This document shows, one piece after another, positions 1 through 64,000 of a stretch of DNA of 64,000 nucleotides (its first letter is position 1; the number at the start of each line of letters is the position of its first letter). The position numbers were made by a program, and so were the translations under genes. The notes beneath the pieces were generated by a model. That model made no database searches. It had not been told where the DNA came from and saw only the letters and a program-made list of their open reading frames with translations. Source of the DNA: Minisyncoccota bacterium (GTDB taxonomy: Bacteria > Patescibacteriota > Minisyncoccia > Phycocordibacterales > SBAW01); assembly GCA_035546615.1 (NCBI GenBank), contig DASZWM010000005.1:1-64000 (forward strand). Reading direction: 5' to 3'.

Positions 1-123
1 CGGCAGGACGCTGCCCTGCTGGTGCTGCATCGCCTGATTGCAAGGCTCGTTGTGCCTCGGCGCGCGCTCGGCGCCCAGGGACGGCGGCTTATCGTTGCTG
101 CTGTTCACGAAGATCTCCTGTAA
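1..123 (+). CDS. Possible 3' end of a CDS running off the window start (frame 1, TAA at 121-123). Strand is ambiguous because a reverse-strand open frame (GTG at 108..106 preceded by GGAG) also covers 1-108.
   Basis: Open frame with GC-rich third positions on both strands. It is followed by an approx 120-nt AT-richer spacer before the next gene. No recognisable motif. Confidence 0.2.
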   Translation, partial: RQDAALLVLHRLIARLVVPRRALGAQGRRLIVAAVHEDLL

Positions 124-244
124 AGAATCGCCGCCCTCAAGGCAGCGACTATGAGTATACAATAGCATGATTTAACAATAAGGTCAATGCTTCCGAAGGA
201 AGCGCGGTAGGAAGTACTGAGCCTTTCTGATACCATGTCCGGGC

Positions 245-1093
245 ATGAAAATATTCCTGAAAAGCGCGCTCCAGGGGGCCGTGTATGTTTTTGCCGTCAT
301 CGGTTTCCTCTTTACGGCGGTGTTCTTCGCGATGCAGCTGGGACTCTTAAATGTTCGCGGCTCCATTGCCGAGCGCAACGCGTTCTTCCTCGGCTCCGCC
401 ACTTCCACCGTGCCGTCGCAGCCGTGCCGGGACGCGGATATGAACGTATGCGCCTGGAGCGAGACGCCTGAGTGGGAAGTTGTGAAGGGCGGGCTCAGCA
501 AAGACGCGCCCATCATCGCGCGCGTCTCGCAAGAGACCGGCGTTTCGGCGCGCATGATAGCGGCGGTCATCGTGCCGGAGCAGATGCGCTTCTTCACTTC
601 CAACCGCGAGGTGTTCAAGCGCTACTTCGAGCCGCTCAAGATCCTCGGGTCGCTCTCGCAGTTCTCGCTCGGCGTCTCTGGAATCAAGGAGGATACCGCC
701 AACGCGATAGAAGCATACGCTAACGACCCGACGTCTCCCTTTTATCCTGGCGCGGGCGTAAGCGCGCTTATCGCATATCCGGCGGGCACGGACCACGACG
801 CCGAGCTCTACAATAGGCTCACCGACGCGAAGGACCACTACTATTCGTTGCTCTATACCGCGCTCTATATAAAGGAAATCGAGTCGCAGTGGTCGCGCGC
901 CGGCTACGACATTTCAAATAATCCGGGAGCTGTTGTTACGCTCTTCAACATCGGCTTCGCGGGCTCGCATCCGAACGCATCTCCGCGCGCCGCAGGCGCC
1001 GCTATTGAGGCAGGAGGAAAGACATACGTATACGGACAATTGGGAGCGGAGTTCTACAACTCAAACGAGCTCCGTGAGGTGCTGCCGCAGTAA
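245..1093 (+). CDS. Hypothetical membrane-anchored protein, N-terminal TM helix then extracytoplasmic domain.
   Basis: 282-aa ORF. Hydrophobic segment AVYVFAVIGFLFTAVFFAMQLGLL near the N-terminus. Amino-acid composition is protein-like. No recognisable catalytic motif. Confidence 0.5.
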   Translation: MKIFLKSALQGAVYVFAVIGFLFTAVFFAMQLGLLNVRGSIAERNAFFLGSATSTVPSQPCRDADMNVCAWSETPEWEVVKGGLSKDAPIIARVSQETGVSARMIAAVIVPEQMRFFTSNREVFKRYFEPLKILGSLSQFSLGVSGIKEDTANAIEAYANDPTSPFYPGAGVSALIAYPAGTDHDAELYNRLTDAKDHYYSLLYTALYIKEIESQWSRAGYDISNNPGAVVTLFNIGFAGSHPNASPRAAGAAIEAGGKTYVYGQLGAEFYNSNELREVLPQ

Positions 1094-1113
1094 GCGGAAG
1101 CGGATATAAAAAA

Positions 1114-2223
1114 TTATTTAGCGAACGGATTCGCCGCGCCGCGGACCTCAAAGTGCAGGTGCGGGCCGGTCGCGAGGCCGGTCATGCCTTCCTTCGCGAT
1201 GACCTGTCCTTGCGTTACGCGGTCGCCGACCGATACGAGGACGGTAACGGCATGCGCGTAGAGCGTCTGGGTTCCGTTGGGGTGCTGGATGACGAGATAG
1301 TTGCCGTAGCCGCCGTTCCACGCGCCGTTGTTCTTGGCGATGATGACCGTGCCTTCGGCCGCGGCGAGTATGCTGGTGCCGCGGGGAGCCCCGATGTCGA
1401 CACCGTTCCATCCGTGGAGGCCCTGCGTTATGACGCCGCCCTGGATGGGCCACGCGAAGTAGCCGGCTATGGCCGGCCCGCCGCCGCCCAGGTACGGCTC
1501 GGTGGTCTTGCCGCTTGCGATGCTCTTTATAGTGGAGGACTTGGAGCCGGAAGGGGAAGCGGCGGGAGCGGAGGAAGGCTCCGCCTCGCCGTTGGGAATA
1601 ATGACCACGCTGCCTACCGCAAGCGCGGCGTCGCCTTCAAGCTCGTTGTAGCTGGCTATCTCGGCGGCGTCGCCCTTATACTTCTTAGCCAAAGAGGCAA
1701 GGGTCTCCCCCTTCACGACCGTGTGGCGCAGGCCGGTAACCGGAAGGATGACCAGCACGTCGCCCGGGTGGATAACGCGGCCCTTGATGTCGTTGGCCCA
1801 GATGATGGTGTTTATCGAAACGTCGAACATGGCGGCGATATTGGAGAGGGAATCGCCCTCGCGGACGGTGTAAACGCTTATTTGGGAAGACCCCGGCGCC
1901 TCCTGGGTATCCGCCGGGGTGCCGGCGGGGCTGTCGGACGGCACGAGGGCAACGCTATCCACTACCGTAACGTCGCCGCCGCCCGAAGAAGGGTTGGGAT
2001 CGGGGTTAACGGCAGGCTGAAGGAGGGGAATGGTCTGGGAATTGAGCGTCCCCCCGCTGGCGCTTGCTGAAGAAACGGTTTTTTCAAAAAAGGCGGTGAG
2101 GGCGGAAAGGACTCCCGCCTGGGCAAACAGGGGAGAGAACAGCATCGTTAAAGAAACCAAACCCGTAGAGAGCTTGAAAAATAACGCTTTTTTTGCCTTC
2201 TTCGCAGAATATGGCTCAACCAC
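1114..2223 (-). CDS. Secreted LysM-repeat / M23 family metallopeptidase (peptidoglycan hydrolase).
   Basis: Signal-peptide-like N-terminus. Two LysM-like segments (GDSLSNIAAMFDVSINTIIWAN; GETLASLAKKYKGDAAEIASYN). C-terminal M23 signature: GVDIGAPRGTSILAAAEGTV, YGNYLVIQHPNGTQTLYAH, GPHLHFEVR. Confidence 0.85.
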   Translation of the reverse strand: MVEPYSAKKAKKALFFKLSTGLVSLTMLFSPLFAQAGVLSALTAFFEKTVSSASASGGTLNSQTIPLLQPAVNPDPNPSSGGGDVTVVDSVALVPSDSPAGTPADTQEAPGSSQISVYTVREGDSLSNIAAMFDVSINTIIWANDIKGRVIHPGDVLVILPVTGLRHTVVKGETLASLAKKYKGDAAEIASYNELEGDAALAVGSVVIIPNGEAEPSSAPAASPSGSKSSTIKSIASGKTTEPYLGGGGPAIAGYFAWPIQGGVITQGLHGWNGVDIGAPRGTSILAAAEGTVIIAKNNGAWNGGYGNYLVIQHPNGTQTLYAHAVTVLVSVGDRVTQGQVIAKEGMTGLATGPHLHFEVRGAANPFAK

Positions 2224-2439
2224 CGAAGAAGGGACTATTGTATGGGACTCTATAAGCCTAAATTAACCGTGAATTGGCCTGTTTCAGTCAATAAATGGCT
2301 TAACTGAGCCATTTATTCCTCCATTCACCCTGCACCTACCAACTATACCGAAGGAGGCGGATAGGTCAATGTAGCTAGATTTCCGCTGTGGATAACCGAA
2401 ATCCGCTAAAACCGGCGAAATGCTCGGTACAATGAGGCC

Positions 2440-3294
2440 ATGAGCGCCGAAGGAATGCCGAAAATAACCAGGGATGCGGCGCCTGCGGCAGGGGCGGCGA
2501 ACGAAAACGAGAAAAATAGAGAACTTGAAATGGGAATCGCTCAGAAGACCCAGGAGAACATAGACCTGTATCTGCAGGCGAACGCAGCCGAGAAGGCGAA
2601 CAACGATCTGCTGGCGGCAAAAGCCTTGCTTGAGAAGGAAGATGCTCATTGGAAGTCCCAAGAGGCCGATCCCGCGGAAACCCCGGCCGTTACTCCGGCG
2701 GCGGACAGCGCGCCCGAAGCGGAAAGCTGGTCGCGCCAAGCGGCTGAGCTGACGGGCATAGCGCGGGAACAGGGGAAGGACCGCGCGAGTCTGAAAGGCG
2801 GCTGGCTGCCGACCCTGACTCCAGACAACGTAGGCTCGCTCTCAAACGGAGAGAGCCGGTTCATGCCTGAAGCAGCGCCGGGAGTTCCCGCGCCTGCCGC
2901 TCCGGAAGTAGTAGCCGTTCCTTCAACGCGAGAAGCTTCCGCTCCCGAGATCGGGCCTGTCACGCCTCCCGCCCCTGAAGCGAATGACGGTATGGAGCAT
3001 GTGCGCAAGCTTTTGAATACTCTCAGCGGCCAAGACCTCAAGCGATTCCGCGCCATGGTAGAGGACGTGCATGCCGGCAACCCGCTCCCCAAGAACGGCT
3101 ACGGGTTCCTCTCCCCGCAAACCGAGCGGGACATGATCGAGGAACTCAGAAGCATGCCGGAAAAAGATTTTACAAAGATACGGGAAACAATTCTTCCGCA
3201 GGAAGAAACGCGGCGCATGCAAGTGGAAAGAACGCAAGAAAAGAAAGGATTTTGGAGGCGGATTTTTGGCGGGAGCCGCCCGCATGGAGTATAG
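2440..3294 (+). CDS. Hypothetical Pro/Ala/Glu-rich protein, no TM segment.
   Basis: 284-aa ORF with low-complexity P/A-rich centre (PAPAAPEVVAVPS, PVTPPAPEA). Protein-like N- and C-terminal regions. Lies in a divergent spacer after the M23 gene. Confidence 0.4.
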   Translation: MSAEGMPKITRDAAPAAGAANENEKNRELEMGIAQKTQENIDLYLQANAAEKANNDLLAAKALLEKEDAHWKSQEADPAETPAVTPAADSAPEAESWSRQAAELTGIAREQGKDRASLKGGWLPTLTPDNVGSLSNGESRFMPEAAPGVPAPAAPEVVAVPSTREASAPEIGPVTPPAPEANDGMEHVRKLLNTLSGQDLKRFRAMVEDVHAGNPLPKNGYGFLSPQTERDMIEELRSMPEKDFTKIRETILPQEETRRMQVERTQEKKGFWRRIFGGSRPHGV

Positions 3295-3301
3295 TGCTTG
3301 A

Positions 3302-5239
3302 GTGAATCCTCTCGACGGGCTCAATGAGGCTCAAAAAGAAGCGGTGCTGACGACCGAAGGCCCCTTGCTCGTGCTCGCGGGCGCCGGCGCGGGCAAAACG
3401 CGCGTCATTACGCAGCGGATACTCGAGATAATCCGCAAAGGAGTCGCGCCGGAAAAGATACTCGCGATAACCTTCACCAACAAGGCGGCGAGCGAGATGC
3501 GCGAGCGCACGCTCAAGCTCCTGCGCGAGGACAAAGAGCTCAACCGGCCCGCAACACCGGTCCAGGGCAGGCGCTTTGCGGTGCCGTTCATCTCGACCTT
3601 TCATTCGCTCGGGCTCACCATCATAAAAGAGAACTCGAAATTGCTTGGCTACAAGCGAACGCCGGCCATTTACGACCGCGCCGACTCTTTGCGCGCCGCA
3701 AAGGAGGCGCTGAAATCGCTCGGCATGGAAGACATGGAACCCCGCGCGGCGCTTTCGGCCATCTCGCGCCAGAAAGGCGAGGGAATACTGGCGGGAGAAT
3801 ACGCCGAAAGCGCCGACACGCAGCGCGAGCGCACGGTCGCCGCCGTGTGGCTGGCATACGAGCGGCTGCTTCAGAAGGACGGAGCGGTAGACTTCGATGA
3901 CCTTCTGCTCCAGGCGGTGCGGTTTTTGAAGAACAACCCCGAGAGACGCGCCGCGTACCAGGCGCGCTGGCCCTACATACATATAGACGAGTATCAGGAC
4001 ACCAACCGCATCCAGGCGGCTATGGCGGAATTGCTGGTGGGGGAGGCGAAGAACATCTGTGCCGTAGGCGACATCGACCAGACCATCTACGGCTGGCGGG
4101 GGGCGCAGATCGCCAATATCTTTTCGTTTGAGAAAACATTTCCGGGCGGAAAGGTCGTGGTGCTTGAGGAGAATTACCGCTCGACTAAAAATATCCTCGC
4201 GGCCGCCAACGAGGTGATTTCAAAGAATGTCTACCGGCGCGAGAAGAACCTCTTCACGAAAAATCGCGACGGCGAGACTATTTCCCTCTACCAGGCGTTC
4301 GACGAGACGGACGAAGGCCAATTCATCGCGCGCGTGGTGAAAGAATTACTGCGCGAGGGAAAATCGCCGAAGGATTTCTGCGTGCTGTACCGCGCGAACT
4401 TCCAGTCCCGCGCGATAGAGGAGGCTCTGCTCGGAGCCGAGATCCCGTACCAAGTGCTCGGCACAAAGTTCTTCGAGCGGAAGGAAGTGAAGGACGCGCT
4501 TTCGCTGGTGCGAGCCGCCGTATACGGAACCTCCGCGGACATCGCGCGCATCGCCAACGTCCCGCCGCGCGGCATCGGGAAAGTGACCCTGCTCAAGATG
4601 CTGGGCGGGTTCGAGAGCGAACTCGGTGGCGCGGTGGGGGAGAAGGTCCGCTCATTCCGTATGCTGCTGACGCGAGTGAAAGAGGCGGCGGACAAGCTGC
4701 CGCCGTCAAAGCTCCTGCAATACGTTATGCAGGAAAGCGGCATGGAGCGCATGTATAAGGAAGACAAAATGGAAGGCGCGGAGCGGCTGGAGAACGTGCG
4801 CGAGCTCGTGTCGCTCGCGAGCCGCTACGACGAGGCGGCCGAAACTCCTATTGAATGCCTGGAAAAATTCCTCGAGTCCGTAGCGCTGGCCGGCGAACAG
4901 GACGAGCTTAAGGAGGAAGCTAACGCGGTCCGACTCATGACGGTGCATGCAGCGAAGGGTCTTGAATTCCCCCACGTATTCATCACGGGCCTGGAAGAAG
5001 GGCTCTTCCCCTACGAAAGGGAGGAGAACGACGCGGCGGACAAGGAAGAAGAGCGCCGGCTTATGTACGTCGCGCTCACGCGCGCCGAAGACAAAGTGTA
5101 CTTGAGCTATGCGGCATACCGCACGGTCTTCGGCTCCAAAAATGCCACCATTCCATCGCAATTCCTGACCGATATCCCCGAGGAACTTATCAGCCTCGAG
5201 GCGCCCGAGCGCCTGGGCCGCACTATATATCTCGAATAA
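3302..5239 (+). CDS. pcrA: UvrD/PcrA-type ATP-dependent DNA helicase.
   Basis: Walker A AGAGAGKT near the N-terminus. Helicase motifs DEYQDTN, TFHSLG, ENYRST and VHAAKGLEFPHVFI. 645 aa. Confidence 0.9.
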   Translation: MNPLDGLNEAQKEAVLTTEGPLLVLAGAGAGKTRVITQRILEIIRKGVAPEKILAITFTNKAASEMRERTLKLLREDKELNRPATPVQGRRFAVPFISTFHSLGLTIIKENSKLLGYKRTPAIYDRADSLRAAKEALKSLGMEDMEPRAALSAISRQKGEGILAGEYAESADTQRERTVAAVWLAYERLLQKDGAVDFDDLLLQAVRFLKNNPERRAAYQARWPYIHIDEYQDTNRIQAAMAELLVGEAKNICAVGDIDQTIYGWRGAQIANIFSFEKTFPGGKVVVLEENYRSTKNILAAANEVISKNVYRREKNLFTKNRDGETISLYQAFDETDEGQFIARVVKELLREGKSPKDFCVLYRANFQSRAIEEALLGAEIPYQVLGTKFFERKEVKDALSLVRAAVYGTSADIARIANVPPRGIGKVTLLKMLGGFESELGGAVGEKVRSFRMLLTRVKEAADKLPPSKLLQYVMQESGMERMYKEDKMEGAERLENVRELVSLASRYDEAAETPIECLEKFLESVALAGEQDELKEEANAVRLMTVHAAKGLEFPHVFITGLEEGLFPYEREENDAADKEEERRLMYVALTRAEDKVYLSYAAYRTVFGSKNATIPSQFLTDIPEELISLEAPERLGRTIYLE

Positions 5240-5240
5240 T

Positions 5241-6029
5241 ATGCTTAAGAAAAAGTCCCTGGGGCAGCACTTTTTAACCTCGCAGCACTATGTGGGGATG
5301 ATAGCGGATGCGGCAAACATAGCGCCAAATGAGACCGTGCTTGAAATAGGCCCCGGCGAAGGCGCGCTCACGCGCGAGCTTTTGGCGCGCGGGGCAAACG
5401 TTGTCGCCATAGAAAAAGACCGCCGGCTCATACCCGTGCTTCAGGAAACATTTGCAAAAGAAATAGCGGAAGAGAGACTCCTCCTCATCGAGGCAGATGT
5501 GCTTGAGTTTGATCCTGCGAATGTGCCCGGAGCGGGGCCGTACAAGCTCGTCGCGAACATTCCGTACTACATCACCGGCGCAATACTCGAAAAGTTCCTT
5601 TCTGCAAAACGCCAGCCGCAAAGCGCGACGCTCTTGGTGCAGAAGGAGGTTGCCGAGCGCATCGCGCGCGAGAAGAAAGAGTCCATACTTTCGCTGTCGG
5701 TCAAAGCCTACGGCGCTCCGAAGTATATAAAGACTGTTCCCGCAGGAGCATTTTCGCCGCCACCCTCGGTAGACTCGGCTATTCTTGCCGTCGAGGAGAT
5801 ATCGCGCAAGAACTTTTCTGACGAAGCGCACGAAAAAAGGTTTTTCGAGCTTGTGCATGCCGGATTCGCGCACAAGCGCAAGCTTCTTGCGAGCAATCTT
5901 GAAAGCACTCTTGGCGCGGGAGGGCAGACTGTGCTTGAACGCGTCGGCATACCGGAAAAAGCGCGAGCGGAAGATATTGAGCTTACACGCTGGGTGCGTC
6001 TGTCATGCCTGGGGGAGCAGGAGGGCTGA
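5241..6029 (+). CDS. rsmA: 16S rRNA (adenine1518/1519-N6)-dimethyltransferase.
   Basis: N-terminus KKSLGQHFL and SAM motif VLEIGPGEGALT are diagnostic of KsgA/RsmA. Starts 2 nt after the helicase stop. Confidence 0.9.
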   Translation: MLKKKSLGQHFLTSQHYVGMIADAANIAPNETVLEIGPGEGALTRELLARGANVVAIEKDRRLIPVLQETFAKEIAEERLLLIEADVLEFDPANVPGAGPYKLVANIPYYITGAILEKFLSAKRQPQSATLLVQKEVAERIAREKKESILSLSVKAYGAPKYIKTVPAGAFSPPPSVDSAILAVEEISRKNFSDEAHEKRFFELVHAGFAHKRKLLASNLESTLGAGGQTVLERVGIPEKARAEDIELTRWVRLSCLGEQEG

Positions 6030-6408
6030 ATCCCACGAACGTCATCCTCGTTGCGGGCACGAAGCTGAAAATGCTGAACCACAATACTGTTCGCACAAGG
6101 CTCTGGCATACGACCGGAGCGTCCGCAAAACCGAGCGCCTGCCCGCCAGGGAGGGGGATCGGCATAAGGGGCGACTGCACCAGCGTAAAAGGCGGGGTGT
6201 ACAAATAATCCTGGGGTTTTCCGAACGTCTCCGTGCGGCTGCTGATGAGCGACACCAGGAGGGAGCCGGGCGGGAAGGTGCACGGCTCTATCTTCGTTAT
6301 CCTTCCGCCGAAGGAGCCCGGCAGGCCGGGGAGCGCAAAGGCGGTCGCGGGCGAAAACAATATCGAAATAGCGAACAAAACGGCGGGAATAGCGAATAGT
6401 CTCTTCAT
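5983..6408 (-). CDS. Small secreted hypothetical protein (141 aa) with a cleavable-looking signal peptide.
   Basis: ATG at 6408..6406 gives MKRLFAIPAVLFAISILFSPATAFA followed by non-repetitive, non-Arg-rich sequence (…ITKIEPCTFPPGSLLVSL…CQSLVRTVLWFSIF…). The longer 457-aa frame upstream of it is Arg-rich antisense of the 6454-7344 gene. An AT-rich stretch lies immediately 5' (6409-6440). The 3' end overlaps rsmA by 47 nt on the opposite strand. Confidence 0.45.
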   Translation of the reverse strand: MKRLFAIPAVLFAISILFSPATAFALPGLPGSFGGRITKIEPCTFPPGSLLVSLISSRTETFGKPQDYLYTPPFTLVQSPLMPIPLPGGQALGFADAPVVCQSLVRTVLWFSIFSFVPATRMTFVGFSPPAPPGMTDAPSV

Positions 6409-6453
6409 ATATACAGTATAGCCCGAAAAATCCCTGCTATACTTTAAGGTACG

Positions 6454-7344
6454 ATGAACGCGCTTCGGTATCTCCCAAGTACGCAGTTTTTGGTCATTGT
6501 CGGCTCGATTCTTCTCTCCGGCGGACTGGTGCTCGCGGCAGAGCGATTTACGCGCGATCAATATATTCCGGGGAAAATAATGAGCGGTGTGCCCGCCCAG
6601 CCGCCGGCAGACCCGAACTGGCAGAATACGCTCAACTCCATACAGGGCGTGAGCCAGGCGCCGGACCTGACGCCGCCTAATCCGGAAACGGTCGGAAGCC
6701 TGCTGGATGCGGCTAAAAGCTCCAACCTTACGACCACGGTCGGCCGCTCGCTCCTTATAAACATATCCGCCGCCAAGTCGCAGGGGCTCGGAAGCGATAT
6801 TCCGACCCAGGACCAGGTCGTAGCGCAGGCGCGGGCGCAGATAGAAAGCACCCAGAGCGCGCCGCAGTATAAAAACGCCGACCTCGCCCTTTCTGCGCAG
6901 AATGCCGCAGCGCTTAAAGCCTATGGGAACGGCGTTATTGCCGTGCTGGCCGCGCACCCGAAAGCGAATTACGAGGATACGGTGGTGGCGGTAGGGAAGG
7001 CGACCGACTCCAACACGGCATCCGCATTGGCGGCCCTTCCGGGCATACAGGCCGAATACAAGGCCGTCGTACGCGAGCTTCTTGCACTGCCGGTGCCGCC
7101 CAATATGGCGCCGCTTCACCTGAAGGTGGTGAACGACTTCAGCATCCTCGCCGCCTCCTATGACGACATGGCCCAGACGCTGAGCGATCCGCTCCGGGGA
7201 GTGGCGGGGCTCAGCATCTACGACTCGACTACGGATGAAATCGGGCGAGTGTTCATAAATATCGCGCAGACATTCAGCCAAAACGGTATACTTTTCACTG
7301 AAGACGAGCCCGGAAGCTCCTGGAGCGCGCTCGTGCAGTCCTGA
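6454..7344 (+). CDS. Hypothetical membrane-anchored protein (N-terminal TM, extracytoplasmic Ala/Ser-rich domain).
   Basis: 296-aa ORF. TM segment FLVIVGSILLSGGLVLAA. Protein-like composition. Immediately precedes the T4SS-like cluster. Confidence 0.5.
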   Translation: MNALRYLPSTQFLVIVGSILLSGGLVLAAERFTRDQYIPGKIMSGVPAQPPADPNWQNTLNSIQGVSQAPDLTPPNPETVGSLLDAAKSSNLTTTVGRSLLINISAAKSQGLGSDIPTQDQVVAQARAQIESTQSAPQYKNADLALSAQNAAALKAYGNGVIAVLAAHPKANYEDTVVAVGKATDSNTASALAALPGIQAEYKAVVRELLALPVPPNMAPLHLKVVNDFSILAASYDDMAQTLSDPLRGVAGLSIYDSTTDEIGRVFINIAQTFSQNGILFTEDEPGSSWSALVQS

Positions 7345-7349
7345 TCGGC

Positions 7350-9191
7350 ATGACAAAAAGAATCCTGTACATAATTATCGGCTCGGCGCTCATACTCGTG
7401 CTGATTTTGGGCCTGTGGTTCTGGTTCTTTACGCGCGGCGGCTCGCAAGCGGCCAACCCTTCGGGGCTTTTCGGCACGAGCGGGGACGCGACGAACGCCG
7501 GCGCGGGAGCGGGAGATGACCAGGGCAACGGGCAGGCGCCCATCGGCCAGAACGCCTCGCAGGATACGGGGGGAGATATTTCATACATACCCCCGGCTTC
7601 AAACAGCAGCGCCGTATGGCTTGACGGCTCCGGCGCGGGCGGAGGCGGCGGAGGTGGAGGCGGCGGAGGCGGGGGAGGAACAGGCGGAGGAGGGGGCTCC
7701 GGCGGAGGCGGCGGGACGGGCGTGTTCTTTACCCCGACGCCTATCAACTCTTTCAACAGCTTCAACCCGGGCGGCACCGTATATATCGCGGCTCCGCAGG
7801 GCGGGGCGGGCGGCGGCTCCAGCCTTGTTAGCGGGCTTTTGGGCGTGGCCGGCGGCTGCGCGGCGAATTTTTTGCTCAGCAAGGCGGCCGGAGCGGGGGC
7901 CGGGCTTGCGGACCGCGCGCTTGGAATACTAAAAGTACAGGTAACCGACAGCTCAACGCATGACAATCAGGCGGCACAGGCGATAATCGACTGCATCGTG
8001 CGCGGTCTGGCCCGCGCCGCGATACAGCAGATAACCAACGACACCATCAACTGGATAAATTCCGGCTTCGACGGCAAACCGGCGTTCGTGCAGGATTTCA
8101 ACAAGTTCTTCAGCAACGTGGCCGACACCGCCGCAGGCAGCGTCATCCAGGGCGGCGACCTCGCGTTCCTCTGCAGCCCGTTCCAGCTCAAGGTGCGCAT
8201 CGCCATCGCGCAAAGTTACGCGCGCAAGTCCTCAGGGCCGTCATGCACTCTTACGCAAGTAGTGGGCAACGTGGAGAATTTCGTCAACGGCAATTTCGCC
8301 GAGGGCGGTTGGCCCGGGTTCCTGGAGTTCACGACCGAGCCGACCAATAACCCGTTCGGCGCATATATGTACGGCCAGCTCCTGGTCAACGGACGCATCG
8401 CCCAGGATACACGCGACGCCGAGCGCAAGATATCGCCCGGCGGCTTCCTGGCTCAGCAGAAGTGCGACCTAGACGCCAATGGCACCAATATTCAAGAGAC
8501 CTGCAAAGTGGTGACGCCCGGTTCGGTCATAGAGGACGAGCTCAGCCAGGCGACCAAGGCGAACTTGGACGGCCTACAGCTCGCCGACAGCATCGACGAC
8601 ATACTCAACGCTCTCATAAACGCAGTCGTCAACAAAGTGCTCTACCAGGGGCTTGCCAATATCGGCGGCAACGGCAGCGGCGCACTTGAAGGCTCGCAGG
8701 ACACGGTGGCGACCCAGCAGGCAAACGCGCTTCTTACCGAGGTGCAGAACCGCGTTACCGATACGCAAACCTATGCCAGCACCGAGCAGGGAAGCGTTGC
8801 CGACGTGCAGGCGGCGCAGGAGAACCTCAATACCCTTCAAAACTGCTGGCTTGGAAGCAACTCAACCAAGGCAAAAGGCAAGGCGGGCGACGCGGATAGC
8901 AAGATAGCGGACCTTGAGGCTCAGGTAACGCTGCACAATAACCGGATAACGTCGGCAAACAGCGTCATCGTGTCGCTGCAGGACATCCAGACGAAGCTGC
9001 TTAATTCCTCGACCATGTCCGACGTGCAGGCGGTTACGGCCGAGTACAATGCGCTCAAAGCGGGCGGCACCCTTATCACCTCGGCGCAGGTAACTTCGGC
9101 CCAGCAGGATCGCACGACGCTCCAGGCGCAGCTCAGCGGCGTCAATACCAATACCCAGAATGAACTTCAGCAATGTTATGCGGCAAGCTAG
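7350..9191 (+). CDS. Membrane-anchored Gly-rich envelope protein, first gene of the T4SS-like cluster. Has an N-terminal TM, a poly-Gly tract of about 30 residues, and a C-terminal coiled-coil-like Q/T/A-rich region.
   Basis: TM segment ILYIIIGSALILVLILGLWFWFF. The G tract GGGGGGGGGGGGGGTGGGGGSGGGGGTG is encoded by a GGN nucleotide repeat at approx 7630-7727. The C-terminal region has heptad-like periodicity. Its stop overlaps the next gene. Confidence 0.6.
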   Translation: MTKRILYIIIGSALILVLILGLWFWFFTRGGSQAANPSGLFGTSGDATNAGAGAGDDQGNGQAPIGQNASQDTGGDISYIPPASNSSAVWLDGSGAGGGGGGGGGGGGGGTGGGGGSGGGGGTGVFFTPTPINSFNSFNPGGTVYIAAPQGGAGGGSSLVSGLLGVAGGCAANFLLSKAAGAGAGLADRALGILKVQVTDSSTHDNQAAQAIIDCIVRGLARAAIQQITNDTINWINSGFDGKPAFVQDFNKFFSNVADTAAGSVIQGGDLAFLCSPFQLKVRIAIAQSYARKSSGPSCTLTQVVGNVENFVNGNFAEGGWPGFLEFTTEPTNNPFGAYMYGQLLVNGRIAQDTRDAERKISPGGFLAQQKCDLDANGTNIQETCKVVTPGSVIEDELSQATKANLDGLQLADSIDDILNALINAVVNKVLYQGLANIGGNGSGALEGSQDTVATQQANALLTEVQNRVTDTQTYASTEQGSVADVQAAQENLNTLQNCWLGSNSTKAKGKAGDADSKIADLEAQVTLHNNRITSANSVIVSLQDIQTKLLNSSTMSDVQAVTAEYNALKAGGTLITSAQVTSAQQDRTTLQAQLSGVNTNTQNELQQCYAAS

Positions 9192-11328
9192 CGGGGTGAA
9201 AAGCACTCTTCTGCGCCATGGCATGAAAGCCGCGGCGCTTTTGGTCGTGACAGTGCTAGTATTTTCTCCGCTAACTGAGCTTTTCCAGTCTTCTACAGCA
9301 TACGCAGCCGTAGGTGGAAACGCGGGACAACAAGAGGCATCTCGAGCACGCAGTGCTTGCGAAAGCGCAAACGCAGCGAACCACACAAATAATGATTGTA
9401 CTAAAGCAGCTAATGATGCGGCAGCAGCAGTCACTAACGGCGATGGCGGCACGGTATTTAACGCTATCGCTTCCTTTCTTGCGTATCCAATCTACATTTT
9501 CACTGTCGGACTTGGGGGGTTCGCTGCTTCTGTAGGCGGGTATCTTTTTAACGTTTCCATTTACCTTTCGCTCAGCAGCAGCGCATATGGGCTTGACTTT
9601 GTAACTGACGGCTGGGGTGCGGCTCGCGACCTGGCAAACATGTTCTTCATCCTCATCCTCATCTACATCGCTGTTACCGTCATGCTTGAGGCGGAAACGG
9701 GCCACACTATGAACGCGCTGGTACGGGTGCTGTTTATCGCGCTTATCATCAACTTCAGCTTCTTCGCAACGCGCGTAGTTATTGATGCAGGCAACTTTAC
9801 GGCGACCCAATTCTACAATCAGATAAAGGCGGTGGATAAAAATGGGCAACCTGAGGTTATTTTCGGCAGGAATGTAAAGGACCTAAGTGCGAGCGTCATG
9901 GGAGCGGTCGGGGCGCAGGACCTGATAGGCTCAAAGTCATTCGACGACTTCTCGAAAAGAAGCGGCGGATTCGGGGAATTCATAGTGCTTGTGGTCATTT
10001 ACCTTTTTCTCGGCGCGGCGTATTTCGTGCTTGCCGCTACCTTCGTTGCTACAGCAATCAAATTTATCATGCGTATCGCGGTACTATGGCTCACCATCGT
10101 CGCCTCGCCCTTGGCGCTGGTTGCGTATACCGTACCGAGCTTCGAAGGGCAGTTCAAAAGGTGGCAGGAAACTCTCATAAGCCATGCCTTCTTTCCTGTA
10201 GTATTTCTTTTTATATTCTGGCTGATAAGCATTTTTGCCGGCGGCTTAAACCTTTCCGAGTCCTTTACCAGCTACTTAAAGGTGACCGATCCGAACAGCG
10301 CTGCGAATGTTGGCAACGTATTCGGCCTCGTCTCTCTGGTCGGAAGCATTTGCATTAAACTCGGCTTCCTCGTAGCGCTCTTATATCTGGGACTGCGGGC
10401 CGCCGACCAGGTGGGGATTATGGGCGCGCAATGGGCTAATACTATGGGAAACAAGCTTTCTTTCGGCACGATAGGCTTTGCCGGCAGGAATACTGTTGGA
10501 CGCCTCGGGCTTGGGCTTTCGCGCAATGAGGGACTCCGCGATTGGGCATCCAAGAGCGCGGTCGGAAGTGCAGCATTGCGCGGGGCAGGCTTGTTAAGCA
10601 GAGGAAGCTTCGACTTGCGAAGCCTGCCCGGCGCTGGCAAGCTTAAGGGCCAGATAGGGGAGGCGGGTGGCAAGGGCGGTATTGCAAAATGGGAAGAAGA
10701 GCGCGATAAGAAGCGCGAACATAGGATTGAGGAGCTCGGCAAAGCTATAAAGGGCGACATAAAGAATGAGCGCATTGAGCAGGAAAAGTTCATAGCGAAA
10801 TATGAGCGGGATCACGGCGCTGGAAGTTATCAAAAAGACGTAGAGGAAATCTCTAAGAAGATTAGCGGCAGGGAAAAAGAGGCTAAAGCTTTGCGAGAGC
10901 AGGCAAAAACCGCTCCAGAAGCTCTCAGAAACCAGCTTCATAAGGATGCAAAAGTAATTGATGAGGACGTAAAGAACATTAAAAAAGATCTGACGGAAAT
11001 GACAGAGGCTGGCAAGAGTACGGTAAAACATACTAACCACGAGCGTTCAGAAGTACTTGCGGCTCGATTGTCCAACAAATGGAATGCGTTCCTTACCACT
11101 CCCTCCAGAGGAACTCTCAAGGGCATCGCGCACCTGACACACCACGAAAGCAAAGAGGAGAAATTGGCGAAGGCCGCAAAAGACTTTGCGAAGGACGATG
11201 AAGGCGGTGGGCACACTCCTCCGGCAGCTACTCCTCCCCCCGTAACACCTGCGCCTGATTCCGCGCCCCCAAGCGGCCACGCTCCTAAACCTGATGCTCC
11301 AGCAGGTGAACACCGCGCAGACCACTAA
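9178..11328 (+). CDS. VirB6/TrbL-like polytopic membrane protein. It has at least 6 TM helices, a charged Lys/Glu-rich cytoplasmic segment and a Pro-rich tail.
   Basis: Signal-like N-terminus followed by multiple long hydrophobic helices (e.g. FFILILIYIAVTVML, VLFIALIINFSFF, FIVLVVIYLFLGAAYFVLAATFVA, VLWLTIVASPLALVAY). The KWEEERDKKREHRIEELGK charged block and its position in the cluster are typical of TrbL/VirB6-family topology. Start taken at the internal ATG 9178; the longest ORF starts at 9160. Confidence 0.5.
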   Translation: MRQASGVKSTLLRHGMKAAALLVVTVLVFSPLTELFQSSTAYAAVGGNAGQQEASRARSACESANAANHTNNDCTKAANDAAAAVTNGDGGTVFNAIASFLAYPIYIFTVGLGGFAASVGGYLFNVSIYLSLSSSAYGLDFVTDGWGAARDLANMFFILILIYIAVTVMLEAETGHTMNALVRVLFIALIINFSFFATRVVIDAGNFTATQFYNQIKAVDKNGQPEVIFGRNVKDLSASVMGAVGAQDLIGSKSFDDFSKRSGGFGEFIVLVVIYLFLGAAYFVLAATFVATAIKFIMRIAVLWLTIVASPLALVAYTVPSFEGQFKRWQETLISHAFFPVVFLFIFWLISIFAGGLNLSESFTSYLKVTDPNSAANVGNVFGLVSLVGSICIKLGFLVALLYLGLRAADQVGIMGAQWANTMGNKLSFGTIGFAGRNTVGRLGLGLSRNEGLRDWASKSAVGSAALRGAGLLSRGSFDLRSLPGAGKLKGQIGEAGGKGGIAKWEEERDKKREHRIEELGKAIKGDIKNERIEQEKFIAKYERDHGAGSYQKDVEEISKKISGREKEAKALREQAKTAPEALRNQLHKDAKVIDEDVKNIKKDLTEMTEAGKSTVKHTNHERSEVLAARLSNKWNAFLTTPSRGTLKGIAHLTHHESKEEKLAKAAKDFAKDDEGGGHTPPAATPPPVTPAPDSAPPSGHAPKPDAPAGEHRADH

Positions 11329-11349
11329 TAACGAGTTAAAATAGATTAT

Positions 11350-12060
11350 ATGCCGGAACAAGATACTGCAAAACAAATCGAGGAACGGATAGCTCAGCTC
11401 CCTGTCGACGTACAAGAAGCCGTACTAGCAAGCGACTTCGATGAAAAAGTACTTGCGATAGGAAAATCCCATAACCTCCACATAGACCAATCCCAACTCC
11501 TAGGCAACGAGATATATATGGTTATGCTCGGAATGAGCGATACGGCAGACTTTGTTAATTCTATAGAGAAAGAAGTGCGGGTATCTAAGGAAGAAGCAGA
11601 AAAAATCGCAACGGATGTGAACGCGAAGATATTGGCCCCTATACGCGAATCCTTAAAAAGAATGTACGAGCAGGAGGGAGAAGCTCCTGCACCGACGGTC
11701 CCCTCATCCATGCCTTCGACGAGCCAAAAGTCCGTGGTTATGCCCTCAAGTGTGGCCGCCGCGAAGGCTGCCGTGCCTCAGGCTCCGGCGATGGCTGTTC
11801 CTGCTAAGCCCATTCCTCCGGTTTCGGTGCCGGTTCCTGCCGCTCCCATGCCTGTCCCAGCCACGCCTGCAACTCCGATAACGTCTATGATGCCGAAACC
11901 TCCTGCCGCAACGCCCGATTTACGTTCTGCTGAGCGTGTACTTACCGAAAAGACGGTCCAGGTGCCGGTTCCAACCCCTCCCCAGGTAGCATCGAGCTCG
12001 ACAGTACCCGCAAAACCCGGCGCATATAAGGCCGATCCGTATCGCGAGCCGATAGAATAA
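11350..12060 (+). CDS. Hypothetical Pro-rich protein of the T4SS-like cluster.
   Basis: 236 aa. The N-terminal 100 aa are ordinary. The C-terminal half is a PxP-rich low-complexity region (PAKPIPPVSVPVPAAPMPVPATPATP). No TM segment. Confidence 0.45.
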   Translation: MPEQDTAKQIEERIAQLPVDVQEAVLASDFDEKVLAIGKSHNLHIDQSQLLGNEIYMVMLGMSDTADFVNSIEKEVRVSKEEAEKIATDVNAKILAPIRESLKRMYEQEGEAPAPTVPSSMPSTSQKSVVMPSSVAAAKAAVPQAPAMAVPAKPIPPVSVPVPAAPMPVPATPATPITSMMPKPPAATPDLRSAERVLTEKTVQVPVPTPPQVASSSTVPAKPGAYKADPYREPIE

Positions 12061-12141
12061 CCGCTAAAGGCCTCTTACAAGTGCACCCCGAGAGTACTTG
12101 GATTTTCTAAGGCACAGGAGTCCCAAGAAAATCTCGGCGCG

Positions 12142-12612
12142 ATGTTATACTGGATAGCGATGCGCTATCAGGTCCCTCAATTCATAGAAATAGAAGACAA
12201 GATATTCGGACCGCTTACCTTAAAGCAGTTCATCTATCTGGCCGGAGGCGGCGGCTTGTGCCTTATCTTCTTTTCGCTCTTGCCCCTCTACCTTACCTTC
12301 ATACTATCCATCCCGGTCATCGTATTCGCCGCCGCGCTTGCCTTCTACCAGGTAAACGGCCGGCCGTTCATCGTGGTGCTCGAGCACGCCTTCGGCTACA
12401 TGTTCGGCCATAAGCTCTACCTCTGGAAGCAGCGGGAGGCAAAGACTCAGGCCGCCGCCGCGGAAGCGGCCGCCGCAAATGCCGCGCCCGCGCTTGGCGT
12501 GCCAAAGCTCTCGGAGAGCAGGCTGAAGGACCTTGCATGGTCGCTCAATATAAAGGACCGGGCCAAGATGGGGGTTTCCGATACCGGCGCCCGGACAGGA
12601 TTCGAAATCTGA
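12142..12612 (+). CDS. VirB3/PrgI-like small 2-TM protein.
   Basis: 156 aa. Two adjacent TM helices (FIYLAGGGGLCLIFFSLLPLYLTFILSIPVIVFAAALAF). Lies immediately upstream of the VirB4 ATPase, as VirB3/PrgI does in known T4SS. Confidence 0.5.
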   Translation: MLYWIAMRYQVPQFIEIEDKIFGPLTLKQFIYLAGGGGLCLIFFSLLPLYLTFILSIPVIVFAAALAFYQVNGRPFIVVLEHAFGYMFGHKLYLWKQREAKTQAAAAEAAAANAAPALGVPKLSESRLKDLAWSLNIKDRAKMGVSDTGARTGFEI

Positions 12613-12613
12613 T

Positions 12614-13282
12614 ATGGCTGAAGCACAAGTAAAAGCGCAGGCGACCCAGGAATTCGTACCCATCAAGGAGGTGCGCGACGGCATCGTCATACTCAAGGAC
12701 GGCAGCCTCCGCTCGCTCCTTATGGCCTCCTCCATAAACCTGGCGCTTAAAAGCAATGACGAGCAGGAAGCGACCATCGGCCAGTTCCAGAACTTCCTCA
12801 ACTCGCTGGAGTTCTCCGTGCAATTCTTCATACAGAGCCGCGACTTGGACGTCCGGCCTTACATCGCCCTCCTTGAGGAGCGCTACGCGCTCGAGCTCGA
12901 CGACCTTATGAAGATTCAGATCCGCGAATACATCGCCTTCATCAAGGACTTTACCGAGCGCGCGAACATCATGACGAAGAACTTTTTCATCGTGGTGCCG
13001 TATGACCCGGCTATCATCTCCCGGGGCGGCGGGGCGGCGATGATAGGGAACCTATTCCCGACCGGAGGGGGCGCGTCCGCGGCGGCGCTTACCGACGCGC
13101 AGTTCGAGCAGTACCGCACCCAGCTGGAGCAGCGCATCAGCGTTATAGAGCAGGGGCTCGTGCGCACCGGCGTGCGCGTCGTAAAGCTCGGGACCGAGGA
13201 GGTAATAGAGCTCTTCTACAAGCTCTTCAACCCCGGCGAGCTCGAAAAGCCTTTACAGGTAACGCAAATTGCCAAGGCATAA
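12614..13282 (+). CDS. N-terminal segment of a VirB4/TrbE-family ATPase, encoded as a separate ORF (222 aa).
   Basis: FVPIKEVRDGIVILKDGSLRSLLMASSINLALKSNDEQ matches the characteristic start of the VirB4 N-terminal domain (…YLPYIGHLSDHIVLLEDGSIMSIARIDGVAFELEE in A. tumefaciens VirB4). The stop is at 13280-13282, 7 nt before the ATG of the ATPase body, in a different frame. Confidence 0.6.
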   Translation: MAEAQVKAQATQEFVPIKEVRDGIVILKDGSLRSLLMASSINLALKSNDEQEATIGQFQNFLNSLEFSVQFFIQSRDLDVRPYIALLEERYALELDDLMKIQIREYIAFIKDFTERANIMTKNFFIVVPYDPAIISRGGGAAMIGNLFPTGGGASAAALTDAQFEQYRTQLEQRISVIEQGLVRTGVRVVKLGTEEVIELFYKLFNPGELEKPLQVTQIAKA

Positions 13283-13289
13283 TATACGT

Positions 13290-15107
13290 ATGGCATTCCT
13301 CGACTTCTTAAAATCAAAACCCAGCAACGTCTCGGCTCCGATGGCGCCCATACTTCCGGAAGCCATCTACAAGCAGGGAATACTCGAGCTCCAGGACGTC
13401 ATCGCCCCTTCGGCACTGAAGATAACGCCGCGCGAAATAAACCTCGGCGACAAGATAGCGCGCACGTTCTTCGTGATGTCCTACCCGCGCGTCCTCACCG
13501 ACTCGTGGTTCGCGCCGGTCATCAACCTCGACCGCGTGCTCGACGTTTCCATATTCATACACCCCATAGACTCCGCCGACATCCTTAAAAAGTTCCAAAA
13601 GAAGGTGGCCGAGGTACAAAGCCAGATAATGACCCGCGAGCAGAAGGGGATGGTGCGCGACCCGATGCTCGACACCGCCTACCGCGACCTTGAGGACCTG
13701 CGCGACCAGCTCCAGCAGGCGCAGGAGCGCATTTTTGACGTAGGCGTCTACATCACCATCTACGGCAAGACCGTGGAGGAACTCGATAAGACCGAAAGCG
13801 AAATAAAGTCCATGCTCGAATCGCGCCTCGTATACGTGAAGCCGGCGCTCTTCCAGCAGGAACAGGGCTTCAAGTCGGTGCTGCCGCTGGGTCATGACGT
13901 GCTCGGCGTGAACTCCAAGCTCAACTCTTCTCCCTTATCGTCCATCTTCCCGTTCGTGTCGTTCGACCTCACGTCCGACCGCGGCATACTCTACGGCGTT
14001 AACCGCCACAACGCCTCGCTCGTGCTGTTTGACCGCTTCTCTCTTGAGAACTACAACTCCGTTATCTTCGCGAAGTCCGGCTCCGGCAAGTCGTACGCCA
14101 CCAAGCTCGAAATATTGCGTACCCTCATGTTCGATACCGAGGTCATCGTCATCGACCCGGAACGCGAATATGAATTCCTCTCGCAAGCGGTCGGCGGGCG
14201 CTACTTCAACATCTCTCTTAACTCCGAGCACCACATCAACCCGTTCGACCTGGCCCCGCCCAGGGAAGACGAGTCACCGGCCGATATTCTGCGCTCCAAC
14301 ATCGTAGCGCTTGTGGGCATGTTCCGCATCATGCTCGGCGGCCTCAGCCCCGAGGAGGACGCCATTATGGACAAGGCGATAACGGAGACGTACGCGCTCA
14401 AGGATATTACGGTTGACTCCGACTTCAGCCAGATAGAGCCGCCGCTTCTGTCGGACTTCGAGCTGGTACTCGCCGGGATGGAGGGCTCTGAGTCGCTCGT
14501 ACAGCGCCTGTCCAAGTACACCAAGGGCACGTGGTCAGGATTCATCAACCAGGCGACCAACGTGGACATCAACAAGAAGTTCGTCGTGTTCTCCGTGCGC
14601 GACATGGAAGACGACCTCAAGCCTGTTGCAATGTACCTCATTACGCACTACATCTGGAACGCGGTGCGCAAGAATCTCAAGAAGCGCCTGCTCGTCATCG
14701 ACGAGGCATGGTGGATGATGAAGTCGGAGGATACCGCGAGCTTTCTGTACTCCATGGCGAAGCGCGGCCGAAAATATTACCTGGGCCTTGCAACCATTAC
14801 GCAGGACGTGGACGACTTCCTGAAGTCTCCGTACGGGCTGCCTATGATAACCAACTCCTCGCTTCAGCTGCTTCTCAAGCAATCGCCCACGACCATCGAC
14901 AACCTGCAGAAGACCTTCAACCTATCCGACGAGGAGAAATTCCTGCTGCTGGAGTCCGATGTAGGGGAGGGAATATTCTTCGCCGGCATGAAGCACGTAG
15001 CCATCAAAGTCATCGCTTCCTATACAGAAGACCAGATAATCACTTCCGACCCGAGCCAGGTGCTTGCCTTGCGCAAGCAGAAGGCCGACGCCCAATCACA
15101 GACATGA
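13290..15107 (+). CDS. virB4: VirB4/TraC/TrbE-family T4SS ATPase (central and C-terminal ATPase domains).
   Basis: Walker A FAKSGSGKSY, Walker B LLVIDEAWWMM and the TITQDVDDF motif. The N-terminal part (REINLGDKIARTFFVMSYPRVLTDSWFAPVINLDRVLDVSIFIHP) aligns with the VirB4 middle domain. Start taken at ATG 13290; the ORF track starts at TTG 13269. Confidence 0.85.
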   Translation: MAFLDFLKSKPSNVSAPMAPILPEAIYKQGILELQDVIAPSALKITPREINLGDKIARTFFVMSYPRVLTDSWFAPVINLDRVLDVSIFIHPIDSADILKKFQKKVAEVQSQIMTREQKGMVRDPMLDTAYRDLEDLRDQLQQAQERIFDVGVYITIYGKTVEELDKTESEIKSMLESRLVYVKPALFQQEQGFKSVLPLGHDVLGVNSKLNSSPLSSIFPFVSFDLTSDRGILYGVNRHNASLVLFDRFSLENYNSVIFAKSGSGKSYATKLEILRTLMFDTEVIVIDPEREYEFLSQAVGGRYFNISLNSEHHINPFDLAPPREDESPADILRSNIVALVGMFRIMLGGLSPEEDAIMDKAITETYALKDITVDSDFSQIEPPLLSDFELVLAGMEGSESLVQRLSKYTKGTWSGFINQATNVDINKKFVVFSVRDMEDDLKPVAMYLITHYIWNAVRKNLKKRLLVIDEAWWMMKSEDTASFLYSMAKRGRKYYLGLATITQDVDDFLKSPYGLPMITNSSLQLLLKQSPTTIDNLQKTFNLSDEEKFLLLESDVGEGIFFAGMKHVAIKVIASYTEDQIITSDPSQVLALRKQKADAQSQT

Positions 15108-16882
15108 TCCGGGGAATGCTGCTTATAACGCTGGCGCTTTTCATAGACATGCTACAGGCGGGCATTTCGCTTGCCATTGCATTGCTTGCGGCAGTGCCCG
15201 GCACGGCGATAGGCGCGGCGGGGGGGGCGGTGGCGGGCGCGTCGCTGTGCAGCTACGTTGGGCTGGGCGCGATCTCAGGATGGTGCTCGGCGATAGGGGG
15301 GTTTGCGGTCGGCTTCTTCGCCACGCCGCTCAACGCCTTGGCTGTTGTCACGGAGCCTGTCGGCATAGCCGTAGGGTTCGCCATAAACATGTGCCTCAGC
15401 ATCTGCCTCGGCGCCTTCCTGCTCATGCTCATGGCTTTTTTCCTTAAGAAGATATATGTAAAAAATCTCTTCTTCGGACTCGGAGAAATGATACCGGGCA
15501 TAAACAATATCCCGTTCTGGACCGCATTCGTCGTGGTATCCTTGCTTAAAAAGAGCGCGGAGGACGGCACGGGCGCGCTCTCGGGCATGGCGGCCGTAGC
15601 CACGACGGCCATGTCGCCCGGAAGCGCATTGGGCAACGCAGCCGGCGGAATTATGAGAGCAAAAGAAAAGACAACTGAGATAGCGGATCGGACAAAAGCT
15701 TTTTCGAGCCCGCTCATGCTCCAGCCGCTTAAAGGCTACAAACAACAGCAGGACAACTTGGGAGACCATCTGAATCAGGAGCAAATAAATCCCGGTAGTA
15801 CGCCCCGGGAAAGTGCATCCGCACAGGCGGCACGCAATATTTTCAATGATATCCGGCCTATCCGGAAAGCGGCGGCTGTTCTTCTCGCTTTTGCACTTTT
15901 CGGCGCAGGCGTGCAGGCGGCATACGCGCAGGCAGTAGACCCCTTGCGATTCGTTATCACGCCTGAAATCCCCACCCCGGGAGCGCAGGTAGCCATAGAA
16001 GCACAGGGCGTCGGGAACTTCCTCGGCGACGCGACCTTCACCTGGCAGCAGGACGGTAAGACCGTATTGACCGGAATGGGTGAGCGCAGGCTTACTTTCA
16101 CTGTAGGGAATGTCGGCGCCGCGACCCGCATACACGTGACAATTCAGTCTCCGACCAACGGTACGATAGACCGCGACTTCACGCTGGTGCCGAGCGTTGT
16201 GCATCTTTTGTGGGAGGCGGACACGTCCGTTCCGCCTCTCTATCGCGGTAAGGCGCTCTACAGCGCCGGCTCGACGTTCAGGGTGATAGCGCTGCCGCAG
16301 GTAGTCGCGGGCGGAGCAACCATCACTTACAACAACCTTTCATTCCAGTGGAGCCTCAACGGCGAGCCGGCGGTGAATCAATCGGGGAAGGGGCGCTCAT
16401 CGGCGGCATTCCAAGGAAGCCAACTGCGTGCCTCGGAAAACGTCAGCGTCGATGTGTATCTTGGAGCCCAGGCCGTGGGCCGTGCGAGCATTACTATCCC
16501 GGCAGTGGACCCGGAGCTGTCGCTCTATATACAGGACCCTCTGCGCGGCACGCTGTATGATCAGGCGATGCCCGCTACTATCTCTCTTCTGAATACAGAA
16601 GTGACCCTCAAGGCAGAGCCGTTCTATTTTTCAAACGACAGCATCAGAAACGGAGCCGCTGCGTATACTTGGACCTTAAATGGAACACCTGCTACCGGCC
16701 CTGATTCGGCGCGGGGCATATTGACATTGCGTCAGACCGGAAACGGCGGCGGGGAAGGGCGGCTCGGAGTAGAGCTTCAGAATACCGACCCGACCAGGTT
16801 CGTGCAGGCGGCCCGCGCTGCGCTGCGAATCCTCTTTAACGGTACGGCAAATTCCAATACCACATCGTCATTCGGCGTATGA
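15104..16882 (+). CDS. Polytopic membrane protein with a large C-terminal extracytoplasmic beta-rich domain (T4SS-like cluster, function unknown).
   Basis: ATG at 15104 overlaps the VirB4 stop (ATGA). The ORF-track start at 14531 is out-of-frame read-through of virB4. It has 4-5 N-terminal TM helices and an additional hydrophobic segment AAAVLLAFALFGAGVQAAYA. This is followed by a Thr/Ser/Gly-rich region of about 330 aa with beta-strand character. Confidence 0.55.
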   Translation: MIRGMLLITLALFIDMLQAGISLAIALLAAVPGTAIGAAGGAVAGASLCSYVGLGAISGWCSAIGGFAVGFFATPLNALAVVTEPVGIAVGFAINMCLSICLGAFLLMLMAFFLKKIYVKNLFFGLGEMIPGINNIPFWTAFVVVSLLKKSAEDGTGALSGMAAVATTAMSPGSALGNAAGGIMRAKEKTTEIADRTKAFSSPLMLQPLKGYKQQQDNLGDHLNQEQINPGSTPRESASAQAARNIFNDIRPIRKAAAVLLAFALFGAGVQAAYAQAVDPLRFVITPEIPTPGAQVAIEAQGVGNFLGDATFTWQQDGKTVLTGMGERRLTFTVGNVGAATRIHVTIQSPTNGTIDRDFTLVPSVVHLLWEADTSVPPLYRGKALYSAGSTFRVIALPQVVAGGATITYNNLSFQWSLNGEPAVNQSGKGRSSAAFQGSQLRASENVSVDVYLGAQAVGRASITIPAVDPELSLYIQDPLRGTLYDQAMPATISLLNTEVTLKAEPFYFSNDSIRNGAAAYTWTLNGTPATGPDSARGILTLRQTGNGGGEGRLGVELQNTDPTRFVQAARAALRILFNGTANSNTTSSFGV

Positions 16883-17529
16883 AAAAGACCTTCTATCTCT
16901 ACATATCGCTCATAGGGTTTGTGCTGGCGCTTTCGTTTGCCGGGAGCGTTTTGGCGCAGAACAAGCCGGGGTTTTCGTGTACGGGTCCCGGCGGTACAAA
17001 CTGCCAGTATGTTCCGCTCGAACCGCTATCAAACATGGACGAAGGCGGCAACACGACCATGGCGACGTTCATCAACTCGCTCTTCAAGATACTATTCTCC
17101 CTCAGCGCGCTTTTTGCCGTAGCGATGCTTACGATGGGAGGGATTGAATACATGATTTCGGACGTGGCGGAGCGCAAGAACGAAGGTATACGGCGTGCGA
17201 CGGCAGCCCTGTACGGCATTCTGATACTCGCCGGTTCGTATCTACTCCTGTATACGATAAATCCGCAGCTGCTGAACTTTGATCTTACATTCAAGCAGAT
17301 AGGGAGCACGGGAGCAGGGGCGCAAACAGGACAATCCGGGGTCGGGAATGCTCCTCAATCTGAGACTGAAATCACAGGACCTCAAGGAGGAGTAATATAC
17401 GATTCCGACTCGCTTTCTGTTCAGGCCAAGGCGCTCAATCAAATCAACACGTACTGCAAGGGAAAGGTCGAAAAGACCCGAGGAACAGACTCGATTGGTG
17501 ATTATACAGAGTACTCATGCGTAAAATAA
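16879..17529 (+). CDS. Pilin-like protein (VirB2/TrbC-like topology): signal peptide plus two central TM helices.
   Basis: ATGA overlap with the upstream gene. MKKTFYLYISLIGFVLALSFAGSVLAQ is a signal peptide. The mature protein has two hydrophobic helices (LFKILFSLSALFAVAMLTMGG; AALYGILILAGSYLLLYTI) separated by a short charged loop, as in T4SS pilins. The functional call is topology-based only. Confidence 0.35.
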   Translation: MKKTFYLYISLIGFVLALSFAGSVLAQNKPGFSCTGPGGTNCQYVPLEPLSNMDEGGNTTMATFINSLFKILFSLSALFAVAMLTMGGIEYMISDVAERKNEGIRRATAALYGILILAGSYLLLYTINPQLLNFDLTFKQIGSTGAGAQTGQSGVGNAPQSETEITGPQGGVIYDSDSLSVQAKALNQINTYCKGKVEKTRGTDSIGDYTEYSCVK

Positions 17530-17541
17530 ACGAAAGATTGT

Positions 17542-18771
17542 ATGGATAATCAAAGAGCAATATACACACTATCCGGAGTGGTCGGAGTCCTGATATTTGC
17601 CCTTGCAGGATGGTTTTTCCTTATCCGATCTCCTTCAAATTCAAATGTGCAGATTAATTCCGGGTTTGGAATAGGTGACAGCAGGACGGTTGCCGTACCC
17701 GCACAGAGTGGCTCAGATACCGACAATCAGACGGTTACCACTGCGCCGCAGCAGGCCGCGCAGAAGATATTCAAAATTTCTGACGGGCCGGTAACCACCG
17801 CAACACTCGTGCAGACTTCGTACCCGACGACGACCATGGCGCGATTCGTGCTGCAGGAGAATGGGCACGCATTTGACCTCGTTCTCGACAGCGCCGGCGC
17901 CATACCACGCGCGCTTTCCAACACCACTATCCCGGGCGCCATGCGCGGCATATGGGCGGATGGCGGCTGGTCGGCGATACTTCAGTACTTGGACGCAGGT
18001 GTCGTTAAAAGCGTGTTTCTCGGCTTTCCGGCTGCCACGACTACCGGCTCGGCGCCGGTGCGGATAAAATTCCTCCCGGACAATATAGGCGATGTCGCGG
18101 CATCGCCCAGCGGGAAGAATATCGTGTATATCGTACCAAATGCCGCCGGCTCGGACGCATATCTTACGAAGCCCGACGGCACGGACGGCAAAAAGCTGTT
18201 CTCGCTCCCCATGAAAGAGCTTCTGATATCCTGGCCCGCAGCAAATACGCAGCTGCTATGGACCAAGAGCGACAGCGGCGTTGCCGGAGCGGCATTTTCT
18301 GTAAATGCTTCTACCGGCGGGGTAGTGCCGCTGCTGTACGCGCCGGGCCTAACCGTAAATGCCGACCGCTTGTTTGTGCATGTTGTATATCAGAACACTA
18401 CAGTAAGTGGCGCGTCTTCATTTGTACATGATATGGGAACAGGAAATGATACAGCTATATCGTTTGATCCGATTCCTGAGAAATGCATCTGGAGCAATAT
18501 CGCTACTACTACTATGTACTGCGCGGTACCGCTTGCATACGCGTCTACAAACTACCTCGACTTATGGCATCAAGGCGCTGCATCTATGGAAGATTCCATC
18601 CTTTCCTTTAACGTAGAGAGTGGGACTAGCAATGTCGTTACAGTTCCAGGAGGAGAGGAAGGCGGAGTGGCTACAGACATCGCGGAGATGGCCGTGTCGC
18701 AGGATGACCGCTACCTGGTATTCATCAAAAAAGGCGACCGCTCCCTGTGGGGCGTTCGCCTGACGCAGTAG
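17542..18771 (+). CDS. Membrane-anchored extracytoplasmic protein, possibly beta-propeller (TolB/PD40-like repeats). Last gene of the T4SS-like cluster.
   Basis: N-terminal TM LSGVVGVLIFALAGWFFLI. Repeats resembling PD40 signatures (KPDGTDGKKLF; SQDDRYLVFIKKGDRSLWGV). 409 aa. Confidence 0.5.
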   Translation: MDNQRAIYTLSGVVGVLIFALAGWFFLIRSPSNSNVQINSGFGIGDSRTVAVPAQSGSDTDNQTVTTAPQQAAQKIFKISDGPVTTATLVQTSYPTTTMARFVLQENGHAFDLVLDSAGAIPRALSNTTIPGAMRGIWADGGWSAILQYLDAGVVKSVFLGFPAATTTGSAPVRIKFLPDNIGDVAASPSGKNIVYIVPNAAGSDAYLTKPDGTDGKKLFSLPMKELLISWPAANTQLLWTKSDSGVAGAAFSVNASTGGVVPLLYAPGLTVNADRLFVHVVYQNTTVSGASSFVHDMGTGNDTAISFDPIPEKCIWSNIATTTMYCAVPLAYASTNYLDLWHQGAASMEDSILSFNVESGTSNVVTVPGGEEGGVATDIAEMAVSQDDRYLVFIKKGDRSLWGVRLTQ

Positions 18772-18780
18772 TTTTTAAAA

Positions 18781-19242
18781 TTACGCCTTCGAGCCTTCCT
18801 TGTACTTAAGGACGATGTGGCGGAATTTTCCTTCCCCCTGGGACTCCGTCTTTATTTCCGGATCTTCCGAGAACAGCTCGTGCACCACCAGGCGCTCGTA
18901 CGCGCTCATGGGGCCGAGCTCTACGTCATGCTTGAAAAGCCGCGCGCGCTGGGCCAGCATAGAGGCATTGGCGCGCACCGCATCCATCTTTTCCTCGTAA
19001 AAGCGGTTGACGTCGATCAAGAAGCTCGCGGCCTCCTCACCGTATTTCGCCTCCACCAGGCGCTTCGCCACGGTATTGAGCGCGCGAAGGTGGTCGCCAT
19101 CCGGCCCGATGAGCTCCTTGGCGTCGGGAGAGGCAATAGCCACGACCGTGCGGTGGCCGGTCGATATGTCGAGACTGGTGACCTCTGCGCCGAGCAAGCC
19201 GATGAAGGAAGTCATAAAATCTTTCAGAGCGGCGGCATCCAT
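18781..19242 (-). CDS. khpB: KhpB/Jag-type RNA-binding protein (KH + R3H domains).
   Basis: Lies downstream of yidC as in the conserved rpmH-rnpA-yidC-jag operon. R3H-like C-terminus (…LGPMSAYERLVVHELFSEDPEIKTESQGEG…). Start taken at internal ATG 19242. Confidence 0.75.
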   Translation of the reverse strand: MDAAALKDFMTSFIGLLGAEVTSLDISTGHRTVVAIASPDAKELIGPDGDHLRALNTVAKRLVEAKYGEEAASFLIDVNRFYEEKMDAVRANASMLAQRARLFKHDVELGPMSAYERLVVHELFSEDPEIKTESQGEGKFRHIVLKYKEGSKA

Positions 19243-19304
19243 AAAGACACAATACCCCAGCGGGCGGGGCAGACGCAACTTTGAGAGTTTTTACGGCCTC
19301 CGGA

Positions 19305-20024
19305 TTAGTCTTTTCGGCTCAGCTGGCGCTTGATGACCAGCTCCTGGCCAAGCGACACAAGGTTGCCGGCGGCAAAATAGAGCCCAACGGCCGCCGGAAG
19401 CGAGTAGGAGACAACGCCCATCAGGACCGGCAGGAAGTACAGCATCATCTGGCGCTGCATGCGGTGGGCCGCCTGGCGCTCTTTAGGCAGGTTTGCGGCC
19501 CCGGGGGCGGTGCGCGCCATGGAAAGGTGCGCCACGCCGTACTGGAGGCCCGCCACGACGATGCTGAGCGCGATATTATGCGGCTGCATAAGCTCGAGAA
19601 GCCCAAAAAAGCTTATATCCACGACCGCCGGCACGTGCACGAAGGGGTAGAGGAGCTCGCTTGCCACGTGCGGCAACCCTTCGCGGAACAGGGCGAAGTA
19701 GAGGGCTAAAAATACCGGTATCTGGACAAGAAGCGCCAGGAACCCGGCGAACGGGTGGATATCCTTTTCCTTATAGAGCGCCATGGTGGCGCGGGCGCGG
19801 GCCTCCGAATCGTCCTTGTATTTCTTATTTATCTCGTCTATTTCCCCCTGCGCAGCCTGCATGCCCATTTGGGTCTTTATGGAGGCGGCAAAAGCCGGGT
19901 AGAACACGATGCGGGTTATAAGTGTCAGGGCGATGATGGCAAGGCCGACATCGCCCCCCGGCATGACGCCGATGAGGTAGATAAACCCGTTATAGAGGGG
20001 CTTTATGAGCAGTGTTTCAAACAT
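19305..20024 (-). CDS. yidC: Membrane protein insertase YidC/Oxa1 family (short, monoderm-type).
   Basis: Five TM helices. Conserved YidC segments (LLIKPLYNGFIYL; PFAGFLALLVQIPVFLALYFAL; MMLYFLPVLMGVVSYSLPAAVGLYF). Operon position matches. Confidence 0.85.
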   Translation of the reverse strand: MFETLLIKPLYNGFIYLIGVMPGGDVGLAIIALTLITRIVFYPAFAASIKTQMGMQAAQGEIDEINKKYKDDSEARARATMALYKEKDIHPFAGFLALLVQIPVFLALYFALFREGLPHVASELLYPFVHVPAVVDISFFGLLELMQPHNIALSIVVAGLQYGVAHLSMARTAPGAANLPKERQAAHRMQRQMMLYFLPVLMGVVSYSLPAAVGLYFAAGNLVSLGQELVIKRQLSRKD

Positions 20025-20331
20025 GTAATAGCTTTTTTAGGTCCTCTGCGAAGGCGGCTGCGGCGTTTTGAGGGGGCGCGGACAGTATAAACAGTACCAT
20101 GTGGCCGCTCTGGGGCAGAACAGCCCCCTGAAGAGCCCGATAGACCGCCCGCCTCAGGCTGTTGCGCCTGACCGCGCTTTTGGCAACCTTCTTGGAAACG
20201 ACGACCGCGCAGGCAAACGGACCTTGTTTTTCAATGTTTTTTGAGGAAAGCACCTCTCCCCGGCGGCCCCGCCCCCGGGCGATGACCTCCCGCACTTCGG
20301 CTGCGCTCAGGCGCCGGCGCTTGGGGAGCAT
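20017..20331 (-). CDS. rnpA: Ribonuclease P protein component.
   Basis: Basic 104-aa protein (LPKRRRLSAAEVREV…SKKVAKSAVRRNSLRR…). Located between rpmH and yidC. Confidence 0.85.
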   Translation of the reverse strand: MLPKRRRLSAAEVREVIARGRGRRGEVLSSKNIEKQGPFACAVVVSKKVAKSAVRRNSLRRAVYRALQGAVLPQSGHMVLFILSAPPQNAAAAFAEDLKKLLHV

Positions 20332-20334
20332 GGC

Positions 20335-20469
20335 TTAGACGCTCTTGCGCGCGCGGCCCTTGCGGGAGCGGCGCTGAAGGGTCTTGCGGCCCCCCGGGGA
20401 AGCGCTGCGCTTAAGGAACCCGTGGCTGCGGGCGCGTTTGCGCTTTTTTGGCTGGTAGGTAACTGACAT
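20335..20469 (-). CDS. rpmH: 50S ribosomal protein L34.
   Basis: Manual translation gives [44 protein letters not shown] (44 aa), the L34 signature. It was not in the ORF track because it is under 60 aa. Confidence 0.85.
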
Positions 20470-20553
20470 CCGTCAAATATAGCGTATCCCCAGTTTCTCC
20501 ACAACTTGTGCACAAAAAACGGTTTTTGACCGCCGTCGCCCTGAAGCGTATCC

Positions 20554-21909
20554 TTGGAGTACTTCGCGCCTCACATGACCACCACCAAAGAAATCTGGGA
20601 AAACGCGCTGACCGAGCTCGAGCTTGTCATTTCACGCCCCAATTTCAATACGTGGTTCAAGGATACTCACCTTATCCGTGTGGAGGAGGGAGCGGCCTAT
20701 CTCGGCGTCCCGTCCCAGTTCGCCCGCGACTGGCTTTCGACCAAATTCCATAAGGATATCCTCCATTCACTCCGGGGATTGTCGGAAAACATCCGCACGG
20801 TCGAATACGTGATATCGCGCGGCTCCAAAAAGCCGGTCGAGGAGGTTGCCACGGCCGCGCCGACGGAGCTTCCTCTCGAATCCGTGCACCAGAAGACAAA
20901 CCTCAATCCGCGCTTCACCCTTTCATCATTCATCGTGGGGCCGTTCAACGAGCTGGCGCACGCGGCGGCGCAGGCGGTCATCCGCAAGCCCGGCATCGCG
21001 TATAACCCGCTCCTGGTATACGGGCCGACCGGCTTGGGCAAGACCCACCTCATACAGGCGATAGGGAACCACTTTCGCGTGAATGCTCCCGATCGCAAAG
21101 TGCAGTACATGACGTCCGAGAAGTTCGCCATGGATTACGTCGCGTCGCTTTCCTCCGGAAAAGTGCAATTCTTCAAGGAAAAGTACCGCCAGTACGACGT
21201 GCTCATCATGGACGACGTGCAGTTCCTGGCAAAAATGGAAAAGACGAAGGAGGAGTTCTTTCACCTTTTCAACTTTTTGCACGACAACAACAAGCAATTG
21301 GTGTTCTCGAGCGATCAGCACCCCAACATGATACAAAACCTCGAAGACAGGCTCAAATCCAGGCTCAATGCGGGTATGATCGTGTCGGTCACCCCACCGG
21401 ACCATGAATCCAGGCTCGCCATCGTGCAGGCAAAGGCGGCACAGCATAATTTTATCGTCGCCAATGACGTGATGGAGTACTTGGCTTCGACCGTAGAGGG
21501 CAATGTGCGCGAGCTTGAAGGGGCGCTCAACACGCTTCTTATACAGTTCGAGATGCGCTCCAAGCCCATAACTTTGGCCGACGCCAAGCTGCTCCTGCGC
21601 GGGGCTGGGAATGCCACCAAAAAGGCGGTTTCGGTACAAGAGGTAGTTAAGACCATCGCCAACTTCTACGGCATCGAGGAGGCGAGCATTTATGAAAAGA
21701 CGCGCCGGAAGGAAGTTGTGCGGCCTAGGCAGGTCATCATGTTCCTTCTGCGCGAGGACTTCCATATATCCTTCCCGACAATAGGGGATAAAATGGGCGG
21801 CCGGGACCATACGACCGTCATACACTCGTGCGACAAGATAAAGAACGACCTCCACACCGATTCCGTATTGGCGCAGGAAATACACCAGATCCGGTTCATG
21901 TTGAAATGA
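20554..21909 (+). CDS. dnaA: Chromosomal replication initiator protein DnaA.
   Basis: AAA+ Walker A GPTGLGKTHL, Walker B LIMDDVQF, sensor motifs, and a C-terminal DnaA-box-binding helix-turn-helix (…FPTIGDKMGGRDHTTVIH…). An alternative start is MTTTKEIW at 20575. Confidence 0.95.
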   Translation: MEYFAPHMTTTKEIWENALTELELVISRPNFNTWFKDTHLIRVEEGAAYLGVPSQFARDWLSTKFHKDILHSLRGLSENIRTVEYVISRGSKKPVEEVATAAPTELPLESVHQKTNLNPRFTLSSFIVGPFNELAHAAAQAVIRKPGIAYNPLLVYGPTGLGKTHLIQAIGNHFRVNAPDRKVQYMTSEKFAMDYVASLSSGKVQFFKEKYRQYDVLIMDDVQFLAKMEKTKEEFFHLFNFLHDNNKQLVFSSDQHPNMIQNLEDRLKSRLNAGMIVSVTPPDHESRLAIVQAKAAQHNFIVANDVMEYLASTVEGNVRELEGALNTLLIQFEMRSKPITLADAKLLLRGAGNATKKAVSVQEVVKTIANFYGIEEASIYEKTRRKEVVRPRQVIMFLLREDFHISFPTIGDKMGGRDHTTVIHSCDKIKNDLHTDSVLAQEIHQIRFMLK

Positions 21910-22117
21910 TGTGGATTAGTACTGCGACTATTGTGGAAAAACTACCGGAAAAAAGTACAGCTATGAAAAATAAAATTACTACCAACACCAAGGCAACCAC
22001 TATACAGGAGTTGTTCTTTTTCAAAACCCTCTTTACAGCCTTATATGGCAACAGAATTACAGCTTATCCACGCAGTCCACAGGTGTAATAGTAATAGTAG
22101 TTTTTAAATAGAAAGAT
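21910..22117. promoter_or_regulatory. Candidate oriC (dnaA-dnaN intergenic region) with DnaA-box-like 9-mers and AT-rich tracts.
   Basis: Three 9-mers each have one mismatch to TTATCCACA or its complement: tgtggatta at 21910-21918, tgtggaaaa at 21932-21940 and ttatccacg at 22063-22071. AT-rich runs are at 21955-21985 and 22085-22115. Confidence 0.5.
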
Positions 22118-23215
22118 ATGAAATTCGAATCCACAACTGAACAGCTCCTCTCGGCGGTTTCGCTTGCAAGCAGGTTCGTGGAAAAGCGCGCGAATCTTCC
22201 GGTGCTTGCAAGTATTCTGCTTATCGCCGAAAAAGGCCGCCTGATACTGCGCGCTACCAATCTTGAATGCGGGGTTGAAATAACCGCGCAGGCCAAAGTA
22301 CTTGAAGAGGGTATCGCGGCCATTCCGGGGTCAGTATTGGCCGGGTTCCTTGGGAATGCCCGCGGCAAGACTGTATCAGCTCAGCTTTCCGGAGGCACGC
22401 TCAAGATGGAGACGGAACGCGCTTCAGCGTCTATAAAAACCGTGCCGCATGAGGACTTTCCGATATTGCCGCAGGTAGCGGCTACTACGTCGCTTACGGT
22501 TAAAGCGAGCGACCTTTCCAAGCTTATCCGCTCGGTAGCGTATTGCGCTTCGACTTCCGCGATAAAGCCGGAGCTTCAGAGCGTGCTTATCTACGGAGAG
22601 GGCGGCAAGCTTGTGGCTGCTGCGACCGACTCATTCCGCTTAGCCGAAAAGAACGTATCGTTGCGCTCGCAAGGCTCGGTACCGCAGCTCCTGGTACCCG
22701 CGCGCAACGCAGTCGAGCTTAATCGCATACTTGAAGCCGCCTCGGGCGATGTAGAGATCTATTACAACGAGCACCAGATATCGGCCCATATCGGCTCTGT
22801 GTACTACACCAGCCGCCTCATAGACGGCTCGTTCCCGAACTACCGCCAGATAGTGCCCAAGGAGTTCGCCACGGAAGCCGTCGTGCTGCGCGAAGATATG
22901 TCAGGCGCGCTCAAATCACTTTCCCTGTTCGCGGACAAGCTGGCGCAGGTTTCACTCGCTGTAGAGCCTTCCAAGAAGGCTGTGCTGCTTACCTCGCGCA
23001 ATCCGGACGTAGGCGAGCAGGTGTCCACCTTGCGCGCCACGATATCTGGCGAAGAGGCAGCTATGAACTTCAACGGCCGCTACCTGGCAGACAGCCTCCA
23101 AGCAATAACAGGGGAGAGCGTCAGGCTTTCTTCAAACGGCCCGGGCAAGCCGCTGTTGGTCAAAGACGCCGGAGACGATTCCTTCTTCTACCTGGCAATG
23201 CCGATGAACCGCTAA
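22118..23215 (+). CDS. dnaN: DNA polymerase III beta sliding clamp.
   Basis: 365 aa with three-domain clamp architecture. Conserved N-terminus (…LLSAVSLASRFVEKRANLPVLASILL…) and C-terminal LAMPMN-type motif (YLAMPMNR). Confidence 0.9.
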   Translation: MKFESTTEQLLSAVSLASRFVEKRANLPVLASILLIAEKGRLILRATNLECGVEITAQAKVLEEGIAAIPGSVLAGFLGNARGKTVSAQLSGGTLKMETERASASIKTVPHEDFPILPQVAATTSLTVKASDLSKLIRSVAYCASTSAIKPELQSVLIYGEGGKLVAAATDSFRLAEKNVSLRSQGSVPQLLVPARNAVELNRILEAASGDVEIYYNEHQISAHIGSVYYTSRLIDGSFPNYRQIVPKEFATEAVVLREDMSGALKSLSLFADKLAQVSLAVEPSKKAVLLTSRNPDVGEQVSTLRATISGEEAAMNFNGRYLADSLQAITGESVRLSSNGPGKPLLVKDAGDDSFFYLAMPMNR

Positions 23216-23219
23216 AAAA

Positions 23220-24101
23220 ATGTCCAAAAAAGAGAATCCTATAAAAATACCAAAAAGACCAACATCTTTTGGCACTCCTGCTGAGTGTGTTCGGTGGGTT
23301 AAAAAATCCGTATATCTTATCGCTCGAGGAAGAGCTTTAAATCCAGAAAAACCAAATGAGCTAAGCTGGTTTACTATTGGAACAGGTTGTGTGGTCGCCC
23401 CCAACCGTATGAGTACTGCAGCCCATGTAATCAATGACCCCTCAAGTCTTGAAAAAACAAAACAGCATCAGTCGGGCGACCAATACTACCTCATTAGACA
23501 TGACGACGAAGGCAACTGGCACTTTAAGGTTCTCACACTAGAACTTAATAAAAATTTATTTTTATATTCTGAGACTGACCTTGGAATCATTTATCTCGAC
23601 GAAGAATTTTATCAAATAGGAGAACAGATTCTCGCGCTAAAGGACGATTATATAAGAGTTGATCAAAAATTTAGAGTGATAGGTACAGAGGTCGCTGTTT
23701 TAGGATACCCTCTTTGTAAGTTAGATTTTATAGAAAAAGATCCAAACAGGCCTCAAGTGGGGGACATATTACTCAGGGTAGACACAGGGGTTATAAACTG
23801 TCGATACAGAATAGCGGAAAATGTTTATCGTTATGAGTTTACTATGGGGTTTAACCCAGGAAATTCAGGAGGGCCTATTTTTGATTGGAGGACAGGGCAG
23901 CTGCTCTCCCTCGTGCATGGTTATAAGGCAATCCCGGTTAATATGTCTGAGCGCGTAATAACCGACGAAGTTAAAAAAAATTTAAAGATTAAAGATTATG
24001 ATGGGAAGTCATTTATCGAAGTCGTTCACGCTAACTACTCAGTGGGCTACGCTACCCCATCTTTTGTGGAGACATTCAAAATACACGGGATAGTAAAATA
24101 G
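23220..24101 (+). CDS. Trypsin-like (chymotrypsin-fold) serine protease with no signal peptide, on a low-GC inserted gene.
   Basis: Catalytic His (STAAHVIND) and Ser (GNSGGPIFDW) motifs. GC content is visibly lower than the flanks (A/T-rich codons throughout, e.g. aaaaaagagaatcctataaaaatacc). It has a hydrophilic Lys-rich N-terminus and no TM segment. Confidence 0.6.
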   Translation: MSKKENPIKIPKRPTSFGTPAECVRWVKKSVYLIARGRALNPEKPNELSWFTIGTGCVVAPNRMSTAAHVINDPSSLEKTKQHQSGDQYYLIRHDDEGNWHFKVLTLELNKNLFLYSETDLGIIYLDEEFYQIGEQILALKDDYIRVDQKFRVIGTEVAVLGYPLCKLDFIEKDPNRPQVGDILLRVDTGVINCRYRIAENVYRYEFTMGFNPGNSGGPIFDWRTGQLLSLVHGYKAIPVNMSERVITDEVKKNLKIKDYDGKSFIEVVHANYSVGYATPSFVETFKIHGIVK

Positions 24102-24116
24102 TAAGGACCGTCCTTG

Positions 24117-26354
24117 CTACTGGGCGTCGTTTTGAGAATCGTTGTCTACTTGCTGGGGCGCATTGCCCACCGGCACTTCTACGCCGTCCTGGTAGCCGTT
24201 CTGCGCGGCCCAGACGCGCACCGGATACTCCCAGTGGTCGTACTGCGAGTCCTGGCCCGGATAGGCGGGAATAGGGCCGTTAGGATTGCTCTTATCCACC
24301 CAATTGAGTATTTCGTGCACGGACTGCTCAACGTATTCGATGCCGTTGCGGTTTGAAGTATTCTCGCCCTGCCAGATGCCGCGCAAGACCGGCTTGAGGC
24401 CGCTTTCGTTCTCGTCGCCGCGCGTGAATGATTCGTTGGGAGTGTGTGCGAGGGCGTACTGCATCACTTCGTGCCACATGGGGCCCACGATGAATCCGGA
24501 GACCTTCTTGACCATCGACGTATTGTCGTTGTTGCCGGCCCAGATGCCCACGACGATATTGGGCGTGTAGCCGATGGTCCATGCGTCCTTATAATCGTTG
24601 GTGGTACCGGTCTTTACCGCCACGTCGTATCCGGGGAAGCTCACCAGGTCGTTCTCGCCCAGCGGCGCGCGGGCGACCGGATCGGACAGCATGTCGTTTA
24701 TTTCCTCGGCCACGTTGGCAGGCAGTATCTGCGTGCCGGAAGACTCGGTGTTGTCCTCGATAACATTCCCCTGCGCGTCCTCTATCTTAAGCACCGCCGT
24801 CGGCGGATGCTTGACGCCGTTGTTGGCGAACACGCCGTAGGCGCTCGACATATCGAGCAGGGTCACTTCGCCGCCGCCGAGCACCAGGGTGAGGCCGTAG
24901 CGGTCCGGATGGGTGAGCGTCGTGATGCCCATGGACTTGGCGAGCTCAAGCGTGTCGTTGAGGCCCGCGAGATAGAGCACTTTGACCGCCGGAACGTTTA
25001 TGGACTGCGCCAGGGCGTTGCGCAGGGTCATGGGGCCGCGGAAGAGGTCGTCGTAGTTGGTCGGCGAGTAGCACGGATAGACGTTGCTGAAGTTGTCGAC
25101 CGCGCACGAGGTGGAGAACTGTGTTTTAACGTCAAAGACCACGGTATCGGGGGTATAGCCCTTCAGGAGCGCCTCCGCGTACGCGAAGGGCTTGAAGGCA
25201 GAGCCCGGCTGGCGGCCCGGGGCCGAGACCGCAGCGTTGTACGCGCCGTCGATCGCGGTGTCGAAGTAGTAGCGCGAGCCGACCATGGAAAGTATCTGCC
25301 CGGTCTTGGGGTCAAGCGCGATGAGCGCGGCATTGCTTGCGTTGAACTTGTCGGCATTGAGAAGCGCGTTGCGCTTTACTACTTCCTCGGCCTTCACCTG
25401 GAAATCCGCATCAAGCGTCGTAGTTATCTTCCAGCCGCTGGCGTCAACCGCATCGTCTCCGTATTTCTCTTCCAAATACTGCTGCACGAAGAAGACGAAA
25501 TGCGGCGCCTGTATCGACGAGTCGCGCGGCGTTGAAAAGACGACCTGCGCCTTCTCGGCTTCGTTCATCTCATCCTCGGTTATGTAGCCGTGCTCGCGCA
25601 TTTTCTGAAGCACCAGGTTCTTGCGGGCATCAAGCGCGTCCTTATGCGTGCCGAAGGGCGAATAGTAGGTAGGGGCAGGGAGCACGGCGGCCACATACGC
25701 GGCCTCGGGCAGCGTGAGGTCGCTTGCGCGCTTGCCGAAGAACGTCTGCGAGGCTTCCTCGACGCCGTACACGCTTCCGCCGAACGGCACCTGGTTGAGG
25801 TAGAGCTCAAGTATCTGGTCCTTGCTGTAGACCTGCTCTATTTTAACGGCCAATATCCATTCCTTGAGCTTACGTGCGATGGTCTGGTCATTCACCAGAA
25901 GCGAACCTTTGACGACCTGCTGGGTCAGGGTAGAGCCGCCCGAGCGGGTAAGGATGGTGCCGCCCGTCAATTGCGACAGGACGGCGCGCAGGATAGCGCG
26001 CACCGAGATGCCGCCGTGCTGGTAGAAATCCGGATCCTCAATCGCGATAATAGCGTGGCTGATGTTGGGCGATATCTGCGTAAGCGGCACCACGGTGCGG
26101 CGCTGCTCGTTGTTGAGGTCGTACAGGAGCACTGTGCCCGTGCGATCGTACATCTTGACCGACTGCTCTATTTTCCGGGTCGCGAGGGAAGAGAGGTCGG
26201 GAATCTGGAGGGTCGCCGCCCACAAAAGCATGAGGCCAAGGAGCACGAAAAAGGCGCTGACGCCCCAGACAAGGATGGCGCGCCAGTGTTTTCGGACGAA
26301 CTTCCAGGCTTGCCGCAGATACCGGCGGGCCCTCAGGAGCCATTTTTGAAGCAT
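24117..26354 (-). CDS. Class A penicillin-binding protein (glycosyltransferase GT51 + transpeptidase).
   Basis: N-terminal TM. GT51 motifs (EDPDFYQHGGIS; GGSTLTQQVVK; RKLKEWILA). Transpeptidase motifs SAFKPF and KTGTTND. 745 aa. Confidence 0.9.
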   Translation of the reverse strand: MLQKWLLRARRYLRQAWKFVRKHWRAILVWGVSAFFVLLGLMLLWAATLQIPDLSSLATRKIEQSVKMYDRTGTVLLYDLNNEQRRTVVPLTQISPNISHAIIAIEDPDFYQHGGISVRAILRAVLSQLTGGTILTRSGGSTLTQQVVKGSLLVNDQTIARKLKEWILAVKIEQVYSKDQILELYLNQVPFGGSVYGVEEASQTFFGKRASDLTLPEAAYVAAVLPAPTYYSPFGTHKDALDARKNLVLQKMREHGYITEDEMNEAEKAQVVFSTPRDSSIQAPHFVFFVQQYLEEKYGDDAVDASGWKITTTLDADFQVKAEEVVKRNALLNADKFNASNAALIALDPKTGQILSMVGSRYYFDTAIDGAYNAAVSAPGRQPGSAFKPFAYAEALLKGYTPDTVVFDVKTQFSTSCAVDNFSNVYPCYSPTNYDDLFRGPMTLRNALAQSINVPAVKVLYLAGLNDTLELAKSMGITTLTHPDRYGLTLVLGGGEVTLLDMSSAYGVFANNGVKHPPTAVLKIEDAQGNVIEDNTESSGTQILPANVAEEINDMLSDPVARAPLGENDLVSFPGYDVAVKTGTTNDYKDAWTIGYTPNIVVGIWAGNNDNTSMVKKVSGFIVGPMWHEVMQYALAHTPNESFTRGDENESGLKPVLRGIWQGENTSNRNGIEYVEQSVHEILNWVDKSNPNGPIPAYPGQDSQYDHWEYPVRVWAAQNGYQDGVEVPVGNAPQQVDNDSQNDAQ

Positions 26355-26409
26355 GAGGCAATTCTATCACGCCCGCCCGTATGCTAAAGTAGCTTCATAA
26401 TCTTACGGT

Positions 26410-27633
26410 ATGGGTTTCTTCTCTCGTACGCCAAAGGCCCCGCTCCCGAATGTTTCCGGGCCGCTTTCGCAGGTATTGCGCGAGCGCGGCTATGTCTATC
26501 AGCACTCCGCGCCGCTTGAGGAGATAACAGATGGCCCTAAGCGCACACTCTATCTCGGCGTCGATCCGACGGCCGATTCGATGCACGTGGGCCAGCTGCA
26601 AGGCATCCTCGTCCTGCGGCGGTTCCTCGAACACGGGCACAAGCTTATTATCGTTGTCGGCGCCGGCACGGGCATGGTGGGGGATCCCGGCGGAAAGTCT
26701 GCCGAGAGGAACTTGTTGAGCGACGAGGTGGTGGACGGCAATGCGTCCGCGCTCAAGAAACAGTTTGAACGCCTGTTCGGCGGCATGCAATTCAAGATGG
26801 TCAACAACGCCGACTGGCTCCGCTCTCTTAATTATATGGAGTTCTTGCGCGACATCGGCAAGCACTTCACGGTCAACGAGATGATAAAGCGCGACTCGGT
26901 GCGTCCGCGGCTGGAGACTCCCGACGCGAGCATCTCCTACACGGAGTTCTCCTACATGCTGCTGCAGGCCTACGACTATCTGCATTTGCATGGAAAATAC
27001 TCATGCGACTTGCAGGTCGGCGGCTCCGACCAGTGGGGCAATATAGTCTCCGGCGTCGATCTTATCCGCAAGAAAACGGGGGACACCGCGTATGCGCTTT
27101 CTTGGCCGCTCCTGACAACCCGCGACGGCAAGAAGTTCGGAAAGTCGGAGGGCAATGCGGTGTGGCTCGACCCAAAAAAGACGACGCCGTTCCAGTTCTA
27201 TCAATTCTGGATAAATACCAACGACGATGAAGCCGAAAAGTATCTCCTGAAGATGACGCTTCTGCCGAAAGCCGAAATAGAAAAGACCATGGAAGAGCAG
27301 CGGCAGGATCCGGCGACTCGCGCTGCGCAGAAGAAGCTCGCATTTGAAGTAACCGCGCTTGTCCACGGCATCGGGGAAGCTGAGAAGGCACGGGACGCCG
27401 CTCGGGCGCTCTTCAGCGGCGACGCATCCGCAGCGGCTGCGAATATGTCTGCTGTGCCGGGGGGAAGACTGCGCGATATCGTGAGCGATATGTCGGTAAG
27501 CGAGCTGCGGCGCCTCGTTGCGCAAGGCGCAGTGTCTTCCGTTACGACCGGCGCTAAAATTGAGAATGTCGAAACTGAGATACACGGCGATACTATTCGG
27601 ATAGGGAAGAACCGATTTATAAAGGTCGAATAG
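26410..27633 (+). CDS. tyrS: Tyrosine--tRNA ligase.
   Basis: Class I HIGH-type motif (DPTADSMHVGQL), KMSKS-type KFGKSEG, and a C-terminal S4-like domain. Confidence 0.9.
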   Translation: MGFFSRTPKAPLPNVSGPLSQVLRERGYVYQHSAPLEEITDGPKRTLYLGVDPTADSMHVGQLQGILVLRRFLEHGHKLIIVVGAGTGMVGDPGGKSAERNLLSDEVVDGNASALKKQFERLFGGMQFKMVNNADWLRSLNYMEFLRDIGKHFTVNEMIKRDSVRPRLETPDASISYTEFSYMLLQAYDYLHLHGKYSCDLQVGGSDQWGNIVSGVDLIRKKTGDTAYALSWPLLTTRDGKKFGKSEGNAVWLDPKKTTPFQFYQFWINTNDDEAEKYLLKMTLLPKAEIEKTMEEQRQDPATRAAQKKLAFEVTALVHGIGEAEKARDAARALFSGDASAAAANMSAVPGGRLRDIVSDMSVSELRRLVAQGAVSSVTTGAKIENVETEIHGDTIRIGKNRFIKVE

Positions 27634-27635
27634 CA

Positions 27636-27664
27636 AAACCCCCGGCGTACGCCGGGGGTTTTGC
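27636..27664. terminator. Bidirectional rho-independent terminator hairpin.
   Basis: aaaacccccggcg-tac-gccgggggtttt: perfect GC-rich stem flanked by A and T runs on both sides. It lies between the convergent tyrS and the small acidic ORF. Confidence 0.55.
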
Positions 27665-27832
27665 TTAGATAGCTTCTTCTTCGTCCTCTCCTTCCTCTTC
27701 CTCGTCTTCTTTCTTGTCTTCGTCCTCGGTCTCTTCCTCCTCTTCGTCTGCCTCGGCCATAAAGGTGCCGATTTCGGCGTCCTCCTTGTCCTCGTCCATC
27801 ATGAACTCGTCGTATGCGAACTCTTTTTGCAT
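27665..27832 (-). CDS. Small highly acidic protein (55 aa).
   Basis: Manual translation from ATG 27832: MQKEFAYDEFMMDEDKEDAEIGTFMAEADEEEEETEDEDKKEDEEEEGEDEEEAI. It lies on the minus strand downstream of ruvC and ends at the bidirectional terminator. It was not in the ORF track because it is under 60 aa. Confidence 0.35.
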   Translation of the reverse strand: MQKEFAYDEFMMDEDKEDAEIGTFMAEADEEEEETEDEDKKEDEEEEGEDEEEAI

Positions 27833-27954
27833 AGCTGCTTCAATTCGATAGCTTCTAATTTTCTGCGGTTAGGAACCAATGCCAGATTTGTACCAAACCT
27901 ATAGTTCTTTGCAACTCATTCTCCCGCACGGGTGTGTGGATATCGTGAAAGCGC

Positions 27955-28461
27955 CTATTTTCCGATGGGCACCCGTACTGACGCCGCACAGGTAAGGCCG
28001 ATAGCTATAGCGTCGAGCTCGTCGTCAAGGCGCTTGCGTGCGGGGAGCTTCACGAGGCGCGGCACCATCGCCGCAACGGCAGTCTTGTCGCCGCGGCCGT
28101 AGCCGGTAATGGCGACCTTAACCTCAAGCGGAGTGTACTGATATACCACAAGCCGGCGGCTTGCCGCAATGTAGTTCAGCATGCCCATGACCTGGGCCAC
28201 GTGTATGGCGGTCTTTGCGTTCTTTTCAAAATACACTTCTTCGAGCGCCAGGGCTGATGGCTTCCATTCTGTTATGAGCTTTTGCGCAGCGTCTCCCAGC
28301 AGGGCGAGGCGCTCGGGGAAAGGGAGCTTCGCCGATGTTCGCACGCATTCGGAATGCAGGAGTATATCTTTACCGCCCCGCCTTTCTACGACCGCGACGC
28401 CGAGCCGCTCGTAGCCCGGGTCAAATGCCAATACTCGCAAGGGCGTAGTCATACTGCTCAT
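27955..28461 (-). CDS. ruvC: Crossover junction endodeoxyribonuclease RuvC.
   Basis: RVLAFDPGYERLGVAVV N-terminal catalytic Asp motif; LEEVYF, KLITEW-type segments; C-terminal DDELDAIAIGL. Start at ATG 28461 or 28452; the ORF track starts at 28500. Confidence 0.85.
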   Translation of the reverse strand: MSSMTTPLRVLAFDPGYERLGVAVVERRGGKDILLHSECVRTSAKLPFPERLALLGDAAQKLITEWKPSALALEEVYFEKNAKTAIHVAQVMGMLNYIAASRRLVVYQYTPLEVKVAITGYGRGDKTAVAAMVPRLVKLPARKRLDDELDAIAIGLTCAASVRVPIGK

Positions 28462-28584
28462 GGTAGAACACTGCCGGCCGTATGCAATGCGAGGCAGCAA
28501 GGAGATAATTTCCTGAGCAATAGTCCGCTATTGTGAGGGAATTAGCGAGGAAGCTAACGAAGCAGGGAGGCGGCCTGCAGCGTT

Positions 28585-29112
28585 CTACGCGGCGTTTGTA
28601 TAGACCTCGTTAACATCATCGTTGTCCTCAAGCGCGTCGACGAGTTCGGAGAGCTTGCTGCCGTCTTCCTCGGAGATCTCGACGGTAGTTACGGGTTCGA
28701 GCTTGCCTTCGGCTCCTTTGGCGAAAGCCCATGACGCCGCGCCGGGCTGGGCGAGCGCGGAGCCATGCAAAGAAAGTATATGTTTTATTTCCTGCGCGGT
28801 GCGGTTGCGCGAGTCGGTGTAGCCTTCAATGACAAGCGCCACGCCGCCGGGGCCGTACGCCTCGTAGGAGACCGGCTCAAGCTCGCCGGTGGTCGACGCC
28901 TTGTCTATCGCGCGCTCGATATTGTCCGCCGGCATGTTCGCCGCTCGCGCTTTCTCGACGGCCGCGCGCACGCCGGGGGCGGTGCGGTCGCCCTTGGCCT
29001 TCTTAGCCTCTATAGAAATGAATCGCACGAGCTTGGAGAAAAGCTTCGCTTTCTGCGCGTCGGTCTTGCCTTTAGTATGTTTTAGTTTTGCCCACTTAGA
29101 ATGTCCGGCCAT
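28585..29112 (-). CDS. YebC/PmpR family DNA-binding regulator (short form).
   Basis: MAGHSKWAKLKHTKGKTDAQKAKLFSKL is the diagnostic YebC N-terminus. 175 aa. Adjacent to ruvC as in many bacteria. Confidence 0.8.
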   Translation of the reverse strand: MAGHSKWAKLKHTKGKTDAQKAKLFSKLVRFISIEAKKAKGDRTAPGVRAAVEKARAANMPADNIERAIDKASTTGELEPVSYEAYGPGGVALVIEGYTDSRNRTAQEIKHILSLHGSALAQPGAASWAFAKGAEGKLEPVTTVEISEEDGSKLSELVDALEDNDDVNEVYTNAA

Positions 29113-29215
29113 ATATCAAGACTATATACGAATCCCTATCTAAATTCCAAGAGATCGAACTGCTCTCCTAAAACCCTCTTTTTTAGGCTATATTTACCGC
29201 GATGTTGACATCTCC

Positions 29216-29245
29216 TTGACAGATGTAAACTTAAAGGGGTATTAT
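29216..29245 (+). promoter_or_regulatory. Sigma70-like promoter for the fic gene.
   Basis: TTGACA (29216-29221), 18-nt spacer, TATTAT (29240-29245). It is about 27 nt upstream of ATG 29273, in an AT-rich spacer. Confidence 0.4.
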
Positions 29246-29272
29246 CTTTACATCCTGTAGAGGGTAAAATAT

Positions 29273-30409
29273 ATGAAAATAGGAGAATTCATTCAGCAAC
29301 CCCAAGGTTTTAAAACCTTTGTGCCCGATAAGTTTCCTCACAAGGATTTATCAAGCGTTATATTAAATCCGCAAACCTCTCAGCTTCACGCCCGGGCCGC
29401 TTTTTTGCTTGGGAAGTTGGATGGCATCACTCAACTTCTGCCAGATTTGGATTTTTTCATCTTCATGTATGTAAGAAAAGAAGCGGCGTTCTCAAGCGAA
29501 ATAGAGGGCACAAGAGCGACAATGATTGACGCTATCAGAGCGGAAGTAGAACTTACTCGCGATCTGCCTAATGACGTGGAGAACATTCTAAAATACATTG
29601 ACGCAATGAACTATGGTCTTAAGAGACTCGAGAACTTTCCACTCTCTCTGCGCCTCATTCGAGAGGTACATAAGACCCTTCTTGAACAGACGCAAGGCGG
29701 TATAGGCAAAACACCAGGAGAGTTTAGAACTTCTCAAAATTGGATCGGGGGTGCCTCGCCCGCAACGGCACGCTTCGTACCACCCCCTGTCGCAGCTATG
29801 CATGACGCCCTAGGGGACTTAGAGAAGTTTCTACATAATAGTGCGGATATTCCACCTCTTATCAAAACCGCTCTTGCACACTCTCAGTTCGAAACAATAC
29901 ATCCTTTTCTGGATGGTAATGGCCGCACAGGTAGACTTCTCGTCACCTTTTACCTCTGCCAACAGGAAGTACTTGAACGTCCGGTATTGTATCTCTCTGC
30001 CTATTTTAAGAAGCATCGAGACACCTATTTTGATCTGCTTAACGGCTACCATAACAAAGGCGAAATAGTCCCGTGGCTGAACTTCTTTTTAGAAGGAGTG
30101 GCTGAAGTGGCAGAGGCAGCAATTAAGGTTTCTCAAGCCATTAATATCTTACGTGAGGAAGACCAAATGAAAATTCAGGCTTTTGGTAGGTCGGCTGGCG
30201 TAGCGATGAAAGTGCTAAGAGCGCTTTACAAACTTCCTATTGTAGACGTACGCAAAATTCAGGAGTTGACAGGCTATTCCAGAACAGCCGCGAACAACTT
30301 TGTGAAAAAGCTTGTGGATCTGGAGATTCTTGTTCAGCGTAATAAAAAAGCTACCTATGGGCGACAATTCGAATACGCACGCTATTTAAAACTCTTTGCA
30401 AAAGAGTAA
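29273..30409 (+). CDS. fic: Fic family protein (putative AMPylase) with an N-terminal inhibitory motif and a C-terminal winged-helix-like domain, on a low-GC gene.
   Basis: Fic active-site motif HPFLDGNGRTGR. SxxxEG inhibitory motif (AAFSSEIEGT) upstream in the same polypeptide (class II arrangement). GC is clearly lower than the flanks. Inserted between yebC and ruvB. Confidence 0.85.
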   Translation: MKIGEFIQQPQGFKTFVPDKFPHKDLSSVILNPQTSQLHARAAFLLGKLDGITQLLPDLDFFIFMYVRKEAAFSSEIEGTRATMIDAIRAEVELTRDLPNDVENILKYIDAMNYGLKRLENFPLSLRLIREVHKTLLEQTQGGIGKTPGEFRTSQNWIGGASPATARFVPPPVAAMHDALGDLEKFLHNSADIPPLIKTALAHSQFETIHPFLDGNGRTGRLLVTFYLCQQEVLERPVLYLSAYFKKHRDTYFDLLNGYHNKGEIVPWLNFFLEGVAEVAEAAIKVSQAINILREEDQMKIQAFGRSAGVAMKVLRALYKLPIVDVRKIQELTGYSRTAANNFVKKLVDLEILVQRNKKATYGRQFEYARYLKLFAKE

Positions 30410-30413
30410 TCGC

Positions 30414-31469
30414 CTACAACAGCTTTTGGTTCAAATCCCCGGGCACCTCGAAGCCCAAGTGCTCGTAGGCTTTGCGGGTGGCCACGCGGCCGCGCTGCGT
30501 GCGCTCGATAAGCCCCAACTGGAGCAGGAAGGGCTCATGCACTTCCGAAAGGGTATTGGGCTCCTCAGCAAGCGCCGCAGCAAGCGCGTTCACGCCGGCA
30601 GGGCCGCCGTTAAAGCGCTCAATCAAAACACTAAGAAGCTTGCGGTCCAAAGGGCTGAGGCCAAGCTCGTCTACCTCAAGCATCCCAAGCGCGGCTGAAA
30701 CCGCTTTTGCGGTAAGGGGAGTGCGCTTGAGCTGCGCGTAGTCGCGGGCGCGCTTGAGCAGGTAATTGGCCGTGCGCGGAGTGGCGCGGCTGCGCTTGGC
30801 TATTTCGCGCACGCCGCTTTCCTCTATGTCTACGCCGAGGATCTTTGCGGAGCGGCTTACTATCTGTGCAATGTCGTCTTCCGAGTAAAACTCAAGCCGG
30901 AAGACCCCGCCGGAGAACCGTGAGCGCAGCGGAGCGGAAAGATCGGCCACGCGGGTGGTGGCGGCCACCAGCGTGAACGGCGGCAGCGGGAGTTCCAGCG
31001 TGCGGGCGGATGGCCCCTTGCCGATGATGATATTGAGCACGCCCGATTCCATGGCGGGGTAGAGCACTTCTTCTATTGAATGCGAGAGGCGATGGATCTC
31101 GTCTATGAAAAGGATGTCGCCGGGCTGAAGGTTGCTGAGAAGGGCTGCGAGGTCGCCCACGCGCTCGATAGCGGGCCCCGAGGTGCTCCTGAGTGCCGCG
31201 CCCTGCTCGCGCGCTATCAAATGCGCGAGGGTGGTCTTGCCTAAACCGGGCGGGCCGTAAAAAAGGATGTGTTCCGGCGGGTTGCCGCGCTCGCGGGCGG
31301 CCGAAATGAGGATATTCAGGTTGTTCTTTACCGCCTCCTGGCCGACATATTCGTCCCACGATGCGGGCCTGAGGGTCTGGTCGAGAAAGTCCTCCTTTTT
31401 TGCATCGATAGGAGCATCCTCCGGCGTGATTTCCGGACCAAGTTCGCTCTCCTCAGGGTTGCTTGACAT
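30414..31469 (-). CDS. ruvB: Holliday junction branch migration helicase RuvB.
   Basis: AAA+ Walker A GPPGLGKTTLA, Walker B ILFIDEIHRL, sensor RSRF, and a C-terminal winged helix. Confidence 0.9.
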   Translation of the reverse strand: MSSNPEESELGPEITPEDAPIDAKKEDFLDQTLRPASWDEYVGQEAVKNNLNILISAARERGNPPEHILFYGPPGLGKTTLAHLIAREQGAALRSTSGPAIERVGDLAALLSNLQPGDILFIDEIHRLSHSIEEVLYPAMESGVLNIIIGKGPSARTLELPLPPFTLVAATTRVADLSAPLRSRFSGGVFRLEFYSEDDIAQIVSRSAKILGVDIEESGVREIAKRSRATPRTANYLLKRARDYAQLKRTPLTAKAVSAALGMLEVDELGLSPLDRKLLSVLIERFNGGPAGVNALAAALAEEPNTLSEVHEPFLLQLGLIERTQRGRVATRKAYEHLGFEVPGDLNQKLL

Positions 31470-31544
31470 ATAGTAAGTAGTATGCTAGGCTTAATGTAGA
31501 ACTTCCTGTACAGGGGAGTTTTTTCTTTTGATATGTTCGGGTGA

Positions 31545-31695
31545 GTGTATCTCTAAGCAATATAAATCTGCAAGGATTTTTGGAGCCGTTTTAAGGACAT
31601 TCCGGCTGCTGGCCTCCGGGCCAGCGTGCGGGGGTTATCCTCAGATGCGGTTTCCGCCTTTCGACACGTTCGAATTGTTTATTGCTTAGAGATAC
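31545..31695. repeat. Perfect 16-bp inverted repeat pair flanking a 119-nt GC-rich structured spacer. Candidate MITE or structured ncRNA.
   Basis: tgtatctctaagcaat (31545-31560) and attgcttagagataca (31680-31695) are exact reverse complements. The spacer contains an internal hairpin ctggcc-tccg-ggccag. It lies in the intergenic region between pilB and ruvB. Confidence 0.45.
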
Positions 31696-31779
31696 AGTCC
31701 CCCCAACTCCACAGCCGAGGTGATCTTCCCCAATTGTACTCCCCTAAAAACGCTCTGTCAGGATTGACGCGGCGTTGTT

Positions 31780-33462
31780 TTAGTTTACGGAGTCGATGTC
31801 GATGACGCGCCTGAGCTCGTCAAGCGAAGTAACACCCCGCAACACTTTCAGTATTCCGTCCTGCTGGAGGGTAGGGATGCCCTGCGGCTTCGCCGCCTCG
31901 GCAACCTCGCGCTCCGAAGGCTTGCTGCGCAGAATCTCCTCTATCGCCCTATCCATGAATATGGCCTCGAATATGCCGATGCGGCCCTTATAGCCGCTGC
32001 CGTGGCATTCAGGGCAGCCTTCGGGGCTGGCATCGTATATGGTGCCGGTCTGGGGAGGTAGCAGCGCCTTGTTGGTAAGGTCCGCGAGCACGCGGTCTAT
32101 TATTTGCTGCTCGCCGGGGGTGGCCGGCCTGGTCTTGCGGCACTGCGCGCACAGCTTGCGCACGAGGCGCTGTGCCATCGCGACATTTACCGATGATGAA
32201 AGCACCTTTTCGGAAATCCCGAGGTCGATGAGGCGGGGGAATGTCCCGGCCGCGTCGTTGGTGTGGAGCGTCGAGAATACGAGGTGGCCGGTCAGCGCCG
32301 CGTTAATGGCGGTCGAGGCGACCTCTTCGTCGCGGATCTCGCCGATCATGATGATGTCCGGGTCCTGGCGGAGCGCGGAGCGCAGGCCCGCGGCGAACGT
32401 GTATGTCTTTTTGTCCACCTGCGTCTGCACGACGCCCTGAAGGTGGTACTCGATAGGGTCCTCTATCGTGATAATTTTGCTGCCCGGAGAGTTCACCTTG
32501 CGCAAAAAGGCGTAGAGCGTCGTCGTCTTGCCCGAACCCGTGGGGCCGGTGTTGAGTATCATGCCGTTTGGCTTCGTTATTTCGCGCTCGATGCGCGCGC
32601 GCAGTTCGGGCTCGAGCCCCAGCTCCTCAAGCGGCACGCCGATGGATTTCGGATTCAGAATGCGCAGCACCATGGTCTCGGCGTAATTGCCGGGCAGCAC
32701 CGAGGTGCGCAGCTCGATTTCCGCGCCTTTAATCTTTATGGAAAACCGGCCGTCCTGCGCTTCGTCGGCGACGTTGAGCTTGAGGCCGGAGAGAAGCTTG
32801 AGGCGCGAGAGCACCTGCTTGTACGTTTCGTGGTCGAAAGTGAGCACGTCGACAAGCACGCCGTCGAGCCGATAGCGCAAACGCACGGCCGCCTCTTCCG
32901 GCTCGAAGTGCACGTCGGATGCGTTGGTGGAGAGCCCGCCGGCAAGTATGACCTCCAGGATGCGCGTGATGCGGTAGGCGCGCTTGAGGTCTATCGCGTC
33001 TTTCACGAGCGCGCTGATGTCGGAGAGGCCTTTTACTTTCGAAAGCAGGTCTTCCAGCTCCTGGTTGGAGAGCTCGAACACGCCGGCCTTCGATTCGGTC
33101 GCGTAGGAGAGGTCCGCGTAGCGGGTGAATGCGCGCTTGAGGCTCTCGCTTGAGGTGATGAACACCGTTACCTCGTAGCCGAGGTCCTTGAGCTTTTGTA
33201 TCATGGCCTTCGCCTTCGGGTTCTCCGGCGAGCGGGCCGCGACGGTAACGCGCTTGCCCACGCGGCCGAAAGCGACGATTTCCGCGTCGTGCGCCTCGTC
33301 CTCGGTGAGGAGCCTCAGCGCGTCTGTGTTGACGGCCACCAGGGAAAGGTCCACATACTCCACTCCGTACTTGCCGGCGAGCATCTGCGCGAGTTCCTCT
33401 TCCTCGCGCTTGCGCAGAAAGTCGATGCGCTTTGTCTCTTCCGTGTCGTTAAAGACCACCAT
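31780..33462 (-). CDS. pilB: Type II secretion / type IV pilus assembly ATPase (GspE/PilB family).
   Basis: Walker A GPTGSGKTTT. Asp and His boxes (IITIEDPIEYH; IMIGEIRDEEVA; LVFSTLHTNDAAG). Tetracysteine motif CPECHGSGYKGR. N-terminal T2SE_N-like region. Start taken at ATG 33462; the ORF-track start at 33693 overlaps tsaE. Confidence 0.85.
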   Translation of the reverse strand: MVVFNDTEETKRIDFLRKREEEELAQMLAGKYGVEYVDLSLVAVNTDALRLLTEDEAHDAEIVAFGRVGKRVTVAARSPENPKAKAMIQKLKDLGYEVTVFITSSESLKRAFTRYADLSYATESKAGVFELSNQELEDLLSKVKGLSDISALVKDAIDLKRAYRITRILEVILAGGLSTNASDVHFEPEEAAVRLRYRLDGVLVDVLTFDHETYKQVLSRLKLLSGLKLNVADEAQDGRFSIKIKGAEIELRTSVLPGNYAETMVLRILNPKSIGVPLEELGLEPELRARIEREITKPNGMILNTGPTGSGKTTTLYAFLRKVNSPGSKIITIEDPIEYHLQGVVQTQVDKKTYTFAAGLRSALRQDPDIIMIGEIRDEEVASTAINAALTGHLVFSTLHTNDAAGTFPRLIDLGISEKVLSSSVNVAMAQRLVRKLCAQCRKTRPATPGEQQIIDRVLADLTNKALLPPQTGTIYDASPEGCPECHGSGYKGRIGIFEAIFMDRAIEEILRSKPSEREVAEAAKPQGIPTLQQDGILKVLRGVTSLDELRRVIDIDSVN

Positions 33463-33484
33463 GCATATATTGTACACTAGCTCT

Positions 33485-33925
33485 ATGGAGAGAATTACGC
33501 TCAGCGGTCTGCCAGAGACGGCAAAAACGGTGCTCGAGAAGATCCCGGAGAAAACGGACGGCGCCGCGGTGCTGGCGCTCTCGGGCGACCTCGGAGCAGG
33601 GAAGACCACTTTCGTGCAGGCGCTTGCCCGCGAGCTTGGCATACAGGAGACCGTGCAGAGTCCGACGTATGTGTTGATGAAGTCGTACCCCATAGCCTAC
33701 AAACAGTTCACGACCCTTATACATATAGATGCGTATCGTCTGGAGAAGCCTGAGGAGTTCGCGGCGCTGAAGCCCGATATATTCTTGGCCGACCCAACGA
33801 ACCTGGTATGCATCGAGTGGCCGGAGAAGGCAGGTACGGCGCTTGCGAAGCCTGACCTGCTGCTGAAGTTCTCTTCCGAAGGCGCACAAGAAGGGGAGCG
33901 GTACATTTCGATCGAACAGGAGTAA
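33485..33925 (+). CDS. tsaE: tRNA threonylcarbamoyladenosine biosynthesis protein TsaE (YjeE).
   Basis: P-loop LSGDLGAGKTTFVQALAREL followed by SPTY(V/T)L, characteristic of TsaE. 146 aa. Confidence 0.75.
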   Translation: MERITLSGLPETAKTVLEKIPEKTDGAAVLALSGDLGAGKTTFVQALARELGIQETVQSPTYVLMKSYPIAYKQFTTLIHIDAYRLEKPEEFAALKPDIFLADPTNLVCIEWPEKAGTALAKPDLLLKFSSEGAQEGERYISIEQE

Positions 33926-33942
33926 ACTCTCTTAGACAAACC

Positions 33943-36324
33943 ATGGAAAAGAGCAAAAAACGGCTGGTGATACTCGATACGCACGCGATACTGCATCGCG
34001 CGTTCCACGCGCTGCCGGACTTCGCTTCGAGCAAGGGGGTGCCGACCGGCGCCCTGTACGGCCTTGTGTCTATGCTGGTGCGCATCGCGAGCGACCTCAA
34101 GCCCGACTACATCGCCGCGGCGTTCGACCTCCCCAAGCCGACCCACCGCCACCTGGCGTACGACAAATATAAATCGCACCGGCCCAAGACAGACGACGCA
34201 CTCGTGGCGCAGATAGAGCAGTCGCGCGAGGTGCTGAAAGCGTTCGGCATTCCGCTGTATGAGAACGAAGGATTCGAGGCGGACGACGTCATCGGGACCA
34301 TCGTGGAGGAAATGAAGGGCAGGAAGGACGTGGACCTCATTATTGCCTCCGGCGACATGGATATTCTCCAGCTGGTTGACGATGCGCGGGTGCGCGCGTT
34401 CATGCCGAAAAAAGGGCTTTCAGAGACAATGCTGTACGACGAAGACGCGGTCATTGCCCGCTACGGCTTCGGGCCTTCGCTCATTCCCGACTACAAGGGC
34501 CTGCGCGGCGATACAAGCGATAACATCCCGGGCGTGAAGGGCATAGGAGAAAAGACCGCCACAACGCTTATCACTACCTTCGGCACTGTGGAGGATATGT
34601 ACAAGGCGCTCAAGAAAAGCCCAAAGAAGTTCGAGGATGCGGGTATCAAGGGCGCGATGCTCGAAAAATTAAAGGCAGGAGAAGAGGAGGCGGAGTTTTC
34701 CAAGATGCTTGCGACGATACAGCGCGACGCGCCTATCGACTTTAAGCTCCCTGAGCGCAGCTGGCGCGAAAGCGCGCAGGTGGAGACCGTGCTCGATATG
34801 CTCGCGCAGTACGAGTTCCGTTCGCTAAGCCCTCGCGTGCGCGAGCTCTTCAACGGCAATACGCAGGACAAGGACTATGTGGCGGGCGACGAGCTGTTCG
34901 CGGAAGCGGCAGAGGTAGTTCCTGAGGACGAATTCAACAAGATAGCGCTGGCGGTATCAGTGCTGGACTCCAACATCGCGGAGCCGACGCTTGAGGATAT
35001 CTATCGCCTCGGGCGCTCGCGCGTGTTCGAAGAGGCCAAGAAGAACATTCTCGCCGAGATAAAGGAGAAGGAGCTTTCGTTCGTGTACGAGGCGATAGAG
35101 CTGCCGCTCATGCCGGTACTGCGGGCGATGGAGCGCAAGGGCGTGTGCATCGACAAGAAATTCCTGGCGGAGCTTTCGAAGGAATATCACGCCGAGCTCA
35201 AGAAAATAAGCGCGCGGATATTCGAAGCGGCGGGGGAGGAGTTCAATATCAATTCGCCGAAGCAATTGGGCGACATTCTTTTCGACAAGCTCGGGCTCAA
35301 GCCCGAGAAGCAGAAGAAGACCGCGGGGGGCGCCCGCTCGACGCGCGAGTCGGAACTCGAGAAGATGCGCCTGATGCATCCTATCGTTGCCGACATTTTG
35401 GCCTTCCGCGAGCTTTCAAAATTGCTTGGAACCTATATCGACAACCTGCCGACGCTTTTGGACGAGCATAACCGCGTGCATACGCACTTTATCCAGATGG
35501 GCGCCGCCACGGGACGCCTGGCGACCAAGGACCCGGGCCTCCAGAATATTCCCATCAAGACCGAGCTCGGCCGCGCTATACGCCGCGCATTCATCGCCGA
35601 GAAAGGCTACGAGCTTGTCGCGTTCGATTACAGCCAGATAGAGCTGCGCATCGCCGCGTGGCTCTCGGGTGACCCGGGCCTTATGGAGATATTCCGCGAC
35701 GGACGCGACGCGCATACCGAAGTCGCTTCGCGCGTGTTCCATGTGCGCGCCGAGGACGTGAGCTACGAGCAGCGACGCCGCGCCAAGGTCATCAACTTCG
35801 GTATCCTCTACGGCATGGGCGTTACCGCGCTCCAGCAGTCGCTCGGGACCTCCCGAAAAGAGGCGCAGGAGTTCTACAATCAGTACTTTGAAGCATTTCC
35901 CCGGCTGGCTGCATATATAGACGAGATAAAAATAAGCGTGAGCAAGCTCGGGTATGTCAAAACGTATTTCGGCCGACGCCGGTACATGGACGCCATCCAG
36001 TCGCCGATACCGTACGTGCGCGCGGCCGCCGAGCGCATGGCGGTCAATGCGCCGATGCAAGGGACGCAGGCAGACATCGTGAAGCTCGCCATGGTCGAGA
36101 TAGTGAAATATTTGAAGGACCAGGGCGCGCATGACAGCGCCCATATGCTGCTTCAGGTCCACGACGAACTCGTGTTCGAGATAGAAGAGGGGAGAGTAGC
36201 TGAGCTGGCGCCGAAAATAAAAGGCATCATGGAGAACATCGTACCGAGCGAGGAGCGAAACGGCATTCCGTTCATTGCCGAAGGGAAGGTCGGCAAGAAC
36301 TGGGGCGAGATGGAAAAACTATAA
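33943..36324 (+). CDS. polA: DNA polymerase I (5'-3' exonuclease + polymerase domains).
   Basis: N-terminal FEN domain (LVILDTHAILHRAFHAL; GFEADDVIGT). Pol A motifs DYSQIELRI (motif A), RRRAKVINFGILYG (motif B) and VHDELVFE (motif C). Confidence 0.9.
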   Translation: MEKSKKRLVILDTHAILHRAFHALPDFASSKGVPTGALYGLVSMLVRIASDLKPDYIAAAFDLPKPTHRHLAYDKYKSHRPKTDDALVAQIEQSREVLKAFGIPLYENEGFEADDVIGTIVEEMKGRKDVDLIIASGDMDILQLVDDARVRAFMPKKGLSETMLYDEDAVIARYGFGPSLIPDYKGLRGDTSDNIPGVKGIGEKTATTLITTFGTVEDMYKALKKSPKKFEDAGIKGAMLEKLKAGEEEAEFSKMLATIQRDAPIDFKLPERSWRESAQVETVLDMLAQYEFRSLSPRVRELFNGNTQDKDYVAGDELFAEAAEVVPEDEFNKIALAVSVLDSNIAEPTLEDIYRLGRSRVFEEAKKNILAEIKEKELSFVYEAIELPLMPVLRAMERKGVCIDKKFLAELSKEYHAELKKISARIFEAAGEEFNINSPKQLGDILFDKLGLKPEKQKKTAGGARSTRESELEKMRLMHPIVADILAFRELSKLLGTYIDNLPTLLDEHNRVHTHFIQMGAATGRLATKDPGLQNIPIKTELGRAIRRAFIAEKGYELVAFDYSQIELRIAAWLSGDPGLMEIFRDGRDAHTEVASRVFHVRAEDVSYEQRRRAKVINFGILYGMGVTALQQSLGTSRKEAQEFYNQYFEAFPRLAAYIDEIKISVSKLGYVKTYFGRRRYMDAIQSPIPYVRAAAERMAVNAPMQGTQADIVKLAMVEIVKYLKDQGAHDSAHMLLQVHDELVFEIEEGRVAELAPKIKGIMENIVPSEERNGIPFIAEGKVGKNWGEMEKL

Positions 36325-36326
36325 TC

Positions 36327-36887
36327 ATGCTTACTGTCGTCGTCGGAAAATCAGCAAAGAAAAAGGGAGCCGAAGAGCTCAAGTGGGAGGCGCTCGCTCC
36401 TGAGGAGCTTTCGATACTTGCTTCTACCGAAGCGCTCTTCGGGGGTGCCAAGACGTATGTATTGATGGGAGCATTGGCGGGGGAGCGGATGGAAGAATTT
36501 TTAGATATCGCAGAGGTGCTCGCGGAATCCCCGCATACATTTATTTTCGAGGAAGAGAAGCTCCTCAAGCGCGAGACGGATATTCTCACTAAAGCGGGGG
36601 CAAAGATAGAAAAAAAGGAGAAAGCAGCAGCTGGGAAGTCGGGTTTTGACCCGTTCGGCATTACCTTCGCGCTCGGCAGCCGCGACAAAAAGAAGCTGTG
36701 GTTGGGGCTCACCCAAGCCATCCGCGCCGGCGAGAAGCCGGAAGCGCTCGCGGGCCTGCTCGCCTGGAAGGCGCGGCAGATGAAAGACGCAAAGCTGAGT
36801 CGCGAACTGGTCTGGATGTATCACGACTCGCACAGGGGAGCGGGGGATTTGGAACTGTTGCTCGAGCGGTTCGCTCTAAAACTCTAA
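36327..36887 (+). CDS. Hypothetical protein (186 aa) translationally coupled to polA.
   Basis: ORF starts 3 nt after the polA stop. Lys/Glu-rich. No recognisable motif. Confidence 0.4.
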   Translation: MLTVVVGKSAKKKGAEELKWEALAPEELSILASTEALFGGAKTYVLMGALAGERMEEFLDIAEVLAESPHTFIFEEEKLLKRETDILTKAGAKIEKKEKAAAGKSGFDPFGITFALGSRDKKKLWLGLTQAIRAGEKPEALAGLLAWKARQMKDAKLSRELVWMYHDSHRGAGDLELLLERFALKL

Positions 36888-37495
36888 TGAACCTTAAAGA
36901 TACATACAACAAAATCGCGCGTGATTGGTTTAAGGATCACAACGACGATACGTGGTGGATTGAGCGGACGGACAAGTTGATCTCGCTACTGCCGCCCCAT
37001 GCAAAAGTTTTGGATATCGGCTGCGGGGCCGGACACAAATCGGCATATTTCGCAGGTAAGGGATTTGAAGTCGTAGGAGGAGATTTTTCCGAGGAGATGA
37101 TAAAGATTGCGCGCGAGCAAGTTCCCGGCGCAGAATTTAAGGTCCTAGATCTCTATGAGCTGGATACACTTACGGAAAAATTTGACTGCGTCTTTGCGCA
37201 AGCGGTATTTCTCCATATCCCGAAAAAAGACGTTCTAGGGATTTTCAGAAAAGTAAAAGAGATATTGCGGGAGGGCGGGCTGTTTTACATCGCGGTTAAG
37301 GAAGCGAGAGAAGGCAGCCCCGACGAAGCGGTTCTGACCGAAAATGGATACGGATACGAGTATCAAAGATTTTTCAGCTACTTTTCCGCCGCCGAGATCC
37401 ATGAGTATCTTTCAGAAGCAGGGTTCGAGGTTGTGGACTCCGGAGTAACTGATGTAGGCCATACTCGCTGGGTACAAGTAATAGCAAAACTCTAG
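36887..37495 (+). CDS. Class I SAM-dependent methyltransferase.
   Basis: Motif I VLDIGCGAGHKS, motif post-I EVVGGDFSEEM, motif II CVFAQAVFLHI. Start ATG overlaps the upstream stop (TAATG). Confidence 0.7.
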   Translation: MNLKDTYNKIARDWFKDHNDDTWWIERTDKLISLLPPHAKVLDIGCGAGHKSAYFAGKGFEVVGGDFSEEMIKIAREQVPGAEFKVLDLYELDTLTEKFDCVFAQAVFLHIPKKDVLGIFRKVKEILREGGLFYIAVKEAREGSPDEAVLTENGYGYEYQRFFSYFSAAEIHEYLSEAGFEVVDSGVTDVGHTRWVQVIAKL

Positions 37496-37530
37496 TAATT
37501 TAGGCGTTTTCGTTGTATTTTGTTGATATT

Positions 37531-37603
37531 CCGCCCATAGCTCAGTCGGTAGAGCGGCTCCCTTTTAAGGAGATGGTCCTTGGTTCGAATCCAAGTGGGC
37601 GGA
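37531..37603 (+). tRNA. tRNA-Lys (anticodon TTT).
   Basis: Cloverleaf: acceptor CCGCCCA/UGGGCGG, D-arm GCUCAGUCGGUAGAGC, anticodon loop CUUUUAA, T-arm CUUGGUUCGAAUCCAAG, discriminator A. No encoded CCA. Confidence 0.85.
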
Positions 37604-37615
37604 CACGGATACTGC

Positions 37616-38569
37616 ATGAGCATATTTCCTAAAGCAAAATCTCTGATACGCAGAGGACTGGCGAGTATCGCCCGGCTCCTGCCGGCTTCGGCGCAATCCC
37701 TGCTGATTAATGTCCTTTCCGAAACCGCAGGCTCATATTCTTTGTTTCAGTCCATGGCTCGCACATATCATGTCACGGACATCCGCGTGGAGGGGAGCTA
37801 CGGCACAATCATCGGCTCTCCAGAAGATGGCGCGGTGCTTGCGGCCTATGCCCGCACCGGCGCCTGGGCGGAGGAATTCAACAGCTATTTTGGGGACTTT
37901 TTTGAAAAGAGCGGAGGCGGCACGTATATAGATATCGGAGCGAACATCGGCCTTACTACCATACCTATTGGCCGCAACGCTGCAGTTGTCTGCAAAGCGT
38001 TCGAACCCGAGCCGAGGAATTTGGCGTATCTGCAAGAGAACGTGCGGGAAAATTGTCCGGCAGGAAATGTCGAGATATTTAATACCGCTCTTTTTGACGC
38101 GAAAACCACCATCGAATTCGAGCTTGCCGAGCGCAACTTAGGCGACCACCGGATTCGCTTCAGCGGCGAGGACGGCGCATATGGGGAAAAAGGGCGTACC
38201 CAAATTGTCGTAGAGGCGGATCTGCTGGACAATGTGCTCGATCTGAAAACGCTGCCGCAGCCCATAGCGGTGAAGATAGACACGCAGGGCGCAGAGGCCC
38301 ATGTCTTTGCCGGAGGCCGCACTGTTCTCGCATCCGCCCGGCTTGTGGCCTTCGAGTTCTGGCCTTATGGTCTTGCGCGGGCGCAGGGGGACACAGCTTC
38401 CGTGCGGCGATTCTTGGAGAAGAATTTTACGGAAGGGGCCGCTGCAGCGGAATCCCAGAACGAGCCCCTGGTCTGGCAGCCAGTACGCGCTATTACGCAG
38501 CTCATGGAGGAGCTGGAGAAGGATGCGGCCAATCCGAAAGTGTACAAGAATATCTTCGTAAGAAAGTAG
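37616..38569 (+). CDS. FkbM-family methyltransferase.
   Basis: GTYIDIGANIGLTT SAM-binding motif and a KIDTQGAE catalytic-region motif typical of the FkbM family. Start taken at ATG 37616; the upstream part of the tracked ORF overlaps the tRNA. Confidence 0.65.
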   Translation: MSIFPKAKSLIRRGLASIARLLPASAQSLLINVLSETAGSYSLFQSMARTYHVTDIRVEGSYGTIIGSPEDGAVLAAYARTGAWAEEFNSYFGDFFEKSGGGTYIDIGANIGLTTIPIGRNAAVVCKAFEPEPRNLAYLQENVRENCPAGNVEIFNTALFDAKTTIEFELAERNLGDHRIRFSGEDGAYGEKGRTQIVVEADLLDNVLDLKTLPQPIAVKIDTQGAEAHVFAGGRTVLASARLVAFEFWPYGLARAQGDTASVRRFLEKNFTEGAAAAESQNEPLVWQPVRAITQLMEELEKDAANPKVYKNIFVRK

Positions 38570-38574
38570 ATTTG

Positions 38575-39045
38575 CTATTGTAGCAGCACAAACGTTGCGA
38601 TTCCTGCTGCTACCGAAACATTCAGCGATTCTTTTTTGCCGCGCATGGGGATTTCTACTATCGCGTCGACTAGCTTGAGCGATTGTTTGGAAACGCCGCG
38701 CACTTCGTTGCCGAGCACGAGCGCCAGCGGCTTATCCTTCGGACCTTTGAATTCGAATAGGGAACTGGAGCTTTTGTCTTGCTCAACCGCAACGATGTAG
38801 AAGCCTTCTTTTTTAAGCCGGCTTACCGCTGCCGCAAGCGTTTTTGTCTGCTCCCAAGGAATCGTTTTTTCTGCGCCGAGCGACACTTTTGAAAAGTCTT
38901 TGCGCGGCAGGTTGAATCGATCCACCGGCGCGGGCGTATAGCCCGAGAGAAGTACCTTGGATACGCCGGCCGCATCCGCCGTGCGGAAAATGCTCCCGAC
39001 GTTATGGACGCTGCGGATGTTATGGAGAATGAGGGCGGAGGCCAC
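38575..39045 (-). CDS. SpoU/TrmH-family RNA 2'-O-methyltransferase (TrmL-size).
   Basis: SPOUT motifs HNVGSIFRTADAAG, LVLGNEVRG and ESLNVSVAAGI. 156 aa. Confidence 0.8.
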   Translation of the reverse strand: MASALILHNIRSVHNVGSIFRTADAAGVSKVLLSGYTPAPVDRFNLPRKDFSKVSLGAEKTIPWEQTKTLAAAVSRLKKEGFYIVAVEQDKSSSSLFEFKGPKDKPLALVLGNEVRGVSKQSLKLVDAIVEIPMRGKKESLNVSVAAGIATFVLLQ

Positions 39046-39054
39046 CCTTCCGTT

Positions 39055-39462
39055 TTACAGCCCCGGCGTGTCGAATGCAAAGATGCCCGCGCCCGTAAGC
39101 ATAAGCGACGCGCAGATGACGAGGATGAGGAAGTACGTGGAGCGAGAGAAGAGGAATACTGTCGGATATCGTTTGCCGAGCAGGAGCCCCTTGATGGCGC
39201 CAAGCGTTCCCAGAAGCGCCGCTATCTGCGTATAGTAGCCCAGGAAGAGCATGAGGCCCGCGACGAAGTGGAACAGTACCGCGAGCCAAGCCACCCATTC
39301 GCCCCTGCCAACAAGAGGAAAGGAGAGCTGTGCCGTGGCTTCGCGTGCTTTCCAGTGCCTGTATCCCGCGTACAAAAACATGGCGGCAATCGCCAGGCGC
39401 AGCAGGGTAGGGGCGAATATGCGGAAATCGAACAGATGCGGGAAAGGCATAAAGATATCCAT
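39055..39462 (-). CDS. DoxX-family membrane protein.
   Basis: Four TM helices; LRLAIAAMFLYAGYRHW resembles the DoxX signature. 135 aa. Confidence 0.7.
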   Translation of the reverse strand: MDIFMPFPHLFDFRIFAPTLLRLAIAAMFLYAGYRHWKAREATAQLSFPLVGRGEWVAWLAVLFHFVAGLMLFLGYYTQIAALLGTLGAIKGLLLGKRYPTVFLFSRSTYFLILVICASLMLTGAGIFAFDTPGL

Positions 39463-39466
39463 AAGC

Positions 39467-39709
39467 TTATTGGCCTTGATTATTATTAGTAGTGCTGTCG
39501 TCGGGATTGGAAACGGTCTGCGGATGTCCTATTTGCGGGCCGTATCCGCCGCCGGGGCCAAGCGGCGCGGGGGGAGCAAGGAATACGCCGCGCAGGTCGG
39601 CGTTCTTATACGCGCCGCTTGCGAACCAGAGGAAGACCAGAATGGCCATCCCGCCGAGCACCATAAGGAGCAGCTGCATCGGATCGTGGTGCGGTTTCTC
39701 GTCTGCCAT
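39467..39709 (-). CDS. Small hypothetical membrane protein (80 aa).
   Basis: One TM segment (LLLMVLGGMAILVFLWFA) and a Gly/Pro-rich tail. Tightly packed between the DoxX and Mur ligase genes on the same strand. Confidence 0.4.
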   Translation of the reverse strand: MADEKPHHDPMQLLLMVLGGMAILVFLWFASGAYKNADLRGVFLAPPAPLGPGGGYGPQIGHPQTVSNPDDSTTNNNQGQ

Positions 39710-39729
39710 GGGTTTATTCTACCACCCCT

Positions 39730-41004
39730 CTACTTCTTCTTTCTTGTTCCTTCGCCTTCGTAGCCAAGCTTTGCGAGCTCTTCCTGAGCGACCCTCCGGT
39801 CGCTCCAGACTTCCTTGGTTCCCTTGGGGCCCATGATGTACGGGTCGGTGCCTTTGCCGGTTATGAGCACCGCGTCGTTCTGCTTTGCCTCGCGCAAGGC
39901 CTCGCGTATGGCGGCGTGGCGGTTGAGAATAATGTGCGGTTTCTTTTTAGAAAATCCTTTGGCGATTTCAGACACTATCTTCTGCGGGTCCTCGTCATAC
40001 GGGTCCTCGTTGGTGAGTATCGCAACGTCGCAATATTCGTCGGCTATTTTGCCCATTTCCGCGCGCTTCCACGTGTCGCGGCCGCCGCCGGTTGAGCCCA
40101 GGACGCCGATGATGCGGTGGTCTTTGTGGTAGGTCTCGTACAGGGCCTTGAGCGAATCCGGCGTGTGCGCGTAATCAACGACGACAAGATAGGGCTGCGG
40201 TCCCGGCACGCGCTCCGCGCGGCCGGCGATGGGCGCCTGGTGCTCGAGCGCGCGCTTGGCCGCCTTCATGGGGACTCCCATGGCGTTGGCGAGCGTAAGC
40301 GCGGCGAGGATGTTGCGCAGGTTAAATACTCCCGGCAGCGGCACGGTGAACAGCTCGCCGCGCTTCCATACGAAGCGCACGGAAGAGTCGTCGGTGTTGT
40401 ACGGCTCGGCGTCGCGCAGGGAAAACGGCTCCTTCACCTCGATATCGATGTCCATGAACTTCTCGCCGTACTTGTCGTCGGCGTTGGCGACGATATAGCG
40501 CGGGCGCTTGCGCGAGGATTCCAAGTGCTTCGCGAGCGAAAGCTTCGCCTCCGCGTACTTCTCGAAGCTGCCGTGGCTTTCGATGTGCTCCGGCTGGAGG
40601 TTGGTGAACACGAGGGCGTCGAGCTCGATGCCTTTGTGGCGGAACTGGCGCGCGCCCTCGGACGTCATTTCGATGACCGCGTGCGTGCAGCCGGCCTCGA
40701 CCGCGCGGCGCAGGAACTTCTGGAGGAAGAGCCGCCCCGGCATCGTCATCTTGAACAGGTTCGGCTCAGATTCGGCGCCTATCGAGAAGCGGATGGTGCT
40801 TGCGGCCGCGACATTGTGGCCGGCTTCCATAAGTATGGAGCGAATGAGCTCGACGGTCGTGGACTTTCCCTTGGTGCCGGTGACGGCGATGACGAAGAGC
40901 TTGCGGGAAGGGAAGCGGTAGACGATGCTGCCGAGCATGGCGAACGAACGGTAGTACAGCTCGAAGACGGGAGCGGGGACTATTTTTTTAAGCAGGCGTT
41001 TCAT
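39730..41004 (-). CDS. Mur ligase family protein (MurE/MurF-like, lacking the N-terminal domain).
   Basis: ATP-binding VTGTKGKSTT. Mur ligase middle-domain motifs (DALVFTNLQPEHIESH; VVVDYAHTPDSL). C-terminal domain GKGTDPY. Confidence 0.75.
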   Translation of the reverse strand: MKRLLKKIVPAPVFELYYRSFAMLGSIVYRFPSRKLFVIAVTGTKGKSTTVELIRSILMEAGHNVAAASTIRFSIGAESEPNLFKMTMPGRLFLQKFLRRAVEAGCTHAVIEMTSEGARQFRHKGIELDALVFTNLQPEHIESHGSFEKYAEAKLSLAKHLESSRKRPRYIVANADDKYGEKFMDIDIEVKEPFSLRDAEPYNTDDSSVRFVWKRGELFTVPLPGVFNLRNILAALTLANAMGVPMKAAKRALEHQAPIAGRAERVPGPQPYLVVVDYAHTPDSLKALYETYHKDHRIIGVLGSTGGGRDTWKRAEMGKIADEYCDVAILTNEDPYDEDPQKIVSEIAKGFSKKKPHIILNRHAAIREALREAKQNDAVLITGKGTDPYIMGPKGTKEVWSDRRVAQEELAKLGYEGEGTRKKK

Positions 41005-41009
41005 AGTAA

Positions 41010-41606
41010 TTATTTCATTGAACCCAGATGTTTAAGCGCGGCGGCCAGGCGTTCGCGCACCGCGGCGGCCTCGGGCGCATCCTTCGCACTTTCTTTTACC
41101 GCTTTGCGGGATTCGGACGCGGAGTACCCGAGCGCCATAAGCGCTTCAATCACTTCGCCGTCGCCTCCGGCACCCACGGCTTCGCCCCGCGCGGCCGCCT
41201 GGTCCGCCAGCTTATCGCGCAGTTCCACCACGATACGCTCCGCGCTCTTTTTGCCGATGCCAAACACTTTGGTGAGTATCGTGCTGTCGCCTTGCGCGAT
41301 GGAGCGCTTAAGCGTTGAGGCTTCGGCGACATTGAGTATGCCGAGCGCCGATTTCGGGCCGATGCCCGAGACGCTCGTGAGCTCCCGGAAGAAGGCGAGG
41401 TCGTCGCCGGTTGCAAAACCGTACAGGTCTATCGCGTCCTCGCGCACCGCCGTATGTATAAATAGAGAGATGTCGCCCGCGCGGCCGCTCATGGAAGATA
41501 TAAGGAGCGCCGGTACGCGCACGCAGTAGCCTACGCCGCCTACCTCCACTATGAGCGTCCCGTCTCCCGCCGTTCCCCCGTATCGTCCGGTCAGTTTGCC
41601 AATCAT
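41010..41606 (-). CDS. ruvA: Holliday junction DNA helicase RuvA.
   Basis: MIGKLTG N-terminus, OB-fold, two HhH motifs (VSGIGPKSALGIL; VFGIGKKSAERIV), and a C-terminal RuvB-interacting domain. Confidence 0.9.
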   Translation of the reverse strand: MIGKLTGRYGGTAGDGTLIVEVGGVGYCVRVPALLISSMSGRAGDISLFIHTAVREDAIDLYGFATGDDLAFFRELTSVSGIGPKSALGILNVAEASTLKRSIAQGDSTILTKVFGIGKKSAERIVVELRDKLADQAAARGEAVGAGGDGEVIEALMALGYSASESRKAVKESAKDAPEAAAVRERLAAALKHLGSMK

Positions 41607-41630
41607 GTAGTATTAGAGTACTATCTTCGC

Positions 41631-41873
41631 ATGGCAATTACCAAATCCGCCAAGAAAGCCCACCGCCAAAGCCTTCGCCGGAAGGTTATGAACGATGCGC
41701 GCAAGGACGCTTTGCGCGGGGCATTCAAGGGTATCCGCACGGCGGCCAAGGGTGACACCAAGGCTATCGCGGCGGCATACAAGGCTATCGATAAGGCGCT
41801 CAAGGGCGGCCTTATCAAGAAGAACACTGCCGCTCGCCGCAAATCAAAGGTTGCGCGGGCGCTTAAGGCCTAA
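41631..41873 (+). CDS. rpsT: 30S ribosomal protein S20.
   Basis: MAITKSAKKAHRQSLRRKVMN… is the typical S20 N-terminus. 80 aa, basic. Confidence 0.9.
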   Translation: MAITKSAKKAHRQSLRRKVMNDARKDALRGAFKGIRTAAKGDTKAIAAAYKAIDKALKGGLIKKNTAARRKSKVARALKA

Positions 41874-41888
41874 CTCTTTAGGCCACCC

Positions 41889-41960
41889 CCTCTCGTCGTT
41901 CAATGGATAGGACGCCTCCCTCCGAAGGAGGCGATGCAGGTTCGATTCCTGCCGAGAGGA
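41889..41960 (+). tRNA. tRNA-Arg (anticodon CCG), with an unusual C1:G72 first pair.
   Basis: Acceptor CCUCUCG/CGAGAGG, D-arm GUUCAAUGGAUAGGAC, anticodon stem CCUCC/GGAGG with loop CUCCGAA, T-arm GCAGGUUCGAUUCCUGC, discriminator A. The D and T arms are near-identical to the tRNA at 49626-49697. Confidence 0.6.
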
Positions 41961-42083
41961 CAAATTTCACGAAGTGAAATGTGCCTCTCGGAGCGCGCCA
42001 ACTGCTTGGCGCGAGTAAGGAATCGAAAGGCTTTTCGTTGCTTCGTCTAATAAAGTCGAAAAGCACCCGCGACGGGAGTCGAG

Positions 42084-42105
42084 ATTCCTGCCGAGAGGAC
42101 AAATT
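42084..42105 (+). repeat. Direct repeat copy of the tRNA-Arg 3' end (T-arm + acceptor + 6 nt downstream).
   Basis: gattcctgccgagaggacaaat is identical to 41945-41966 inside and just after the tRNA. A third, degenerate copy (ttcctgccgagagaacggatttt) is at 45645-45667 upstream of the second paralog. Confidence 0.55.
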
Positions 42106-42131
42106 GTGCATAAACAGCCTGGCGGAAAAAA

Positions 42132-43961
42132 ATGCGCTACTATGTATGCATGGTTCTACACCGCTCTTTGTCCGGCCTGACGTTCATCATCAGCATATTT
42201 GTATTTCTCTTCGCGCTTGCGATATTTTTTCCGCCTTCGTTCGCCAGTGCCGGAGGAGGGGGTGGGGGAAGCGGCGGGGGAGGCGCATCCTGCCCGCCGT
42301 TCGCGACGGACCCCCCTGCGGTGGCAGCTGTGCCGGGATATAAGCCTGCAGGCCCCACCCTCTACGAGATGCCGGGAAGCCTGGGATATTTCGACGCCGT
42401 CGTTCCCACCGTTGTAAAGCGGGCCTGGTACAACAAGATGCCGTCGGCCGGCGTATGTGGCGGGCAACAGATGGGCCTATGCATGACCGACAATTTTTCC
42501 GTTATCCAAGGAACGAAGATAGCGGCTCTCACCGCCTCTATGAATATCAAGCTCGGCAAGCCGGCGGCGTCGCAGGTGAGCATAGACGCTGTTACCAAGC
42601 CAATCAGCAATAACTGCGGACAAACTTCGACGCTCTGGTCGTACGTGCTTACCCCTTCGGCGGGGGACTTTACGATGAAGGTCCCCAAAGGCGTTTCGAT
42701 AGACCTGACCTACAGCTGTCAGCCGAACCAGACCTATACCTGGGAGACGCACACCAGCTGCTTTTTGGGCATCGGCAACTGCAACGTCCGGCAGCATGCG
42801 CGCTCGTTCATGTTCGCGGACCGCGCGGTAAGCAACATTCCCTCGGGCTCTTCCGGCCTTTCAGGCACCAAGACCTTCGTGCCCCAGGAAGGCACGTCCT
42901 ATTCGCTCGCCTGCGGCGGCTACCGTCCCGAGAACGGCAGCGCGACTCCTCCCACCTACGGCTCAGCGAGCAGCGCCGGAGGCGTATGCTTCCTCGGCAT
43001 CGACTGCGACAGCGGCGGCGACTTCTCCTCCTACAACGTCAAGGACTCCTCCTACCAGCAGCCCCCGCTGGCCATGTCTGTGGAGGCCTGCACCGGCGAC
43101 GACGAGGTAGTCGTCAATAACGTTTGCACCCCATGCTCGCAGGTGCTCCCGGGGAGCTGGCGCATCGAGAACATATGCGTCACTTCCTTGCCCGTGGTTT
43201 CCATTGACGCGTTCGTGAACGGAAAGTCGGTGAGCACCACGACTCCCGGCATCCCGGTTACCATACGCGCCACGTACGTTTCCACCACGTCCGACCCGAT
43301 AGCCGGCGCCGTCATCAATGGCGGGACCAAGGGCAAGGATACGCCGGCGTGCACCGGCTCGTGCATGCAGACTACCTATAGCCGCACCAAGGCCACCGCT
43401 ACCACTACGTACACATTCACGCCGAGCGCTTCGGGCGTTTTCACCTTCTATCCCTCGGTGCAGACCAAGCTGCTTGCCGCCTGGAGCAATTATGGCGATG
43501 TGTCGAAGACGCTCATCGTGGGCAACGCGTGTCCGGCTAACGCCACGCCCTCGGGCTCGAGCTGCACGTGCAACGACAAGTACTCCGCCTATATCGGCAA
43601 CGCGTGCGTGCTGACGTGCCCCGCGACCATGCATCCAAACATGAGCGGCAGCACCTGCATCGCCAACCTTCCCACGAGCGCGATGCTGGACTTCACCGCC
43701 CTGCGCGTGCGCGAAGGCGCCAGGTCCACCCTGTCATGGACGATACGAGGCATGCAGAGCGGCATCGCCTGCGACATCGCGCCGCGCGAGCTGCTTGAGA
43801 GTCCCATGCCGGCCTACCCCGGAGGCTCCACGTGGAGCGGCGCTCTCGGGACCACCCCCATCAAGGATCCCACGCGCTATACCCTGAGCTGCACCAACGG
43901 GGAGGAGACGGTTAGCAAGACAACGACCGTGCAGCTTATCCCCGAGTACCAGGAAATCTAA
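42132..43961 (+). CDS. Cys-rich secreted/surface protein, short paralog of the 45716-49552 gene.
   Basis: N-terminal hydrophobic anchor or signal (LTFIISIFVFLFALAIFFPPSFASA) and a short Gly run. Numerous Cys residues. The C-terminal ~90 aa are clearly homologous to the larger paralog (…STLSWTIRGMQSGIACDIAPRELLESPMPAYPGGSTW…YTLSCTNGEE…IPEYQEI). An alternative start is ATG 42150. Confidence 0.6.
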   Translation: MRYYVCMVLHRSLSGLTFIISIFVFLFALAIFFPPSFASAGGGGGGSGGGGASCPPFATDPPAVAAVPGYKPAGPTLYEMPGSLGYFDAVVPTVVKRAWYNKMPSAGVCGGQQMGLCMTDNFSVIQGTKIAALTASMNIKLGKPAASQVSIDAVTKPISNNCGQTSTLWSYVLTPSAGDFTMKVPKGVSIDLTYSCQPNQTYTWETHTSCFLGIGNCNVRQHARSFMFADRAVSNIPSGSSGLSGTKTFVPQEGTSYSLACGGYRPENGSATPPTYGSASSAGGVCFLGIDCDSGGDFSSYNVKDSSYQQPPLAMSVEACTGDDEVVVNNVCTPCSQVLPGSWRIENICVTSLPVVSIDAFVNGKSVSTTTPGIPVTIRATYVSTTSDPIAGAVINGGTKGKDTPACTGSCMQTTYSRTKATATTTYTFTPSASGVFTFYPSVQTKLLAAWSNYGDVSKTLIVGNACPANATPSGSSCTCNDKYSAYIGNACVLTCPATMHPNMSGSTCIANLPTSAMLDFTALRVREGARSTLSWTIRGMQSGIACDIAPRELLESPMPAYPGGSTWSGALGTTPIKDPTRYTLSCTNGEETVSKTTTVQLIPEYQEI

Positions 43962-45498
43962 TGTTTTTCTTGCGCGCGTACGCGGCCAGGAAAAGCGCCG
44001 CAATGGCCGCGTAGAGCGGATAGCTTCCCGCGAGCGAGTACAGCGTCGCGCGTCGCGCTTCGGGGATCTCGAGCGTGCCCTGAAGCAGGCCCTGCTGTCT
44101 GAAGCCGAGCGACTTCACCACGGCGCCGCGTGCGTCTATGAGCGCCGACGGCCCTTCTATAGAGGCCCGCACGGCGGGAATATTGTTCTCGGCGGCGCGG
44201 TAGCGGGCGGCCGTGAGGCTGTATGCCTCGCCGGCGTCTTCGGGCAGTATCCACTCGAACCCCATATTAAGGAAGAAGCCGGCGCCCTTGGCGTCGCGGC
44301 GGGCAAGGCCCGCCAGGTGTATTTCCGAGCACTGGAGGCTTGCGGCGACAACGCCGCTTTCAAGCTCGACAACGCCGCTTCCGGTGCCGGCGCTCAGGGG
44401 AGCGGGCGTCGGCCCGAAGCCGAAAGAAGCGTACGCAGGCGCGTATTCTGTAAATGCGAATAAGTTGCGTTTATCGTAAGCGGCGGCCAGCGTCCCCGAA
44501 TGCCAGAAGTGATATGTCTGGAAGTATTCGCCGCCCCGGTACGCGAGGTCCCAGGTAACCACCGTGCTCGAGGCGGGCGCGTTCTCGCGCATCCAGTCAT
44601 CGAGCGCCCGGCGCGGGAAGAACCGCAATTCTCCATAGCCGTCCGCGGGCGGCGCGCCCTCGTAGGCGACCTCGTTCGCCACTGCCGCCGGATAGACGAC
44701 GAGTTCATTCCCTTGCGCTCCGGCTTCGCGCAGCGCCGCGGCGAGCGCCGGGAACGTGAGGCGGTCCTGGTATACGTTGGCGAACGGGAGCGCGTCGCGC
44801 GGTCCCGCCTGCACCACGGCGACGCGCATCTCCCGCGGCGCGGGAGCGCCCCCGAGGTACCGCTCGTGCGCGAAGCACAGGAGCCATGCCGCCAGCGCGA
44901 GATATGCGGCCAGCGCGAGGGCCCGCCTGCGCTGGCCGCGCGGTGCGGCCAGCAGTTCTCCCGCGAGCGCTCCCGCGAGCGCAACCGTGAACGAGACGAG
45001 AGCCTCTCCTCCCAGCGCCGCTCCCGCGAAGGAGGCTGGCAGGAAGCCCGTCGTGTACGCCAGCGCGCCGAGATAATAATGGCCGGTCACCCACTGGAGG
45101 GCGCTTTCAAGCGTGACATACGCTCCCGCGAACAGCGCCGCATTGAGGAGAATCGAATCAAAGCGAAACGCGCGGTAGAGAACGATGCAGCCGCCCCCCA
45201 CGCATCCGAACAGGAGCGCCCACAGGACGGGGCTGCAGTGTATGAGCTCCAGGACGAACGGCGCGTCGGAGGGCCATGCGAAGCCCGTAAAGATAAAAGC
45301 GGAAAGCGATGCGCCGGGCAGGGCGCCGGCAATAAAACCCGCGACGAACAGGTGTTTTGCGGGGATGGGGGCCCTTCGCGCGGCGACAAAGACCACCGGC
45401 GCGAACGCCATAAGGGAGAAAAGGGGAGCGGAAAAAGGCGGCAGGGCCAGTGCAAGCAATACTCCCGAGGCGGCCGCAAAAACAAGGCTCATGACCAT
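43936..45498 (-). CDS. lnt: Apolipoprotein N-acyltransferase-like protein (Lnt family: polytopic N-terminal domain + CN-hydrolase domain).
   Basis: 6-7 N-terminal TM helices, then a nitrilase-fold region with a Cys motif LQCSEIHLAG (corresponding to the ICYE catalytic Cys region of Lnt). Start taken at ATG 45498; the ORF-track start at 45804 would overlap the downstream paralog. Confidence 0.65.
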   Translation of the reverse strand: MVMSLVFAAASGVLLALALPPFSAPLFSLMAFAPVVFVAARRAPIPAKHLFVAGFIAGALPGASLSAFIFTGFAWPSDAPFVLELIHCSPVLWALLFGCVGGGCIVLYRAFRFDSILLNAALFAGAYVTLESALQWVTGHYYLGALAYTTGFLPASFAGAALGGEALVSFTVALAGALAGELLAAPRGQRRRALALAAYLALAAWLLCFAHERYLGGAPAPREMRVAVVQAGPRDALPFANVYQDRLTFPALAAALREAGAQGNELVVYPAAVANEVAYEGAPPADGYGELRFFPRRALDDWMRENAPASSTVVTWDLAYRGGEYFQTYHFWHSGTLAAAYDKRNLFAFTEYAPAYASFGFGPTPAPLSAGTGSGVVELESGVVAASLQCSEIHLAGLARRDAKGAGFFLNMGFEWILPEDAGEAYSLTAARYRAAENNIPAVRASIEGPSALIDARGAVVKSLGFRQQGLLQGTLEIPEARRATLYSLAGSYPLYAAIAALFLAAYARKKNIRFPGTRG

Positions 45499-45715
45499 GA
45501 CGCAAGTATACTGTCTCCGCGCTGACCCTGCTTGCGGCATCCTTGCTGCCGGCATTCGGGCAGGCGTTCGTCTATTTCTGCAAACAGTCCTCCCGCCTCG
45601 GGGGCCTGGGCCGCATCCAGCGACGGCGAGAGGAGAGCCGAAGGCGTTTCCTGCCGAGAGAACGGATTTTGTGGACAAAATATTATGTAGCGAATTCTCG
45701 GGGTAGTATAGAAGA

Positions 45716-48700
45716 GTGAGCTTCAAGTGCTTGAAGAAATATTTTTTTCTCCTTCCGCTGCTTGTTTTTATAGGTCCTGCGCCCTTTGTCATGGCCGCCC
45801 CCACGTTTCAAGTGGGGCCGATTTACCTCACTACGACAAGCGCGTCAAACCAAACCTGGCCCGTGCCTTCTGACTGGAACAATGCGAGCAACATCGTGCA
45901 GGTTATTGCGGCTGGAGGAGGCGGGGGCGGAGTCGCCAGCAACACGACGGGGAGCGGCGGGGGCGGCGGGGGCGGCGGATATTCAAAATCGACAAATATT
46001 ACCCTTTCCGGTTCATCGGTAACGTATCGTCTTGCGCCCGGCGGCGCCGGCGGAGGATCGTCGGCTGCGGTTGCCGGAGGCGATGCATGGTTTAACGGCA
46101 CCACATGCGCGGCTGCCTCCGTCTGCGCGAAAGGCGGAGGGGCAGGGGGCGCAGGCACAGGCGGAGGGGGAGGCGCCGCGGGCGCAGGCGGGCCGGCTAC
46201 AGGAGGAGTCGCGTCAGGCACCGGCTCAATAAAAAATAACGGCGGCGCAGGCGGGGCAGGCACAGGTGTTTCCGCCGGCGGCGGAGGGGGCGGCGCGGGC
46301 GGCCCAAACGCCGCCGGCGGGACTGGCAATCGCACCAATGGCGGGCAAGGGGACGGCACTGCAGGCGGCGCCGGCGGGATGACAAGCCTCATCAGGGCCG
46401 CGTCTGCTGGAAGCCCAGGAACTGAATTTTCATCCTCGCCCGCGTACGGGTCCGGCGGCGGCGGCGGAGGTTCTAGATACGCAGCGGACGCGGCAGCGGG
46501 AGGCACGTACGGCGCGGGCGGCGGCGGAGCTTTTGCTGCCTCCTCCGGTACCCTCCGCCGCGGAGGAGCCGGCGCTCCCGGGCTTATTGTGATTAATTAC
46601 AGCGCACCTCTTACCGTTTCCATTACCGCGCCGACCAACAGCGGCAACGCATGTATTGGCACGCCCGGTGCATTTACCATCAGCCGCAACGGGCCGGCAA
46701 CTTGGCCTGCAGTGCCGGTTGATCTTATATACGGCGGAAGCGGGAGCACCGCGGCTGCGGGGATAGACTACTCCGCTGCTGCGACAACGGTCACCATACC
46801 GGCAAATACCATGTCTATAACGCTTCCCATTACCGCGCTTCAAAAAACATCGGGCGGCAGCACTACGCTCAAGGCGACCATAGCCGCATCCTCGGCCTAT
46901 TCCGTCGGTACGCCAGCGAGCGCCACAATAGTTATTAACAATGGGACTCCGGCGATTGAGACAGTCGCCCCCTACACGATCGCTCCTTTTGCTGCTTACC
47001 CATTGCCCTACAATGGCTACATTTATCACCAAAATGGCGGTTCCGGCTACACTAATCCATTTGCCACTCCCGCAAGCATTCTTAATACATGGATCAGCAA
47101 TAGCCCTTCGCCCCAACTATGCGGCGCCAACGGCGGTACGGCCGGTATATCGCTTCCTAGTGACACGGCACAGGGCGTATGCATGGGTCCTAATTTCTCC
47201 GGCACTGTAGCAGGCACCCGGGTTGCGGTCCTGCAGGCGGTAGCGCAGACTGCAGGCATTCCTCCGGTTAATGTCGGCCTCGATCTCACGAATGTCAAAA
47301 AAACAAATCCTTGCAACACTTCAACAACGCACTGGGCGTACGCTACTGCGCCGACACAAAATACGCCCGCCGCGACGCTTAAGGTCCCTAAATACACACC
47401 GGTCCAGTTCTCTTATCAATGTTTGCCGAACCAGAATTATGTTTGGTTTAACGCCGCATGCCAAGGCGCTTACATTATTAGCTGCCTTAGCTGGACGCTT
47501 GTTACCGATGGCGACCTCAATGTCCAGACAGCGGATCGAGCGTGGTACAAGGGCACTGAAACGGCGAACCTTATCGACAGTTCTACGCAGACATTCAGCA
47601 ATTCGCAGAGCGTTACGCTCCAATGCGGCGGCTATCAGCCTCAAGAAGGGATTCCCGCAAACGGCGGTTCTCCGCCAGCTGCATCCTCCGGCACTGCTCC
47701 TACTGGAGGCAGCTACACGGTATACGGTATGCAGAATCCTTCCTATCGGCAGCCGCAAATACAAGTTGACGTACAGACATGCTCGGATCCTACCGCTATC
47801 GTACAGGGCGGTGCGTGCGTTCCGTGCAATACGGTAACTTCGGGCAGTTATCGTTCGGGTAATACCTGCGTCTTGTATCCGCCCCCGACGGCGACTATCC
47901 AAGCCAATAACGCCGGTTTTCAAGCGGCAGACAGCAGCGGCAACAAGAACGGAAAATTAGTTTCAGTTGGGGCGGGACAGCAAGTAACTGTAGCCGCCAC
48001 GTATGCTGGCAGTACCAATCAAACTCAAAAAACCGTCTTTATTACTGCCGCAGGTTCTGGCGTATGGACCGTGCCAAGCGATTGGAACAGCGCCAATAAC
48101 AGCATCGAGGTTATAGGCGGCGGCGGCACGGCGGCTTTTACGGGAGGCCGAGGCGGCGGGGGCGGCGGCGGCGCGTATTCAAAAAAGACTAATATTTCCC
48201 TCACGCCTGGCGCGCCTGTGACATATAGGGTGGGTCAAGGTGCGGCCCAAGGGAGTCCGGCCGCTCCGGGTGACGATACTTTTTTTAACCGGACCGCCGG
48301 TTCCTCAAATACCTGCGCCGATACGGTTTCGGTATGTGCCAAGGGCGGAAACAGCGGCAATGGCAACAATGGTGGAGCTGGAGGCGCTGCGAGTGGCGGC
48401 GTCGGCACTGTTAAATATTCGGGGGGCGCCGGCGCTTACGGCGATAATAACAATTCCGGCAACGGCGGCGGCGCAGGAGGTCCCAACGGGAATGGTCAAG
48501 CGGGAGACAGTGGCGGCGCAGGGGATGCGGGGCTTGGCGGCGCGGGCAGCGGTTGTGGCAACCCACCTGCGGCTGGGGGGAATGGTGCCGAGTGGATTGC
48601 TACCAATGTGTGGAGTGGCACTGCATACACGGGCGCAACGCCGACGGGCGGCTCCGGCGGGGGCGGCGGGTGCCGCTCATCCATTGCCGCTCCGGGCGGT

Positions 48701-49552
48701 AACGGCGGTTTGTATGGCGGCGGAGGCGGCTCCGGCGGAGGCAGCCAGAGCAATGAAGGAGTCGGGGCTCAGGGCATTATCGTAATCAAATATACCTCAA
48801 CCGGCGACCCTCTTGAGGCTACCGCTATCAATTGCGACTCGGGATGCGATTCACAGGACGGTGATACTGTTAACTGTAACCTTGTTGCTCCTCCCAATCC
48901 GCCGGCGGCTCCTGATCCAAACTGTTGGCGGAAACCCGATGCGACAAAGACGTATACCTTTACGCCGGCATCAGCAGACGCGGGAAAGACGTTTGTATTT
49001 TCCGCACAGGCAAAAACTTTTAACTACATCAACTATAACGGCTACGCTACCGTGCAGGTGCGGGTATGCCCGATCGGTCAGGGAACGGACGGCAACGGCG
49101 GATGTATTGCGGACGCATGCACCAACAATATCGTATTCCCAGGCAGCCAGACGACAGTACCCGCAGGATGTACGGGTAATCCGGACAATACGTGCAGCGT
49201 GCCCACCGGCTATGCGTTCAACGGCGCGGCCTGCGTCCCTTCAGCTCCGTCGGTTCCGACCCTTAGCCAAAACTCATTTACCGCCACCCGCGTACGTATG
49301 GGGGCGGCATCGACGCTTTCATGGAACATACCGGGTATGGCGAGCGGCATTACATGCGATATCAGTCCTGCGGATAAATTGCAGAGCCCGATGCCTGCCT
49401 GGACAAGCGGCTCTACTTGGATCGGCTCGGTACAGACGACCAGCATATACGGGCCCACCAAATATACGCTCACGTGCACTAACAGCACGACCGACCCGCC
49501 GGCCACCCGCAGCGTCATCGTCAACATCATCCCTGCGTATCAGGAGATATAG
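45716..49552 (+). CDS. Giant (1278 aa) secreted glycine-rich / Cys-rich surface protein with two internally duplicated Gly-rich modules and a C-terminal domain shared with the 42132 paralog.
   Basis: Signal peptide MSFKCLKKYFFLLPLLVFIGPAPFVMAAP. Module 1 (aa about 40-300) and module 2 (aa about 770-1010) both begin W(P/T)VPSDWN…IEVIGGGG…YSK(K)TNI(T/S)L…VTYR… and end …G(A/G)(P/Q)G(L/I)IVI(N/K)Y. The C-terminus …STLSWNIPGMASGITCDISPADKLQSPMPAWTSGSTW…YTLTCTN…IPAYQEI matches the paralog. Confidence 0.7.
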   Translation: MSFKCLKKYFFLLPLLVFIGPAPFVMAAPTFQVGPIYLTTTSASNQTWPVPSDWNNASNIVQVIAAGGGGGGVASNTTGSGGGGGGGGYSKSTNITLSGSSVTYRLAPGGAGGGSSAAVAGGDAWFNGTTCAAASVCAKGGGAGGAGTGGGGGAAGAGGPATGGVASGTGSIKNNGGAGGAGTGVSAGGGGGGAGGPNAAGGTGNRTNGGQGDGTAGGAGGMTSLIRAASAGSPGTEFSSSPAYGSGGGGGGSRYAADAAAGGTYGAGGGGAFAASSGTLRRGGAGAPGLIVINYSAPLTVSITAPTNSGNACIGTPGAFTISRNGPATWPAVPVDLIYGGSGSTAAAGIDYSAAATTVTIPANTMSITLPITALQKTSGGSTTLKATIAASSAYSVGTPASATIVINNGTPAIETVAPYTIAPFAAYPLPYNGYIYHQNGGSGYTNPFATPASILNTWISNSPSPQLCGANGGTAGISLPSDTAQGVCMGPNFSGTVAGTRVAVLQAVAQTAGIPPVNVGLDLTNVKKTNPCNTSTTHWAYATAPTQNTPAATLKVPKYTPVQFSYQCLPNQNYVWFNAACQGAYIISCLSWTLVTDGDLNVQTADRAWYKGTETANLIDSSTQTFSNSQSVTLQCGGYQPQEGIPANGGSPPAASSGTAPTGGSYTVYGMQNPSYRQPQIQVDVQTCSDPTAIVQGGACVPCNTVTSGSYRSGNTCVLYPPPTATIQANNAGFQAADSSGNKNGKLVSVGAGQQVTVAATYAGSTNQTQKTVFITAAGSGVWTVPSDWNSANNSIEVIGGGGTAAFTGGRGGGGGGGAYSKKTNISLTPGAPVTYRVGQGAAQGSPAAPGDDTFFNRTAGSSNTCADTVSVCAKGGNSGNGNNGGAGGAASGGVGTVKYSGGAGAYGDNNNSGNGGGAGGPNGNGQAGDSGGAGDAGLGGAGSGCGNPPAAGGNGAEWIATNVWSGTAYTGATPTGGSGGGGGCRSSIAAPGGNGGLYGGGGGSGGGSQSNEGVGAQGIIVIKYTSTGDPLEATAINCDSGCDSQDGDTVNCNLVAPPNPPAAPDPNCWRKPDATKTYTFTPASADAGKTFVFSAQAKTFNYINYNGYATVQVRVCPIGQGTDGNGGCIADACTNNIVFPGSQTTVPAGCTGNPDNTCSVPTGYAFNGAACVPSAPSVPTLSQNSFTATRVRMGAASTLSWNIPGMASGITCDISPADKLQSPMPAWTSGSTWIGSVQTTSIYGPTKYTLTCTNSTTDPPATRSVIVNIIPAYQEI

Positions 49553-49590
49553 CGGGAGGAGGAATTTTGCTCCGCTTAGCACACAAGCGC

Positions 49591-49618
49591 AAAACCTGCC
49601 GCAGGGCAGGTTGTTGCG
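49591..49618 (+). terminator. Rho-independent terminator after the giant surface-protein gene.
   Basis: aacctgcc-gcag-ggcaggtt is an 8-bp perfect stem, followed by a T-rich run (ttgttgcg). Confidence 0.5.
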
Positions 49619-49625
49619 TCTAGTG

Positions 49626-49697
49626 TGCTCCCGGTAGGAATCGAACCTACATCACGAACTCCGCAAGCTCGTGTCCTATCCATTGAACGACGGGAGC
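49626..49697 (-). tRNA. tRNA-Arg (anticodon read as GCG).
   Basis: Reverse complement folds as acceptor GCUCCCG/CGGGAGC, D-arm GUUCAAUGGAUAGGAC, anticodon stem CGAGC/GUUCG with loop UUGCGGA, T-arm GUAGGUUCGAUUCCUAC, discriminator A. The isotype call rests on the loop register. Confidence 0.6.
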
Positions 49698-49739
49698 GCT
49701 CAATAACTCCTTGAGCTTACAACGAAAATTAGCTTTTTT

Positions 49740-50210
49740 CTAGAGGCCGAAGATCTCGGCTACGTGCTCGCCCACGTGCGGGCCCTGCTCCTCTTCCTGC
49801 ACCCGGGTTTTGAGATGCTCGCGCACGTCGGCGCCCTGCTGGGCGCTGTCGAGTATCAAAGAGAAGTGGGGAGCAAGAACTCCGCGCATTGTCATGAAAA
49901 GCCGGGGATTTTCCTGGTCATGCTCGACCCAGAACGTGTGTATGGCTGAATAGGGGTAGCGCGTGCCGTCTACCGACAGGCCGCGGTCGTCCATATGGAC
50001 CGAGTGCTCGCGGGGGCCGCGCGCGGCGAGAAAGCCTATCGACAGCGCGCCTATTGCGATAATAACGGCGAAAAGAAAGTTGCCGAAGAATACCGCAGCT
50101 ACTCCGCCCGCGAGCGCGATAACGCCCAAGCCCCAGTACCAGTCGGTGCTGCGCTCGCGGTGCTCGTGCGTCGTAACGCTCCATTCCATGCGCTCCGTAG
50201 TGCCTGGCAT
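49740..50210 (-). CDS. Hypothetical membrane protein with 2 TM helices and a cytoplasmic PH-like (YdbS/YdbT-type) domain.
   Basis: TM pair WGLGVIALAGGVAAVFFGNFLFAVIIAIGALSIGFL, followed by an approx 90-aa soluble domain. 156 aa. Confidence 0.45.
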   Translation of the reverse strand: MPGTTERMEWSVTTHEHRERSTDWYWGLGVIALAGGVAAVFFGNFLFAVIIAIGALSIGFLAARGPREHSVHMDDRGLSVDGTRYPYSAIHTFWVEHDQENPRLFMTMRGVLAPHFSLILDSAQQGADVREHLKTRVQEEEQGPHVGEHVAEIFGL

Positions 50211-50254
50211 ATCGTCTTCAGTATACCATCACGCAACTGGTATACTTTTAAGAT

Positions 50255-51067
50255 ATGAAGACAATCAAACTAAACGAGGATGCGAATATCCCCGTGCTCG
50301 GCCTGGGCACGTGGCAGCTGACGGGGGATGCGTGCACGGAAGCCGTCCGCTACGCGCTTGAGCTCGGCTACACGCATATCGATACCGCCGATGTGTATGG
50401 TAATCATGCGGAAGTGGCGAGCGGCGCTAAAGCCTCCGGCGTCGCACGGGAGAAGTTCTTCCTTACCACCAAGGTGTGGCGCACCGACTTGGCGCACGAC
50501 CCGCTTGTGGAGAGCGCGGACCGCTTTCTTGAAGAGCTCGCTACCGACTATATCGACCTCCTCCTTATTCACTGGCCTAACAGCGAGATTCCTGTCGAGG
50601 CCAGTCTTAGGGCGATGGAGGAGCTTAAGCGCGCCGGAAAGGTGCGCGCGATAGGCGTTTCTAACTTTACTGTTCATCACCTTAAGGACGCACTTGAAGC
50701 CGGGGTTGAAATAACCAACAACCAAGTAGAGATACGTCCCGCCTTCGCGCAAAAAGAACTGCGTGATTTCTGTGCTTCCAAGGATATTTCCGTAACCGCG
50801 TACTCGAGCCTGCGCGGCGGTGCTAATGAATTGCCGCTTATCGTGGAATTGGCAGGGAAGTACGGCAAGACTGCTTCGCAGATAATCCTCAACTGGGTTG
50901 TGGCTCGCGGCATGATAGCGATACCTAAGAGCTCGCACCCGGAGCGCATTAAAGAGAATTTCGAGTCAGTAGATTTCGAAATGGAAGAAGCGGACCTCGC
51001 GCGCATAGATGCGCTGCCGGAAGGGAAGCGGGTTAATACGCCGGCCTTCGGGGAATTCGATTATTGA
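50255..51067 (+). CDS. Aldo/keto reductase (2,5-diketo-D-gluconate reductase-like).
   Basis: AKR motifs IPVLGLGTW, GYTHIDTADVYGNH, LLLIHWP and IGVSNF. 270 aa. Confidence 0.85.
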   Translation: MKTIKLNEDANIPVLGLGTWQLTGDACTEAVRYALELGYTHIDTADVYGNHAEVASGAKASGVAREKFFLTTKVWRTDLAHDPLVESADRFLEELATDYIDLLLIHWPNSEIPVEASLRAMEELKRAGKVRAIGVSNFTVHHLKDALEAGVEITNNQVEIRPAFAQKELRDFCASKDISVTAYSSLRGGANELPLIVELAGKYGKTASQIILNWVVARGMIAIPKSSHPERIKENFESVDFEMEEADLARIDALPEGKRVNTPAFGEFDY

Positions 51068-51414
51068 GAAAAGTTTTTGCCGATGGCATTCCACGGCAGT
51101 TTCATGCCTGATTCCGGAAACTTGTCGAGAATCCATTGTACGTAAGTATTACTGTTGGGACCACGCAAGCCGTATTTCTCTTTAAAAGGATATTGATCTA
51201 CAGAAGAAGTAATACAGTCAGCCATTCGCTCCGCAGTGGAACCATCTGCACCTTCGACAGTATCTACTATTGCAGAATTCCAGTGGAAGTAATGAACAAA
51301 AGCGAATGTCTGTATCCCGTCGGTAGGGGAAAGTAAGTCTGCGTCGAGATGGCCCCAGCTTTTGTCGCGAATCTGTCGTCCGAATCCTATTTCCCAGCGT
51401 GATATAGCGCCTTT
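51061..51414 (-). pseudogene. 5'-truncated gene remnant (117 codons open, no start codon), low GC.
   Basis: Minus-strand frame is open from a TAA at 51417..51415 to a TAA at 51063..51061. It encodes a protein-like sequence (…WGHLDADLLSPTDGIQTFAFVHYFHWNSAIVDTVEGADGS…YGLRGPNSNTYVQWILDKFPESGMKLPW…) but has no ATG/GTG/TTG near its 5' end. It lies adjacent to the HNH endonuclease and tRNA-Ser. Confidence 0.35.
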
Positions 51415-51544
51415 TTATTCACGACGAACCAAGGATGGATAGCAAAGTTAAAAGGGATACAGGCAGGACATGCAAAAAGAAATACCTGATATAAGTCTTT
51501 CTTTAAGAGTTTCTGGAACTCGGCTTCGGTCATATTTCCAAACT

Positions 51545-51631
51545 TTGGCGGAGGGGGTGAGATTCGAACTCACGGTACCTTGCGGTACTCTTGTTTTCAA
51601 GACAAGTGCACTCGGCCTCTATGCGACCCCT
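51545..51631 (-). tRNA. tRNA-Ser (anticodon TGA), long variable arm, CCA encoded.
   Basis: Reverse complement: acceptor GGAGGGG/CCCCUCC, anticodon stem CUUGU/ACAAG with loop CUUGAAA, long variable arm AGUACCGCAAGGUACC, T-arm GUGAGUUCGAAUCUCAC, then G + CCA. Confidence 0.8.
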
Positions 51632-52113
51632 CCCTGGCGATTTTGTATCTTACCACTGTACCAGTTATTTTCTAGGTAATGTTCCTCTGAGTGACAATTT
51701 GGACAAAGTAGTTCCAGGTTATCCAGCGTATTGTGTTGCCGGTTTCTGTCTTTGTGATGTACGTTTAATATCTCATACCTTGCATATCCGCATCGTTCGC
51801 AAATGGGGCCTCGCAGTTTCAACAGACGAAGTTTCAAGCCTCGCTGGTATACAACTTTGTCCTTAGGCGCTCGACCTTTGTATTTTATTCCTGCACGGTT
51901 GGTATTGGCGCAGCCTCTGCTACATGTATTTTTGTTTGCACTAGAGAGAATAGGTTTACCGCAGACAACACAAGGGTGTTCTTTTCGAGTAGCTAGTCCA
52001 TAACAGGTTTGACTGCAAAATACTCGACCTTGTTTAATTTGACCCGGTCGTCTATAGATTGGTTTGCCACAAACTGTGCATGCAGTATTGGGATTTCTTT
52101 TATACTCATCCAC
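51619..52113 (-). CDS. HNH endonuclease, on a low-GC gene.
   Basis: Zn-finger-like CxxC pairs (CTVCGKP; CVVCGKP; CERCGYARY). HNH motif ILNVHHKDRNRQHNTLDNLELLCPNCH. GC is lower than the genome average. The last 13 nt overlap the 5' end of tRNA-Ser. Confidence 0.75.
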   Translation of the reverse strand: MDEYKRNPNTACTVCGKPIYRRPGQIKQGRVFCSQTCYGLATRKEHPCVVCGKPILSSANKNTCSRGCANTNRAGIKYKGRAPKDKVVYQRGLKLRLLKLRGPICERCGYARYEILNVHHKDRNRQHNTLDNLELLCPNCHSEEHYLENNWYSGKIQNRQGGVA

Positions 52114-52172
52114 TAATCCAGTATACCAATTCTTAGTATGGCAGGCAATACACTTTTTCCTGTCCGTAGGCT

Positions 52173-52847
52173 ATGCTCGAAGGGAACATGGATATCCAGA
52201 TTGAGCGGCTGAAGAAAAATATAGACAAATTACAGAAGACGCATGGCCACCCGGACTATACAGCCTTGTACGGGACTGGCTGTATCGATCATCCGGACCT
52301 TTTTCTTATTCTTATGAATCCGACCGCACGCAATATATCCGTGCACAAGGATTGGAAGGGTCTTAAGGCTTCCTGGCTCGGGACAAAGAACTTTTGGAAG
52401 ATACTCTATAAACTCGAACTGATCTCGGCCAAAACTTTTGCAGCTACCCAGGAACGCGCCCCGGCCGAATGGGACAATGATTTCTGCGTCGCGGTGTATA
52501 CGGAGCTGGCGCGCAACAAGGTTTTTATCACCAACTTAGGCCGTTCAACCCAGCCTGACGCTCGACCACTCCCTGACGCGGTATATAAAGCGTGCGTTGC
52601 GCTCACCCAGGAAGAGATAAACGCAGTGAAGCCTAAAGTGGTCGTTCTCTTCGGGAATCAAGTAAGCTCAGCTTTGCTTGAAACACCGATCAAGGTTTCT
52701 GAAACCCGCAAGAAACGTTTTGATCTTGAGATAGGCGGTACGGTGTATCCCGTATATGCCACCTATTACCCGGTCGGCATGGGATTTATGAATGCCGATA
52801 AGACGATCGAAGATGTTCGCTGGATTCGCAAGGCGCATTCACGATAG
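52173..52847 (+). CDS. Putative uracil-DNA glycosylase superfamily protein (family 4/5-like).
   Basis: 224 aa with UDG-like layout (…LFLILMNPTARN…, …VFITNLGRST…, …VVVLFGNQVSS…). The motif match is approximate. Confidence 0.4.
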   Translation: MLEGNMDIQIERLKKNIDKLQKTHGHPDYTALYGTGCIDHPDLFLILMNPTARNISVHKDWKGLKASWLGTKNFWKILYKLELISAKTFAATQERAPAEWDNDFCVAVYTELARNKVFITNLGRSTQPDARPLPDAVYKACVALTQEEINAVKPKVVVLFGNQVSSALLETPIKVSETRKKRFDLEIGGTVYPVYATYYPVGMGFMNADKTIEDVRWIRKAHSR

Positions 52848-52858
52848 ACTTACTTAGC

Positions 52859-53281
52859 ATGAAATATCTCGGCATAGATTACGGGACCAAGCGCATCGGC
52901 GTAGCTGTCTCTGATGATGGGGGCGTGGTAGCATTTCCCCTCACGACCCTGAAGAGCGATAGGGACGCGGCAGGGGAGGTTGCCGCGCTTGCCAAGAGCC
53001 GCGAGGTCGGAACAATCGTCATCGGCGAGTCTCGCAATTTTCAGAACGAGCCCAACCCTGTGATGGAGGATATTGAGCAGTTCAAAAAAGACATTGCCAA
53101 CCTGACAGGTCTGCCTGTGGAATACGAACGGGAGTTTTTTACCAGCACGCAGGCGGCGCGGCAGTTTGCGCCCGACGGCTCGCGCAAAGACAATCCTTCG
53201 CAGGAAAAGCTGGATGCATCGGCTGCAGCCTTGATTTTACAGGGGTATTTAGACAGAATAGGTGCTAAGAAGCCCATATAG
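52859..53281 (+). CDS. ruvX: Putative pre-16S rRNA nuclease / Holliday junction resolvase-like YqgF (RuvX).
   Basis: MKYLGIDYGTKRIGVAVSD is the canonical YqgF N-terminus. 140 aa. Confidence 0.85.
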   Translation: MKYLGIDYGTKRIGVAVSDDGGVVAFPLTTLKSDRDAAGEVAALAKSREVGTIVIGESRNFQNEPNPVMEDIEQFKKDIANLTGLPVEYEREFFTSTQAARQFAPDGSRKDNPSQEKLDASAAALILQGYLDRIGAKKPI

Positions 53282-53345
53282 TCGTCGCTCGCTCGGAAAT
53301 TAAAGTAAAACTTTATTTCTCTCACTCGCTAGACTATTAAAAACA

Positions 53346-53675
53346 ATGGAACCAATTAGCATAGACGATTTCAAAAAGATAGAGATCCGCATCGGAGAGA
53401 TAAAGAGCGCGGAGAAGATAGAAGGGAGCGACAAGCTCCTGAAGCTTAAGGTTATGTTCGGCGAAGAAGAGCGTCAGGTGCTTTCCGGCATCTCGGCGTA
53501 TTTTCCCAACCCGGAGGACTTGGTGGGGAAGAAGTGCCCGTTCGTTACCAACCTGGCGCCGCGCACCATGATGGGGCTTGAGAGCCAGGCGATGATATTG
53601 GCAACCGGCGGCGACGGCGAAACGCCGTTCGCTCTGTTCGAAACCTCGGGCGCTTCCGGCGCGCGCGTCCGCTAA
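53346..53675 (+). CDS. tRNA-binding protein (CsaA/Trbp111/EMAP-like OB-fold domain).
   Basis: DFKKIEIRIGEIKSAEKIEGSDKLLKLKV…GEEERQVLSGI is the classic tRNA-binding domain signature. 109 aa. Confidence 0.75.
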   Translation: MEPISIDDFKKIEIRIGEIKSAEKIEGSDKLLKLKVMFGEEERQVLSGISAYFPNPEDLVGKKCPFVTNLAPRTMMGLESQAMILATGGDGETPFALFETSGASGARVR

Positions 53676-53678
53676 TTC

Positions 53679-54269
53679 ATGCTTGAGCGACTGCATGAGT
53701 GGAAGGATTCTGCATGGCAGAAATTCATAGTGCTGGCGCAAGGCCCGCATGCGCTCTTCTGGCTCGGCGTATGCGCGCTGACCGATCCGATATTCTTTCC
53801 CATACCGCCGGAGGCATACCTTGCCGCGCTGATCTTGGCTCACCCCAAACGTTTTAATCTATATTTGGGTATTGCCGCCGTCTTTTCGGTACTGGGTGCG
53901 GCACTCGGCTATTTTGTAGGAGCATTTGTATTCCACCAGTTCGGGATGCCGCTCCTCCATTTCTATCACCTGGAGCCCGCATTCCTGCAGGCGCAGGAGC
54001 TTATAAAGGGCGGCGTGTTCGTCGGCATGATATTGGTGGCCTTCCAGCTGATTCCGGAGAAGGTATTCGTGCTCGCGGCGGGCTTCTTGGGAGCGCCGTT
54101 CTTTCCGTTTTTAGCGGGATTCCTGGTGGGCCGCGTGGCGCGTCTTGCCCTTATCGCATATCTCACGAAACGGTTCGGCGCGGACGTAGTGCTGCTTATA
54201 AAGCGGTACTTCCTCGCCGCGACTGTTTTGTTCTTGCTCGCAATAGCGTATTATTTCCTAGTGAAGTGA
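53679..54269 (+). CDS. DedA/YqaA-like membrane protein.
   Basis: Four to five TM helices. FFPIPPEAYLAALIL resembles the conserved YqaA/DedA N-terminal motif. 196 aa. Confidence 0.45.
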   Translation: MLERLHEWKDSAWQKFIVLAQGPHALFWLGVCALTDPIFFPIPPEAYLAALILAHPKRFNLYLGIAAVFSVLGAALGYFVGAFVFHQFGMPLLHFYHLEPAFLQAQELIKGGVFVGMILVAFQLIPEKVFVLAAGFLGAPFFPFLAGFLVGRVARLALIAYLTKRFGADVVLLIKRYFLAATVLFLLAIAYYFLVK

Positions 54270-54374
54270 GTGAAGGAAAGCTCGCTTTATTTCCGAACGA
54301 AAGGACGGAAATATGAATGTACTCGTTCATATGCTATTGTGCATTTCCGCCTGCTGCTTTTGTAGGGGGACAAT

Positions 54375-54446
54375 GCCTTCGTAGCTCAACGGATAGAGCC
54401 GCGCTCTTCTAAGGCGTTGATGTAGGTTCGATTCCTACCGAAGGCA
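54375..54446 (+). tRNA. tRNA-Arg (anticodon TCT).
   Basis: Acceptor GCCUUCG/CGAAGGC, D-arm GCUCAACGGAUAGAGC, anticodon loop CUUCUAA, T-arm GUAGGUUCGAUUCCUAC, discriminator A. Confidence 0.8.
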
Positions 54447-54563
54447 CAAATAGTGCGGGGCACTATTTGTGAGCCGCAGGCGCGACGGCGCCGAGGCGGG
54501 GTCGCGGAAATTTTCAGCAGAAAATTATCTGTGACCAAATAGCGGAGAATAAGATAACAGCAC

Positions 54564-54636
54564 GGGCGATTAGCTCAGTTGGTAGAGCAACTCTTTTACA
54601 CAGAGAAGGTCACAGGTTCGAGTCCTGTATCGCCCA
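54564..54636 (+). tRNA. tRNA-Val (anticodon TAC).
   Basis: Acceptor GGGCGAU/AUCGCCC, D-arm GCUCAGUUGGUAGAGC, anticodon loop UUUACAC, T-arm ACAGGUUCGAGUCCUGU, discriminator A. Confidence 0.8.
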
Positions 54637-54640
54637 CACT

Positions 54641-55312
54641 ATGGAAGGTCCTGCCAAACCCAGTAACAACACTAAGGAAAGCTCTCCTAAGCCTTCTGTT
54701 GAAGTTGAATCAGAGTTTGCCGAATTCGTGCCACAGGACTTCCTTAATGACCCTGTAGGATATTTTGAACGTGGAGGAAAGAATATAAAAACAGGAGAAG
54801 TTAAATATGATGAGGCTGGTGCGCTTCGTGAGGATCCAACTGCTGTAAAAGATTTACCAGTCTGGACGAATAGCAATGGAATAGAAATTCTTACGGTAGG
54901 AAGAAGGGTAAATACGATTAAGGGCGCTGTAGGAGAATCAGGAGATCCTTTCTACGAGTACAAAATCCTTGAGAAGCTTATGGAAATCGGGTTACCCGCT
55001 GCGAGGCCTATTGCGAAAGCAGAACAGGGCGGTACTCATATCATTGTCATGGAGCGTATTCCGGGGGTTAGGTGGTCTGAAAGAGAAAGTCTGAATCTCA
55101 AAGAAAAAGGATACTCTGACGAAGACATTGCAACTCTAATAAGTGAAGCAGAACAGAAAATGGATGGCCTGAAAACTCGCTTTGACGAAGCGGGAGTTAT
55201 TCGCAGTTGGAAACTGAAGGATATGGTATTTGAGATAGACATTGAGAATAAGAAAGTTATTTCTATAGTCCCCACAGATTGGGAAAGGACGAAGATTATT
55301 GAAAAGCAATAG
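54641..55312 (+). CDS. Hypothetical protein with weak protein-kinase-like-fold features, on a low-GC gene starting 5 nt after tRNA-Val.
   Basis: Hinge-like THIIVMERIPG and C-terminal SWKLKDMVFEIDIENKKVISIVPTDWE resemble small Kdo/RIO-type kinase-like proteins. Lower GC than the flanks. 223 aa. Confidence 0.4.
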   Translation: MEGPAKPSNNTKESSPKPSVEVESEFAEFVPQDFLNDPVGYFERGGKNIKTGEVKYDEAGALREDPTAVKDLPVWTNSNGIEILTVGRRVNTIKGAVGESGDPFYEYKILEKLMEIGLPAARPIAKAEQGGTHIIVMERIPGVRWSERESLNLKEKGYSDEDIATLISEAEQKMDGLKTRFDEAGVIRSWKLKDMVFEIDIENKKVISIVPTDWERTKIIEKQ

Positions 55313-55381
55313 AGGTTCTAATATCGTGTACTTCTGACCACAGAAGACGTCTTTATTCAAGTCTTGTGCTATAACACTTCC

Positions 55382-56098
55382 ATGGAGCCGACAGTTATAT
55401 ATGAAGACGATTCCGTTATCGTCGTTAACAAGCCATCGGGCCTGCCTGTGCATGCGGACGGACGGCATGACCGCGCCACGCTTGTGGACTGGCTCGCCGT
55501 GCACTATCCGGAACTCAAAGGAGTGGGGGAGGAGCAGCGGCTCGCCGACGGCACGATAATAGACCGGCCCGGCATCGTGCACCGCATCGACCGCGAGACG
55601 TCCGGCGTGCTTGTCGTGGCGCGCACGCAGGCGTCTTTTGAGCATTTAAAGGAGCAGTTCCAGAACAGGGAAGTGAGAAAGGTGTACCGCGCCTTCGTGT
55701 ACGGCGCCCTTAAAGACGAGCGCGGCACGATAGACAGGCCGATAGGCTCCTCGCGCGGAGGCCACGGTCCGCGTTCGGCGACGCGCCCGCACGGTGTCAT
55801 GCGCGAAGCGCAGACGCTCTACCGCGTCATACATAACGGCAAGGACGCCGCATATGTGGAGGCGTTTCCGAAAACCGGCCGCACGCACCAGATCCGCGTG
55901 CATTTCTCCGCCATTCAGCATCCGATAGTAAATGACACTTTGTATGCGCCCAGCCGCAAGCCGATACTGGGCTTCACCCGGCTCGCGCTCCACGCGTATT
56001 CCATCTCCTTTATCCATCCCGACGGGCGGGAGGTCCTTTTTGAGGCTCCGCTGCCGGCCGATTTTGCCGAAGCCGAGCGGCAATTGCGGGCTAATTAA
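55382..56098 (+). CDS. RluA-family pseudouridine synthase.
   Basis: Catalytic motif HRIDRETSGVLVVAR. Conserved C-terminal RTHQIRVH and LHAYSISF motifs. Start at MEPTVIY; the tracked ORF begins 18 nt earlier. Confidence 0.85.
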   Translation: MEPTVIYEDDSVIVVNKPSGLPVHADGRHDRATLVDWLAVHYPELKGVGEEQRLADGTIIDRPGIVHRIDRETSGVLVVARTQASFEHLKEQFQNREVRKVYRAFVYGALKDERGTIDRPIGSSRGGHGPRSATRPHGVMREAQTLYRVIHNGKDAAYVEAFPKTGRTHQIRVHFSAIQHPIVNDTLYAPSRKPILGFTRLALHAYSISFIHPDGREVLFEAPLPADFAEAERQLRAN

Positions 56099-56130
56099 AG
56101 CCGTGTTAGAGTGTTCAGGCATTAAATCAT

Positions 56131-56634
56131 ATGAAATCCGCAGTTAAAATCTCTCCGGTCGACATGGAAGCCCGCGTAGCCCTTGGGGTGCGTCCGGGCG
56201 ATACTGTCCGTGTCTGGCAGAAGATAGTCGAGCTCAAGAAGGGCAAGGCAGCCAATAAGAAGGAGGTGACGACGAAAAATGTCCGCCGCCAGGCCTTTGA
56301 GGGCCTCGTGCTCGCGGTTAAGCACGGCTCCGAGGCGGGAGGCATGTTCACGGTCCGCCGGGTCGCTTCCGGCGTAGGTGTCGAGAAGATTTTCCCGCTC
56401 TATTCTCCCAATATCGAATCTATCGAGGTACTGCGCCGCACCCGCACCCGCCGCGCAAAGCTCTACTTCATCCGCGACAAGGCCGCCCGCGACCAGAAGC
56501 GCGCGATGCGCAAGGCCCGCGAGTATGTCGCCCCCGCGGCAGCGGCAGCCGACGCCGAAGTTCCCGCGGAAGAGCCTGTTGTTGAGGCTCCGGCTGCAGA
56601 GGAGGCTGCCGCTCCGGAAGTCGCAGCGGAATAA
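56131..56634 (+). CDS. rplS: 50S ribosomal protein L19 with an Ala/Glu/Pro-rich C-terminal extension.
   Basis: Core L19 motifs ([13 protein letters not shown]; [11 protein letters not shown]; [20 protein letters not shown]). About 45 extra low-complexity residues at the C-terminus. Confidence 0.85.
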
Positions 56635-56692
56635 GAAAACGAGCTCACGCTCGTTTTTCGTTTTGGCGTTTTCGTTGTAGGTTTATAGACAT

Positions 56693-56776
56693 GCCCAGGT
56701 GGCGAAATTGGTAGACGCACTACCTTGAGGTGGTAGCTCCCGCAAGGGATTGGAGGTTCGAGTCCTCTCCTGGGCA
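56693..56776 (+). tRNA. tRNA-Leu (anticodon GAG), long variable arm.
   Basis: Acceptor GCCCAGG/CCUGGGC, D-arm GGCGAAAUUGGUAGACGC, anticodon stem CUACC/GGUAG with loop UUGAGGU, variable arm CUCCCGCAAGGGAUU, T-arm GGAGGUUCGAGUCCUCU, discriminator A. Confidence 0.8.
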
Positions 56777-56785
56777 CAAAAAAGA

Positions 56786-56823
56786 CAGAATAATCTGCCC
56801 TGCGGCAGATTATCTGCTTTTTG
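56786..56823 (+). terminator. Rho-independent terminator after tRNA-Leu.
   Basis: cagaataatctgcc-ctgc-ggcagattatctg stem-loop followed by ctttttg. Confidence 0.55.
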
Positions 56824-56978
56824 TGAGCCGGAGCGATGTTTCGCGAGTACGCGAAACCGCGAGGCAGGGTCGTGCGGCCGCATTCGCGACGGCGAATGCG
56901 GAACGCCTGACCAAAAGGATTTGTAGATGTGACGCAGACCCTAGATTAAGGGTATTTCCGACGGTTCCCACGGAGGTC

Positions 56979-57007
56979 TTGACAAAGTACCCGAAAGGGT
57001 ATACACT
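56979..57007 (+). promoter_or_regulatory. Sigma70-like promoter heading a leader of about 330 nt upstream of the TerC-family gene.
   Basis: TTGACA (56979-56984), 17-nt spacer, TACACT (57002-57007). The downstream 57010-57340 has no convincing ORF but several stable hairpins, including a terminator-like ggcccccc…gggggcc-ttttt at 57268-57315. Confidence 0.35.
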
Positions 57008-57340
57008 ATACTTAGTTGTGAGGGAGCCAGCCTACGGTGTGTCATCGTGCACCGAAGGTGGGACCGGAAAGTGGCAACCTCGCGCCGGGACGATCGCAAA
57101 AGTCCCTTCTGTTCTTTCAGCGCGGAACGCGCAACGTGGTCTACTGTTTAGATGGTCTTGGGTCGCGAGGAGGTCAAAAATAACCCGCGACACTGCAAAA
57201 GTGATTGGCAATCTCAATCATGAAGGACCGTCACACGTAAGAATGGAAAAACCAAGGTCCTCGGACCAGTGGCCCCCCAGCACAACTGCATTGACAGTTG
57301 AGTGGGGGCCTTTTTACATTCAATGTAGTATTCTGTAACA

Positions 57341-58342
57341 ATGAAACTTTTCATCGCCCCCATCGTCATTTCGTTCATAGCGCTTATCGCCGTATTCCTG
57401 TGGGGCGGTACGGCAGCCCTGCTTCTTGCCGCAACGCTGGCGGTGCTCGAAGTGACGCTTTCTTTCGACAACGCGGTCGTCAACGCGAAGGTGCTCGAGG
57501 AAATGGACGCGCGCTGGCAGCGCAGGTTCCTTACCTGGGGCATCATCCTTTCGGTATTCGGCACGCGCCTGGTGCTGCCGATACTTATCGTCAGCGCCGT
57601 GGCATTTACTTCGCCGTTCACCATTACGACGCTGGCCCTCTACGAGCCCGACCAGTATTCTGCGCTTCTTACTTCGGCCGAGGCGGCTATCAAGGCGTTC
57701 GGCGGCGCATTCCTGCTCATGGTGTCGCTCAAGTATTTCTTCGACGTCGGCAAGAGCGTGCACTGGTTCGCGCCGCTTGAGCGCCGCTTGTCGCGGTGGG
57801 GAAGGGTGGAGGCGATTGAGATCGCTTTGGCGCTCGCCATGCTGCTCGGCATCTCCTACGTGTCGCACGACTCGGTTGAGACGATACTCCATGCCGGCAT
57901 TATCGGCATCATCCTCTTTACGCTGACGGAAGGCATCGCGCACGGCCTCGGGGTGGAAACCAAAGGCGCGGTCCGCTCGGGCCTCATGCTCTTCGTCTAT
58001 CTCAATATCCTCGACTCGGCCTTTTCTCTGGACGGCGTCATCGGCGCGTTCGCGCTCACGACCTCGCTCCCGATAATCGTGGCGGGCCTTGGCATCGGCG
58101 CGTATTTCGTCCGCTCGCTCACGGTCTACCTGGTACGACAGAAGACGCTTGCGGCGTTGAAGTACCTGGAGCACGGCGCGCACTGGGCGATATTCGGCCT
58201 GGCGCTCTCGATGTTCGCCGGCCTGATAATCCGCGTGCCGGAAGTGGTGATAGCGGGCATTGGGCTCGGCTTCATCACGCTTGCGTACATTTCGTCCCGC
58301 CGCGCCCTGCGCGCGGACGAAGTGGCCGAGTCGCTCGGCTAG
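57341..58342 (+). CDS. TerC-family integral membrane protein.
   Basis: Multiple TM helices. The conserved LSFDNAVV (LSxDN) motif of the TerC/Alx family. 333 aa. Confidence 0.8.
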   Translation: MKLFIAPIVISFIALIAVFLWGGTAALLLAATLAVLEVTLSFDNAVVNAKVLEEMDARWQRRFLTWGIILSVFGTRLVLPILIVSAVAFTSPFTITTLALYEPDQYSALLTSAEAAIKAFGGAFLLMVSLKYFFDVGKSVHWFAPLERRLSRWGRVEAIEIALALAMLLGISYVSHDSVETILHAGIIGIILFTLTEGIAHGLGVETKGAVRSGLMLFVYLNILDSAFSLDGVIGAFALTTSLPIIVAGLGIGAYFVRSLTVYLVRQKTLAALKYLEHGAHWAIFGLALSMFAGLIIRVPEVVIAGIGLGFITLAYISSRRALRADEVAESLG

Positions 58343-58386
58343 CCTCATCGCTTCTCCTTTGGTATATTGACTTCGTTGTTCGATAT

Positions 58387-58460
58387 GGTGGTCGTAGCTC
58401 AATCGGTAGAGCCCTGGTTTGTGGTACCAGTTGTTGTGGGTTCGAGTCCCATCGACCACC
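58387..58460 (+). tRNA. tRNA-His (anticodon GTG) with genomically encoded G-1 and C73 discriminator.
   Basis: G-1 + acceptor GUGGUCG/CGACCAC, D-arm GCUCAAUCGGUAGAGC, anticodon stem CUGGU/ACCAG with loop UUGUGGU, T-arm GUGGGUUCGAGUCCCAU, C73. Confidence 0.8.
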
Positions 58461-58464
58461 CAAG

Positions 58465-58998
58465 ATGGAGGAATTTAAAAAATCTAAGGAAGCCGCGACA
58501 AGGAGCCTCAACCTTGCCGGCACTTTGCAGAAGCTTTTTCGCCCTGTCCTGATTAAAGGCATGGAGGGCGAAAAAACAGAGGATCCGATAGCTCGAGTAA
58601 TAGCGGAAGCAGGCCCTAAAAACCTAAGCGATATAGAATCGTATCTTACAGCGCAGAGCATTGATGCCCTTGCTCCTCTTGAGCACGGCTATGGCTTTAG
58701 TGCCGTAGTGCTTGACGCAGGCGATCGGGTGGTGCGCTTAAGCAGACTGAAGCCTACGCATAAACCCGGTATTCCCCTTGTCCTCCAGCCTCTTGCGGAG
58801 GAAATAGTGGGAAAAATTTCTGTGCAGATCTTCAAAAAGCTTCAGACGGCGGGAATTACGGACGCCGATGTACAGAATGTTAAGGACCAATTGGGGATGG
58901 AAGGGTATAGGTGGGATGACGCCGGTACCGACAACCTTGGGCGGGACGAGAACGGCCAACTTTTTATACTCGACGGTTCGGTGCATACACTCGCATGA
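58465..58998 (+). CDS. Hypothetical protein with protein-kinase-like catalytic-loop features, on a lower-GC gene starting 4 nt after tRNA-His.
   Basis: Gly-rich loop-like GYGFSAVVLDAG…VVRLSR, and catalytic-loop/DFG-like GYRWDDAGTDNLGRDENGQLFILDGSV. 177 aa. Confidence 0.4.
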   Translation: MEEFKKSKEAATRSLNLAGTLQKLFRPVLIKGMEGEKTEDPIARVIAEAGPKNLSDIESYLTAQSIDALAPLEHGYGFSAVVLDAGDRVVRLSRLKPTHKPGIPLVLQPLAEEIVGKISVQIFKKLQTAGITDADVQNVKDQLGMEGYRWDDAGTDNLGRDENGQLFILDGSVHTLA

Positions 58999-60194
58999 GC
59001 AATGCTCCCATAACCTTCGTTATCTTCGGCGCCACGGGCGATCTGGCTCAGCGCAAGATAGTGCCCGCGCTCTGCGCGCTGTACGCAAGCGGGGCGCTTC
59101 CTGAAGGCTCAGATATAGTCGCTTTTTCGCGCCGGCCGTGGGGCGACGCGGAGTATCGCTCCTTCATACAGCCCTCCCTCAAGGCTTTTCCGGAAGAAAA
59201 GGCGGTTAAATTCCTGGAGCGTATCCGCTATGTGCAAGGTACGTTCGGCGATCCCGCATCGTTCGCTGCATTGAAAGATGCATTACGCACGCAGAATATC
59301 TTCTTCCACCTCGCAGTCCAGCCTGAGTTTTACGAATCCATCGTGCATGGGCTGGGGGATGCGGGCTTGCAGGGCTCGCTCCTTATCGAGAAGCCGTTCG
59401 GCCACAACTACGCCTCCGCCGCATCGCTTGAGCGAGGTCTTGAGAAGTACTTTTCGCCCGAGCATATTTTCCGCGTCGATCATTACTTGGGGAAGGAAGG
59501 ACTCGAGGTGCTTCTGAATCGCCGCCGCACGGATGCCGATTTTGAAAAGTCACTAAGCAGCGAGCGCATCGCGTCCGTCGCGGTCCGCCTGCTTGAGACG
59601 TTCGACGTAGAGGGTAGGGGAGAGTTCTACGACGCGGCGGGCGCGCTTAAGGACGTGGGCCAAAATCATCTGCTTGAGATGCTCGCGACACTTCTTATGA
59701 ATATTCCGGAAGATGCTCGCGGCATTCCGCAGGCGCGCGCTGAAGCGATAGCGGGACTGGCCCCGAAGATGTCCGTTCAGGGGGCGGTGGCTGCCGTGCG
59801 CGGCCAATACGAGGGGTACCATGCCGATCCGGAAATTCCGGACGGCTCGCAAACGGAAACGTATTTTAAAGTCGAATTGCGCAGCGCAATTCCGCGCTGG
59901 CAGGATGTCCCGCTCGTGCTTGAAGCGGGGAAAGCCCTGCGCGAAAAGAAAAGCGATATCGAGATCTCATATAAGGACGGCTCGAAGCAGGTATTCGACA
60001 TGGATATCCCCGGCGCGCGCGACGCATACGAGCACATGATAGAAGCGGCACTGCGCGGCGACGCGACGCGCTTTGCCGGAAGCGAAGAAGTGTTCGCCGC
60101 GTGGAAGCTTATCGACCCGCTGCGGGAGCAGCTCCTGAAATTGCCGCTTCACAGGTACGACCGCGGCGGCGACGGCGCGGGGCGGTTTTTGTAA
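58995..60194 (+). CDS. zwf: Glucose-6-phosphate 1-dehydrogenase (short form).
   Basis: NADP-binding FVIFGATGDLAQRKIVPAL and the active-site nonapeptide RVDHYLGKE (canonical RIDHYLGKE). 399 aa. Overlaps the upstream ORF by 4 nt. Confidence 0.85.
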   Translation: MSNAPITFVIFGATGDLAQRKIVPALCALYASGALPEGSDIVAFSRRPWGDAEYRSFIQPSLKAFPEEKAVKFLERIRYVQGTFGDPASFAALKDALRTQNIFFHLAVQPEFYESIVHGLGDAGLQGSLLIEKPFGHNYASAASLERGLEKYFSPEHIFRVDHYLGKEGLEVLLNRRRTDADFEKSLSSERIASVAVRLLETFDVEGRGEFYDAAGALKDVGQNHLLEMLATLLMNIPEDARGIPQARAEAIAGLAPKMSVQGAVAAVRGQYEGYHADPEIPDGSQTETYFKVELRSAIPRWQDVPLVLEAGKALREKKSDIEISYKDGSKQVFDMDIPGARDAYEHMIEAALRGDATRFAGSEEVFAAWKLIDPLREQLLKLPLHRYDRGGDGAGRFL

Positions 60195-60211
60195 AGTGAT
60201 ACAATTGCCGC

Positions 60212-60619
60212 ATGCCTATGCTGCCGAAGCCCAAAACCAAGCTTGAAGAGATAGCGCTCGGCTTTACCAGCTGGGTAGGGTCCATCCAGTCGGTCGCGGT
60301 GCATACCGTCGCCTTCGTCGCGAGCTTCCTGGCGGTGGCGTTCGACCTCATTACCTTCGACCGGATGCTCCTCGTGCTCACCACCGTAGTGTCGCTTGAA
60401 GCAATTTATCTCGCCATATTCATACAGATGAGCCTCAACCTGACGCGCGAAAGCCTGGCGGAGGTTGAGCAGGACATAGACGAGATCCAGGAGGACGTGG
60501 GCGAAATTCAGGAGGATGTCGACGAGATACAGCAGGACGTCGATGAGATCCAGGAAGACGTTGACGAGATACAGGAGGAAATAGTAGAAGAGGAGGATGG
60601 AGAATCGGCGCATGCTTAA
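60212..60619 (+). CDS. DUF1003-like small membrane protein with a C-terminal acidic heptad-repeat tail.
   Basis: Two TM helices (VAFVASFLAVAFDLITF; LLVLTTVVSLEAIYLAIFIQM). The C-terminus is five tandem D(V/I)(D/G)EIQ(E/Q) heptads. Confidence 0.5.
   Translation: MPMLPKPKTKLEEIALGFTSWVGSIQSVAVHTVAFVASFLAVAFDLITFDRMLLVLTTVVSLEAIYLAIFIQMSLNLTRESLAEVEQDIDEIQEDVGEIQEDVDEIQQDVDEIQEDVDEIQEEIVEEEDGESAHA
60472..60576 (+). repeat. Tandem 21-nt repeat (5 copies) encoding DVDEIQE heptads inside the 60212-60619 CDS.
   Basis: gacgagatccaggaggacgtg-like units repeated head-to-tail with a few synonymous or near-synonymous changes. Confidence 0.7.
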
Positions 60620-61037
60620 GGAAAAGGTCGGCGGCTTTTTTTCGGAGTTCAGGAACTTCGCCGTCAAAGGCAACGCCTTCGACCTCGCGGTCGCGGTCGT
60701 CATCGGCAACGCCTTTACCGCCATCGTGAACTCGCTCGTGGGCGACATCATCACCCCCTTCCTCGGGCTCGTGACCGGGAATGTTGACTTCAAGAGCCTC
60801 TCGTATGCGGTCCGGCCCGACCTCGTCATAAAATACGGCGCGTTCATCCAGGCGATATTCAATTTCCTGCTCATTTCGCTGTCGATATTCGTCGTTTTCA
60901 AGCTGCTCTCGGTCGCGCGCAGAAAGGTCTTCCGCGAAGGGGAGAAGGCGGTGCCGGAGCACGAAAAGCCCGCTCAGGAGCGCCTCCTTGAGGAGATCCG
61001 CGACCTTTTGAAGGAAAAGAAGGAGGAAGTGGTATAG
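60612..61037 (+). CDS. mscL: Large-conductance mechanosensitive channel MscL.
   Basis: Conserved N-terminus …EFRNFAVKGNAFDLAVAVVIGNAFTAIVNSLVGDIITP. Two TM helices. 141 aa. Start at the internal ATG of the tracked ORF. Confidence 0.85.
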   Translation: MLKEKVGGFFSEFRNFAVKGNAFDLAVAVVIGNAFTAIVNSLVGDIITPFLGLVTGNVDFKSLSYAVRPDLVIKYGAFIQAIFNFLLISLSIFVVFKLLSVARRKVFREGEKAVPEHEKPAQERLLEEIRDLLKEKKEEVV

Positions 61038-61044
61038 TTAGCGC

Positions 61045-61734
61045 ATGCCTGACATAAAAAAGTTCGAGCTTTCTCCCTCGATAGCCATACTCGTGTGCGG
61101 CGTGCTCATCGCCGGCTCGATTATTTTCGTGAATCTCCATCCCGGCCAGCCCGCGGTTGCCGCAGACCCGAATCAGCTTCCGGCGAATGCCAACGTGCCG
61201 GCGCCGAACGCCAACGACCACATCCGCGGCTCATTGAGCGCGCCCATTGTGCTGGTCGAGTATTCGGACTTCCAATGTCCGTATTGCCAGATGGTGCATC
61301 CGACGCTCAAGCGCCTTGTGGACGAATCCAACGGCAAGATAGCGTGGGTATACCGCGAGTATCCGCTCACGAGTCTCCACCCGCAGGCCCGCCCCGCAGC
61401 GCTCGCCGCCGAATGCATCGAGGAGCAGCTCGGCAATGACGGGTTCTGGAAGTTCGCCGACACCATATTCGCCGACCAGACCAAAATGAGCCCCGAGTAC
61501 TATGCCCAGCTTGCCGCGCAGTTCGGCGCGGACCCGGCGCAGTTCGCCTCGTGCGTCTCGAGCGAGAAATATGCGGGGAAGATAGCGTCGCAGTCGCTTG
61601 AGGCGCAAAGCAACGGCGGCAACGGCACGCCGTTCACGGTCATCGTGGGTGCAGGCGTGCAGGTGCCGGTGTCGGGCGCGCAGCCGTACGAGAACTTCAA
61701 GGCTGTAATAGACGCGATGCTCGCGCGTCAGTAA
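61045..61734 (+). CDS. DsbA-family thiol:disulfide oxidoreductase, membrane-anchored.
   Basis: N-terminal TM anchor. Thioredoxin-fold active site CPYC (FQCPYCQ). 229 aa. Confidence 0.8.
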   Translation: MPDIKKFELSPSIAILVCGVLIAGSIIFVNLHPGQPAVAADPNQLPANANVPAPNANDHIRGSLSAPIVLVEYSDFQCPYCQMVHPTLKRLVDESNGKIAWVYREYPLTSLHPQARPAALAAECIEEQLGNDGFWKFADTIFADQTKMSPEYYAQLAAQFGADPAQFASCVSSEKYAGKIASQSLEAQSNGGNGTPFTVIVGAGVQVPVSGAQPYENFKAVIDAMLARQ

Positions 61735-61777
61735 CAGGATAGCTATTAGTTATTAATGTTTTTTATAATCACTACGT

Positions 61778-62620
61778 ATGAACGGCTTGTTTGAGGGTTC
61801 TCAGGGCGTGTGGCTTAGGCGCGCCATTATCGCGTCGGTAGCATTGCTTGCTTTGTTCCTGGCGGTCCAGGTCATCGCCGGCGTTAAGGAATGGCGCTAC
61901 ATAGGCGCTGGGCTTTCCGCCACCAACACCATTACCGTATCCGGCCACGGCGAGGCGCTCGCGGTGCCCGACATTGCAACGTTCTCGTTCTCGGTCGTCT
62001 CCGACAAGGCGACGGTCGCCGCCGCGCAGGAAGACGCGACTGCAAAGATCAACGCAATAACCGCGTATCTTAAGGATGCGGGCATCGACGAGAAGGATAT
62101 CCAGACCAGCGACTACTCGGTCTATCCGCAGTACGAATACCAGAACGCGGTATGTCCCACCGTCGCGCCGACCTATTCGGGAGCTTCGGCAAGCGCTATC
62201 TACTGCCCGTCCGGCAAGCAGGTGCTCAAGGGCTACGAGGTGCGCCAGACCACCGCTATCAAGGTGCGCGATACCGAGAAGGCGGGCGATCTCCTCTCCG
62301 GCGTAGGAACCAAGGGCGCCACCGAGGTTTCGGGCCTGACATTCACGTTCGACAAGCCCGATATGGTTCAGGATGAGGCCCGCGATAAGGCTATCCAGAA
62401 CGCGAAGGAGAAGGCGGATACGCTCGCGAAGTCCCTCGGCGTCCACCTGGTGCGCGTCGTCTCCTACAACGAGAACGGCAACTACTCGCCGATGTACGCC
62501 CGCGACGTGGCGTACGGCAGCGCAGGCCTCGCCAACGAAACCAAGGCTGCCGCTCCGGAGATCTCCATAGGCCAGAACAAGGTCACCTCGGATGTCGCGG
62601 TAACCTACGAGATTAGGTAA
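61778..62620 (+). CDS. SIMPL-domain (DUF541) protein, membrane-anchored.
   Basis: N-terminal TM. The SIMPL-family pattern (…TITVSGHGEALAVPDIATFSFSV…, …VLKGYEVRQTTAIKVRDTEKAGDLL…). 280 aa. Confidence 0.75.
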   Translation: MNGLFEGSQGVWLRRAIIASVALLALFLAVQVIAGVKEWRYIGAGLSATNTITVSGHGEALAVPDIATFSFSVVSDKATVAAAQEDATAKINAITAYLKDAGIDEKDIQTSDYSVYPQYEYQNAVCPTVAPTYSGASASAIYCPSGKQVLKGYEVRQTTAIKVRDTEKAGDLLSGVGTKGATEVSGLTFTFDKPDMVQDEARDKAIQNAKEKADTLAKSLGVHLVRVVSYNENGNYSPMYARDVAYGSAGLANETKAAAPEISIGQNKVTSDVAVTYEIR

Positions 62621-62682
62621 GCCTATGCAGAGCTAGGTAAGCCTAGGGTTGACTCCAGCCTTAAATAGGGTAGTATAAGAAA

Positions 62683-62708
62683 AAGCCCCGGGAGGGGTTT
62701 TTTCTTAG
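62683..62708 (+). terminator. Probable weak rho-independent terminator after the SIMPL gene.
   Basis: aaaaagcccc-ggga-ggggtttttt is a short GC stem followed by a T6 run. A second imperfect 14-bp hairpin follows at 62711-62746, just upstream of secE. Confidence 0.4.
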
Positions 62709-62765
62709 GCAACCGTCTTGCCTGTCGGCAGACAGGGAAGACGGAAAGTTAAATAGAACTAAATT

Positions 62766-62936
62766 ATGCCCCAATACTTTAAAGACGTCCGCAGCGAGCT
62801 GAACCATGTAAGCTGGCCCACGCGCAGTCAGATAATCGCGTATACCGTCGTGGTCATTCTCGTGTCGCTCGGCACGTCCGTGTACCTCGGGCTTCTGGAC
62901 TACGTCTTCTCCGCGATTATCCGCAGCGTTGTTTAG
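62766..62936 (+). CDS. secE: Preprotein translocase subunit SecE (56 aa).
   Basis: Manual translation MPQYFKDVRSELNHVSWPTRSQIIAYTVVVILVSLGTSVYLGLLDYVFSAIIRSVV. It is a single-TM protein with a conserved start and lies immediately upstream of nusG. It was not in the ORF track because it is under 60 aa. Confidence 0.75.
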   Translation: MPQYFKDVRSELNHVSWPTRSQIIAYTVVVILVSLGTSVYLGLLDYVFSAIIRSVV

Positions 62937-62997
62937 TAATTAGCTACTTGGGTGTAGCCACTAGTCGCTATACCCCAAACCCTAACACCTAACTAAT

Positions 62998-63549
62998 ATG
63001 GCAAAACAAGATGCAAGCGTCGGAAGGGCATGGTACGCGATACACACGTACGCGGGCTACGAGAACGCGGTCGCGCGCAACCTGCGCCAGCGCATCGAGA
63101 GCCTCGGCCTCACCGATAAGATATTCCAGGTGGTCGTGCCGACCGAGCGCACGGTAAAGATAAAGGGCGGCAAGCGCGTGGAGGAAGAGGAGAAGGTGTA
63201 TCCGGGCTACGTGCTCGTCGAGATGACCGTGGACGACCAGTCATGGTACGTGGTGCGCAATACGCCCCGCGTGACCGGCTTCGTGGGCTCCGGCGTCAAT
63301 CCGGTCCCGCTCCAGCAGAAGGAAGTGGACGAGCTCTTGGGCCGCATGCAGGCGACCGAAGGCTCCATCAAGCACGCCATCGACCTTTCGGTGGGCGACT
63401 CGGTCGTCATCGTGGACGGTCCGTTCAAAGAGCTCGACGGCAAGGTGGGCGAGGTGGACGAGGCCCGCGGCAAGGTGAAGGTTCTCGTGCCGATGTTCGG
63501 CCGCGAGACGCCGGTGGAACTCGACTTCCTTCAAATTAAGCGTATATAG
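62998..63549 (+). CDS. nusG: Transcription termination/antitermination factor NusG.
   Basis: NGN domain WYAIHTYAGYENAV… and C-terminal KOW motif (GDSVVIVDGPFKELDGKVGEVD). 183 aa. Confidence 0.9.
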   Translation: MAKQDASVGRAWYAIHTYAGYENAVARNLRQRIESLGLTDKIFQVVVPTERTVKIKGGKRVEEEEKVYPGYVLVEMTVDDQSWYVVRNTPRVTGFVGSGVNPVPLQQKEVDELLGRMQATEGSIKHAIDLSVGDSVVIVDGPFKELDGKVGEVDEARGKVKVLVPMFGRETPVELDFLQIKRI

Positions 63550-63589
63550 CCAAAAACAATAAACTAAGGTATTCTCTTAATCTCGATAT

Positions 63590-64000
63590 ATGGCAAAGAA
63601 AATCGTTAAAAAGATAAAGATCATCGCGAACGGCGGCGCCGCGGCGATGACCCCTGCCATGGGCCAGGTGCTCGGCCCGGCCGGCATCAACATCGGCGAA
63701 TTCATCAAGAAGTTCAACGACGCATCCAAGGAGATGCGCGGCGACATGGTACCGGCAGAGATCTCCGTCTACGAGGACCGCTCATACGATTTCATCCTCA
63801 AAACCCCGCCGGTATCGAGCCTCATCCTTAAGGCCCTCGGCAAGGAGAAGGGGAGCGGCAAGCCCAATACCCAGAAGGTAGGCGCGCTCACGAAGGCCCA
63901 GGTAAAGGAAATCGCAGAGAAGAAGATGCCCGACCTCAATGCCCACGACCTCGACCAGGCAATGAAGACCGTCGCCGGCTCCGCCCGGAGCATGGGCGTT
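63590..64000 (+). CDS. rplK: 50S ribosomal protein L11, 3'-partial (runs off the window end).
   Basis: Manual translation MAKKIVKKIKIIANGGAAAMTPAMGQVLGPAGINIGEFIKKFND… is the canonical L11 N-terminus. The frame is open to position 64000. Confidence 0.85.
   Translation, partial: MAKKIVKKIKIIANGGAAAMTPAMGQVLGPAGINIGEFIKKFNDASKEMRGDMVPAEISVYEDRSYDFILKTPPVSSLILKALGKEKGSGKPNTQKVGALTKAQVKEIAEKKMPDLNAHDLDQAMKTVAGSARSMGV

Follow-up and report, generated by a model that had tools for sequence, protein, structure and literature searches.

Free-standing HNH open reading frames (ORFs) occur inside tRNA gene clusters of phages, and the gene described here resembles them in that respect, although they are phage genes rather than cellular ones. 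In phage T4, segB lies within the tRNA cluster and encodes a nuclease that targets tRNA genes, and maturation of tRNA-Arg cuts the transcript between the last codon of segB and its stop codon (PMC2330249). SegB is a GIY-YIG nuclease of proven activity and homing; its gene is wedged between tRNA genes, and it acts in phage co-infections, dragging neighboring tRNA DNA along. Within the Patescibacteria, HNH homing endonucleases are encoded in group I introns of tRNA-Asn(GUU), at position 35/36 (PMC13011429). Integrative elements that target tRNA genes also place low-GC inserts beside them, at the 3′ side, and carry an integrase and an att repeat.

Here, we analyze a tRNA-Ser(UGA) gene within a 64-kb stretch of patescibacterial DNA (the window), beside which lie an HNH endonuclease gene and a broken gene. 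The HNH gene shares with the tRNA-Asn nucleases its phylum, its nuclease type, and a tRNA gene as its home, but it is not intron encoded and lies outside its tRNA gene, at the 5′ flank. Like segB, it sits beside a tRNA gene, is present or absent between close relatives, and terminates at the 5′ end of the tRNA that follows; tRNA maturation would therefore be expected to cut its mRNA at or before the stop codon. Unlike SegB, the window protein is a predicted HNH nuclease, is encoded in a bacterial chromosome, and belongs to a family tied to one tRNA species. The unit, of ∼520 nt, also differs from integrative elements, being at the 5′ side of the tRNA with neither integrase nor att repeat. We propose, at a little better than even confidence, that two unrelated things flank this tRNA: a frameshifted resident DUF3750 gene and a homing-type, free-standing HNH cassette devoted to tRNA-Ser(UGA).

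Layout and composition of the tRNA-Ser locus

The only ORFs between the RuvX gene and the aldo/keto reductase gene encode a uracil-DNA glycosylase (UDG), the HNH protein, and DUF3750. The features are as follows:

50255-51067, plus strand: aldo/keto reductase gene, its stop overlapped for 7 nt by a 117-codon frame
51061-51411, minus strand: 3′ part of the DUF3750 gene, the start-less 117-codon frame
51412-51416, minus strand: DUF3750 frameshift site, an A5 run (AAT AAA AAG GCG) where the relative L003 has A6 (AAT AAA AAA GGT)
51387-51533, minus strand: 5′ part of the DUF3750 gene, with ATG at 51533, 48 codons, and a premature TAG after the frameshift (ORF list)
51546-51633, minus strand: tRNA-Ser(UGA), type II, with a long variable arm and encoded CCA (ARAGORN; Rfam RF00005, 56.8 bits, full length)
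51619-52113, minus strand: HNH endonuclease gene, 164 amino acids, GTG start (ORF list; Pfam PF01844)
52173-52847, plus strand: family-4-like UDG gene (Pfam UDG, PF03167)

The tRNA gene is uninterrupted according to ARAGORN and the full-length Rfam match. An earlier interpretation made from the letters of this DNA (the sequence-only reading) had recognized the tRNA-Ser(TGA) but set its limits at 51545 and 51631, which both programs shift to 51546 and 51633. It had also described both flanking features as low in GC, and this was borne out: GC is 0.436 in the HNH gene and 0.435 on the tRNA-distal side, whereas the window as a whole stands at 0.568. GC3 is 0.36 in the HNH gene and 0.43 to 0.47 on the tRNA-distal side, compared to a median of 0.68 across 57 window ORFs. 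The window has 57 ORFs of at least 100 amino acids, and 90% of it lies within long ORFs. The segment from RuvX to the reductase is an island in both composition and gene content. Its UDG gene scored under the family cutoff of TIGR00758.

A frameshifted DUF3750 gene

As the sequence-only reading described, the 117-codon frame (51411 to 51061, minus strand) has no nearby start codon and overlaps the reductase stop by 7 nt. That reading took it for the remnant of a mobile element; we found instead that it makes up the 3′ three-quarters of a DUF3750 gene that is of full length but has a single frameshift. The closest relative, L003, has an intact orthologue at this position. Directly upstream, offset by one base, is a 48-codon ORF whose translation, MTEAEFQKLLKKD...HPWFVVNKK, matches the N termini of 253 DUF3750 homologues, and a DNA alignment shows one A fewer in the window than in L003 at 51412 to 51416. 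Adding one A gives a 157-amino-acid protein that matches DUF3750 from end to end (Pfam PF12570, E = 5.5e-21; residues 29 to 155 against profile positions 17 to 128 of 128), aligns across 99% of its own length with the 161-amino-acid protein P0121 at 61% identity, and keeps all nearly invariant residues of the family. The 253 homologues, which are 45 to 61% identical to the joined product with 90 to 100% coverage, are all single ORFs; coverage reaches 99 to 100% for homologues of ∼160 amino acids. The window thus holds a full-length DUF3750 domain once a single base is added, but not an uninterrupted frame. DUF3750 is a serine-variant papain-like family (PMC10318531); the corrected window product matches that family throughout, the window gene itself being broken by a 1-nt deletion.

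The A5 sequence also occurs in the independent Logan assembly of run SRR12170516 (L085, 100% identical over 50134 to 51574); both Logan contigs break within the tRNA gene. Because the only other assembly found comes from one run, it may rest on the same reads as the window. We propose that a resident DUF3750 gene would have lost one A of an A6 run and so been split into the 48-codon ORF and the 117-codon frame, in which case it would be either a pseudogene of very recent origin or a variant at the strain level.

The HNH protein

The 164-codon HNH ORF is free of internal stops, and its product exceeds the Pfam HNH cutoff (PF01844, 29.8 bits against 21.4), in agreement with the earlier description of an intact endonuclease gene at the 5′ side of the tRNA. 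The N terminus has two CxxC...Cx3C zinc ribbons followed by a basic linker, and the C terminus is a beta-beta-alpha-Me HNH domain that carries a zinc site of its own, CxxC...CxxC. These ribbons, together with a match to PHROG 1271 (E = 4e-20), uphold the view of the protein as a homing or phage-type HNH nuclease with zinc ribbon-like Cys pairs. In a 30-sequence alignment of the family, H119, H120, N132, N139, H141, H145, C105, C108, C137, and C140 are invariant, and all copies are intact, with their catalytic and zinc residues unchanged. The beta-beta-alpha-metal motif with catalytic His, Asn, and His is that of a His-Me finger nuclease (PF01844).

Structural and functional comparisons returned general HNH matches. 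The AlphaFold model (pLDDT 78.6) matched PDB entries through the generic HNH fold, none significantly over the whole protein; Foldseek gave weak matches to the HNH domains of McrA, Cap5, Gme, and GVE2 (E = 0.014 to 0.3; none at or below 0.001), and PDB sequence profiles gave McrA at E = 0.005. The zinc ribbons weakly matched MYM/FCS-type fingers in Pfam and PDB. PADLOC reported generic HNH matches only, such as ZorE and homing endonucleases, with no match to a tRNA nuclease, and a tblastn search of annotated phages (INPHARED) yielded only distant matches of 29 to 46%.

The HNH stop codon (TAG, 51621 to 51619) lies inside the tRNA gene. The overlap with the tRNA 5′ end is 15 nt, rather than the 13 nt given previously; the last five HNH codons (GGVA*) come from the tRNA 5′ end, and the stop falls in the D-loop.

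Promoter-like motifs and the insertion junction

Three motifs upstream of the HNH gene and the tRNA bear on how the two are arranged:

51647-51655, minus strand: TGGTAAGAT, within the final codons of the HNH gene (..S G K I..), 13 nt ahead of tRNA +1
52120-52128, minus strand: TGGTATACT, promoter-like motif of the extended −10 type belonging to the HNH cassette; 6 nt separate it from the GTG
52146-52158, minus strand: AAAAAGTGTATTG, apparently a retained ancestral tRNA-Ser upstream motif, as judged against the 40 nt that precede tRNA-Ser in loci lacking HNH

The TGGTATACT motif belongs to a near-invariant motif, (T/A)GTGGTATACTGGAnnA|GTG, and a promoter scan before the HNH gene returned TTGCCT-17-TATACT with the TG extension. 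The pattern TGnTAnnnT occurs at −18 to −13 from the HNH start codon in at least 82 of 87 HNH loci, in hosts whose GC ranges from 0.30 to 0.59, which suggests that TGGTATACT functions as a promoter. As a signature, the cassettes show TGnTATAnT and then, after 6 or 7 nt, the start codon. Because it lies only 6 nt before the GTG, the HNH mRNA would be leaderless or nearly so.

A standard scan for a sigma-70 −35/−10 promoter for the tRNA inside the HNH gene found none, only the extended −10-like motif TGGTAAGAT, which is probably the tRNA's own extended −10 promoter. A TGnTAnnnT motif begins −40 to −15 from tRNA +1 in 24 of 86 HNH-bearing loci, mostly at −25 to −16, and occurs almost nowhere else within 120 nt upstream of their tRNA-Ser genes.

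A motif of the AAAAAGTGTATTG type is located 9 to 14 nt upstream of tRNA-Ser in the HNH-less loci L003, L086, L092, L096, and L098. In the window it now stands upstream of the HNH cassette; it therefore places the left junction of the insert at about 52131, and its displacement argues that HNH was gained in the window lineage.

Linkage to tRNA-Ser and distribution

By sequence similarity, the HNH gene is a member of a Patescibacteria-wide family. Its homologues form 516 clusters and are 60 to 80% identical, and at least 267 genomes carry the gene; the best GTDB match to the window copy, in a set that did not include the window's own genome, is 73%. The gene lies directly 5′ of tRNA-Ser(UGA) in 86 of 86 informative loci, whatever the other neighbors: tRNA-Ser(tga) is on the same strand, −64 to +100 nt from the HNH stop, in 78/78 informative GTDB loci, 7/7 metagenome loci, and the window. 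The sequence-only reading had named conservation of the gene at this site as evidence against its own idea of a decayed element, and such conservation is what these loci show. The nearest ORFs, taken from crude ORF calling, fall into 41 sequence clusters upstream of the HNH/tRNA pair and 67 downstream, and the pair is found in either orientation relative to RuvX. Linkage of HNH to the tRNA is far tighter than its linkage to any protein neighbor, and it survives inversions.

Presence of the gene is patchy. Six of 43 unselected tRNA-Ser loci (14%) have it, scattered among close relatives, and the nearest neighbors of HNH-bearing loci by RuvX lack it. Synteny of RuvX, a tRNA-binding protein, and tRNA-Ser is widespread, and the cassette occupies the interval separating the tRNA 5′ end from whichever gene is upstream. 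A profile search of the tRNA-to-RuvX gaps in HNH-less loci found no degraded HNH copies; gaps of 310 to 530 nt contain a small DUF5652-like membrane gene. Among close relatives, HNH and RuvX identities go together (e.g., 0.91/0.95 and 0.76/0.77), implying largely vertical inheritance over short distances, and the correlation of HNH GC with host GC (r = 0.87) implies long residence. The GC3 of the gene lags behind that of its host in all high-GC genomes (0.35 to 0.50 versus 0.63 to 0.80). We saw no near-identical HNH copies in distant genomes, the best match to the window copy being 80%.

The tRNA-Ser types are diverse and do not correlate with HNH (Spearman −0.03), so a single conserved DNA target is not obvious. 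In six loci, tRNA 5′ fragments beginning at position 1 are located just upstream of the cassette. IMG/VR contains 227 relatives of the HNH protein, the closest of which overlap tRNA-Ser(gga) or precede tRNA-Ser(gct), several in dense tRNA clusters. A sister HNH lineage, 30% identical, abuts tRNA-His, also with a 15-nt overlap.

Comparison with the closest relative

The flanks of the L003 locus are 85 to 91% identical to the window at the DNA level (amino acid identity, 96% for RuvX and 91% for the reductase), yet L003 lacks the HNH gene that the window has, a presence/absence polymorphism between close relatives. In the HNH-less allele of the L003 type, 41 nt lie between RuvX and tRNA-Ser. The UDG gene is likewise missing from L003, where HhH-GPD and endonuclease V genes take that segment; on this comparison, it is a second insertion relative to L003 and part of a variable RuvX-reductase segment. 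Despite the similar flanks, tRNA-Ser (80%) and DUF3750 (61% at the amino acid level) differ sharply between the two, and both DUF3750 alleles are low in GC. The tRNA most like that of the window, at 90% identity, belongs to another HNH-less locus, L086.

A proposed homing-type cassette and its rivals

By analogy with phage systems, we infer that the HNH cassette may be a cellular counterpart of T4 SegB. The gene is free-standing, being intergenic, outside any intron or intein, and adjacent to a conserved gene. The proposed cassette of ∼520 nt would consist of the extended −10 promoter (TGGTATACT), the GTG 6 nt on, and an ORF for two zinc ribbons and an HNH domain, which would read through the tRNA's own promoter into the tRNA and stop in the D-loop. 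As with T4 SegB and T5 F-TflI, -II, and -IV, the nuclease would nick or cut HNH-less tRNA-Ser loci in or beside the tRNA gene, and the cassette would be copied in by repair from an HNH-bearing copy acquired through DNA uptake. Since insertion leaves tRNA-Ser with a promoter, it would cost the host little, and RNase P processing of read-through transcripts could strip the stop codon from the HNH mRNA and keep expression low. In the window lineage, the cassette would have been gained after the split from L003, with the ancestral tRNA promoter motif kept upstream. Counting against homing, the classical cycle of gain, decay, and loss of homing genes predicts some degraded copies, and none were found in the HNH-less loci.

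The sequence-only reading had joined the HNH gene and the start-less frame as two ends of one partly decayed integrative or homing element at the tRNA. Both features are indeed low in GC and flank a tRNA, in a segment unlike that of the closest relative, but the idea is now scarcely credible: the frame belongs to a DUF3750 gene that is complete but for one base, its orthologue stands at the same place in a relative without HNH, and none of the 80 other HNH loci contains DUF3750, which means that the two do not make up a single unit. No integrase or recombinase was found among the genes from RuvX to the reductase. The earlier reading had called for a search for direct repeats of the tRNA-Ser 3′ end; its 26 nt have no second copy in the 64 kb at up to three mismatches, and between 44 and 58 kb we found no relevant repeat, only Gly-rich coding repeats and tRNA similarities. 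With neither integrase nor att-like repeat, we rejected an integrative element at the tRNA gene. The frameshift itself could be a sequencing or consensus error in a homopolymer, the gene being intact. Such an error would suit a single-base lesion in an A run within a gene otherwise without defect; however, the window and the Logan contig agree exactly, though probably from the same reads, and a window with 90% of its length in long ORFs gives no general sign of indel noise, which makes error an improbable account. AAA AAG is a known slippery sequence, used in Escherichia coli dnaX and in IS elements, and full-length DUF3750 could be made if ribosomes underwent a programmed −1 frameshift at U AAA AAG (51417 to 51411), where a −1 slip of tRNA-Lys from AAG to AAA gives the family consensus ..VVNKKG AISRWE... 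We consider this very unlikely and rejected it, because the heptamer is not of the X XXY YYZ form (its first position is U rather than A), the 90 nt that follow show no better folding than shuffled sequences (z = +1.08), all 253 homologues found are single ORFs, and L003 simply has one A more.

For the HNH gene, the chief rival to a homing-type cassette is an ordinary gene of Paceibacteria-type Patescibacteria, such as a nuclease for repair or recombination near RuvX, inherited vertically in an operon with tRNA-Ser and often lost, its linkage reflecting shared transcription. The agreement of HNH and RuvX identities in close pairs, the intactness of every copy with its invariant catalytic and zinc residues, the widespread RuvX/tRNA-binding protein/tRNA-Ser synteny, the tracking of host GC, and the lack of decayed copies in the tRNA-to-RuvX gaps all speak for it. 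A host gene would sit poorly, however, with the low and scattered prevalence among close relatives, a tRNA linkage that outlasts inversions and exceeds that to protein neighbors, lagging GC3 in every high-GC host, the displaced tRNA promoter motif in the window, tRNA 5′ fragments upstream of some cassettes, and relatives in phage tRNA clusters and at tRNA-His; on balance, we regard it as rather unlikely. Another kind of functional pair, such as a nuclease acting on tRNA-Ser or a precursor RNA, or a toxin with a resistant tRNA, would draw on the specificity for serine tRNAs across the UGA, GGA, and GCU isoacceptors and on the ability of FCS-like zinc ribbons, here weakly matched, to bind RNA. 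We give this little credence: HNH domains are overwhelmingly DNases, PADLOC returned generic HNH matches without a tRNA nuclease, and the sister lineage at tRNA-His points to a positional rather than a serine-specific logic.

Extending the homing-type reading beyond this locus, we suggest, tentatively and with somewhat less confidence than doubt, that Patescibacteria chromosomes and some jumbo-phage-like contigs carry minimal HNH cassettes with their own promoters, with every lineage specializing in the 5′ flank of a single tRNA species, namely, tRNA-Ser(UGA) in the main family, tRNA-His in the sister, and tRNA-Ser(GGA) or tRNA-Ser(GCU) on viral contigs. These would be the first cellular counterparts of phage tRNA-cluster homing endonucleases. 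They may cut inside the D-arm of the tRNA gene, because tRNA 5′ fragments remain upstream of the cassette in some genomes. They may also spread by DNA uptake and recombination and so turn the surroundings of tRNA-Ser into a gene-replacement hotspot, with which the swapped alleles of the tRNA, DUF3750, and repair genes at this locus would agree.

Implications

For annotation, the supposed remnant becomes a frameshifted DUF3750 gene, and the locus is not a degraded island. A nuclease gene that occurs only directly before one tRNA gene, and does so across hundreds of species within a tiny-genome phylum, represents a strong regularity. It is apparently new to the literature, in which we found only the intron-encoded HNH nucleases of tRNA-Asn (PMC13011429). 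If the gene is a homing element, then phage-style homing in tRNA clusters would also take place in cellular genomes, the protein would be a natural nuclease with a tRNA-gene target, and its activity could explain local allele replacement around tRNA-Ser. If it is instead a host gene, its obligatory coupling to tRNA-Ser calls for a functional explanation.

Gene layout at the tRNA-Ser(UGA) locus

The tRNA-Ser(UGA) gene of the window lies on the minus strand between two open frames of low GC content, one on each side.

Features at the tRNA-Ser(UGA) locus (window coordinates)
50255-51067, plus strand: aldo/keto reductase, convergent; its stop is overlapped for 7 nt by the 117-codon frame
51411 to 51061, minus strand, downstream of the tRNA: open frame of 117 codons without a 5' start
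51546-51633, minus strand: tRNA-Ser(UGA) (ARAGORN and Rfam)
52113 to 51619, minus strand (that of the tRNA), upstream of the tRNA: HNH ORF, 164 codons, GTG start, uninterrupted

Because the TAG stop of the HNH ORF coincides with tRNA-Ser positions 13-15, the two genes overlap by 15 nt. GC content is 0.436 in the HNH gene and 0.435 on the downstream side, compared to 0.568 for the window, and GC at third codon positions (GC3) is 0.36 in the HNH gene and 0.43-0.47 in the downstream frames, compared to a median of 0.68 among 57 long ORFs. Our ORF, tRNA, and composition analysis thus agrees to within 2 nt with the coordinates, overlaps, and low-GC features described in the sequence-only reading. 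Other single-gene low-GC islets in the window encode a trypsin-like peptidase (23220-24101; GC3 0.36), a Fic/DOC protein (29273-30409; GC3 0.43), and, again beside a tRNA, a 223-aa product without a family match (54641-55312; GC 0.43, GC3 0.37). The last begins 4 nt past tRNA-Val(tac), within ∼690 nt that form an insertion relative to positions 3039-3164 of L003, the closest relative among the compared loci (L-numbers). The repeat search was dominated by a 1278-aa ORF (45716-49552) with long Gly-rich repeats and GC of up to 0.72; long ORFs of this kind are typical of the large surface proteins of Patescibacteria.

The downstream frame belongs to a frameshifted DUF3750 gene

The 117-codon frame is part of an ordinary gene with a frameshift. 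An ATG at 51533, 12 nt past tRNA-Ser, opens a 48-codon ORF (MTEAEFQKLLKKD...HPWFVVNKK...) that ends at 51387 and differs in register from the 117-codon frame by one base. One added base joins the two into a 157-aa protein that matches Pfam DUF3750 (PF12570; E=5.5e-21), reaches the last profile position, and keeps all nearly invariant residues of the family. Across Patescibacteria, 253 homologues (∼155-170 aa) align with 90-100% of its length, the best being 61% identical. In the DNA alignment, L003 reads AAT AAA AAA GGT where the window reads AAT AAA AAG GCG, leaving the window's A6 run (51412-51416) one A short. The frame had been taken for the start-less remnant of a mobile element; these alignments identify it instead as a DUF3750 gene minus one A. 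A survey places DUF3750 as a serine-variant papain-like fold (PMC10318531).

Two contigs assembled independently by Logan from sequencing run SRR12170516 match the window at 100% identity, one over 50134-51574 and the other over 51561-54507. The former has the same frameshift, which is therefore not one assembler's artefact. Both contigs stop inside tRNA-Ser with a 14-nt mutual overlap (51561-51574), where the assembly graph may branch because of alternative population alleles. Programmed -1 slippage at U AAA AAG would yield full-length DUF3750 and restore the exact family consensus (..NKKG..). However, this heptamer is non-canonical, the RNA downstream of it is no more stably folded than shuffled sequence (z=+1.08), and none of the DUF3750 homologues is split, so we consider programmed slippage very improbable.

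L003, a contig of GCA_037975565.1, has the same neighbourhood as the window, with amino acid identities of 96% for RuvX, 96% for a tRNA-binding protein, 94% and 99% for membrane proteins of 196 and 156 aa, and 91% for the reductase; the flanks are 85-91% identical in DNA. Gene content differs in the segment bounded by the RuvX start (window 52860) and the reductase stop (window 51063). In L003, tRNA-Ser(UGA) lies 41 nt from RuvX and is followed by DUF3750 (161 aa, intact) and then by four genes; in the window, the HNH gene and tRNA-Ser stand between a family-4-like uracil-DNA glycosylase and the frameshifted DUF3750 gene. The base-repair genes are swapped either/or, the uracil-DNA glycosylase (window 52173-52847) standing against an HhH-GPD glycosylase, endonuclease V, and two unknown ORFs (L003 5534-7303).

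Since L003 has an intact DUF3750 gene at the same tRNA, DUF3750 is a resident neighbour of tRNA-Ser in the lineage of the window and L003. It adjoins tRNA-Ser in none of 160 other loci, and therefore does not form a unit with the HNH gene. The two DUF3750 alleles (window 51061-51533, L003 5001-5486) are only 61% identical, with ∼50% DNA identity mid-gene, and the tRNA-Ser genes only 80%, compared to 91-99% for flanking genes; both DUF3750 alleles are low in GC (GC3 0.43-0.47 in genomes of ∼0.68). This divergence points to allele replacement in the segment. An integrative element at tRNA-Ser is not supported: the search for direct repeats proposed as a check found no second copy of the tRNA 3' end in the window, and the locus yielded no integrase.

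The HNH gene is tied to tRNA-Ser(UGA)

The HNH protein scores above the curated cut-off for Pfam HNH and contains three Cys4-type modules: a pair of CxxC...Cx3C ribbons at the N terminus and, within the HNH domain, a CxxC...CxxC. Structure prediction, like searching of the PDB, confirmed a generic HNH domain only. The homologues of the protein comprise 516 clusters at 60-80% identity, and when a single genome was scanned for each GTDB species, at least 267 species proved to have relatives. We counted linkage in the best 80 of these loci, from MAGs labelled Paceibacterota, Nomura-, Kaiser-, Uhr-, Azam-, Moran-, Taylor-, Adler-, and Daviesbacteria. In 78 of the 80, a tRNA-Ser(tga) on the same strand starts -64 to +100 nt from the HNH stop; in the other two the contig ends at the HNH gene. 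Together with seven loci from metagenomes and the window itself, this gives 86 of 86 in which the HNH gene abuts tRNA-Ser(UGA), a position conserved across the lineage. We found no description of this pairing in the literature. The neighbours of the pair, by contrast, vary: as delimited by crude ORF calling, the closest ORFs on the upstream side form 41 sequence clusters (including RuvX and a small DUF5652-like membrane protein) and those on the downstream side 67. The pair is found in both orientations relative to RuvX.

The conserved part of the protein stops at ...CPNCHxEEHYLExxW, mostly 54-58 nt (range, 39-99) ahead of the tRNA, and the C-terminal tail is encoded by the tRNA upstream region and 5' end, whatever these are. 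For this reason, several homologues finish in GGVA, as in the window, and a few stop at the anticodon TGA itself. The HNH frame extends 36-38 nt into the tRNA in L025, L034, L038, L049, L060, and L063, most of which terminate on the tRNA-Ser anticodon TGA.

At the other end, (T/A)GTGGTATACTGGAnnA-GTG precedes the HNH start codon in at least 82 of 87 loci and is strikingly near-invariant across hosts of GC 0.30-0.59; the window copy (52128-52111) was also picked by a promoter scan. Judged by its sequence, the motif looks like an extended -10 promoter that leaves only 6 nt to the start codon, so that the HNH mRNA is probably leaderless. About a third of loci have a second TGnTAnnnT in the last HNH codons, 16-25 nt ahead of the tRNA (TGGTAAGAT at 51655-51647 in the window), which is probably tRNA-Ser's own promoter.

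Distribution and possible mobility of the HNH cassette

To sample loci unselected for HNH, 80 metagenome loci were retrieved via RuvX. An HNH gene was present in 6 of the 43 with tRNA-Ser(UGA) and enough space 5' of it, abutting the tRNA each time. For the window and for L091, L093, L099, and L113 alike, the nearest RuvX neighbours are all HNH-less. The tRNA-to-RuvX space of HNH-less loci is 43-126 nt or holds a DUF5652-like gene. This small membrane protein (..WKGxALWxAA..WFIxxLxxNTxGILEIxY..) is often encoded directly upstream of tRNA-Ser (L096, L097, L109, L118, L123, L136, L137, L145, L156, L160), and in L002 the HNH cassette, a ∼520-nt unit of promoter-like motif and ORF, lies between the DUF5652-like gene and the tRNA. 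The window's HNH-less relatives have a motif in common, (AAAAA)GTGTATTGT, which precedes the tRNA by 9-14 nt. In the window it lies at 52158-52146, upstream of the cassette. The window's lineage therefore acquired the cassette between the tRNA and its old promoter region.

We somewhat favour the view that the HNH gene is a long-lived, mostly vertically transmitted selfish cassette that has been repeatedly gained and lost. The patchy distribution, the gain in the window's lineage, the linkage to the tRNA only, and the conserved cassette end argue for mobility, as does an HNH GC3 below that of the host in every high-GC genome (0.35-0.50 versus 0.63-0.80). Six loci carry a tRNA 5' fragment (positions 1 to 14-27) directly upstream of the cassette (e.g., GGAGAGGTCGCATAGCGGACTAGTGCG, L061 ∼3950-3980; also L054, L038, L026, L005, L058) and still have a complete tRNA-Ser after it; these fragments may be the footprint of insertion into a tRNA gene. 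IMG/VR contigs, either phages or misfiled Patescibacteria, hold 227 relatives, the closest at 47-52%. Three on large contigs of 349-452 kb (L167 2995-3474, L168, L169) are 47-50% identical and overlap tRNA-Ser(gga) by 14 nt, one on a 39-kb contig (L172; 36% identical) lies 30 nt ahead of tRNA-Ser(gct), and others (L197, L201, L224, L245) sit amid 17-18 tRNA genes in 6.4 kb. Finally, a 30%-identical sister (L133 4248-4891), with two FCS-like zinc ribbons plus HNH and TGATATAAT 7 nt ahead of its ATG, matches the cassette in architecture, in the distance from promoter to start, and in its overlap of 15 nt, but at tRNA-His(gtg), its stop codon lying 15 nt inside that tRNA.

Against mobility, HNH identity equals RuvX identity in closely related genome pairs, so short-term inheritance is vertical. 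HNH GC tracks host GC (r=0.87), the diverse sequence types of tRNA-Ser show no relation to HNH similarity, and we saw neither near-identical copies in distant genomes among the homologous clusters nor HNH remnants in the tRNA-RuvX gaps of HNH-less loci. The main rival, a host gene with some tie to tRNA-Ser, appears rather unlikely to us. Of the earlier proposal of a decayed homing element, the homing type of the HNH protein and the variability of the locus hold, and the decayed remnant does not.

By analogy, the closest functional counterpart of the selfish cassette would be T4 SegB, a free-standing homing endonuclease that is encoded within a phage tRNA cluster, recognises tRNA gene sequence, and carries adjacent tRNA genes along as it spreads; when the next tRNA matures, the SegB mRNA is severed between its last codon and its stop codon (PMC2330249). 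The ORF/tRNA anatomy is the same, although SegB is a GIY-YIG enzyme. T5 F-TflI/II/IV likewise lie within a tRNA cluster (cited in PMC2330249). One study reports Patescibacteria with HNH homing genes in group I introns of tRNA-Asn (PMC13011429). Those are intron-encoded, whereas the window's HNH gene is free-standing at tRNA-Ser. SegB and the T5 enzymes, the latter of the HNH type, are phage-borne with proven activity, whereas the window's gene is chromosomal and its activity putative. An HNH cassette dedicated to tRNA-Ser deserves a biochemical test.

Follow-up and report, generated by a model that had tools for sequence, protein, structure and literature searches.

Two predicted kinase-like genes without a C-terminal lobe lie directly behind tRNA genes in a Patescibacteria genome and are probably horizontally acquired

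Two short genes in the stretch of DNA analysed here (64 kb, hereafter the window), ORF1 and ORF2, begin immediately behind tRNA-Val and tRNA-His, and both encode small proteins with a predicted kinase-like fold. Their sequences, structural models and genomic contexts in relatives (designated by L numbers) indicate that ORF1 and ORF2 are probably separate, horizontally acquired accessory genes that encode stand-alone kinase-like domains without a C-lobe, occupy variable slots 3' of tRNA genes and would be expressed from the tRNA promoters in a nearly leaderless form. The local anatomy is given in Table 1. No description of either family, or of tRNA-linked cassettes in Patescibacteria, was found in the literature.

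Table 1. Features at the two tRNA-ORF junctions, in window coordinates.
Feature	Coordinates	Strand	Evidence and remarks
tRNA-Arg(tct)	54375..54447	+	opens the tRNA cluster that precedes ORF1; ARAGORN, Rfam (67.7 bits)
Candidate -10 box TAAGAT	54550..54555	+	8 nt 5' of tRNA-Val; putative, sequence read by eye
tRNA-Val(tac)	54564..54636	+	ARAGORN (54564-54637), Rfam tRNA model (54564-54636, 71.2 bits), sequence; without encoded CCA
Spacer CACT, 4 nt	54637..54640	+	from the tRNA-Val discriminator base to the ORF1 ATG; sequence
ORF1	54641..55312	+	223 aa, ATG start; predicted protein-kinase-like fold without C-terminal lobe
Weak terminator-like hairpin CTTCTG-ACCA-CAGAAG, then ACGTCTTTAT	55331..55356	+	between ORF1 and RluA; terminator scan
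tRNA-His(gtg)	58388..58460	+	ARAGORN (58388-58461), Rfam tRNA model (58388-58460, 64.5 bits), sequence; without encoded CCA
Spacer CAAG, 4 nt	58461..58464	+	from tRNA-His to the ORF2 ATG; sequence
ORF2	58465..58998	+	177 aa, ATG start; predicted kinase-like fold without C-terminal lobe

The initial annotation had put the two start codons 4 to 5 nt past the tRNAs, and this spacing was borne out, since both ATG codons follow the discriminator base by 4 nt (3 nt when the ARAGORN ends are used); the peptide strings that it quoted were also all found in the ORF translations. The CACT spacer before ORF1 is too short for a promoter or a ribosome-binding site. An SD-like motif was present in only 5 of 51 genes, and a TANNNT box ending 4-10 nt before the ATG was found in 18 of 53 genes, compared with 6% of random positions; from its gene starts, the genome seems to be essentially without Shine-Dalgarno sites and to use many leaderless starts. 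Elsewhere in the window, start codons follow tRNA-Lys by 11 nt and tRNA-Ser(tga) by 12 nt, and in relative L013 the gap between tRNA and start codon is 2 nt. With an ATG 4 nt behind the tRNA in a genome of this style, ORF1 and ORF2 would have to use the tRNA promoter, and we infer that each is co-transcribed with its tRNA. The TAAGAT box is a possible promoter for the tRNA-Val/ORF1 transcript; it is absent from the output of the consensus promoter scan, which also demands a -35 element. Since neither tRNA gene encodes CCA, its 3' end is expected to be matured by an RNase Z-type endonucleolytic cut after the discriminator base, which would release an mRNA starting with 5'-CACU-AUG (ORF1) or 5'-CAAG-AUG (ORF2) that is effectively leaderless and ready for translation. 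RNase Z releases RNAs co-transcribed with tRNAs in the tRNA-snoRNA transcripts of Nanoarchaeum, plants and T. kodakarensis (PMC4247193), and in mitochondrial tRNA punctuation the excision of a tRNA sets the end of the adjacent RNA and yields leaderless mt-mRNAs (PMC12242768). From the 4-nt spacing and the SD-free, leaderless style of the genome, we propose that the tRNA-Val/ORF1 and tRNA-His/ORF2 junctions would work in the manner of this mitochondrial punctuation. At the other end of ORF1, the flank AGGTTCTAATATC...TGACCAC at the hairpin is common to the window and relative L001. The idea that tRNA-Val here is the tRNA-Ala of L001 and L018 after an anticodon change was rejected, as the Ala genes have G3:U70 and the Val gene G3:C70 and the upstream genes differ.

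AlphaFold models of both proteins were confident and gave each a kinase-like fold, as the initial annotation had suggested from motifs, with the C-lobe missing. The models contain the elements of the bilobal PKL core, namely an N-lobe beta-sheet with helix C, a hinge, a catalytic loop and a DFG-type metal-binding strand. Their predicted order is N-lobe, hinge, one long helix, catalytic loop, DFG-type strand and protein end, and the chains terminate a few residues past the DFG-equivalent strand. Neither protein matched the Pkinase, RIO1, Kdo or APH profiles, even at E <= 10, and nothing among the Pfam, NCBIfam, PHROG and PADLOC models matched either of them. The kinase motifs originally read in the two sequences were therefore not supported by curated kinase profiles, although for ORF2 they were upheld by residue spacing. 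HMM searches of PDB sequences with the profile of each family returned noise apart from TkArkI, which was the best match of the widened ORF2-family profile (E = 0.018, N-lobe only). RIO1/RIO2, Bud32, Kdo kinase/WaaP, APH and TkArkI (about 200-250 aa) all have C-lobe helices beyond the metal-binding loop, the point at which ORF1 and ORF2 end, and the HMMs of these kinases do not match the two proteins.

In ORF2, D152-x4-N157-x12-D170-G171 is invariant across a 12-sequence alignment of close homologs and has exact kinase spacing, with a catalytic Asp, an Asn at +5 and a metal-binding Asp about 13 residues further on. D152 and D170 are kept at >=90% in a 54-sequence alignment of distant relatives; the protein also has a conserved LQ108P, and its catalytic loop is without His. 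Since the catalytic Asp, Asn and metal-binding Asp are all retained, ORF2 is most likely enzymatically active, as an ATP-dependent phosphotransferase. Besides the 12 close homologs, a profile search collected 501 distant cluster representatives, with copies of the domain inside proteins of 1000-5487 aa. The domain is mostly internal to polyvalent multidomain proteins, including ones encoded on conjugative plasmids, in architectures such as ArdcN + MPTase-PolyVal + kinase-like domain + Toprim and others with SLT, KfrB or Zeta_toxin. It occurs on 109 Burkholderia plasmids, 94 of which are conjugative, and the one Burkholderia plasmid record inspected has a TraG gene about 1.6 kb from the ORF2-family gene on the same stretch; tblastn of ORF2 against a phage collection gave no match. 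None of the Pfam models covers the kinase-like domain in ORF2 or in 8 polyvalent proteins that carry the same domain, and the Pfam model ABC1 touched only 2 of the 54 ORF2 relatives, weakly (best E = 3.6e-4). On the strength of the ORF2 model, a widespread polyvalent-protein domain missed by Pfam models is now assigned a predicted kinase-like fold.

The active site of ORF1 is atypical. In its model, K94, E106, the hinge residues M137-E138, R188, D194, D200 and D213 are candidate active-site residues. ORF1 has no Asp at the canonical HRD position, where G/S189 aligns (R188-G/S189-W190-K191), and a conserved REDPTAVKD stands in place of the Gly-rich loop. D194, D200 (+6) and D213 (+13) are invariant or nearly so in the family alignment, and D200 and D213 are 13 residues apart, the same distance that separates the Asn from the DFG Asp in kinases. 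The invariant residues K94 and E106 would fit a Lys-Glu ATP-binding pair. A candidate alternative mapping of the catalytic site runs from R188 through an insert to D194/D200/D213. Given this atypical site, ORF1 may be a divergent kinase or a mere nucleotide binder. That ORF1 is a pseudokinase or nucleotide-binding scaffold, conserved for its binding interface, is possible but rather doubtful. The Gly or Ser at the place of the catalytic Asp and the replaced Gly-rich loop are consistent with it, as is the peak of conservation in the N-terminal segment 30-80, outside the kinase core; the conserved Asp residues with their kinase-like separation and the Lys-Glu pair argue against it, and kinases of polyvalent proteins carry a His-Asp insert (Iyer et al., PMC5512222), to which R188...D194 could correspond.

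The two proteins had been described as a related pair, and this was not sustained. A single BLASTP comparison gave E = 0.047 and two hhalign runs (A1 vs A2 and A1 vs A3) gave probabilities of 0.9% and 1.6%, so paralogy of ORF1 and ORF2 was rejected (probability <=2%). ORF1-sized proteins among the matches of the ORF2 profile proved to be ORF2-like, and the genes of 234-245 aa that precede ORF2 homologs do not resemble ORF1.

Both proteins can be likened, by description, to the kinases of polyvalent proteins reported by Iyer, Burroughs, Anand, de Souza and Aravind (2017, J Bacteriol, PMC5512222), which have lost the whole C-terminal subdomain but keep the residues for ATP binding and phosphotransfer, and which also exist as stand-alone versions. 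Most of that group belongs to (pro)phages of Verrucomicrobia-Chlamydia and Bacteroidetes, and its signatures are a Glu ahead of strand 2, a Gln in the final strand of the N-lobe and the His-Asp insert in the catalytic loop. The ends of the ORF1 and ORF2 models after the DFG-equivalent strand agree with this description. The ORF2 family shares the occurrence both inside polyvalent proteins of mobile elements and as stand-alone genes, and the ORF1 family is connected only by one member fused to ART-PolyVal (L043, E = 1.8e-13) and a weak DUF6886 fusion. In ORF1, E64 precedes strand 69-71, Q129 lies within strand 123-129, and R188...D194 could represent a His-to-Arg change plus insert. Unlike the published group, the hosts here are Patescibacteria, plus Burkholderia plasmids for the ORF2 relatives, and the ORF2 catalytic loop has no His; no relationship between ORF1 and ORF2 is detectable, and Pfam gave no match for ORF1, ORF2 or the 54 ORF2 relatives apart from weak ABC1. 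The host of the window is a tiny-genome (Paceibacterota) bacterium.

The ORF1 family is specific to Patescibacteria and highly conserved in sequence, with more than 256 homologs at 45-79% identity and a start codon conserved among them. Its habit of adjoining tRNA genes is strong and previously undescribed. A same-strand tRNA lies within 250 nt upstream of 22 of 53 homologs, compared with 3 of 251 further genes at these loci (Fisher p = 4e-16), and the tRNAs concerned have at least 8 identities (Ser with 4 anticodons, Ala, Val, Ile, Trp, His and others). Synteny of the neighbouring genes is not conserved, and distant homologs (<=58% identity) lie mostly within ordinary operons without a tRNA. 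ORF1 has a GC content of 0.426 and a GC3 of 0.366, and ORF2 of 0.509 and 0.517; the window has a GC content of 0.568, and its long ORFs a mean GC3 of 0.66 (sd 0.12, 5th percentile 0.45). Of the earlier statement that both ORFs are AT-richer than their surroundings, the part on ORF1, a strong GC3 outlier, was confirmed, whereas ORF2 is only mildly low. GC in the ORF1 family is decoupled from host GC (slope 0.39), and between L004 and L007, with flank GC of 0.48 vs 0.32, the segment from -35 to +103 around the gene is 91% identical. Searching phage and plasmid collections with ORF1 by tblastn gave no match. The composition and distribution of ORF1 are typical of a horizontally moving gene, and to this extent the mobile-cargo idea of the initial annotation holds. 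The stop codon of ORF2 overlaps the zwf start (ATGA, 58995-58998), and because of this overlap and its only mildly unusual composition, ORF2 is considered well integrated into the host operon and no recent arrival. Linkage of ORF2 to tRNA-His recurs in 1 of 6 other contexts examined (L103, where the homolog follows tRNA-His); L057/58, L060, L101 and L102 are without it, and L059 is uninformative.

The slots behind the tRNAs are variable, and the proposed comparison with relatives found orthologous tRNA loci that lack these ORFs or hold a different one. In the syntenic relative L068, tRNA-Arg(tct)-Val(tac) is followed by an unrelated gene in the place of ORF1 and then by RluA-L19-tRNA-Leu(gag), and in L042 an ORF1 homolog follows tRNA-His. 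The 563-nt gap after tRNA-Leu(gag) in the window contains no remnant of the ORF1 or ORF2 family.

That ORF1 and ORF2 are remnant cargo of integrase-driven islands at tRNA 3' ends, whose integrase and att repeats have decayed, was the original reading of this DNA, and we regard it as unlikely. Tycheposon islands at tRNAs in streamlined genomes provide a precedent; their defining features are a site-specific integrase and hallmark replication genes, and their usual length is 10-20 kb (Hackl et al., bioRxiv 10.1101/2020.12.28.424599). As in tRNA-anchored islands of this kind, cargo beside tRNA genes is exchanged here in streamlined genomes, and partial tRNA repeats exist in some relatives, where att-like duplications of the tRNA-Ser 3' end lie between the tRNA and the ORF1 homolog (L011 and L015). 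Large serine recombinase genes were found near the cassette in L061/L072, L021, L083 and L088, the one in L061 overlapping tRNA-Ser, and the tRNA-Ser(tga) of the window is likewise followed by low-GC genes (DUF3750 pseudogene). However, only about 4 of roughly 90 loci have such a recombinase nearby, and the units are single genes of about 0.7-0.8 kb, one of which, ORF2, is translationally coupled to zwf. No integrase or recombinase was found among the genes between 49.5 and 61 kb, and the L061 serine recombinase had no tblastn match in the window. The final 19 nt of tRNA-Val and of tRNA-His do not recur anywhere in the 64-kb window (<=3 mismatches), which leaves no attR, and no relevant direct repeat was found there; the element integrating at tRNAs that had been invoked for these genes is thus not supported.

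It is also speculative, and we think quite improbable, that the two proteins act on tRNA, for example as 2'-OH kinases like archaeal ArkI, and adjoin tRNA genes for co-expression with their substrate. The match of the ORF2-family profile to TkArkI and the strong physical linkage of the ORF1 family to tRNA genes would suit such a function, and ArkI (AQ578) too is without the HRD Asp, having an HGQ loop and a DFE metal loop (PMC9095486). But the similarity to ArkI is marginal and no better than to many protein kinases, and the C-lobe helices of ArkI with the YKR motif, linked by its authors to RNA binding (PMC9095486), form a region that is absent from both ORFs. Moreover, the polyvalent proteins that contain ORF2 relatives, some of them encoded on conjugative plasmids, also carry peptidase, ArdC and zeta-toxin domains; the tRNA upstream differs widely in identity from case to case, and distant ORF1 homologs have no tRNA. 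Finally, the possibility that these are ordinary core genes of the lineage, beside tRNAs by chance in a very compact genome where a start codon follows 4 of 8 tRNAs within 12 nt, is largely refuted and highly improbable in spite of the strong conservation of ORF1, in view of the tRNA association, the lack of conserved synteny, the different gene in the orthologous slot of L068, the GC3 of ORF1 and the mere 12 close homologs of ORF2.

We thus favor ORF1 and ORF2 as separately acquired accessory genes, and the relatives of ORF1 offer a view of how such genes may be organized. In one clade of the family, the gene lies within a discrete cassette of about 810 bp, and the relatives' cassette ends in a conserved tail of about 100 nt with a repeated core of about 14 nt, GACCC(ACA/GAG)T(A/G)CC. 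A 38-nt 'leader' of the cassette, once considered a regulatory hairpin, was reread as a -10 box TAGTAT plus an alternative leaderless start (MTHMPQN-MEKF). Rfam found nothing in the leader and tail of the relatives' cassette, and RNAalifold on 27 cassette tails gave no convincing structure (-1.9 kcal/mol, 6 pairs). As a tentative extension that we hold with low confidence, Paceibacteria may carry single-gene cassettes, each consisting of a -10 box with a leaderless start, one ORF and a core-motif tail, that often lie 3' of tRNA genes without a linked integrase and swap accessory cargo, including C-lobe-less kinases, between hosts that differ greatly in GC. In this window, as in other derived cases, the gene would have become fused onto the tRNA transcript, with tRNA 3' processing making the leaderless mRNA, and the kinases would serve in conflict or as effectors, with the translation apparatus as a conceivable target.

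To our knowledge, tRNA excision is not an established route to translatable leaderless mRNAs in bacteria. The proposed fusion of tRNA and mRNA in one transcript, together with leaderless translation, points to tRNA maturation as a possible source of translatable mRNA 5' ends, as in mitochondria. ORF1 serves to define a large family of Patescibacteria proteins that is highly conserved and uncharacterised, and its recurrent placement behind many tRNAs, along with the discrete cassettes of its relatives, points to a route of single-gene exchange in reduced genomes.

Two small ORFs lie directly behind tRNA genes in the window, as the initial annotation had observed; ARAGORN, Rfam, the ORF coordinates and the 4-nt spacers agree on this, and all the peptide strings it quoted were found in the two proteins. 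The source is a metagenome-assembled contig of Candidatus Paceibacterota (Patescibacteria/CPR), and the identical protein records, one for each ORF, are the hypothetical proteins VHD55_02420 and VHD55_02450. Neither tRNA sequence has an encoded CCA. The lower GC ascribed to both ORFs is clear for ORF1 (GC 0.426, GC3 0.366), compared with a mean GC3 of 0.66 (sd 0.12, 5th percentile 0.45) among the long ORFs of the window, but only mild for ORF2 (GC 0.509, GC3 0.517).

Coordinates of features in the window and, where a locus is named, in relatives
Feature	Position	Strand	Remarks
FkbM-family methyltransferase gene behind tRNA-Lys(ttt)	37531-38569		ATG 37616, 11 nt after the tRNA; host-like GC
Gly-rich protein	42132-43961		609 aa
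Gly-rich protein	45716-49552		1278 aa
DUF3750 gene	51070-51533	-	GC 0.43; start codon 12 nt after tRNA-Ser(tga); frameshifted
tRNA-Ser(tga)	51546-51633	-
HNH endonuclease gene	51619-52113	-	GC3 0.358 (foreign); overlaps tRNA-Ser(tga) 5' end by 15 nt
tRNA-Val(tac)	54564-54637	+	ARAGORN; Rfam tRNA model end 54636
ORF1	54641-55312	+	ATG 54641, stop 55312; 223 aa; preceded by spacer CACT
Promoter-like site	56979-57007		TTGACA-17-TACACT
Site with GC-rich non-coding stretch	56979-57340		stretch of ~330 nt
tRNA-His(gtg)	58388-58461	+	ARAGORN; Rfam tRNA model end 58460
ORF2	58465-58998	+	ATG 58465, stop 58998; 177 aa; preceded by spacer CAAG
Conserved tail, relative L002	2960-4600		two tail cassettes in tandem
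ORF1-family fusion, relative L043	44-2125		693 aa
Large serine recombinase, relative L061	1237-2852		521 aa; Resolvase + Recombinase + Zn_ribbon_recom

ORF1 and ORF2 are real genes of separate families. MAGs of Paceibacterota and Patescibacteria contain >256 homologs of ORF1 at 45-79% identity, none with a Pfam domain; in an alignment of 36 of the family's sequences the start is conserved and 34 residues are invariant. Close homologs of ORF2 number only 12. No model matched either protein in Pfam (kinase profiles included), NCBIfam, PHROG or PADLOC scans. The two had been taken for a related pair; a single BLASTP comparison gave E = 0.047, and hhalign of the family profiles gave 0.9%, or 1.6% with the ORF2 alignment widened to 54 distant members, which amounts to no detectable relationship.

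The suspected kinase-like fold was supported for both ORFs by structure prediction. AlphaFold2 models built from the family alignments were confident (pLDDT 88.3 and pTM 0.82 for ORF1, 87.5 and 0.80 for ORF2) and matched kinase structures, and S/T kinases were also matched when viral structures were searched with Foldseek. Both models stop a few residues past the DFG-equivalent strand, so the helices of the C-terminal lobe (C-lobe) are missing.

Kinase structures matched by the two models, each with its score, then the range and the value recorded for the row
ORF1	PknB 10.4, WaaP 9.7, Rio1 9.5, Bud32 9.4, APH 8.6, TkArkI 8.2	130-155	29
ORF2	CaMKI 7.8, TkArkI 7.3, Rio1 7.2, APH 7.1	110-130	28

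The catalytic residue set of ORF2 is complete: D152-x4-N157 is followed 13 residues on by D170-G171, exactly the kinase spacing. These residues are invariant among 11 close homologs; in the 54-sequence alignment D152 and D170 are kept in at least 90% and N157 in fewer. ORF1 has an atypical active site and may be a pseudokinase. K94, E106 (helix C), the hinge M137-E138, D194, D200 and D213 show little or no variation in its family, and Gly or Ser aligns at the canonical HRD-Asp position. A plausible candidate for an alternative mapping is R188, an insert, D194, D200 (+6) and D213 (+13).

When 1.84 billion cluster representatives were searched with the ORF2-family profile (E <= 1e-3), 501 clusters matched, many of them through an internal domain within proteins of 1000-5487 aa. 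Pfam scans of eight such proteins revealed the architecture ArdcN + MPTase-PolyVal + [ORF2 domain] + DUF5710 + Toprim_3, and the further partners SLT, KfrB, DUF3363, Zeta_toxin and, weakly, ART-PolyVal. By tblastn, the domain is present in 109 plasmids of Burkholderia, of which 94 are conjugative, at 37% identity across 93-98% of ORF2; the single record inspected has it within a 698-aa 'zeta toxin family protein', ~1.6 kb from a TraG gene. Iyer et al. 2017 (PMC5512222) described polyvalent-protein kinases, some encoded by stand-alone genes, that have lost the whole C-terminal subdomain and kept the active site, and predicted that they modify host proteins in conflicts between mobile elements and hosts. 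ORF2 resembles them in the lost subdomain, the polyvalent context and the stand-alone occurrence. Since no Pfam model recognised the ORF2 domain in ORF2, the polyvalent carriers or wider relatives, we regard ORF2 as probably working like these kinases, a likeness and not a proven membership.

The proposal of a mobile, tRNA-linked gene held for ORF1. Among 53 homologs counted (56 genome loci were fetched), 22 have a same-strand tRNA gene within 250 nt upstream, compared with 3/251 other genes at the same loci (odds ratio 59, p = 4e-16). These tRNAs are Ser (four anticodons), Ala, Ile, Trp and His, with Val in the window, and the gaps are 2 nt (L013), 4 nt (window), 26-43 nt, or up to ~200 nt; two further loci have Asp and Leu tRNA genes 300-470 nt upstream. 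The flanking genes are almost never the same from locus to locus. ORF1-family GC is decoupled from the host (slope on flank GC 0.39), being ~0.43 where the host is at 0.29-0.48 and 0.33-0.43 where it is at 0.55-0.60. Within one clade the nucleotide sequences are similar from ~-35 to ~+100 around the gene, a discrete cassette of ~810 bp; L004 and L007 are 91% identical across just this segment, with flank GC of 0.48 versus 0.32, and the L007 cassette has no upstream tRNA. Homologs at <=58% identity lie mostly within ordinary operons without a tRNA. Several family members are extended: the L043 protein by a coiled coil and an ART-PolyVal ADP-ribosyltransferase (E = 1.8e-13), P0050 by a C-terminal 'LYHGT' domain with a weak DUF6886 match, those of L032 and L037 by a common ~300-aa extension of no known family, and that of L010 by ~340 N-terminal residues.

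Occupancy of the tRNA slots is variable among relatives. L068 shares the gene order of the window (YqgF, CsaA, tRNA-Arg(tct), tRNA-Val(tac), RluA, L19, tRNA-Leu(gag)) and has a terminator plus an unrelated gene of 315 aa in place of ORF1, and L042 (RluA-L19-tRNA-Leu(gag)...tRNA-His) has an ORF1 homolog where the window carries ORF2. A tRNA-His(gtg) also precedes the closest homolog of ORF2 (L103), at a distance of 71 nt; four others adjoin no tRNA. Classical signs of a tRNA-integrating island, as initially suggested, were not found in the window: there is no integrase among the genes read near the two ORFs, and no second copy of the tRNA-Val or tRNA-His 3' end. Duplicated tRNA-Ser 3' ends occur in L011 and L015, and large serine recombinases lie close to four loci of relatives (L061, L021, L083, L088). 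The L061 recombinase gene (same contig as L072) overlaps tRNA-Ser ~400 nt downstream of an ORF1-homolog cassette, with HTH and RadC/methylase genes beyond, and the other three enzymes, which lie near the cassettes of their loci, are homologous to it.

A ~100-nt conserved tail follows the stop codons of many unrelated small genes in relatives (L002, L003, L004, L005, L007, L011, L014, L061-L065 and 34 metagenome contigs, L066-L099), with the consensus ...GACCCACATACCTC ... AAAATACCCTTACGGTGCCTCACC.CTCTGGTACTKAACCC(ACA/GAG)TRGCCCGC. Its ~14-nt core is repeated at both tail ends and again at the gene start, and encodes the C-terminus of some cargo genes (DPHTS, DPSTS). The tail had no Rfam match and an unconvincing RNA fold. 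Tail-bearing genes, often 20-91 nt behind tRNA-Ser, include ORF1 homologs and genes for nucleoside deoxyribosyltransferase-like, adenylosuccinate-synthetase-like, S66 peptidase, HIT, GNAT, methyltransferase and membrane proteins. The DUF3750 gene of the window matches Pfam DUF3750 at E = 3e-20 once its two frames are joined; the frameshift marks a pseudogene or an assembly error. In L014 a homolog of the window's HNH endonuclease gene immediately precedes tRNA-Ser(tga) and a member of the ORF1 family, so this family may once have followed tRNA-Ser(tga) in the lineage of the window. The promoter-like site sits between the tRNA-Leu(gag) terminator and a TerC gene; the stretch behind it folds better than shuffled controls do (z = -2.9), and Rfam gave no family at 56979-57340 even at E <= 10, not even the Mn2+ riboswitch with which TerC genes are usually associated. 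The two Gly-rich proteins share a closely similar ~90-aa C-terminal region ending IPEYQEI or IPAYQEI and look like paralogous surface proteins.

On the best-supported reading, ORF1 and ORF2 are accessory nucleotide-binding enzymes of the mobile-element-effector type, with phosphate transfer as their most likely activity; they are variations on the C-lobe-less kinases of mobile elements and on accessory genes at tRNA loci. Activity on tRNA like that of the archaeal 2'-OH kinase ArkI is a weak possibility: the similarity of the ORF2 family to TkArkI is marginal (E = 0.018, N-lobe only), and both ORFs lack the C-terminal ArkI helices with the motif that its authors tie to RNA binding (PMC9095486).

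Regarding expression of these accessory enzymes, SD-like motifs precede only 5/51 window genes, and a -10-like TANNNT box ends 4-10 nt before the ATG in 18/53 (peaks at 6 and 8 nt; 6% at random positions), which indicates that the organism depends mostly on leaderless mRNAs. No promoter would fit into a 4-nt spacer, so ORF1 and ORF2 would have to be co-transcribed with tRNA-Val and tRNA-His, respectively. For tRNAs that lack an encoded CCA, maturation involves an RNase Z-type cut 3' of the discriminator base. Such a cut would leave the near-leaderless mRNAs 5'-CACU-AUG (ORF1) and 5'-CAAG-AUG (ORF2). The start of zwf, directly downstream, lies inside the ORF2 stop codon (ATGA), implying translational coupling. 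Precedents for the proposed route are mitochondrial tRNA punctuation (PMC12242768) and the cleavage by which RNase Z frees snoRNAs transcribed together with tRNAs (PMC4247193). Of greatest interest are this proposed route, in which tRNA processing would create leaderless mRNAs, and the single-gene cassettes of relatives.
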